A program made the translations under genes and the position numbers. The notes under the pieces are model-generated. The model worked only from the letters and a program-made list of their open reading frames with translations. It searched no databases and was not told where the DNA came from. A stretch of DNA of 25,831 nucleotides, taken from positions 1 through 25,831 of IMG/VR virus record IMGVR_UViG_3300008255_000434; one strand, written 5' to 3'. Below are positions 1-25,831 of this stretch, piece by piece. The number at the start of each line of letters is the position of its first letter. Position 1 is the first letter of the stretch. Source of the stretch: a virus (taxonomy: Duplodnaviria; Caudoviricetes).

Positions 1-110
1 CCAAGTCTTGGAGTCGGGGGTTTTTGTGTGGTCTTACTCCTTTTGTTCCCATTCCCCCCAGGACCTCACTCTCTTAGCGCAATAGATGTACACGCCAATG
101 CTCTTTGCTC

Positions 111-139
111 TTGAAATAGCTGGTGTCTTGTACTATTGT
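111..139 (+). promoter_or_regulatory. Putative sigma70-like promoter P1 for the packaging operon
   Basis: TTGAAA (111-116), 17-nt spacer, TATTGT (134-139), in a non-coding AT-richer stretch. Similar to elements at 6032 and 18247. Confidence 0.55.
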
Positions 140-230
140 TAGGTCGCCCCGGAGATTTTCTGTAATGTTGGAATTACTTTTACATTTGTCGTGTTGGTGG
201 TGACTCATCTCGTTTCCGCGATTACGAGTA

Positions 231-479
231 GTGTTTATGGACGTTGTTTACCGGGACGTTTTGGATCTAGTTCCTTTGGGTTTCAAGCCATTGAGGTTGA
301 TTTTATTTGAGTGGGGTTATGATTCTTCGTTGTTGCGTTGGGGTTTGATTTGGTTGGAGTCTGAGAAGTTGATTGAGAGTTGTTGTTGGGTGAACATTTC
401 GACAGAGGATATTGTTTGTGATTTTGGTTTTGATCACGCCATGTCTGATCTTTTTTACAGGAGAGTTTCTGATGGTTAA
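231..479 (+). CDS. Hypothetical protein (82 aa), possibly winged-helix-like
   Basis: First ORF downstream of P1. Its stop overlaps the next start by 8 nt. The segment 'LLRWGLIWLESEKLIE' resembles a wHTH recognition helix/wing. The extreme G/T skew makes a spurious ORF possible. Confidence 0.35.
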   Translation: MFMDVVYRDVLDLVPLGFKPLRLILFEWGYDSSLLRWGLIWLESEKLIESCCWVNISTEDIVCDFGFDHAMSDLFYRRVSDG

Positions 480-888
480 GCGTGGCGACAGGGTGAATTA
501 CCGTCACCGTGAGGGTTCTGACGGCGTTCTTAGTGCGACGGTAGTTCGTGTTCTGAGCGATGTTCGCGTGGATTTGGATATTGACGCGAAGCGTGTTGGT
601 GACCCGACTCATTTGAAGCTTGTTCTTTGTGGTTCTGGTGTTGGGAACTGGTTTGATTCTGCTGGTTCGTTGTCGGTTGATTCGTTTTCGGATTCCACTT
701 CTCCTGAGCCTCGAGTTGTCGGCGCGATTGACGACGTTACGGAGTCGGACATGGTTTTTCTTCTTCGCAGCGTCGGCGTGACGGAACACGAGGGCAAGAA
801 GCTAGACACGTCGAATTGGTCGAAGCCGGATCTGTACGCGGTGTTCGAGTCGGTGTTTAAGTCTCCGGCGCTTGACGGTGAGTCTTGA
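472..888 (+). CDS. Hypothetical phage protein: N-terminal SH3/KOW-like beta segment, C-terminal HeH/SAP-like motif
   Basis: ATG at 472 with AGGAGA SD at 459-464, preferred over the ORF-track start at 412. 'KRGDRVNY...ATVVRV...VDLDI' at the N-terminus and 'VTESDMVFLLRSVGV...SKPDLYAVF' at the C-terminus. Confidence 0.65.
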   Translation: MVKRGDRVNYRHREGSDGVLSATVVRVLSDVRVDLDIDAKRVGDPTHLKLVLCGSGVGNWFDSAGSLSVDSFSDSTSPEPRVVGAIDDVTESDMVFLLRSVGVTEHEGKKLDTSNWSKPDLYAVFESVFKSPALDGES

Positions 889-1209
889 ATGTCAAGGAAG
901 AAGCACAATTCGAACGAGGGCAGCGAGAATCGTCTTTACAATTGCTCGATGGAGGATTTAGTTGGCGAGATTTACCGTCGGTTTCCCCGTCATGTTTTCG
1001 TTGGTTTCGAGCATGAGAATTCTCCGAACGGCGCGAGTGACGGCTGGCATTCGTTTCGTGGCCCGTTGCGTCTGGTGCATTCCGATTTGCGTTGGGCTCA
1101 CCGCGTTCTTCTTGAGCTTGGCGGCGAGCAATCGTATCGTCAGCTGGTCATCCCGCCTGCTACGGTTAGGCTTCCGGGGCTTCGTACTGACGATCTGATG
1201 GACGGCTGA
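889..1209 (+). CDS. Hypothetical protein (106 aa) immediately upstream of terminase
   Basis: Abuts the previous stop (TGA-ATG) and overlaps the terL start (TGATG). No recognisable small-terminase motif. Confidence 0.65.
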   Translation: MSRKKHNSNEGSENRLYNCSMEDLVGEIYRRFPRHVFVGFEHENSPNGASDGWHSFRGPLRLVHSDLRWAHRVLLELGGEQSYRQLVIPPATVRLPGLRTDDLMDG

Positions 1210-2702
1210 TGGCAAGGACGCACGCCGACAGCACGTTGAAGCGTTTCGTTGATGCGCTTGACGCGGCGACTCGCGCATCGAATTACGACCGTCTTCACGA
1301 GTTCGGTTGGCGTGAGCCATCCCGAGACAACGACGGTGCTTTGCATGATTGGCAGGCCGCGTTTATTGCGTCCGGCTCTGAGTACATGCAGCGTGCGTTG
1401 GTGTGCGCGAACCAAGTTGGCAAGAACTTCTGCGCCGCTTTCGAGGTCGCTTGCCACCTGACCGGTCTTTATCCGCCGTGGTGGGGTGGGCGTCGGTTTT
1501 CTCATGCTGTTGAGTGGACGTGTGCGGCATCTACGCTCAAGACCGTGCGAGATGGCCAGCAGATCGACTTGTTTGGTCGCATGATTCCCGGCGAGTCTAA
1601 GCTTGACGGCACAGGCTGGGTTCCCCGTAACAAGATCGGCGCGTATTCGTTTTACGGAGGCAACGTCAAGAACTGCGTGGACACCTGCTACATCAAGCAT
1701 GTTTCAGGCGGCTGGTCGACTTTGTACCAGCAGGCTTACGAGCAGAAGCAGAAGGCGTTCGAAGGCTACAAGCGAGACGGAGGCTGGTTCGATGAAGAAT
1801 GTCCGATAGACATCTTCAGCGAATTCCTGATGCGTCTGTTTTCTAAGAAGGGCATGTACATCGGCACGCGCACGCCGCTTGACGGCATGACCGAATACAT
1901 CAAGGCATTCGCTCAGCCGCCGGAAGAGACCAGTCGGATTCGCAAGATGATGGTGGCTACGTGGGATCAGGCGTATCACCTGAGCGAAGAATACAAAAAT
2001 GCGTATCTAAATTCGTTCCCTGAGCATGAGCGCGAGACTCGAAGCCGTGGCGTTATAGCTGCCGGCGAGGGGTTGGTATATCCGGTTTCCGAGGACTTCC
2101 TGTTGTGCAAGCCGTTTGCGTTGCCGGACCACTGGCCGCGAATCGCCGGTCACGACTTCGGGTGGGATCATCCCGCATCTACCGTCTGGTGGGCATTCGA
2201 CCCTGATGGCGCCGTGAATTACATATACGATTGCTATCGGATCCGAAAGAACGACGCATCCCAACACGCGGCCTCGATAAACCGTCGCGGCAAGTGGATC
2301 CCGGTCGCGTGGCCTCATGACGGCAACAACCACGAAAAGGGATCCGGCGAGCAGCTGGCCAAGACTTACCGCGAAGCCGGCGTGAACATGCTTCACGAAA
2401 GCGCTCGGTTCGAGGGCGCTTCTGGTGGCACGCAGTCGGTATCAGCCGGTTGCTATGAGATCCTCAGCGCGATGCGCGAGGGCCGGATCAAGGTTTTCAG
2501 CCCGCTGATCGAGTGGTTTGAAGAGCGCCGGTTGTACCACCGGAAGGACAACAAGATCGTCAAGTTGAACGACGACATCATGGACGCCATGAGGACGGGC
2601 TGGATGATGCGGCGATACGCGGTTGCCAAGCCGCATAATCTGGATGATCGTAGACGCCGGAAGCCAAGGGACTATAATCCCTACGAGATCATTGGAGGCT
2701 GA
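1209..2702 (+). CDS. terL: Terminase large subunit, P22 gp2-like (ATPase + RNase H-fold nuclease)
   Basis: Walker A 'ANQVGKN', 'E-x-A-x-HLTG-x-YP-x-WW-x-G-x-RF' typical of P22-like TerL, Walker B 'GWFDEE', nuclease motifs 'GHDFGWDHP', 'WPHDG', 'DDIMDAMR'. Confidence 0.95.
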   Translation: MARTHADSTLKRFVDALDAATRASNYDRLHEFGWREPSRDNDGALHDWQAAFIASGSEYMQRALVCANQVGKNFCAAFEVACHLTGLYPPWWGGRRFSHAVEWTCAASTLKTVRDGQQIDLFGRMIPGESKLDGTGWVPRNKIGAYSFYGGNVKNCVDTCYIKHVSGGWSTLYQQAYEQKQKAFEGYKRDGGWFDEECPIDIFSEFLMRLFSKKGMYIGTRTPLDGMTEYIKAFAQPPEETSRIRKMMVATWDQAYHLSEEYKNAYLNSFPEHERETRSRGVIAAGEGLVYPVSEDFLLCKPFALPDHWPRIAGHDFGWDHPASTVWWAFDPDGAVNYIYDCYRIRKNDASQHAASINRRGKWIPVAWPHDGNNHEKGSGEQLAKTYREAGVNMLHESARFEGASGGTQSVSAGCYEILSAMREGRIKVFSPLIEWFEERRLYHRKDNKIVKLNDDIMDAMRTGWMMRRYAVAKPHNLDDRRRRKPRDYNPYEIIGG

Positions 2703-2703
2703 T

Positions 2704-2940
2704 ATGGGCGCATTGGTTCCACTCATTACCGCAGGCGTGTCGATCTTCCAAGCCACGAAAAAGCCCAAGTCGCCCAAGCTCCAAGCGCCGGTCAGTAAGT
2801 CCGCGACAGAGATTCAAGCCGACCAGGACCGATTGCGCCTCGCTCAGGGCCAGCGCCGGGGCCGGTCGTCGACAATCCTTGGCGGCGCCGGATCGGTCGG
2901 CCTTGGAAGCGTCGGCACCAAAACCTTGCTCGGTGAATAA
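2704..2940 (+). CDS. Small virion protein preceding the portal (T7 gp7.3-like position)
   Basis: ATG 2704 with GGAGG at 2694-2698. 'MG' start, K/P-rich segment, 'RRGRSSTIL...KTLLG' ending typical of small pre-portal genes in this phage type. TAATG coupling to portal. Confidence 0.75.
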   Translation: MGALVPLITAGVSIFQATKKPKSPKLQAPVSKSATEIQADQDRLRLAQGQRRGRSSTILGGAGSVGLGSVGTKTLLGE

Positions 2941-4568
2941 TGGCTATTGACCAACTGTTTGTGAAGCGGATCCTCGCACGGCACGAAAAGGCCCTGGCGA
3001 AGCGCCGCGCCATCGAAAGCACTTGGGAAGAAATCAGCCGGTGGATCCAGCCCGAGCGCGAGTTTTTGACTTCCGCGCAGCCGGATACCGCGAAGTGGGC
3101 TCGCCTGTTCGACATGACCGCAGCGCAGTCATGCTACGAAGCCGCTGCTACGGTACATGGACTGATGATGAATCAGGCGACCAAGTGGTTCGACCTTGAG
3201 ATCGCCGACGGCGACGACCTTCGCAACGACCGAGACGTTCAGATCTGGCGCCAAGAAACCGTCCTGGCGATGCTTCGGAAGTTCAATTCGCCCGGCTTCG
3301 GGTTCAACTCCGGCACATTCGAGGGCTTGCTTGACGTGTTCGGCCCAGGCTCGTCGACCATGCTGTTGCGCGGCACAATCGACGGAATGTCGTTTCAGCA
3401 TCGCCCGCTTCGCGATGTCGTGTTCAGCGGCACCGACGGCAAAATCAACGAGGCTTACCGGCGGTTCGACCTTCAGGCGTGGGAACTGGTCGATATGTTC
3501 TCCGGCGATAATGACCAGCTTCACCACAAGGTCACCAGTGCCGCAGGCCGCGAGAACAAGATGGAGCAGGAATTTTGCATGGTCCATGCTGTGGTGCCGG
3601 CGGCAATCGCCCGTCGGCTCGGCGACACCGACCCGATGCCCGAGAGGATGAAATTCTTCGCGTATTACATCGATCGCAACAACAAACATCTTGTTCGTCG
3701 CGGCGGGTTCGACCGGTTCATCTACATCACACCAAGGATCGAACGCTCGGCAAACGGCATCGAGGGACGAGGGCCGTCGTGGCGCGCGCTGCCGATGGCT
3801 CGCTTGCTAAACACGATGGAAAAGGTCGGGCTGCTTGGGTTTGAGAAATCCGTGATGCCGCCGCTCAACGTGCCCGCAGGCATGACCGACGGGCTCCCGC
3901 ACCTGTACCCCAACGGGCTGAACTTCTTCAAAGAGGGGCAGCGAGACTTTATCACGCCGATTCAGACAGCCAACAATATTCCGCTATACGAACAGGGGCT
4001 TATCCGTCGACAAGAGTTCGTACGCCGACAGTACATGCTCCACGTCTTGCAGGCGCCAAACAAGACACACCTGTCGCAGGATCAAGTCAATGCGATGCTC
4101 CGGCAGCGGCTTGAGATCCTGAGCCCGTGGCTTTCGCCGATCACCGAAGACATGCTCGGCCCGATCATCCATGAGACGTTCGAGAACATGACCGATCTGG
4201 GCGAGATCCCGCCGCCGCCCGAGGTGCTTCGTAACCGGTCACTTGAAGTCATCTACACGTCGCCGCTATCCATGAGCCAGCGCGAATCCGAAGTCGATTC
4301 GCTTGCGAAGATGCAGGCCTACGCGTCACCGTTCGTCGATCGGGATCCGACGGTGATGGACAACTTCGATGTCGACGTCGGCATCCGGTACGCTGCGGGG
4401 ACGTTTAATTTTCCTCAAAGATTGCTGCGGCCGGTTGAACAGGTCCGCGAAATCCGGGAGAATCGCGCCGCCCAGATTGCGCAGCAACAGCAGTTGGAGC
4501 AGGCACAAATGGCCGCCAGCGCCGCGAAAGACGGCGCTCAGGCACTCGGATCGGTGAATGCCGCGTAA
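2940..4568 (+). CDS. Portal (head-tail connector) protein, T7 gp8/BPP-1-like family
   Basis: 542 aa. 'W-EI---I-P-R', 'WF-L', 'GRGP---ALP', 'P-PPE-L----L-V-Y-SPL---QR', Q/A-rich C-terminus. Follows the terminase. Confidence 0.92.
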   Translation: MAIDQLFVKRILARHEKALAKRRAIESTWEEISRWIQPEREFLTSAQPDTAKWARLFDMTAAQSCYEAAATVHGLMMNQATKWFDLEIADGDDLRNDRDVQIWRQETVLAMLRKFNSPGFGFNSGTFEGLLDVFGPGSSTMLLRGTIDGMSFQHRPLRDVVFSGTDGKINEAYRRFDLQAWELVDMFSGDNDQLHHKVTSAAGRENKMEQEFCMVHAVVPAAIARRLGDTDPMPERMKFFAYYIDRNNKHLVRRGGFDRFIYITPRIERSANGIEGRGPSWRALPMARLLNTMEKVGLLGFEKSVMPPLNVPAGMTDGLPHLYPNGLNFFKEGQRDFITPIQTANNIPLYEQGLIRRQEFVRRQYMLHVLQAPNKTHLSQDQVNAMLRQRLEILSPWLSPITEDMLGPIIHETFENMTDLGEIPPPPEVLRNRSLEVIYTSPLSMSQRESEVDSLAKMQAYASPFVDRDPTVMDNFDVDVGIRYAAGTFNFPQRLLRPVEQVREIRENRAAQIAQQQQLEQAQMAASAAKDGAQALGSVNAA

Positions 4569-4875
4569 AACAGATCAGCAGACCGTCGAATGCCGAAAGG
4601 CGCTGGCTTGGCGAAAGCTCGTCGAATCGCTTGACGATTCCGAGCGAGACCTGATCCTGACGGATCTTTACGAACTGGGCAGCATCTACGATCCGATGCC
4701 CCTCAAAGACTCCGGTCCGCAGGAGTTCGAGAAGGGCAGGCGGTTCGTGGTGATCAAGATCCTTGAGCGATTGACGTACCCCAAAGACCCCATCGCGGCG
4801 ATGCGTAGAATTGCCGCACACAGGAAGCGATTTGAAGGGCAGGCAGATGATCCAACGATCCTTATCGACGAGTGA
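4558..4875 (+). CDS. Bbp19-like small protein between portal and scaffold
   Basis: 105 aa. 'LILTDL' and 'FEKGRRFVVIKI' match the F-x-EG-x-R-x-V pattern of this family. Conserved position. Confidence 0.7.
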   Translation: MPRKTDQQTVECRKALAWRKLVESLDDSERDLILTDLYELGSIYDPMPLKDSGPQEFEKGRRFVVIKILERLTYPKDPIAAMRRIAAHRKRFEGQADDPTILIDE

Positions 4876-5929
4876 CCCGATCCATGCGCTCGCGCATTAC
4901 AACCCGAAGGCGTGGTCTTCCCCGGTGCATTTCTTCCCCGACGAAGGCGGCGGCGACGGTGCCGGAGGTGGGGCGGGCGACGCTGGCGAAGGTGCAGGAG
5001 AATCACTGCTTGGCGGCGGCGGCGACGGGGGCGATAAAACTACCGATGGCTCCGAGGATCGTGTCGTTGATTCCGACTGGTTCAGTTCACTTCCCGACGA
5101 CCTGAAAGGCGCCAAGTTCCTTGAGCAGATCAAGGACAAGCCCCCGAGCGAGGTCATCGCGAACGTCTCGAAGCGGTTCATCGACACGCAGGCGCTTGTC
5201 GGCAAGAACAAGATCGAGCTTCCCGACGAGGCCGACGCGTCCGACGTGCGGCAGCAGAAGGTCGACGCGATATACAAGGCGCTTGGCGTCCCCGATAATG
5301 CGGCAGACTACGAACTGAAAATCGACGGCCTGCCCGAAGGCTATGCCGTCACCGATGAGCAGTCATCGGAGTTCAAGGAAATATCGCATAAACTGAAGCT
5401 CACTCCGACGCAGACGCAGGCGCTGCTTGAGTGGGACGCGCAGCGGCAGGTCGGGCAGGTTGCGTCGATGAACGAGGCGGCCAAGGCAGAGCGAAACAAG
5501 ACCGAGGAATTCCTTAGGTCAGACGAAGGGTTCGGCCAAGCCTACGACACCAAGCTCAAGAAAGTGAATTTCCTCGTCGGCAAGTACGGGTCGGACGAAC
5601 TGAAGGACGAATTCAACAAGACCGGCGTCGGAAACAACCCGCGCCTTGCGTTGTTCCTGGCACGACTGTCTGACGAGATCCTCGGCGACCAGCGCATCGA
5701 AGGCATGGACCAGTCGGGCGGCGACGTGTTTTCACCGGCCGAAGCGAAGGCCGAATACGGCCGCCTCGTCGCGAAGGACAGCGACCATCCGCTGGCCAAG
5801 GCGCTGCGAAACCAGAGCGATCCCCGACACAAAGAGGCGGTCGAATACCGATCCAAGCTCATTCGCGCCGGTGCGCACCGAGCCAACAAGCCAGTCGCCG
5901 GCGTCGGAACCGGCAACCCCGATCGCTGA
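4847..5929 (+). CDS. Capsid assembly scaffolding protein
   Basis: Probable ATG at 4847. Gly/Asp-rich N-terminus, 'W-SSLPDDLK', 'LGVPD-A-DY', 'LKLTP-Q-Q-L', 'G-GNNP-L---L-RL', 'DPRHK-AV'. Acidic, lies directly before the capsid gene. Confidence 0.85.
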   Translation: MIQRSLSTSDPIHALAHYNPKAWSSPVHFFPDEGGGDGAGGGAGDAGEGAGESLLGGGGDGGDKTTDGSEDRVVDSDWFSSLPDDLKGAKFLEQIKDKPPSEVIANVSKRFIDTQALVGKNKIELPDEADASDVRQQKVDAIYKALGVPDNAADYELKIDGLPEGYAVTDEQSSEFKEISHKLKLTPTQTQALLEWDAQRQVGQVASMNEAAKAERNKTEEFLRSDEGFGQAYDTKLKKVNFLVGKYGSDELKDEFNKTGVGNNPRLALFLARLSDEILGDQRIEGMDQSGGDVFSPAEAKAEYGRLVAKDSDHPLAKALRNQSDPRHKEAVEYRSKLIRAGAHRANKPVAGVGTGNPDR

Positions 5930-5939
5930 TCCCCCCCCC

Positions 5940-5957
5940 CACCCGCTTCGGCGGGTG
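5940..5957 (+). other. Stable cUUCGg hairpin after a C10 tract
   Basis: CACCCGC-TTCG-GCGGGTG, perfect 7-bp stem. Preceded by C10 at 5931-5940. Confidence 0.7.
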
Positions 5958-5963
5958 CCAGCC

Positions 5964-6005
5964 AGCCCGGCAGGGGCCAAATCACCCCTGTCGGGTTTTT
6001 CTTTT
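5964..6005 (+). terminator. Intrinsic terminator between scaffold and major capsid genes
   Basis: CCCGGCAGGGG (5966-5976) pairs with CCCCTGTCGGG (5985-5995; one G-U), followed by TTTTTCTTTT. Confidence 0.85.
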
Positions 6006-6031
6006 CGGCCGTTTCTTTTTTCAGTACACAC

Positions 6032-6060
6032 TTGACGACTTATGTGTCCTTGGCTATTGA
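6032..6060 (+). promoter_or_regulatory. Putative promoter P2 for the capsid cassette
   Basis: TTGACG, 17 nt, TATTGA, just downstream of a terminator. Shares CTTGA-N8-GTGTC-N5-CTATTG with P1. The -10 box lacks the final T. Confidence 0.55.
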
Positions 6061-6066
6061 TTGTGT

Positions 6067-6208
6067 ATCGGACTCCCGTATTCGGCCCGATCGACAGCCG
6101 GAAAGACGGCCGACTGGCCATCGTCATGGCAAGAAGCGCCCGCAACTCTGCGGATTCCGCCTCGAAGCATCAAACCGTAAACGCATGTTTTTTTGCTTGG
6201 AGGCCGTC
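6067..6208 (+). promoter_or_regulatory. Structured 5' leader (candidate cis-regulatory RNA) of the major capsid gene
   Basis: Five consecutive predicted helices: 6067-6091, 6097-6110 (GCCG-GAAAGA-CGGC), 6117-6130 (GCCAT-CGTC-ATGGC), 6136-6160, and 6159-6204, which includes the SD GGAGG. Confidence 0.6.
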
Positions 6209-7102
6209 ATGGCTGAGACACAAGACCAACATTACATCGACAACTTCGAGGCGGGCATCCTTGAGCTTCAGCAGCAAGGCGCATCGAAGACCGAAGGCAC
6301 CTACCGCAACGTCGAGATGAGGGGCGAGCAGACCTACGTCAATCGCATCGCTGCGCTCGACGACAGCGACGAGGGCCTGGAAGACGAGCGCTACGGCAAG
6401 ACGAACTTGATCGAAGCGACTCATAGCCGCCGCCGCCTGGTCGCCACCCCTCGGAGCAAGGCGATTCCGCTGGATGACAACGACAGCGTGCGCATGCTCG
6501 AAGACCCCTCGAACGCTTATTCCAGCGCGATCTCCAAGTGGTTCGCCAGGAAAAAGGACGAGGTTCGTCTTGCGCAGTGGGTTGGCACGGCCTATTCGGG
6601 CAAGGCCGGTGCGACTAGCGTTTCGCTGGGCGCGAGCCAGCAGGTCATCGTGAACCTGTCGGGTTCGAGCGAGGGCCTGACGCTCGACAAACTGATTGAG
6701 GCTCAGAACATCTTTGGCGAAAACAACTTCGACGAAGACGAAACAAAGCATCTGGCCCTTCGTCGCCAGCAAATTTCCGATCTCCTGAAGATCGAGAAAG
6801 CCACCAGCGGCGACTATGTGACCATCCGCGCGCTGGAAAGCGGCAACATCGACGAGTACATGGGATTCATGATGCACCGCACGCAGAAGTGCCCGCACGT
6901 CACGGCGACCGATGTCGCTTCGGCGGTGGCCTGGGTCCAGGACTCGGTGGCCTACGGCGAATACTCCCAAAACATGAAGACCCGCGTCACCGAGCGGGAC
7001 GACCTGAGATACGTCACGCAGATCTACCACCGGGAAGACTTCGGTGCAACGCGACTGCAAGAGGAAGGCGTGGTCGAAATCTTCTGCGACGAAAGCCCGT
7101 AA
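6209..7102 (+). CDS. Major capsid protein (297 aa)
   Basis: ATG 6209 with GGAGG at 6199-6203; the ORF-track start 6032 lies in the promoter. 'QQ--SK', 'RYG-T', 'HSRR', 'D--D-VRML-DP---Y', 'GLT-DKL--A', 'TS-DY', 'G-ID-YMGF', 'GATRL-EE-VV-I-C-E' are typical of this podovirus capsid family. Confidence 0.92.
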   Translation: MAETQDQHYIDNFEAGILELQQQGASKTEGTYRNVEMRGEQTYVNRIAALDDSDEGLEDERYGKTNLIEATHSRRRLVATPRSKAIPLDDNDSVRMLEDPSNAYSSAISKWFARKKDEVRLAQWVGTAYSGKAGATSVSLGASQQVIVNLSGSSEGLTLDKLIEAQNIFGENNFDEDETKHLALRRQQISDLLKIEKATSGDYVTIRALESGNIDEYMGFMMHRTQKCPHVTATDVASAVAWVQDSVAYGEYSQNMKTRVTERDDLRYVTQIYHREDFGATRLQEEGVVEIFCDESP

Positions 7103-7164
7103 GCCCTGGCTTGAGGATTTTAGATAACTGAGCCCCCAGACGGGGCCTTCAAAGAGAGGTTTCC

Positions 7165-7611
7165 ATGACCACCTTTTACTCCGACGTGATGACTCTTTTG
7201 ACCGGTTTCGACGGCGCTGACGTGGCCGGTCGTCCTTCGGCCAAGGTCCACGGCGGCAGCCTGACCGTCCTCAAGGGCGAGATCGACCTGTCCGCCAACA
7301 CCGTGGCCAGCGGAGATGACGTTGAGATGATTCGGATGCGCAAGGGCATGATCCCCTTGTACGGCATTCTTGTGCCATCGGCCGCGATGGGCGCCACGGC
7401 CACCATCGCCATCGGAATCACCGGCGACACTGGCAAGTACCGGGCCGCTGCGGTCAAGAACAACACGACCCCCGAAGTTTTCGGCCTTGGCGATGCCGTG
7501 GGAACCGAATTGACTGCGGACGAAACGGTGCTTGCGACCATCGCTGCGGCCAACCTGCCGACTTCCGGCATTCTCCGAATCATCATGGTTGCATCACAGA
7601 CCGGCGGGTAA
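7165..7611 (+). CDS. Capsid cement/decoration protein (BPP-1 Bbp16-like position)
   Basis: 148 aa, Ala/Gly/Thr-rich and beta-rich, with 'GD-V-M', 'AT--IG---D--KY' and 'A-LP-SG'. Strong SD GAGAGG. Lies between the capsid gene and a terminator. Confidence 0.7.
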   Translation: MTTFYSDVMTLLTGFDGADVAGRPSAKVHGGSLTVLKGEIDLSANTVASGDDVEMIRMRKGMIPLYGILVPSAAMGATATIAIGITGDTGKYRAAAVKNNTTPEVFGLGDAVGTELTADETVLATIAAANLPTSGILRIIMVASQTGG

Positions 7612-7650
7612 TGCCAAACAGACCGAACGAGTTGCCTGCTCATCGGCGTG

Positions 7651-7685
7651 GGGGCTGGGTTTTTAACCCGGCCCCTTTTTTCTTT
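7651..7685 (+). terminator. Intrinsic terminator after capsid/cement genes
   Basis: GGGGCTGGGTT (7651-7661) pairs with AACCCGGCCCC (7665-7675; one U-G), followed by TTTTTTCTTT. Confidence 0.85.
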
Positions 7686-7713
7686 GCTATGATCTTGGGA
7701 AGGAGCGACAGCC

Positions 7714-8328
7714 ATGGCATCGAACAGCGAAACCCACGTCGCGAACATGGCGCTTACCGCGCTCGGCAAAAACAACATCAACAGCATTGACGACGCCAAC
7801 AGCCCGTCCGCTGAACTGCTCAAGTCGCACATTGATCAAGCGATCGACGAAGTTCTTGAGATGTACCACTGGCCGGACGCTCGCGCAAAGAAGGCCCTTA
7901 CGCCCACCGGCGCCACCGTGTCCATCGACTGGACCTACGAACACCAGCTTCCATCCGATTACATCGCCGCGAAGTACATCAACGATCAAAGGTATCAGTA
8001 CGAGATCGTCGGGCAGGCCATCCAGAGCCACGACAGCACGGTCAATCTGACCTACACGAAAAAGATCACGGTTGGAGAGATGAGGTCTGCCAGTTTGCGG
8101 AAGGCGCTGGCCTTCGTGCTGGCCCGGCTTGTTGGCCCGAAGCTGTCGGCCGATCAAGACAAGATCCGGCAAGTGAATTCTGACCTTAAGGATCTCGTGG
8201 CTCAGGCTAAAGTCGACAACGCTCGAAAGGAACAGCAAGGCCAGCATCTCGGCGGATCGAGGTTCGTGGACGCACGCCTTGGCCGAGGCACGGGATCGAG
8301 CCGTAGCGGCATCTACCCTGACAGATAA
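7714..8328 (+). CDS. Tail tubular protein A (adaptor, T7 gp11-like)
   Basis: 'ANMAL--LG---I-SID', 'L----W--A', 'W-Y---LPSDY', 'Y-I-G--I', 'AL---LA'. AAGGAG SD. Expected position. Confidence 0.9.
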   Translation: MASNSETHVANMALTALGKNNINSIDDANSPSAELLKSHIDQAIDEVLEMYHWPDARAKKALTPTGATVSIDWTYEHQLPSDYIAAKYINDQRYQYEIVGQAIQSHDSTVNLTYTKKITVGEMRSASLRKALAFVLARLVGPKLSADQDKIRQVNSDLKDLVAQAKVDNARKEQQGQHLGGSRFVDARLGRGTGSSRSGIYPDR

Positions 8329-11300
8329 TGGGCATCAACGTAAAGACAGTCCAAACGTCGTTCACTTCCGGCGAATGGTCGGCGAAGGGTCGCGCGCGGT
8401 CCGACCTTGAGAAGTACGGCAATTCTGTCGAGATGATGCGCAATATGGTTCCAATGGTGCAGGGCGGCACCACGCGGCGCGGCGGAACCCAAGGCAACAT
8501 CGAGGCGAAGGTTCGGACCGAGCCGGTTCGGATTCTGGGCTTTGAATACAACGTATCTCAGACGTACATCATCGAGCTTGGCGGCGGGTACACGCGGTTC
8601 ATTCGCGATCGCGCCCAACTTGAATCCGCAGGCAGTCCCTACGAGATCTCGTCGCCATACCTGTCCGGGCAGGTGTTCGGCGTTCGATATGCGCAGTCGG
8701 CCGATGTCTTGTTCTCGGTGTATCCTCTTGTTCGACCTTACGAACTTCGGCGGCTCGCCGATACGAACTGGCAATGGGTTGCGTTCGACTTTGAAGACGG
8801 GCCGTATCTCGACACCAACTCGACGGCGGTAACGCTTGCCTTGTCCGGCACTTCTGGCAGCGTGAACGTGACGGCATCGGCCATCACCGCGATCAACAAC
8901 GGGGAAGGGTTTAAGACCACCGACATCGGCAGGCTGATCCGGTGGAAAGATCCGGCGGGCAACTGGACTTGGCTTGAGATTACGGCGTGGACCAGCACGA
9001 CGGTCGTTGTCGCAACGATACGAGGCCCCAACGCTTCGGCAGGCACGGCGACGGCGAGTTGGCGGCTCGGCGCGTGGTCTGATACGACCGGGTGGCCTGA
9101 AGTTATTACGTTCCATCAGGGGCGGCTTTGGTTTGCCGCAACGAACGGCAGCTACGACGCACAGCCACAAACGGTCTGGTCGTCAAACTCCGACGATTTT
9201 ACAAACTTCGCACCGTCTGCGACAGACGGAACCGTATCCGATGCAAACTCGATTGTTCGCACACTCAGCGACAGTCAGGTCAACGGCATTCGCGCTATGC
9301 GGTCAGACGATCGGGGCCTGCTGATCTGGACGACGGGCGGCGAATGGGTTGGGTTTTCCGACGGCGGGCTTCACACGCCAAGTGACTTTCGATCGAAGAA
9401 GCAGTCTCGGAACGGATCGACTGATCTTGTTCAGCCGGTCGAGGCGGGCGATGCGTACCTGTATTTTCAGCGAGCAGGCAAGAACCTGCACGAACTGGTA
9501 TTCAGCTTTGAAACCGATCGGTTTCGGTCGCCCGATCTGTCGATCCTGTCGGAGCATATGTTTAGCTCGCAGGTTGCGGATATGGCGTTCCAGCGAATGC
9601 CCGACCGCGTGCTTTGGGTCGTATTGGGAGACGGCTCGCTTCTGAGTCTGACCTACCGACGCGATGAAGATGTCGTCGCGTGGGCGAAGCATACGATCGG
9701 CGGCTCGCTCTGCGTCGTGGGCTCCGGTGGCGATGCTACCGTCGAGCCGGCTCCGTTCATGCCGACACAGGCATACGTGTACCTCACGGGGTCATCGAAC
9801 CTTGAGAAGTTTGATTTGCTGAGTGGCGCAAGCCAGTGGTCGCAAACTCTTGGCGGCCTCGCTGGCGCAATTGACGTGAGCAAGGACGCCGATGTGCTGG
9901 CGGTCCCTCTGCACAGCGGTGTAAGCACAAGGCTTCTGACCGTTCGGCGAAAGTCTGACGGCGTAGAAACACAATCTCAATACGACTTCATCAACAGCAA
10001 TCCGAATTCTGTATGGATTCTGCCGAGCAATCTGTTCGTGATCGGCATGACGCATGTTCCGCCGATTTTCTGGGTCCATCGGTATGACCCGAGCGATTCG
10101 ACCCGGACCTACGCCGTCGCTGCGAACGGCGCCACGACGCACCGAAGCAACGACACGTTTTTCGACAGGCCCAGGAACCTTGTTTATGCGTGCGTACAGA
10201 CGTCCGGCGCGTCTTTTTACGTGGCCCGTTACGACATGCTTGCCCCCGATGGCACCGCCGCGCAGGCCAGCGAAGATCAGTTCGTAGATGCAGACCTGGC
10301 CAATTCGACTTCGTATGCCGTGTTCGCTGATGGCGACTACGTGATTGTGAGCGTGTTTCGCCAAGTTGGCGCTGTGAGCGGGCGAACGTTCAATCTTGTT
10401 TGCTATGACAAAGGCACGAAGGCGAAGTTGTGGGACACGGACATCACGACATTCGACACCGCCAACGTCATCCGCGAAGACCCGACCGACACGGGGTACG
10501 TGTGGATTGCCACTGACGAAAAGGTCAACAACAACCCGACGTTGTACAAGGTGAGTAAGGCTGACGGCTCTGTGGCGGACTCTGTTGCTGTGTGGGGTGG
10601 TAGTCACATTCGCGGTCTGTCGGTCGGGGATCGGTGGGTTGCCGCAATGACTGCGGGAGGCCTTTGCTTCGCCTACGAGAAGGGCGACCTTTCGACGAAC
10701 ATCGCGCACGCGGATGTCAAGATCGCCGGCGGCGGCGGTAATGTTGGGCTCTTCATTGAAGAAACCCCGCTACCGATCACGGATTCGCCTGTCGCGTTCT
10801 ACGGCGATGCGGACTTCTGCGATTCCACAGTGGGGTCTGTCGCCACGATACCGAAGTCCAACGGCAGCGACGAAGTTTGGCTGCTTGTGAAGCGGCGAAC
10901 CGCAGACGGCAAGGTTCGACAGTTCATTGAGTACATCACCGATCCGTTCGACATCAACGGAAGCCTGGAAGACGCGATCCACGTCGATGCCAGTGTGTCT
11001 TATGACGGCGCGGCCACGACCACGATCAGCGTCCCGCACCTTGAAGGACAGGACGTTCAGATCCTTGCGGATGGCAAGGTCCATCCGTCAAAGAAGGTCG
11101 GAGGCGGCGGCACGCTTACGCTGGAATATGAGGCGACGAAGGTTGTCGTGGGGCTGCCCTACCTGGCCCGATGCCTGACTCAGCCGGTCGTCCCCGGCCG
11201 TGCGCCGTTTGATCCGCGCGACCGGTTCATGAAGGCGGCGCATGTTGACGTTCATGTCCTGAACTCCTGTTATTTCAAATACGGGGAGAAGGACAAGGCG

Positions 11301-11498
11301 ACTTACGTCTGGACCAGCCAAAAGGGCGGCGTGCCGCTGTTTGGTGGTGCGCCGCTGTTCACTGGCCGAGCGGAGCCCGACAGCGGATACGCAGAGGCGT
11401 CCGAGACGTTGCAGCTTGATATCCAGATTGACGTGCCCCTGCCGCTTACGATTCTTCAGATCGGCATCGATGTCGAGATCGGCGGTAATGCCCATTGA
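8328..11498 (+). CDS. Tail tubular protein B (nozzle, T7 gp12/P22 gp10-like) with large internal insertion
   Basis: 'QTSFTSGE-S----RSDL-KY', 'QGG-TRR-GT', 'YAQSADV', 'GWP--ITFHQGRLWFA', 'T-GGEW', 'DLSILSEH', 'V-AWAKH', 'HLEGQ-V-ILADG', 'PLPLTIL'. 1056 aa. Confidence 0.92.
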   Translation: MGINVKTVQTSFTSGEWSAKGRARSDLEKYGNSVEMMRNMVPMVQGGTTRRGGTQGNIEAKVRTEPVRILGFEYNVSQTYIIELGGGYTRFIRDRAQLESAGSPYEISSPYLSGQVFGVRYAQSADVLFSVYPLVRPYELRRLADTNWQWVAFDFEDGPYLDTNSTAVTLALSGTSGSVNVTASAITAINNGEGFKTTDIGRLIRWKDPAGNWTWLEITAWTSTTVVVATIRGPNASAGTATASWRLGAWSDTTGWPEVITFHQGRLWFAATNGSYDAQPQTVWSSNSDDFTNFAPSATDGTVSDANSIVRTLSDSQVNGIRAMRSDDRGLLIWTTGGEWVGFSDGGLHTPSDFRSKKQSRNGSTDLVQPVEAGDAYLYFQRAGKNLHELVFSFETDRFRSPDLSILSEHMFSSQVADMAFQRMPDRVLWVVLGDGSLLSLTYRRDEDVVAWAKHTIGGSLCVVGSGGDATVEPAPFMPTQAYVYLTGSSNLEKFDLLSGASQWSQTLGGLAGAIDVSKDADVLAVPLHSGVSTRLLTVRRKSDGVETQSQYDFINSNPNSVWILPSNLFVIGMTHVPPIFWVHRYDPSDSTRTYAVAANGATTHRSNDTFFDRPRNLVYACVQTSGASFYVARYDMLAPDGTAAQASEDQFVDADLANSTSYAVFADGDYVIVSVFRQVGAVSGRTFNLVCYDKGTKAKLWDTDITTFDTANVIREDPTDTGYVWIATDEKVNNNPTLYKVSKADGSVADSVAVWGGSHIRGLSVGDRWVAAMTAGGLCFAYEKGDLSTNIAHADVKIAGGGGNVGLFIEETPLPITDSPVAFYGDADFCDSTVGSVATIPKSNGSDEVWLLVKRRTADGKVRQFIEYITDPFDINGSLEDAIHVDASVSYDGAATTTISVPHLEGQDVQILADGKVHPSKKVGGGGTLTLEYEATKVVVGLPYLARCLTQPVVPGRAPFDPRDRFMKAAHVDVHVLNSCYFKYGEKDKATYVWTSQKGGVPLFGGAPLFTGRAEPDSGYAEASETLQLDIQIDVPLPLTILQIGIDVEIGGNAH

Positions 11499-11935
11499 TC
11501 CGAACCGAAGACCTTCGGGAACATCACTTTGGCCTGATCGACCTGCAATCGCGGCAGATCGGCGAATGGGATCCTGAAAACGCTGCGCGTCTGGCTTCTG
11601 TGTCGTCGGGTGAGTGCGTGTTTTGCGGCGATGATGCGCTGCTTGTGGCCGGTGTCGTGCCGATACACGACGGATGCGCCCGCGCTTGGGCGATGGTCGC
11701 TGAGGGCGTGTCCGCAAGGCAGTACGTAGAATTGAGTGGCGTCGTCATCCGGTTCCTTGATAAGATCCAACGCGACCCACTGTTCCGGCGCGTCGAAACC
11801 GTGTGTCAATCATCGCGACCGGAATTCGGCAGATGGGCACGGCATCTTGGATTCCAATTCGAGGGCGTCATGCGGTGCTACGATAAGATGGGCAGGGACT
11901 TCGACTTGTATGCGAGGATCACCGATGTCTGCTGA
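11495..11935 (+). CDS. GNAT-fold / T7 gp13-like tail assembly protein
   Basis: TTG start overlapping the nozzle stop (TTGA). 'G-A-AW', 'RRVE--C', 'RWARHLGFQFEG-MR-Y---G-D--LYAR' is a GNAT-like C-terminal motif. Confidence 0.8.
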   Translation: MIRTEDLREHHFGLIDLQSRQIGEWDPENAARLASVSSGECVFCGDDALLVAGVVPIHDGCARAWAMVAEGVSARQYVELSGVVIRFLDKIQRDPLFRRVETVCQSSRPEFGRWARHLGFQFEGVMRCYDKMGRDFDLYARITDVC

Positions 11936-12398
11936 TTTCACGTCAACCGATCTAATGGCGCTGGGAACGCTCGGGTCAACGGCAGCGGGCATTGCTGGGG
12001 CTTACGCGGCGTTTGAGTCCGATCGGTTCAAGGCGAGCATTGAGCGGCGGAACGCCCGCGCGGCCCTTCAGGCTGGTCAGTCGACCGCTGAGCGGCTTGC
12101 CAGGGATCGGAGCCGGAGGCTCGGTCGTCTGCGTGCGCTCGCCGCTGCTGGCGGCACGACCGGCGGCTCGATCTTGGAAGTGGAAGCCGACGAAACGGCG
12201 GAGGCCGCCCTGGATGTAGCGACTGTCCGCAGGAACGCAACGCTCTCGGCCCAGGGCTCGCGTATCGCCGCCGATGCCTTCCGTCGCCGTGGTGAGGGCC
12301 GGTTGATCGCGGGTATTGGACGCAGCGCGTCGACGTTCCTTGGCGATTTGAACACGATCAACCGCGCTGGCGGGTCGAACGTTCTGAGGGTCAGATAA
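11925..12398 (+). CDS. Small internal virion (ejection) protein, T7 gp14-like
   Basis: ATG 11925 with GAGGA SD. Hydrophobic Ala/Gly N-terminus, 'G--RA--AA-G---GS' motif. First of three internal-protein genes. Confidence 0.8.
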   Translation: MSADFTSTDLMALGTLGSTAAGIAGAYAAFESDRFKASIERRNARAALQAGQSTAERLARDRSRRLGRLRALAAAGGTTGGSILEVEADETAEAALDVATVRRNATLSAQGSRIAADAFRRRGEGRLIAGIGRSASTFLGDLNTINRAGGSNVLRVR

Positions 12399-14920
12399 TG
12401 AGCAGGCTTGGCGGGATCAACGTTGTATCTGACACCGCCCGGACCCTGGCGCTTCCCCCTCGTCAGTCCCAGGGGCAGGTCCGGTCTCCTTCCGACCAGG
12501 GCGGCGCGGCGGCTGGCTTTGCCGCAGCCGGGCAAGCCCTTGGCGAAGCGGTGGAGCGGATCGGTGCCATCCAGCTTCAGGCTGAGCGCTCGCAGAAGTT
12601 AATCGACGCCCAGAGCAAAATCACGCAAGGCGTTGAAGATGCCCGTCAGGCCGCAATGGAGCATACGGATCCGGCCGAGATGGATCGCGTCTACCGCGAG
12701 CAGGTCAACCGCGTCAAAGACCTGTTCATCGAAGAAGAAGACAAAGACCTGATGCTTCAGGTGGACGCAAAGTTTCAGTCCGCGTCCGACCAGGGCTTGC
12801 TGCATGTGAAGCGCGAGGCCGTCAGTCGGCAGATGGACACGAACGCCGTTCGCCTGCAATCCGCAATCGAAACCGAACAGGCCGCATACAGCCGCGCGGT
12901 TCGGGATGGCCGCGATGCCGACGCCGATCTGCACCTTGACAACATCGTCGAGATGGTGCGATCCGGCGCCGGAACGACTCGCGGACTCGAGAATGAGGGC
13001 GCGGTGGAGTCGGTCGTCAAGCGCGCTGTAGATGGCGCCTCGATGCGATCACTCGAAGACCTGATCCGGGAAGACCCCAAGTCGGCAATCCTTGCCCTGA
13101 GCCTCGACGCCGACGCGAACCCGTTCAGCGACTTGCCGGACGACGTGCTGGAAAAGGCGAGGGCGCGGGCCGAGCAATCACGTATCGGCGAGCTTCGTGA
13201 ATCCGTGGCCCAGCGTCGCCGCTTTGATCCGCAGGGTCTTTTGGCCGACATTCGCTCTGGGCTTGGGTCTGAGGTTCCTGAGTATCAGGCCAGCACGATC
13301 AAGTCGCTTGAGGCCGAGTTGAAAGCTCGCGGCCTTGAGGAATTGAGCCAGAGCAAGGCCGCTGACCAGAAGATCGCCGACGACATCTTCGTCAACGCAA
13401 GCCGGCTGTTCTCGGGTCAGACGCCCCCGCCGTCGATTGTCGAGGTTCAGGATCTCAAGGACGCTGCCGCCGGGATCCAGGATGCAAAGATGAGATTGAG
13501 TCTCACGAACGGCATCGAGGAACGGTTTCACCAGCACAACGCCGCGGAATATGAACGAGAGATCCTTGCCGCGCAGCGTGGGGAAGCGACGTTGCCATCG
13601 GTGCAGCAGATCGAATCTGATGTCGACACCGGCCACCTGGATCGTGGCCGCGCGAACCTGTTGGTCGGAAAGATCCAGGCCGCGTCGATGCGTGCGAACT
13701 CGATGGAGGCGAAGATCGCTAGGATCGAAGGGGCGCATCTGGCCCGCGTGCCCGTTTTTGACCGAAGCGGCATGCAGGACGCCGCCGATGTCTACTTCAG
13801 ACGTCTGACGCAGGAGATTCCTCACACGCCCGAGGGCACGGCTCAGCGGTACAGCGTTGCCGTAGACATGGCAATGAACTCCGGCGTCATGCCGACGATG
13901 CTTCAGACCACCATACGCGCCGGTCTGCGTTCGGACAGGTCGGACGCTATCGCCCAGTCCGTGAGCTTCATGGAGAACCTGCGCACCACCGACCGGCTTG
14001 CTTACGAGCAATACTTCACCGATGACGAGCGGAAGCTTGCTGTGGGCATCTCGACGGTAACCAACATTCGTCCGGAGGATGCGGCGACATCCGACTTTGA
14101 CATCGCGCCGATTCGAGACAGGGTTGCGAATGCGATCAACCCCAAAGATCCGGCGACCGGTCAGTTCATCAAGAACAATCGCACCCGAATTGCTGCGGCG
14201 GCCGATGAAGCGTTGATCCAGATGGTTCGGGACGAATTCCACATAAACCTTGACGACAAGACGCAAAGAGGCCTTCAGTTGGACAAGGACGCGGCGCTTG
14301 AGAAGTTGCCCAAGAACCTTCGGACCCGGTTCCACGCGGCCGTGATGGACATGGTTGCGGGAGGCAACACTGACATCGAGCTTGCGAAGGCGTTTGCTGT
14401 CGAGCAGTTCGGTCGAAAAATCGGCAAGATGGGCCTTGGATCTGACAGCGACCGGATCGTATTCAATTCACCGCTGAAGGTGTTCGGCAATCCAAACTTC
14501 GGCAAGACCGATATGGAATTTCAGGCCGTCCAGGATTTAGGCGATGCGATCCAGGCGGGCGAAGTCGTGTTTCCGGAAGAAGTGTCTGGGCCGATTTCAA
14601 AGCTGAATGTGGGCGTGTTCCGGTCGAAGATTCGGCTTGATCCAGACCCGGTTGACACCAGCCGACCCGCGTATCAGATGAGTTGGGTCGACGACCAGGG
14701 TATTCCGCACCCGATCTTCCATTCGTCGGGCAAGCGGTATCTGTGGTTCCCAGACTACGAATCCAGCCCCAAGGCGGTGAGCGACAGATCGGCGCAGGCC
14801 GTTCGCGATCGCGAGACCAGCAAGCGGCTGCGCGATATCGAGTCGGGGAAAAAACGACCCTCGCTGAAAGACTCGATGCGCGTTGGGATTTCCCCGCTGT
14901 TTGAATTGTTTCAACCGTAA
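12398..14920 (+). CDS. Internal virion (ejection) protein, gp15-like position (840 aa)
   Basis: TAATG coupling. Long, predominantly helical, Ala/Asp/Glu/Arg-rich. N-terminal 'G---AG-ALG' segment typical of these proteins. Confidence 0.7.
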   Translation: MSRLGGINVVSDTARTLALPPRQSQGQVRSPSDQGGAAAGFAAAGQALGEAVERIGAIQLQAERSQKLIDAQSKITQGVEDARQAAMEHTDPAEMDRVYREQVNRVKDLFIEEEDKDLMLQVDAKFQSASDQGLLHVKREAVSRQMDTNAVRLQSAIETEQAAYSRAVRDGRDADADLHLDNIVEMVRSGAGTTRGLENEGAVESVVKRAVDGASMRSLEDLIREDPKSAILALSLDADANPFSDLPDDVLEKARARAEQSRIGELRESVAQRRRFDPQGLLADIRSGLGSEVPEYQASTIKSLEAELKARGLEELSQSKAADQKIADDIFVNASRLFSGQTPPPSIVEVQDLKDAAAGIQDAKMRLSLTNGIEERFHQHNAAEYEREILAAQRGEATLPSVQQIESDVDTGHLDRGRANLLVGKIQAASMRANSMEAKIARIEGAHLARVPVFDRSGMQDAADVYFRRLTQEIPHTPEGTAQRYSVAVDMAMNSGVMPTMLQTTIRAGLRSDRSDAIAQSVSFMENLRTTDRLAYEQYFTDDERKLAVGISTVTNIRPEDAATSDFDIAPIRDRVANAINPKDPATGQFIKNNRTRIAAAADEALIQMVRDEFHINLDDKTQRGLQLDKDAALEKLPKNLRTRFHAAVMDMVAGGNTDIELAKAFAVEQFGRKIGKMGLGSDSDRIVFNSPLKVFGNPNFGKTDMEFQAVQDLGDAIQAGEVVFPEEVSGPISKLNVGVFRSKIRLDPDPVDTSRPAYQMSWVDDQGIPHPIFHSSGKRYLWFPDYESSPKAVSDRSAQAVRDRETSKRLRDIESGKKRPSLKDSMRVGISPLFELFQP

Positions 14921-14931
14921 AGGCCTGAATA

Positions 14932-17900
14932 ATGCCGTTCGTTTTGCAAGACGACAGGAACGGGGGAACCGCGTTCGACGCAGCGCTGGCGACGTATGTT
15001 CCGCCTGCGCAGATCCGGGACGAAGGCCCCGGCGTAATCGAAACGGCAAAAGCGGCGTTCAGCCAGCACAACTTAATCGCGTCGTGGTTTCAGGACACGT
15101 CTCCGATTGGAGAGCTTGATCCGGAATTCAATCCGTTTGCTGTTCGCGATCCCACTCGGCCATGGGACCGGCAGAATAATCCGTTCGTCCATATTGGTGG
15201 GTACGAGGAGCACCTGAATAGCTTCACGCACGCGCGTAACGCGAACGACCTGGAGCGGATCAGGCAGCAGATCGACCGGGAGAACGAAAACAAAAACACG
15301 CTGGCGGAAGCCGGGTGGGGTGGCATCGCCGCCTCGATTGCTGCGGGCGTGCTTGACCCGACGATCTTCCTTCCCGGCGGCGCTGTTGTGAAGGGCGCGC
15401 GTGGAGTGAAGATACTTGCCACGGCCGGGCGGTTTGCCGCGGCCGGAGCCGCTTCGGTTGCGGTGCAGGAAGCCTTGCTCCACACGACGCAGGAGGCCCG
15501 CACAGTCGAGGAAAGCCGTGATGCTGTGGCTGCTGGCGCTGTGTTGAGCGGTATTTTCGGCGTGATCGCCTCGGGGTTTTCCAAAGCGAAGCTCAACAGA
15601 ACAACGCGGCAACTGGATTCTTATCTTCATCCAAAGCCCGGCGATGTCGACATCACTGCCCCTGGCGCAACGCCAAGGAAGGCGGTTGAAGATATCTGGG
15701 GTGACCTGAGCGATCCCCACTCGATCGAGCGAGCGGAGAAGGTCCTTGGCGAGGCGTACTTTAGGGCCACATCGCCCCGGCTGAGCAACGCCGTGTCCGA
15801 GGCTGAGCCGACGGTGGCGATCAGCGACTTGCTGCATCAGTGGGTCATGCCGAAGGCTGAGGGCGTCAAGCGGCTAGACGCCGAGACATCTACGCGGCTT
15901 CGCGTCGCAGAGGCCGACGTGGCGATAGGCAAGGTCGAAGACCTTTACGTCAACTACCAGACCGGCGGCACGAAGAAGCGAGCCGGATTTTTGAGTCGCG
16001 TAACGCAGCGGTTTGGAAGCGCGGAAGGCAAAGTGTCCTTCGAGAAATTCAACGAGGAAACCGCCAAGGCCCTTCGCCGTACGCGGGAGGAATATATCGG
16101 CGAGGGCGGAATACAAGAGGCATGGGAGGCGGCTGTCATTCTTCGCCGTGAGGTGTTCGACCCGACTGCCAGGGAGCTTGTCAGTCGTGGGTACTTCACG
16201 AAGCAGCTTATCGAAGAAAACCCGAACTACTTCTATCGTATGTACGACAAGGTTAAGCTTTCTGATTCCGGCGAGGCAAAGGAGTTTGTCGACGCGATCA
16301 TCGGTCACCAGTCCGCGAAGGCTCTTGTTAATGGCGTGCCATATGATCGCGCCGCTGCCCGCTCAGAATTGAATGCGGTGGTCAGCCGAATGCTTGAGAC
16401 GGCAGGCGACCACCCCGGAGACTTGCCTTACCGTGGGCCGCTCCTGGCTCGAACGCTCGATGTCCCGGATGTTATCATTGAGCCATGGCTCGTCAGTGAT
16501 GCCGTCCGTGTCACTAAGTATTACTCTCGCGCCGCTTCGTCCGATCTTGAGATCGGCAAGCGTTTCGGGATCATGAAGGTTCTGTCGAAGGCCGATGAAA
16601 CCCTCCCGGAAGATGTCGCGGCCATCCGTGTGGACAAGACGATCGCATCTGTCGCGCTGCGCGATCGAGACAATCGCCTGTATCAGGAGTTCTTGCCAAG
16701 TAAAAAGCTGCAAGCCCGTCTCGATGCGAGAAAAAGACTTGCGCGAAACATCTACGAGGCCAAGACGGACGCAGACGCTCAGGCAATTCTGCGTGAGGCA
16801 GACGTTCAGCTTGCGAAGGAATTCAGCGGCGGCGACATGCCGCTTGCCATTGAGCGGATCGAAGATTGGTACGACACGGCGATTGAGAATGCCAAGGGCG
16901 ATGCAAAGGCGCAGTCGAAGCTGCGCCGTGCAAAGGAGCGGGATCTTCGGAACATCCGGACCATGCGCGACGAGATCCGGGGCACGCTCGGAATCCCGCG
17001 AGACCCCGGCGCGTTGGCTCCGGAGATTCTTCGGAACGGAAGGCAGCTTGCGTATCTTTCTGTGTCCGGGAAGATTGCGATGTCGTCCATGACTGACCTT
17101 GCAATGCCGGTTATGAATTACGGGATCGGGAACGTCTTTCGGTATGCCGTCGTACCGATGCTCAGGTCGTTCAAGAGCAACGTCGCGAAGATGGCAAAGG
17201 ACGAGATCAGGCTTGCAATCGGCGCTGCCGATACCATCACGAACGCGCGGGCAAAGTCGATCAACGGGCTTGCGAATGAAGTTGTGGCGACCGGATCGCA
17301 CGGGCGGTTTGGCAACGCGCTCGACAAGGCAACGCATTATTACTCACTGGCGAATCTGATTGGTCCGTGGAACGCGATTATGGAGAACTATGCTGTGATG
17401 GTGGCGCAGGGGTTCATCATTTCGAATGCGAGAAAAGTTGCGGCGGGTAAGGCCCTTTCACCGAAGACGCTGAAACGGCTGCGTGAGCTTGGACTTGGCG
17501 TTGACCACCTTCGCCGCGCCGGTGCGCAGTTTGAGCAGCACGGCCATGTCGTGGACGGCGTTCGGGAGCCACTTGTGCCCAACACGTCAGCATGGACCGA
17601 TCTCGACATCCGCGAACGGTATCGCGGGGCGCTCAACCGTGCACGGGATCTAAACATTCTGCGAGGCTCGGCAGGCGATCGCCCGAATATTCCGTGGATG
17701 AGCCATGAGGTTCAGGCTTCGATTTTCCAGTTCATGAATTTCTCATTTGCGGCGAACACTCGAATCCTTGCTCGCGGCTTGGTGTACCGGGACGCGGCGA
17801 TCGCATCAGGCGTCCTTGCTTCGACGGCGTTCGGCATGATGGCGGTCGCCATGAAGCGGGCGGCGGACGGGCGGGATCTCCCAGACCCAGGCACGGCCAA

Positions 17901-18255
17901 GGGGCTGTCCCAGTGGACGTTCGACGGGTTCAAGCAGGCCGGTCTGTCGGGCATCTTCTTCGACATTGACGAGGTTGTGTCCGCAGCGACGAGCGGACAC
18001 GTTGGAGTTACGCCGGCCCTTGGCCTTGGCAAGCGGTATTATTCCGGCAACGACATGCTCGACGCGGTTCTTGGCCCTACGGCCAGCTTGGCCGGGGATG
18101 CGGCGATTTCGTCAGCCCGCCTTGTGACCGGGAAATTCAACGACGGAGATCTTCGGAGCTTCCGCCGGATGATCCCGATGCAGAATCACTTTCTGCTTTC
18201 TCGAATCTTCAGCCAGCTTGAAGACACGACATCCTCGGCCCTGGGCCTGAAATAG
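14932..18255 (+). CDS. Large internal virion (ejection) protein, gp16-like position (1107 aa)
   Basis: Hydrophobic 'G--ASIAAGVLDP--FLP' N-terminal region, 'NYF-R-YD', 'RTLD-PD--IEPWL--D', 'FQF--FSFAA--R', 'LGPT', 'R-IP-QN'. Directly before the tail fibre. Confidence 0.8.
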   Translation: MPFVLQDDRNGGTAFDAALATYVPPAQIRDEGPGVIETAKAAFSQHNLIASWFQDTSPIGELDPEFNPFAVRDPTRPWDRQNNPFVHIGGYEEHLNSFTHARNANDLERIRQQIDRENENKNTLAEAGWGGIAASIAAGVLDPTIFLPGGAVVKGARGVKILATAGRFAAAGAASVAVQEALLHTTQEARTVEESRDAVAAGAVLSGIFGVIASGFSKAKLNRTTRQLDSYLHPKPGDVDITAPGATPRKAVEDIWGDLSDPHSIERAEKVLGEAYFRATSPRLSNAVSEAEPTVAISDLLHQWVMPKAEGVKRLDAETSTRLRVAEADVAIGKVEDLYVNYQTGGTKKRAGFLSRVTQRFGSAEGKVSFEKFNEETAKALRRTREEYIGEGGIQEAWEAAVILRREVFDPTARELVSRGYFTKQLIEENPNYFYRMYDKVKLSDSGEAKEFVDAIIGHQSAKALVNGVPYDRAAARSELNAVVSRMLETAGDHPGDLPYRGPLLARTLDVPDVIIEPWLVSDAVRVTKYYSRAASSDLEIGKRFGIMKVLSKADETLPEDVAAIRVDKTIASVALRDRDNRLYQEFLPSKKLQARLDARKRLARNIYEAKTDADAQAILREADVQLAKEFSGGDMPLAIERIEDWYDTAIENAKGDAKAQSKLRRAKERDLRNIRTMRDEIRGTLGIPRDPGALAPEILRNGRQLAYLSVSGKIAMSSMTDLAMPVMNYGIGNVFRYAVVPMLRSFKSNVAKMAKDEIRLAIGAADTITNARAKSINGLANEVVATGSHGRFGNALDKATHYYSLANLIGPWNAIMENYAVMVAQGFIISNARKVAAGKALSPKTLKRLRELGLGVDHLRRAGAQFEQHGHVVDGVREPLVPNTSAWTDLDIRERYRGALNRARDLNILRGSAGDRPNIPWMSHEVQASIFQFMNFSFAANTRILARGLVYRDAAIASGVLASTAFGMMAVAMKRAADGRDLPDPGTAKGLSQWTFDGFKQAGLSGIFFDIDEVVSAATSGHVGVTPALGLGKRYYSGNDMLDAVLGPTASLAGDAAISSARLVTGKFNDGDLRSFRRMIPMQNHFLLSRIFSQLEDTTSSALGLK

Positions 18256-18276
18256 CGTGGAGTTGATCGCTATTAT
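18247..18276 (+). promoter_or_regulatory. Putative promoter P3 / operator upstream of the tail fibre gene
   Basis: CTGAAA, 18 nt, TATTAT. Contains the perfect inverted repeat AATAGCG-N10-CGCTATT (18251-18274). Shares TGAAATAGC with P1. Confidence 0.5.
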
Positions 18277-18292
18277 GCGGTAAAGTTTTGCC

Positions 18293-20311
18293 ATGAGCCT
18301 AACAACCGTACACGAACGACTCGACACGCAGGGCGACGGCGCCTCGACCGACTTCACGTTTCCGTATGTCGTGACCGACAGCGACGACTTGAAGGTCTAC
18401 CTCGAGGACATCGCAACAGGCGTGCCCACGATCCAGACCGAAGGCATCCACTACGACCTGATCGGCACGCTTGGGTCTGCGTCAGGCGTGACGATTCGAT
18501 TCAGAACGGCCCCGCCGGCGACAAAGAAGATCTGGCGATACCTGATCCCCGAAGACTTCACGCAACAGATCGCTACCGACGGATCGACGGCGGTATCTCC
18601 GACGGACTTCGTGGCGTTCCTTGACCGCGCCATGTCGTTCATTCAGGCGCTGGCCACTCATGCGGGACTCAAGAACCGCAACCTCGAAGATACTTTCCGA
18701 ATCCGTCGATCGCTCGGTGACCTTCTTCGGTGGGATCTGCAAGGCGCCATCGGCGGCAACGCTGGCGAGCCTGTCAACGGAACCGATCTTGCAACGAAGA
18801 ACTATGTAGTGAACCAGATCGCGGCCGGTGTGACCGCTTCGGGCACCTGGACGCACGGCAGCCTGGAAATGACCACGGCGACCGGAACCGCCACCACGGC
18901 GGCCACGCCGATCAAGATCAGCAGCACGCTGACTACTCTGGGGTCGAACACCTCAGAAGTCGACATGCCAGCGAACAACCGGCTACGGTACACCGGCACG
19001 ACCACGAAGGTTTTCAGGGCAACGGCTCACGGCACGATCGACATGGCATCGGCCGATGTGAACGTGAAGCTCGGCATCTACAAAAACGGCTCGCTCGTAG
19101 GAACAGCGACCGAGTTTGATTACGAGAACGCCGGGAAGAAAAACGATTTTAACGTCGTGGCCGATGGATTCACGCTCGCCAACGGCGATTACGTTGAACT
19201 GTGGGTTGAAACGGATTCAAACGAAACCGTCAATGTGACGAAGCTCACGCTTTCCCTGGACGCCATCGAGCAACAGGGCTTTGTCGTTGCCGATTCAGAC
19301 CTGCCCGACCCGGCGGCGTTGGCCGACAATTCGATTTTGGTTGTCGACTCGGCCGCTTGGACATCGCTTCAGGCGGGCATCGTGAAGGACTTGTTGGACG
19401 CGGCCGGACTCGCAAAGGGCGATGTGCTTGCGTACAACGGCGCTAACCTTGTTCGAGTGGGCGTTGGCTCTAACAACCAAATCCTAATCGCCGACTCAAC
19501 GGCATCGACAGGCGTGGCGTGGGGGAATGTCACCACGGTTGCCGCAGATACCCCGGATCAGGGCCACATCTACGGTCTCACGCTTTCAAACGGCACGGAC
19601 GCCGACCACGACATTGATATCGCCGTCGGCAACTGCGCGAACTTCTCCGGTTCTTTGCTCGTCACGCTGGGATCTGCCCTCACGAAGCAGATCGACGCAA
19701 CTTGGACGGAAGGCACCGGCGCCGGTGGCGATGTGACTGGCGGCGTGACGATAAACGAGACGTACCACGTCATCCTGATAACGAAGAATACCGATGGCAC
19801 GGTCGACGCGATGTTTGACACCAGCCCAACCGGCGCCAATGTGCCGACCGGATGGACCGCCGTTCGCCGCATTGGGTCAGTTGTCACCGACGGCTCGTCG
19901 AACATCATCAAGTTCTACCAGCGCGGCGATGTGTTCCTGTGGGACATCCCGGTCGTAGACGATTCCACGGCGAACCCCGGCACGTCTCGCGTCACAGTGA
20001 CGCTGACGCTACCAACAGACATCATTGTCGACGCGATCGTTTACGCTCTATTGCTTGATGACGGTTCTGCGGGGCAGGCATATCTCGATGTCGGCCCGCT
20101 CAAGAAAACCGACGTGGCCATCAGTGTCAACGACGCCACGCACATCATCGACCGAACTGGGTCGACTACGCATAAGCTCGCGAATCAAGTGCTCGAGGTG
20201 GAAACAGACACGCTTGGCCGAATTTGCTACCGGCTTAGTGCGTCGGTGGCGGAAACGAACGTAACCATCAATACACGCGGCTGGATCGACCGTCGCGGCA
20301 AGGACAGCTAA
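18293..20311 (+). CDS. Tail fibre protein with T7 gp17-like N-terminal anchor domain
   Basis: 'GDG--TDFTFPY----DDLKVY' and 'LDR-----Q' anchor motifs. 'ATKNYV' neck. C1q/TNF-like segment ('KNG...LANGDYVELWV'), 'KGD-L---G----R-GVG---Q-L-ADS---GV-W' repeat unit, C-terminal domain starting 'HIYGLTLSN'. Confidence 0.9.
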   Translation: MSLTTVHERLDTQGDGASTDFTFPYVVTDSDDLKVYLEDIATGVPTIQTEGIHYDLIGTLGSASGVTIRFRTAPPATKKIWRYLIPEDFTQQIATDGSTAVSPTDFVAFLDRAMSFIQALATHAGLKNRNLEDTFRIRRSLGDLLRWDLQGAIGGNAGEPVNGTDLATKNYVVNQIAAGVTASGTWTHGSLEMTTATGTATTAATPIKISSTLTTLGSNTSEVDMPANNRLRYTGTTTKVFRATAHGTIDMASADVNVKLGIYKNGSLVGTATEFDYENAGKKNDFNVVADGFTLANGDYVELWVETDSNETVNVTKLTLSLDAIEQQGFVVADSDLPDPAALADNSILVVDSAAWTSLQAGIVKDLLDAAGLAKGDVLAYNGANLVRVGVGSNNQILIADSTASTGVAWGNVTTVAADTPDQGHIYGLTLSNGTDADHDIDIAVGNCANFSGSLLVTLGSALTKQIDATWTEGTGAGGDVTGGVTINETYHVILITKNTDGTVDAMFDTSPTGANVPTGWTAVRRIGSVVTDGSSNIIKFYQRGDVFLWDIPVVDDSTANPGTSRVTVTLTLPTDIIVDAIVYALLLDDGSAGQAYLDVGPLKKTDVAISVNDATHIIDRTGSTTHKLANQVLEVETDTLGRICYRLSASVAETNVTINTRGWIDRRGKDS

Positions 20312-20324
20312 AGGAGCCATAGCC

Positions 20325-20885
20325 ATGGCATTGACCGACGTTCCAGCAAGAATTCTTCCGCCCCGAATTGACGAAGACAAGGTGCCCGTCGGCCAAAAGG
20401 TCGTCCCCGTCTCGGTTGTGTCAGGGTGGGTTCACGCCGGAGTTAACCCGGAAACTGTCGACTCATCTCCCGACGCGCTCGACGGGCCGGGTCTGGATTC
20501 TCGCCGCAAGATCAACGTTTCGGGCCGAGGAACGTCCATGCTGATCGCCTGCGCCTACAAGAGCGGAGGCGCGACGTTGACCAACCCGGTTGTGGTTGCG
20601 CATGGCATCAGCAAGAGCCAAGTTCGAGACAGTTCGCAGGCAAATCTCGAAGCCGACGTGTATCAGCTTCTGAGCCAGACCGACGGGACTGTGCTTCAGA
20701 CGCTGGTGGTCAACAACGCGGTGGACGGGATCGCCTACAACGATGGCGTCAGCGACTACAAGCTGACGGCGCCGATCAAGCTTGATCTCGACGGATGTCA
20801 AGATCTCGTCATCGGCATCGAGACCGCCATGACCGAGAGCGCCGACTACGGCGAACCGTTCATTGTCGTCAAGGTCTTGAACTGA
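20325..20885 (+). CDS. Hypothetical beta-rich protein, probably virion-associated (186 aa)
   Basis: Strong SD AAGGAG at 20311-20316. Val/Asp/Gly-rich alternating pattern. Lies in the tail-fibre cluster. Confidence 0.7.
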   Translation: MALTDVPARILPPRIDEDKVPVGQKVVPVSVVSGWVHAGVNPETVDSSPDALDGPGLDSRRKINVSGRGTSMLIACAYKSGGATLTNPVVVAHGISKSQVRDSSQANLEADVYQLLSQTDGTVLQTLVVNNAVDGIAYNDGVSDYKLTAPIKLDLDGCQDLVIGIETAMTESADYGEPFIVVKVLN

Positions 20886-20920
20886 TCTAGGCCGGTCGTG
20901 CCTTGAAAGGCAGGTGCCAA

Positions 20921-21550
20921 ATGCCTCAAAACGTCGCTCTGTTTTGTCGCGACCACGACCTGAGTACCGCGCGTCACACGTGGAAAGAGGGCGAGCCGAT
21001 GGAGGCTATCCTGGCGTCCCAGCTGCCGCTGTTCCTGGACGCTGGATTCGCCGGTCGGCTGCGCACCCAGGTGGTGTGCATGGTCGATGACCCAGAGGTT
21101 GAGCTCGAGTTGCGGCGGATGATTCTTGCGGGCCACACCATGCCTCGTATTGGATGCCCTTGGCACACAAGGGTTTTGGCTGGCCACTGGACGGGGCAAT
21201 CGCCATGGCGAGTGTACTTCGATCCAGCGTGGCGCGCCGACAGGGATGTCTACAAGGCTGAATTGCGTGAAATCGAGGATCTTGAGGCAGAATCTCGCGC
21301 GCTGCGCAACGAGCCGAACAAGACAAGTCGCGCGCAGATCGACGCGATTACGCGCGACATCGAATCGAAGCGCGCTATGTTCGAGCCTTTTCGGGCGCGT
21401 ATTGAGCGCCCACTGATCGAGGGCAAGGATTGCGAAGTTCGCGGCACAAACAATCTTCTTCGTAGAATGTCCGACGCGATCCTCCTGAAAGAATCCAGAG
21501 CAAGGACCGCGATCGGCAAGCTGCCGCCCCACGACGTGAAGGTGGCCTGA
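20921..21550 (+). CDS. Hypothetical tail-associated protein with coiled-coil insert (209 aa)
   Basis: ATG 20921, TGATG coupling to the next gene, and similarity by eye to that gene. Confidence 0.7.
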   Translation: MPQNVALFCRDHDLSTARHTWKEGEPMEAILASQLPLFLDAGFAGRLRTQVVCMVDDPEVELELRRMILAGHTMPRIGCPWHTRVLAGHWTGQSPWRVYFDPAWRADRDVYKAELREIEDLEAESRALRNEPNKTSRAQIDAITRDIESKRAMFEPFRARIERPLIEGKDCEVRGTNNLLRRMSDAILLKESRARTAIGKLPPHDVKVA

Positions 21551-21966
21551 TGCTTGCGGCGCTCGTGAAGATCTATGATCTGCCGGGCCAGGATGTGGTG
21601 CTTTCGCACCTCGATCTCGATGTGATACTGGTCAGGCCATGGGCGGATCGCCACAAGTTCGGTCGCCAGGAATACATAATTCACAAGGTGATTCCGCTGG
21701 TCGATCCCGATTTGGAGGCGAACCCAGACCGATGGAATAATCCGTATTTCGAGGTGACAGAGGCCGACACGTTCGAGCCGAACCCAATCACCCAAGAAGC
21801 GATGCCGACGCCAGTAGCACGCCGATGCCGCGTGCGGGTAGACGTGTCCGCGCTCACCGACGAGAAGTTCCGCGCGATCTACGACGTCACCGAGCCAACA
21901 GACCCGGACATCTTCAGCGAAGACGATTTTTTGATTGTATCGAAGGCGGGTGTGCTGGATGGCTGA
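21550..21966 (+). CDS. Hypothetical tail-associated protein (138 aa)
   Basis: Coupled at both ends (TGATG upstream, 8-nt overlap downstream). Codon usage like neighbouring genes. Confidence 0.75.
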   Translation: MLAALVKIYDLPGQDVVLSHLDLDVILVRPWADRHKFGRQEYIIHKVIPLVDPDLEANPDRWNNPYFEVTEADTFEPNPITQEAMPTPVARRCRVRVDVSALTDEKFRAIYDVTEPTDPDIFSEDDFLIVSKAGVLDG

Positions 21967-23020
21967 TGATCGAATCTATCCCGGCGGCGGAGGCGACTAC
22001 ACAAGCTTGCCGTCCAAAGAGGCGGCGGGAACGGGAAACAACGGCGTGATGAACGCGTCGGGTGATTGTGGAAATACGGTTTACAACAACGCGGCAGATA
22101 ATGGCATCGTGTTGTATGGCGAAGATGGAAGCCGCCCAGTCGCCGACATGAGCGACATCACCGTATCTGCGCGCATTACGAGTGGTGGCGGCAACGGCAT
22201 CTTGGGGGGCTCAAGTCTCTTTATTCTAAATTTGTCGATGACGGTCGACGGATTTGCCACGTCACACAGCACCTTTTTCACGACATGGTGGTCGGGTGTA
22301 TGGTTTTTGTCGCAGACCTCCACGGCCGTGACATGGACGGCCAAAAACATGTGGTGCCATGGCAAGCAAAACACAGACACATCTAATCCCATGAACCCGA
22401 TGGCCGCGACGTCAAACTTCGGAGCCGGAAACACGACGCTGCATATTTATAACCATAGATCGGTCGTCGACCCCACTGGAATAGTGTCAACGTCACCCGA
22501 TGGCGGTGGCATTTGGTGCAACCGGAACGAAGGCACTCTTGTTGACTGGTCATTAGAGAACTGCTCAAGTCACTCACACGGGCGTCAAGCCTATGCGATC
22601 CGATGCGCCGGCGGCACGGAAAAGCTGACCAATCAATACAACTGCGTTGGATTCGGCGGTTTTACGGCCGATTTTATCAACGATGTCGCTCCAACAAACG
22701 CAGACACCAATGCCAGCGGCGACACGTCAGCGCCAGGCACGACGACATTCCACAGCCTGACAGACACGGATCATTTCACAGACACGACGTATGATTTCAC
22801 GCTGAAGTCCGGCAGCGACTTGCTCGATGCGGGCACGGCGCGCGGCGCAGTTTCCGAACTCGCTACCGACGCCCTTGGCACTTCCCGACCGCAAGGTTCC
22901 GGCTGGGACATCGGGGCGATTGAGTTGGAGGTGGCGGACTTGGAGCCTCCATGCGACCGCCGAAAAGCAGACCGTGACGACAGAATTCACGGATTGCTAG
23001 ACAGGTGCTGGCCCATCTGA
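21959..23020 (+). CDS. Pectin-lyase-like beta-helix protein (tailspike-like) with choice-of-anchor-Q-like C-terminal motif
   Basis: ATG 21959. N-terminal 'GGGDYTSL', Asn/Gly/Thr-rich strand-turn pattern ('LENCS', 'YNCVGF'), and 'DFTLKSGS-LLDAG...DALG--RPQGSGWDIGAIE'. Confidence 0.75.
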   Translation: MADDRIYPGGGGDYTSLPSKEAAGTGNNGVMNASGDCGNTVYNNAADNGIVLYGEDGSRPVADMSDITVSARITSGGGNGILGGSSLFILNLSMTVDGFATSHSTFFTTWWSGVWFLSQTSTAVTWTAKNMWCHGKQNTDTSNPMNPMAATSNFGAGNTTLHIYNHRSVVDPTGIVSTSPDGGGIWCNRNEGTLVDWSLENCSSHSHGRQAYAIRCAGGTEKLTNQYNCVGFGGFTADFINDVAPTNADTNASGDTSAPGTTTFHSLTDTDHFTDTTYDFTLKSGSDLLDAGTARGAVSELATDALGTSRPQGSGWDIGAIELEVADLEPPCDRRKADRDDRIHGLLDRCWPI

Positions 23021-23045
23021 GTACCATGCATGCAGGAGATCCGTT

Positions 23046-23363
23046 ATGTCCGGCAAAAACCTGATGGCTAAGGCGAGACAGTATCAGCCAATCGGTACCC
23101 TCATCACGATGTTGACCGCTATTGGCCTTCTCGTCGGAATGGGCACCCAAGGCGCTGCCGTTGTTCGCGCAAACGAGGCGATGCGGCGCGATCTTGCCGC
23201 TGCCCAGGCACAGATCAAGGCCGTCATTGATGTGAAGATCCCGTCGATCCAGGCGAAGGCTGAGGCGCAGGCCATCAAGACCCAGGACGTTCAGTCAACC
23301 CAGCAAGCGATCCTCCGCTCGCTGGCCAGAATTGAAGCCAAGCTCGACACCATCGAAAAATAA
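23046..23363 (+). CDS. Small membrane protein with one TM helix and C-terminal coiled coil (holin- or inner-spanin-like candidate)
   Basis: AGGAGA SD. Hydrophobic 'IGTLITMLTAIGLLVGMG' then heptads ending 'LARIEAKLD'. Last gene of the late operon. Confidence 0.6.
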   Translation: MSGKNLMAKARQYQPIGTLITMLTAIGLLVGMGTQGAAVVRANEAMRRDLAAAQAQIKAVIDVKIPSIQAKAEAQAIKTQDVQSTQQAILRSLARIEAKLDTIEK

Positions 23364-23391
23364 AACCGACCGGGCTTTTACACCCGGCCGG
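23356..23391 (-). terminator. Intrinsic terminator of the minus-strand operon
   Basis: Minus strand reads CCGGCCGGG-TGTAAAAG-CCCGGTCGG-TTTTATTTTT. The single mismatch is a G-U wobble only on this strand. Confidence 0.75.
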
Positions 23392-23432
23392 CTGCTGTTC
23401 GATAAGCTCGTCTCGTTGAGTCAACGATTGAG

Positions 23433-23984
23433 CTAAGTTGTCGCCTCGTCCGAGGCAGTCGTAAGTGTTCCCATGCCACCGCTCGTTGTTTTGTCGTTCC
23501 GGTCGGCGGCCTTGCCCGGCCCGACATTACGATTGTTGTGTGACACAGACCCGTAGTGCATCGACGCGATCGCCCAGATAACAATGCCTCCGACGATCAC
23601 GGCTTGGGCCATGCCGCTCAGCGAATACCAAGCCATTGTCCCAGCCCCGACGGCGGCCAGCGCCTTGGGTGCCCATGTGCCGAACACCAGCCACGCCGTC
23701 TTGTTGCCCCACCACTGAAGCACGCCGGACCCAATGACAACCACCAGCCCGAGCAACATCATGTGCCGATTGTTCGTCGCTTCCAGTTCGACATCGCTCA
23801 GGTAGGTGTGGAGTACTGACGCGCCGGTATCCATTCGCTTGTTGCCTTCAGGCCCGACATGCGTCGATGACAGGCTCGGCTGATCGGGCGGAAAGCCGAG
23901 CGAATAGGCCACTTCAAATTCACCAAGCCGAACGGCCCCGTTGCACCCGGCGAGAATAAGCATTGCGATTAAGGCCAGCCTCAT
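23433..23984 (-). CDS. Lipoprotein with about three C-terminal transmembrane segments
   Basis: Signal peptide with canonical lipobox 'LAG|C' (Cys14), ~60 polar residues, three hydrophobic stretches, polar tail. Confidence 0.75.
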   Translation of the reverse strand: MRLALIAMLILAGCNGAVRLGEFEVAYSLGFPPDQPSLSSTHVGPEGNKRMDTGASVLHTYLSDVELEATNNRHMMLLGLVVVIGSGVLQWWGNKTAWLVFGTWAPKALAAVGAGTMAWYSLSGMAQAVIVGGIVIWAIASMHYGSVSHNNRNVGPGKAADRNDKTTSGGMGTLTTASDEATT

Positions 23985-23993
23985 GCATCCATT

Positions 23994-24452
23994 CTAGCGT
24001 GATCCATGCTCGTAGTGCAGGGTGATTATGGCGCCTGTCCTGCCCTGCGAATACAGCTTTGTCGACCTTACGTCGTAAATCATGCTGTCGTTGTGGACCA
24101 AGTGTTCGGACTCGAGAACATCCTTGACCAGCTTCAGCATGTTGTCTGCATCAGGCTTCGCTAGGTGCTTTGTCGGCGCTGCGTCCTTAAGCGACCCGTC
24201 CTTTCGGAACCACCGCTGGGCATACGGCATCAAGAACTTCACGTAGAGCCGAACGGGGCACGCAGGCGGGCTCTGTATTAGCCCATGCCGCGCCGCGTGG
24301 TGCCGGGCCTCAAGCGTTACGCGGTCCCTCCAAGCCCCGTACTTGCCGCTCTTGTCGCGGTAGTACGTGCGGCCACCTTGTGCGTTTGAGTGGCGCGGCT
24401 GGGCGACGGGAACGCCTTCTGCGAAGAAATGAACAGTGATTGGCTGCGTCAT
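23994..24452 (-). CDS. rusA: RusA-family Holliday junction resolvase
   Basis: 'G-PV-QPR' N-terminus, catalytic 'KPDADN--K---D-L', '-DS-I', 'K-YS'. ATGA overlap with the upstream gene. Confidence 0.92.
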   Translation of the reverse strand: MTQPITVHFFAEGVPVAQPRHSNAQGGRTYYRDKSGKYGAWRDRVTLEARHHAARHGLIQSPPACPVRLYVKFLMPYAQRWFRKDGSLKDAAPTKHLAKPDADNMLKLVKDVLESEHLVHNDSMIYDVRSTKLYSQGRTGAIITLHYEHGSR

Positions 24453-24937
24453 ATATTACGCTTCTTGCCGTCGTCGGAATGGTCGACGCCATCCGGGCCG
24501 GGTTCCTTTGCGAACCGGAGCTTTGGATCGGGTTCGTTCCTTGGATCCCATCCCTCGGACTTGCGGTCTTCGAGAAACAGAACGCGCGCCATGTCGTTGT
24601 CGCTCAGGCTCCGCGTCGGCTTTCCTCGCCTCTCCATCTCCGTTTTCAGGGTTTCGGAATCCCACGAGGCGTAGGGATTCTCCGCGTAGGCGCCGGGCTT
24701 TGATGGCGCTGGCTTGGGCTTGGCGGGCGGTTTCGGCTTGGGCTTGGGCTTGGGTTGAGCCTCCTGCGTCGGCACAGAGTTTTCGATCTGCTCGTCAATG
24801 AAGTCTAGCAACGCCTCGGCTTGCAGCGTGTTCATTGCGATGAAGTACTCCATCGCTTCACGCTCAGCCTTGCGCATGCAGCGCATGGCGGCCAAGCGGT
24901 CTAGCAGTTGTGATTGGTGTTCGCGTCCGGTACTCAT
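24449..24937 (-). CDS. Hypothetical protein: helical N-domain, Pro/Lys linker, SAP/HeH-like motif
   Basis: AGAGGGA SD. '(PK)n' linker. 'YASWDSETLKTEMERRG-------DMARVL' resembles SAP/Rho-N/HeH. Confidence 0.75.
   Translation of the reverse strand: MSTGREHQSQLLDRLAAMRCMRKAEREAMEYFIAMNTLQAEALLDFIDEQIENSVPTQEAQPKPKPKPKPPAKPKPAPSKPGAYAENPYASWDSETLKTEMERRGKPTRSLSDNDMARVLFLEDRKSEGWDPRNEPDPKLRFAKEPGPDGVDHSDDGKKRNI
24711..24754. repeat. Short GGCTTG tandem repeats encoding the PK linker
   Basis: GGCTTGGGCTTGG...GGCTTGGGCTTGGGCTTGGG on the + strand. Confidence 0.7.
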
Positions 24938-25002
24938 TTTAGGTCCCTCTTTTTGGGTTGTTCAACTGCGTGATCCAGATCTCGCCAGCGAAGCTTGTTC
25001 AT
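24934..25002 (-). CDS. 22-aa mini-ORF (MNKLRWRDLDHAVEQPKKRDLK)
   Basis: Fills the intergenic gap exactly, with ATGA overlaps at both ends. Confidence 0.5.
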   Translation of the reverse strand: MNKLRWRDLDHAVEQPKKRDLK

Positions 25003-25238
25003 CGCCCGCCCTCCGCGTCGGGGGTGGCAGGGCGTTGCGCGCTGTTCCAGGCTTCCCGCGCTAGGCGCATGGACTGGTCGGAGTTGATGAGCTCATGGCC
25101 ATTTCTGAATTCCACGTTCCATTCGCCGCAACAATTCCCAGCCACCATTGCCCACCGGGGCCTTTCGTGATCGCACGAAATTAAAAGGCGTTTCGGCACT
25201 TGTCCGCAAGGGCACGGCTTCAGTTCGCTGTCGGTCAT
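24999..25238 (-). CDS. Lar-like (restriction alleviation family) small Cys-rich protein
   Basis: ATG 25238 with AAGGAG SD. 'ELKPCP-CG', second Cys pair, 'A--AWN' ending typical of the family. Function not established by the motif alone. Confidence 0.7.
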   Translation of the reverse strand: MTDSELKPCPCGQVPKRLLISCDHERPRWAMVAGNCCGEWNVEFRNGHELINSDQSMRLAREAWNSAQRPATPDAEGGR

Positions 25239-25552
25239 GGCTTGGGCTCCTTTACGGCGAGGGCTTCCATGGCTTTGATTTCCCCCAGAAACTTTCGCGC
25301 CGAACACGAAACGCACCACTCGGTGATGCACTCAGAAGACTCCTCGCACTCATATCCGTCAGTCGTGCCAAAGCAGTCGTGGAATTGGCACGACTCAAGC
25401 ATCGCGCGGAACAGCCAGTACGGCCGCTGTTCGTTCGCCTCCGCCAGCTTGGCTTCGAGCTCGGCGATTCGAGCCTTTAGTTTGTTGACGTGCGTCACGC
25501 TCCGCAAGCAGCCAGTAGGGGACGTCATCGGGTTCTTCGGGCTTGCCTCCAT
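25235..25552 (-). CDS. Hypothetical protein with coiled coil and Cys-rich C-terminus; start uncertain (25552, 25528 or 25402)
   Basis: 'KLKARIAELEAKLAE' coiled coil, 'C-ESSECITEWCVSC'. Its stop has an ATGA overlap with the Lar-like gene. Confidence 0.55.
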   Translation of the reverse strand: MEASPKNPMTSPTGCLRSVTHVNKLKARIAELEAKLAEANEQRPYWLFRAMLESCQFHDCFGTTDGYECEESSECITEWCVSCSARKFLGEIKAMEALAVKEPKP

Positions 25553-25829
25553 AGTCCACGGCGTTGTATTCGGGCATCGAAACACCGCACTCCTTGGCAG
25601 CGTATGACCACAGCTTGTAGGCGTGTCGCGTTGCTCGGTGATTCGGACCTTCGTCTAACAGGTGAATCCGAAAGGATGTCTCTGCCCATTGCGACCGCAT
25701 CTCGTCCGTAACGGCGTGCGTGTTTTCCCGGCGCCCCTTGGCGTCTTTCGCCTGCCGTACGTACCGAAGCACCCCATGCAGCGACGGCTGCCTACCGTCG
25801 GTTCCAGATTTCGGGCCGGCGTAGTAATC
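25395..25829 (-). CDS. Hypothetical protein, 5' end outside the window
   Basis: The frame stays open to the window edge (DYYAGPKSG...). Its last ~35 codons overlap the next ORF and look poorly protein-like. Confidence 0.5.
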   Translation of the reverse strand, partial: DYYAGPKSGTDGRQPSLHGVLRYVRQAKDAKGRRENTHAVTDEMRSQWAETSFRIHLLDEGPNHRATRHAYKLWSYAAKECGVSMPEYNAVDYGGKPEEPDDVPYWLLAERDARQQTKGSNRRARSQAGGGERTAAVLAVPRDA

Positions 25830-25831
25830 AC

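What the first reader, a model, noticed from the sequence alone, without database searches (positions are those of the whole stretch)
6067..6211. Candidate RNA switch in the capsid leader: duplicated asymmetric internal loop coupled to an SD-sequestering helix
Seen: helix 1 ATCGG-ACTC-CCG(TATT)CGG-C-CCGAT (6067-6091) and helix 4 GCG-C-CCGCA(ACTC)TGCGG-ATTC-CGC (6136-6160) contain the same 4x1 loop, CGGAYTCC paired to GCCCG, in opposite polarity. Two small hairpins lie between them. GCCTCgAAGCA (6159-6169) pairs with TGCTTgGAGGC (6194-6204) and buries the GGAGG SD. Bases 6159-6160 are needed by both helix 4 and this anti-SD helix, so the two compete. Known: P22 scaffold regulates its own synthesis post-transcriptionally. 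Inference: a dimeric phage protein (scaffold, Bbp19-like or capsid) binds the twin loops and tunes capsid translation to assembly state. This is my best candidate for an undescribed system here. I cannot exclude an existing Rfam family.
Basis: partly seen in the sequence, partly recalled or inferred. Interest (0 to 1): 0.8.

Follow-up and report, generated by a model that had tools for sequence, protein, structure and literature searches.

The report
Twin-loop RNA switch before phage capsid
The DNA in front of this phage's capsid gene encodes a folded RNA with two mirror-image copies of one small loop, kept in many related phages and also found at the start of their scaffold-like genes, so it is likely a docking site through which one protein, probably the scaffold, balances how much shell protein is made.

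Summary
All helices are present at the stated coordinates. The leader belongs to an RNA family with no Rfam match, found before PF19821 (HTVC010P-like) capsid genes. The 4x1-then-1x4 loop pair occurs in 52 of 107 relatives' leaders, against 0 of 107 reverse strands, and in 8 of 30 held-out leaders. A model built without the window finds it at E 3e-8. Loop position 3 is A/A in 65 and U/U in 4 of 69 curated leaders (76 automated calls: 7 discordant), so both loops likely share one reader. The anti-SD helix is conserved in only about a fifth of relatives (16 of 84); there, forming helix 4 frees the SD. The same loop lies in the first codons of the scaffold-like gene in 35 of 114 relatives (null mean 7), but not in this window. 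Best reading: free scaffold activates capsid translation and represses its own. The scan earlier noted a similar layout with a different loop (CC/CUAC) on other DNA.

The parts
4847..5929 (+). Scaffold-like gene (360 aa); candidate reader
   Evidence: phrog_3742 (unknown) and phrog_458 ('protease') hits; homologous ORF before the capsid gene in 88 of 107 relatives tested; all-helical model. 'Scaffold' is inferred from position and fold.
5940..5957 (+). UUCG hairpin just after the scaffold stop
   Evidence: Seen in the sequence; not followed up
5964..6005 (+). Intrinsic terminator-like hairpin plus U tract; would separate scaffold and capsid messages
6032..6060 (+). Predicted promoter TTGACG-17-TATTGA (8 of 12); start near 6066-6068, i.e. 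at helix 1
   Evidence: same register (9-10 nt before the loop strand) in L011, L023, L038, L043, L403. Not found by the stricter scan. Enrichment is weak overall: 13 of 42 vs 6 of 42 controls.
6067..6091 (+). P1: hairpin with 4x1 loop ACUC opposite C (L polarity)
6093..6112 (+). P2: conserved GAC, 4-bp stem and GAAAGA hexaloop
   Evidence: 19 of 108 leaders including the window; pairs covary
6117..6130 (+). P3: variable small hairpin
   Evidence: pairs present; covariation not counted
6133..6163 (+). P4: hairpin with 1x4 loop C opposite AUUC (R polarity); SD-like 5' arm GAAG extends the basal stem to 6163 with one A-C mismatch
   Evidence: an R unit was called in 95 of 108 leaders by a relaxed finder, 9 later judged doubtful
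6159..6204 (+). Anti-SD hairpin (6159-6169 with 6194-6204) burying the SD; mutually exclusive with the base of P4
6199..6203 (+). Shine-Dalgarno GGAGG
6209..7102 (+). Major capsid protein, PF19821 / phrog_3437

Best explanation
The leader is one member of a conserved phage RNA family with two mirror-image copies of a small asymmetric loop, which are likely bound by one phage protein, most probably free scaffold, and binding would stabilise helix 4, pull the anti-SD arm off the ribosome-binding site and switch capsid translation on. Shown by comparison: the fold, the loop consensus (G-R-N-A-V-N opposite N-Y-C, with U-G or C-A facing), the joint change of both loops, the anti-SD helix in a minority of lineages, and the same loop in the first codons of scaffold-like genes of relatives. 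Inferred: that a protein binds, that it is the scaffold, that binding at the scaffold start represses (as in P22) and that binding at the capsid leader activates. Together this would keep scaffold and capsid in balance. Confidence that this is a functional cis-acting RNA is about 0.9; the figure below is for the whole scaffold/ON mechanism.
For: Twin loops in 52 of 107 leaders vs 0, 1 and 0.4 in reverse, CDS and shuffled controls; 8 of 30 held out vs 0 and 0. Units are confined to the 200 nt before the capsid AUG (60 and 64 of 137 loci vs 0-8 in other bins). 13 of 16 pairs show two-sided changes, with 0 of 500 shuffles reaching the score. GNRA caps 37 vs 1 reverse-complement among 135 units. 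A capsid-blind pattern put 59 of 120 hits just upstream of this capsid family. Position 3 is A/A in 65 and U/U in 4 scattered lineages, at least 3 origins on a quick tree; the whole loop is identical in about 18 of 27 lineages vs 2.6 shuffled. Anti-SD pairing in 16 of 84 vs 3 of 84 control segments, about 4.8 of 25 lineages vs 1.25 expected. Clamping P4 lowers RBS opening energy in 10 of 10 such leaders (median 15.3 to 7.9 kcal/mol). Loop at +3..+36 of the scaffold-like ORF in 35 of 114 vs a synonymous null of mean 7, max 13, often as a nested mirror pair. A second blind scan found the loop before scaffold-like genes of another head module and before a phrog_212 capsid gene.
Against: No binding or expression data. 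The window's own scaffold start has no unit, and the scaffold-start site is limited to 10 of 49 lineages. The anti-SD helix is absent or weak in most relatives, including the large marine clade. No scaffold or capsid residue tracks the A-to-U loop change. Positions 1 and 4 often differ between the two loops (23 and 15 of 69), and 7 of 76 uncurated calls disagree at position 3. ViennaRNA favours the OFF fold by about 8 kcal/mol, and the window's RBS stays costly to open even with P1-P4 clamped (14.75 kcal/mol for 6195-6215). Clamping a helix can hardly make opening harder, so the ON direction follows from geometry and is not an independent test. The scaffold model shows no known RNA-binding fold.
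Confidence: 0.47

Rival explanations
1. The twin loops are read by another phage protein (capsid, portal, the 105-aa gene at 4558-4875, or the small RLECL-type protein), or binding represses the capsid gene.
For: Joint loop change needs only a co-evolving reader. A small ORF sits next to or reads through the element in many relatives (35 of 138 loci hit). One blind-scan hit (L558) precedes a short gene of the kind found before scaffolds (resemblance by eye only).
Against: The small protein has no hit in the window below E 0.12 and is missing from 103 of 138 loci within about 2 kb. With capsid as reader, the geometry would give positive feedback on itself and repression of scaffold (inference).
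Confidence: 0.2
2. No ligand: the element is a self-folding RNA module (loop-loop docking, 5'-end protection or standby site), and the anti-SD helix is a fixed damper of translation.
For: It starts at the predicted transcription start in several lineages; GAC and GAAAGA are conserved as for tertiary contacts; the SD switch is missing in most relatives.
Against: The A-to-U change in both loops has no visible compensation in the loops or in GAC/GAAAGA of the window. The loop also occurs in a different arrangement, as nested pairs in scaffold coding starts.
Confidence: 0.16
3. A host RNA-binding protein (ribosomal-protein-like, e.g. S8) reads the loops; joint changes reflect host lineage.
For: The loop resembles the S8 site (G-C pair, pyrimidine, invariant A; PMC4176348 passages) and C-loops (PMC9516175 passages). 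Relatives occur in assemblies of several phyla.
Against: The S8-invariant A is U in both window loops and the long strand has an extra base. The sites are restricted to head-assembly genes.
Confidence: 0.12
4. A DNA-level operator or cruciform rather than an RNA.
For: It lies immediately downstream of a predicted promoter.
Against: Inner stems vary from 2 bp to tens of bases; GNRA caps are strand-biased 37 to 1; the motif is absent on the reverse strand.
Confidence: 0.03

Closest known systems
Translational autoregulation by phage P22 scaffolding protein (gp8)
   Same: A head-assembly protein is proposed to control translation through mRNA; relatives carry the site at the scaffold start. Seen: one passage in bioRxiv 10.1101/2022.12.13.520362 and two reference titles in PMC5529062; the 1985 papers were not read (one was asked for and is not held).
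   Different: Different phage group; a defined, covarying twin-loop RNA; main site before the capsid gene; predicted activation of capsid as well as repression of scaffold.
C-loop RNA motif
   Same: Asymmetric internal loop in a hairpin; if the U-G/C-A pair closes it, a 3-nt long strand starting with C or U (127 of 135). Definition from passages of PMC9516175.
   Different: One closing pair is a wobble or C-A, not Watson-Crick; in the 1x4 reading the first base is always a purine; triads untested.
Ribosomal protein S8 operator (spc mRNA, 16S helix 21)
   Same: Small internal loop with a G-C pair, a pyrimidine and a conserved A, used for translational control (PMC4176348 passages).
   Different: Extra loop base; the A is U in this window; head-gene context.
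Candidate structured RNAs of Fremin et al. 2023 (PMC10690425) upstream of capsid genes
   Same: The paper lists five candidates before PHA00201 capsids and others before other capsid models (passage and supplement file 5).
   Different: None of the listed domains is PF19821, and motif words were not found in files 3-6. The alignments (zip and PDF files) could not be searched, so overlap is not excluded.

Membership tests
Any Rfam 15 family | Score at or above gathering threshold | tested here: not met
   0 hits on the window; 7 weak hits far below threshold at E<=10; 0 on 40 relatives' loci
New twin-loop capsid-leader family (model R1) | Match to a model built from 22 relatives without the window | tested here: met
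   40.7 bits, E 3.4e-8 (rough), next hit 9.6 bits; 13 of 86 and 11 of 30 other loci at E<0.01
New twin-loop capsid-leader family (model R1) | Consensus A at loop position 3 | tested here: not met
   Window has U in both loops, like L383, L403 and L434: a variant
P22-type scaffold autoregulation | Site at the scaffold translation start | tested here: inconclusive
   Present in 35 of 114 relatives, absent in the window
P22-type scaffold autoregulation | Scaffold binds the RNA and changes translation | not testable with these tools
   Needs binding and reporter assays
C-loop | First base of the longer strand often C | tested here: inconclusive
   C 45, U 82, G 8 of 135 in the 3-nt reading; always purine in the 4-nt reading, by construction of the finder
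C-loop | Watson-Crick pairs on both ends | tested here: not met
   One side is U-G (76), C-A (54) or U-A (5) of 135
C-loop | tWH and cWS pairs forming two triads | not testable with these tools
   Needs a 3D structure or probing
S8 operator | Invariant A642-equivalent and loop size | tested here: not met
   U in both window loops; one extra base
Fremin 2023 candidate RNAs | Match to a published alignment | not testable with these tools
   Alignment files unreadable
CC/CUAC scaffold-capsid loop of earlier scan notes | 2x4 loop CC opposite CHAC | tested here: not met
   Loop here is 1x4, Y opposite R-N-A-V; compared with the notes' wording only, not their sequences

The most novel reading that the evidence does not exclude
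A single scaffold-read RNA loop with opposite effects: it represses scaffold translation from inside the first codons and activates capsid translation by capturing an anti-SD arm. This would be a two-way stoichiometry controller for head assembly, present in one of the most abundant marine phage groups including cultured HTVC010P, with RNA and reader co-evolving in lineage-specific codes.
Probability: 0.35. Interest if true: 0.88.

Novelty: new variant of a known kind. Interest (0 to 1): 0.74.

Why it matters
How tailed phages match scaffold to capsid amounts is known mainly from P22 (recalled). This element gives a defined RNA target, natural loop variants for specificity swaps, and cultured carriers (HTVC010P, Ralstonia DU_RP_II, Alteromonas ZP6), so the question becomes directly testable. 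A structural protein acting as a translational activator would be unusual.

Tried and rejected
No close relative of the window was found: best capsid identity 40%, and a pattern for the window's own loop variant gave 120 loci with no capsid hit. No RNA holder was listed for the locus. Capsid S65/Y271 looked linked to the U3 loop but also occurs in A3 lineages and not in the window: rejected. The small RLECL-type ORF as universal reader: rejected. Hammerhead-like wording in some marine leaders: rejected by eye, no GAAA after stem II (recalled core). RNase III site and CsrA site: rejected from memory of their requirements, because inner stems are as short as 2 bp and the GUAG class lacks GGA. 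Scaffold fold searches gave only unnamed phage homologs and weak scaffold hits; the Foldseek search against solved structures was not obtained. A MAFFT alignment of 14 tails was too poor for pair counts. Literature searches returned no paper, 41 returned one, and 79, 95, 100 and 121 listed none on this element (listings only, except papers named).

Full report
Context. The window is a short-tailed phage head and tail module: terminase, portal, a scaffold-like gene (4847-5929), a PF19821/phrog_3437 major capsid gene (6209-7102), and tail and internal virion genes. The closest named capsids are those of HTVC010P-type pelagiphages at about 30% identity; the best relative is 40% identical. Between scaffold stop and capsid start lie a terminator-like hairpin, a weak promoter-like site at 6032-6060 (missed by the stricter scan) and the element.

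Observation. Near-identical twin cores arose in 1 of 1000 shuffles. Energy alone does not give the twin-loop fold: P1 and the base of P4 have probabilities under 0.1, and the anti-SD helix about 1.

Family. I collected leaders of capsid relatives from 8 GenBank phages, 80 viral contigs and 52 genome contigs; 139 leaders including the window were extracted and 108 kept after dereplication. With the loop left free, the commonest loops were U/GUAG, C/ACAA, C/AUAA, U/GCAA, C/AUAC and C/ACAC. The descriptor derived from these found a 4x1 unit followed by a 1x4 unit in 52 of 107 relatives, against 0 on the reverse strand, 1 in coding controls and 0.4 in shuffles; with positions 2-4 free the counts were 56 against 8, 5 and 6. 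In a held-out metagenome set (79 loci, 65 with leaders, 30 non-redundant) 25 had a unit and 8 the pair, against 0 and 0 pairs in controls. On a 22-leader alignment without the window, 13 of 16 pairs had two-sided changes and no shuffle reached the score; the structure was drawn from these sequences and some are related, so this overstates significance. The model built from it found the window at 6065-6176 with E 3.4e-8, but only 13 of 86 and 11 of 30 other loci at E<0.01, because the middle part varies: the GAAAGA hairpin is in 19 of 108 leaders. A capsid-blind pattern put 59 of 120 hits about 60 nt before this capsid family. GNRA caps outnumber their reverse complement 37 to 1, which points to RNA on the + strand.

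One reader. Of 138 leaders, 76 gave automated twin calls; I dropped 7 as miscalls and corrected 3 by eye. In the 69 left, loop position 3 is A in both copies in 65 and U in both in 4 (window, L383, L403, L434); uncurated, 7 of 76 disagree. The four U/U leaders are scattered on a quick capsid tree (4 changes, at least 3 forced; the careful tree did not finish and the window is a long branch). The whole loop is identical in about 18 of 27 lineages against 2.6 in shuffles. Joint change is what a shared, co-evolving reader predicts; this is inference.

The SD switch. After dropping 9 doubtful calls, the arm leaving P4 paired with its own SD region better than 95% of GC-matched cross pairs in 16 of 84 relatives (one with a single comparator), against 3 of 84 for a control segment; per lineage about 4.8 of 25 against 1.25 expected. 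Held out: 3 of 13. Hand-picked examples, HTVC010P among them, fold into SD-burying hairpins with different sequences, while four marine and Pseudomonas examples are weak (22 selected, not a test). The 5' arm of P4 is itself SD-like, so it acts as an anti-anti-SD. Clamping P4 lowered the RBS opening energy in 10 of 10 such leaders at a median cost of 8.4 kcal/mol, and in 20 of 55 others. A ligand that stabilises P4 would therefore activate. In the window the RBS remains fairly structured even then.

Which protein. Earlier scan notes on a different loop prompted a look at scaffold starts. The unit lies at +3..+36 of the scaffold-like ORF in 35 of 114 relatives, against a mean of 7 (max 13) after synonymous resampling and 1-9 in windows further in; about 7 of the 35 are thus expected by chance. 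It occurs in 10 of 49 lineages, often as a nested mirror pair, and includes HTVC010P. The window's scaffold lacks it. A second blind scan gave 123 matches: 37 before this capsid family, 2 rows (one site) before the scaffold family, 24 before other ORFs and 60 with no ORF of 30 residues or more. Among the others were two scaffold-like genes of another head module (a third, L547, resembles L473 by eye), with nested twin loops, and a phrog_212 capsid gene with the full layout. A site inside the first codons would block ribosomes when bound. Repression of scaffold with activation of capsid makes sense if free scaffold is the signal, and P22 scaffold is implicated in translational autoregulation (passage). 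No residue tracked the loop change, and the scaffold model is all-helical with no informative match.

Known families and novelty. No Rfam match on the window or on 40 relatives' loci. C-loop and S8-site features are partly or not met (passages only). The HTVC010P-type genomics paper has no matching passage for the terms searched (PMC8477408). Searches found no paper; Fremin 2023 may hold an overlapping candidate in files I could not read. Earlier scan notes describe the same logic with a CC/CUAC loop in other phages; look-ups by sequence found no note on this family. It works like a scaffold-type translational operator but is not filed under any known family: a new variant of a known kind, interest 0.74.

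Noticed in passing
L002:1203-1379, L030:1719-1955, L135:1684-1899 and others: A 55-85 aa two-helix-like protein family (RLECL-type motif) with no PHROGs hit, lying between scaffold and capsid genes; 35 of 138 loci hit. In the marine clade its ORF reads through the whole RNA element (dual coding).
   Followed up: partly
L473, L475, L547 (minus strand of L473/L475), L500: The same loop, nested or in the full four-helix layout, precedes scaffold-like and capsid genes of other head modules, so the family extends beyond PF19821 phages.
   Followed up: partly
L120-L139 (Pseudomonas and related prophages): Leaders carry two loops in the same (1x4) polarity instead of mirror polarity.
   Followed up: no
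L010, L016, L030, L035 leaders: In the marine clade the conserved GAC appears to pair with GCY after the A-rich linker, which would close a three-way junction around P2 and P3; seen by eye only.
   Followed up: no
capsid alignment, window residues 65 and 271: T/Q switches to S/Y together in 10 relatives, and Q271 is R in others: likely an intra-protein contact.
   Followed up: partly
L098, L109, L117: A tRNA-like T-arm sequence lies just upstream of the capsid promoter.
   Followed up: no
window 2623-2940: A small ORF between terminase and portal, likely starting near 2705, Gly/Ser-rich at its C-terminus; not annotated here.
   Followed up: no
window 7105-7160 and 7640-7685: GC-rich hairpins after the capsid gene and after the 148-aa gene, the second followed by a U tract.
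   Followed up: no
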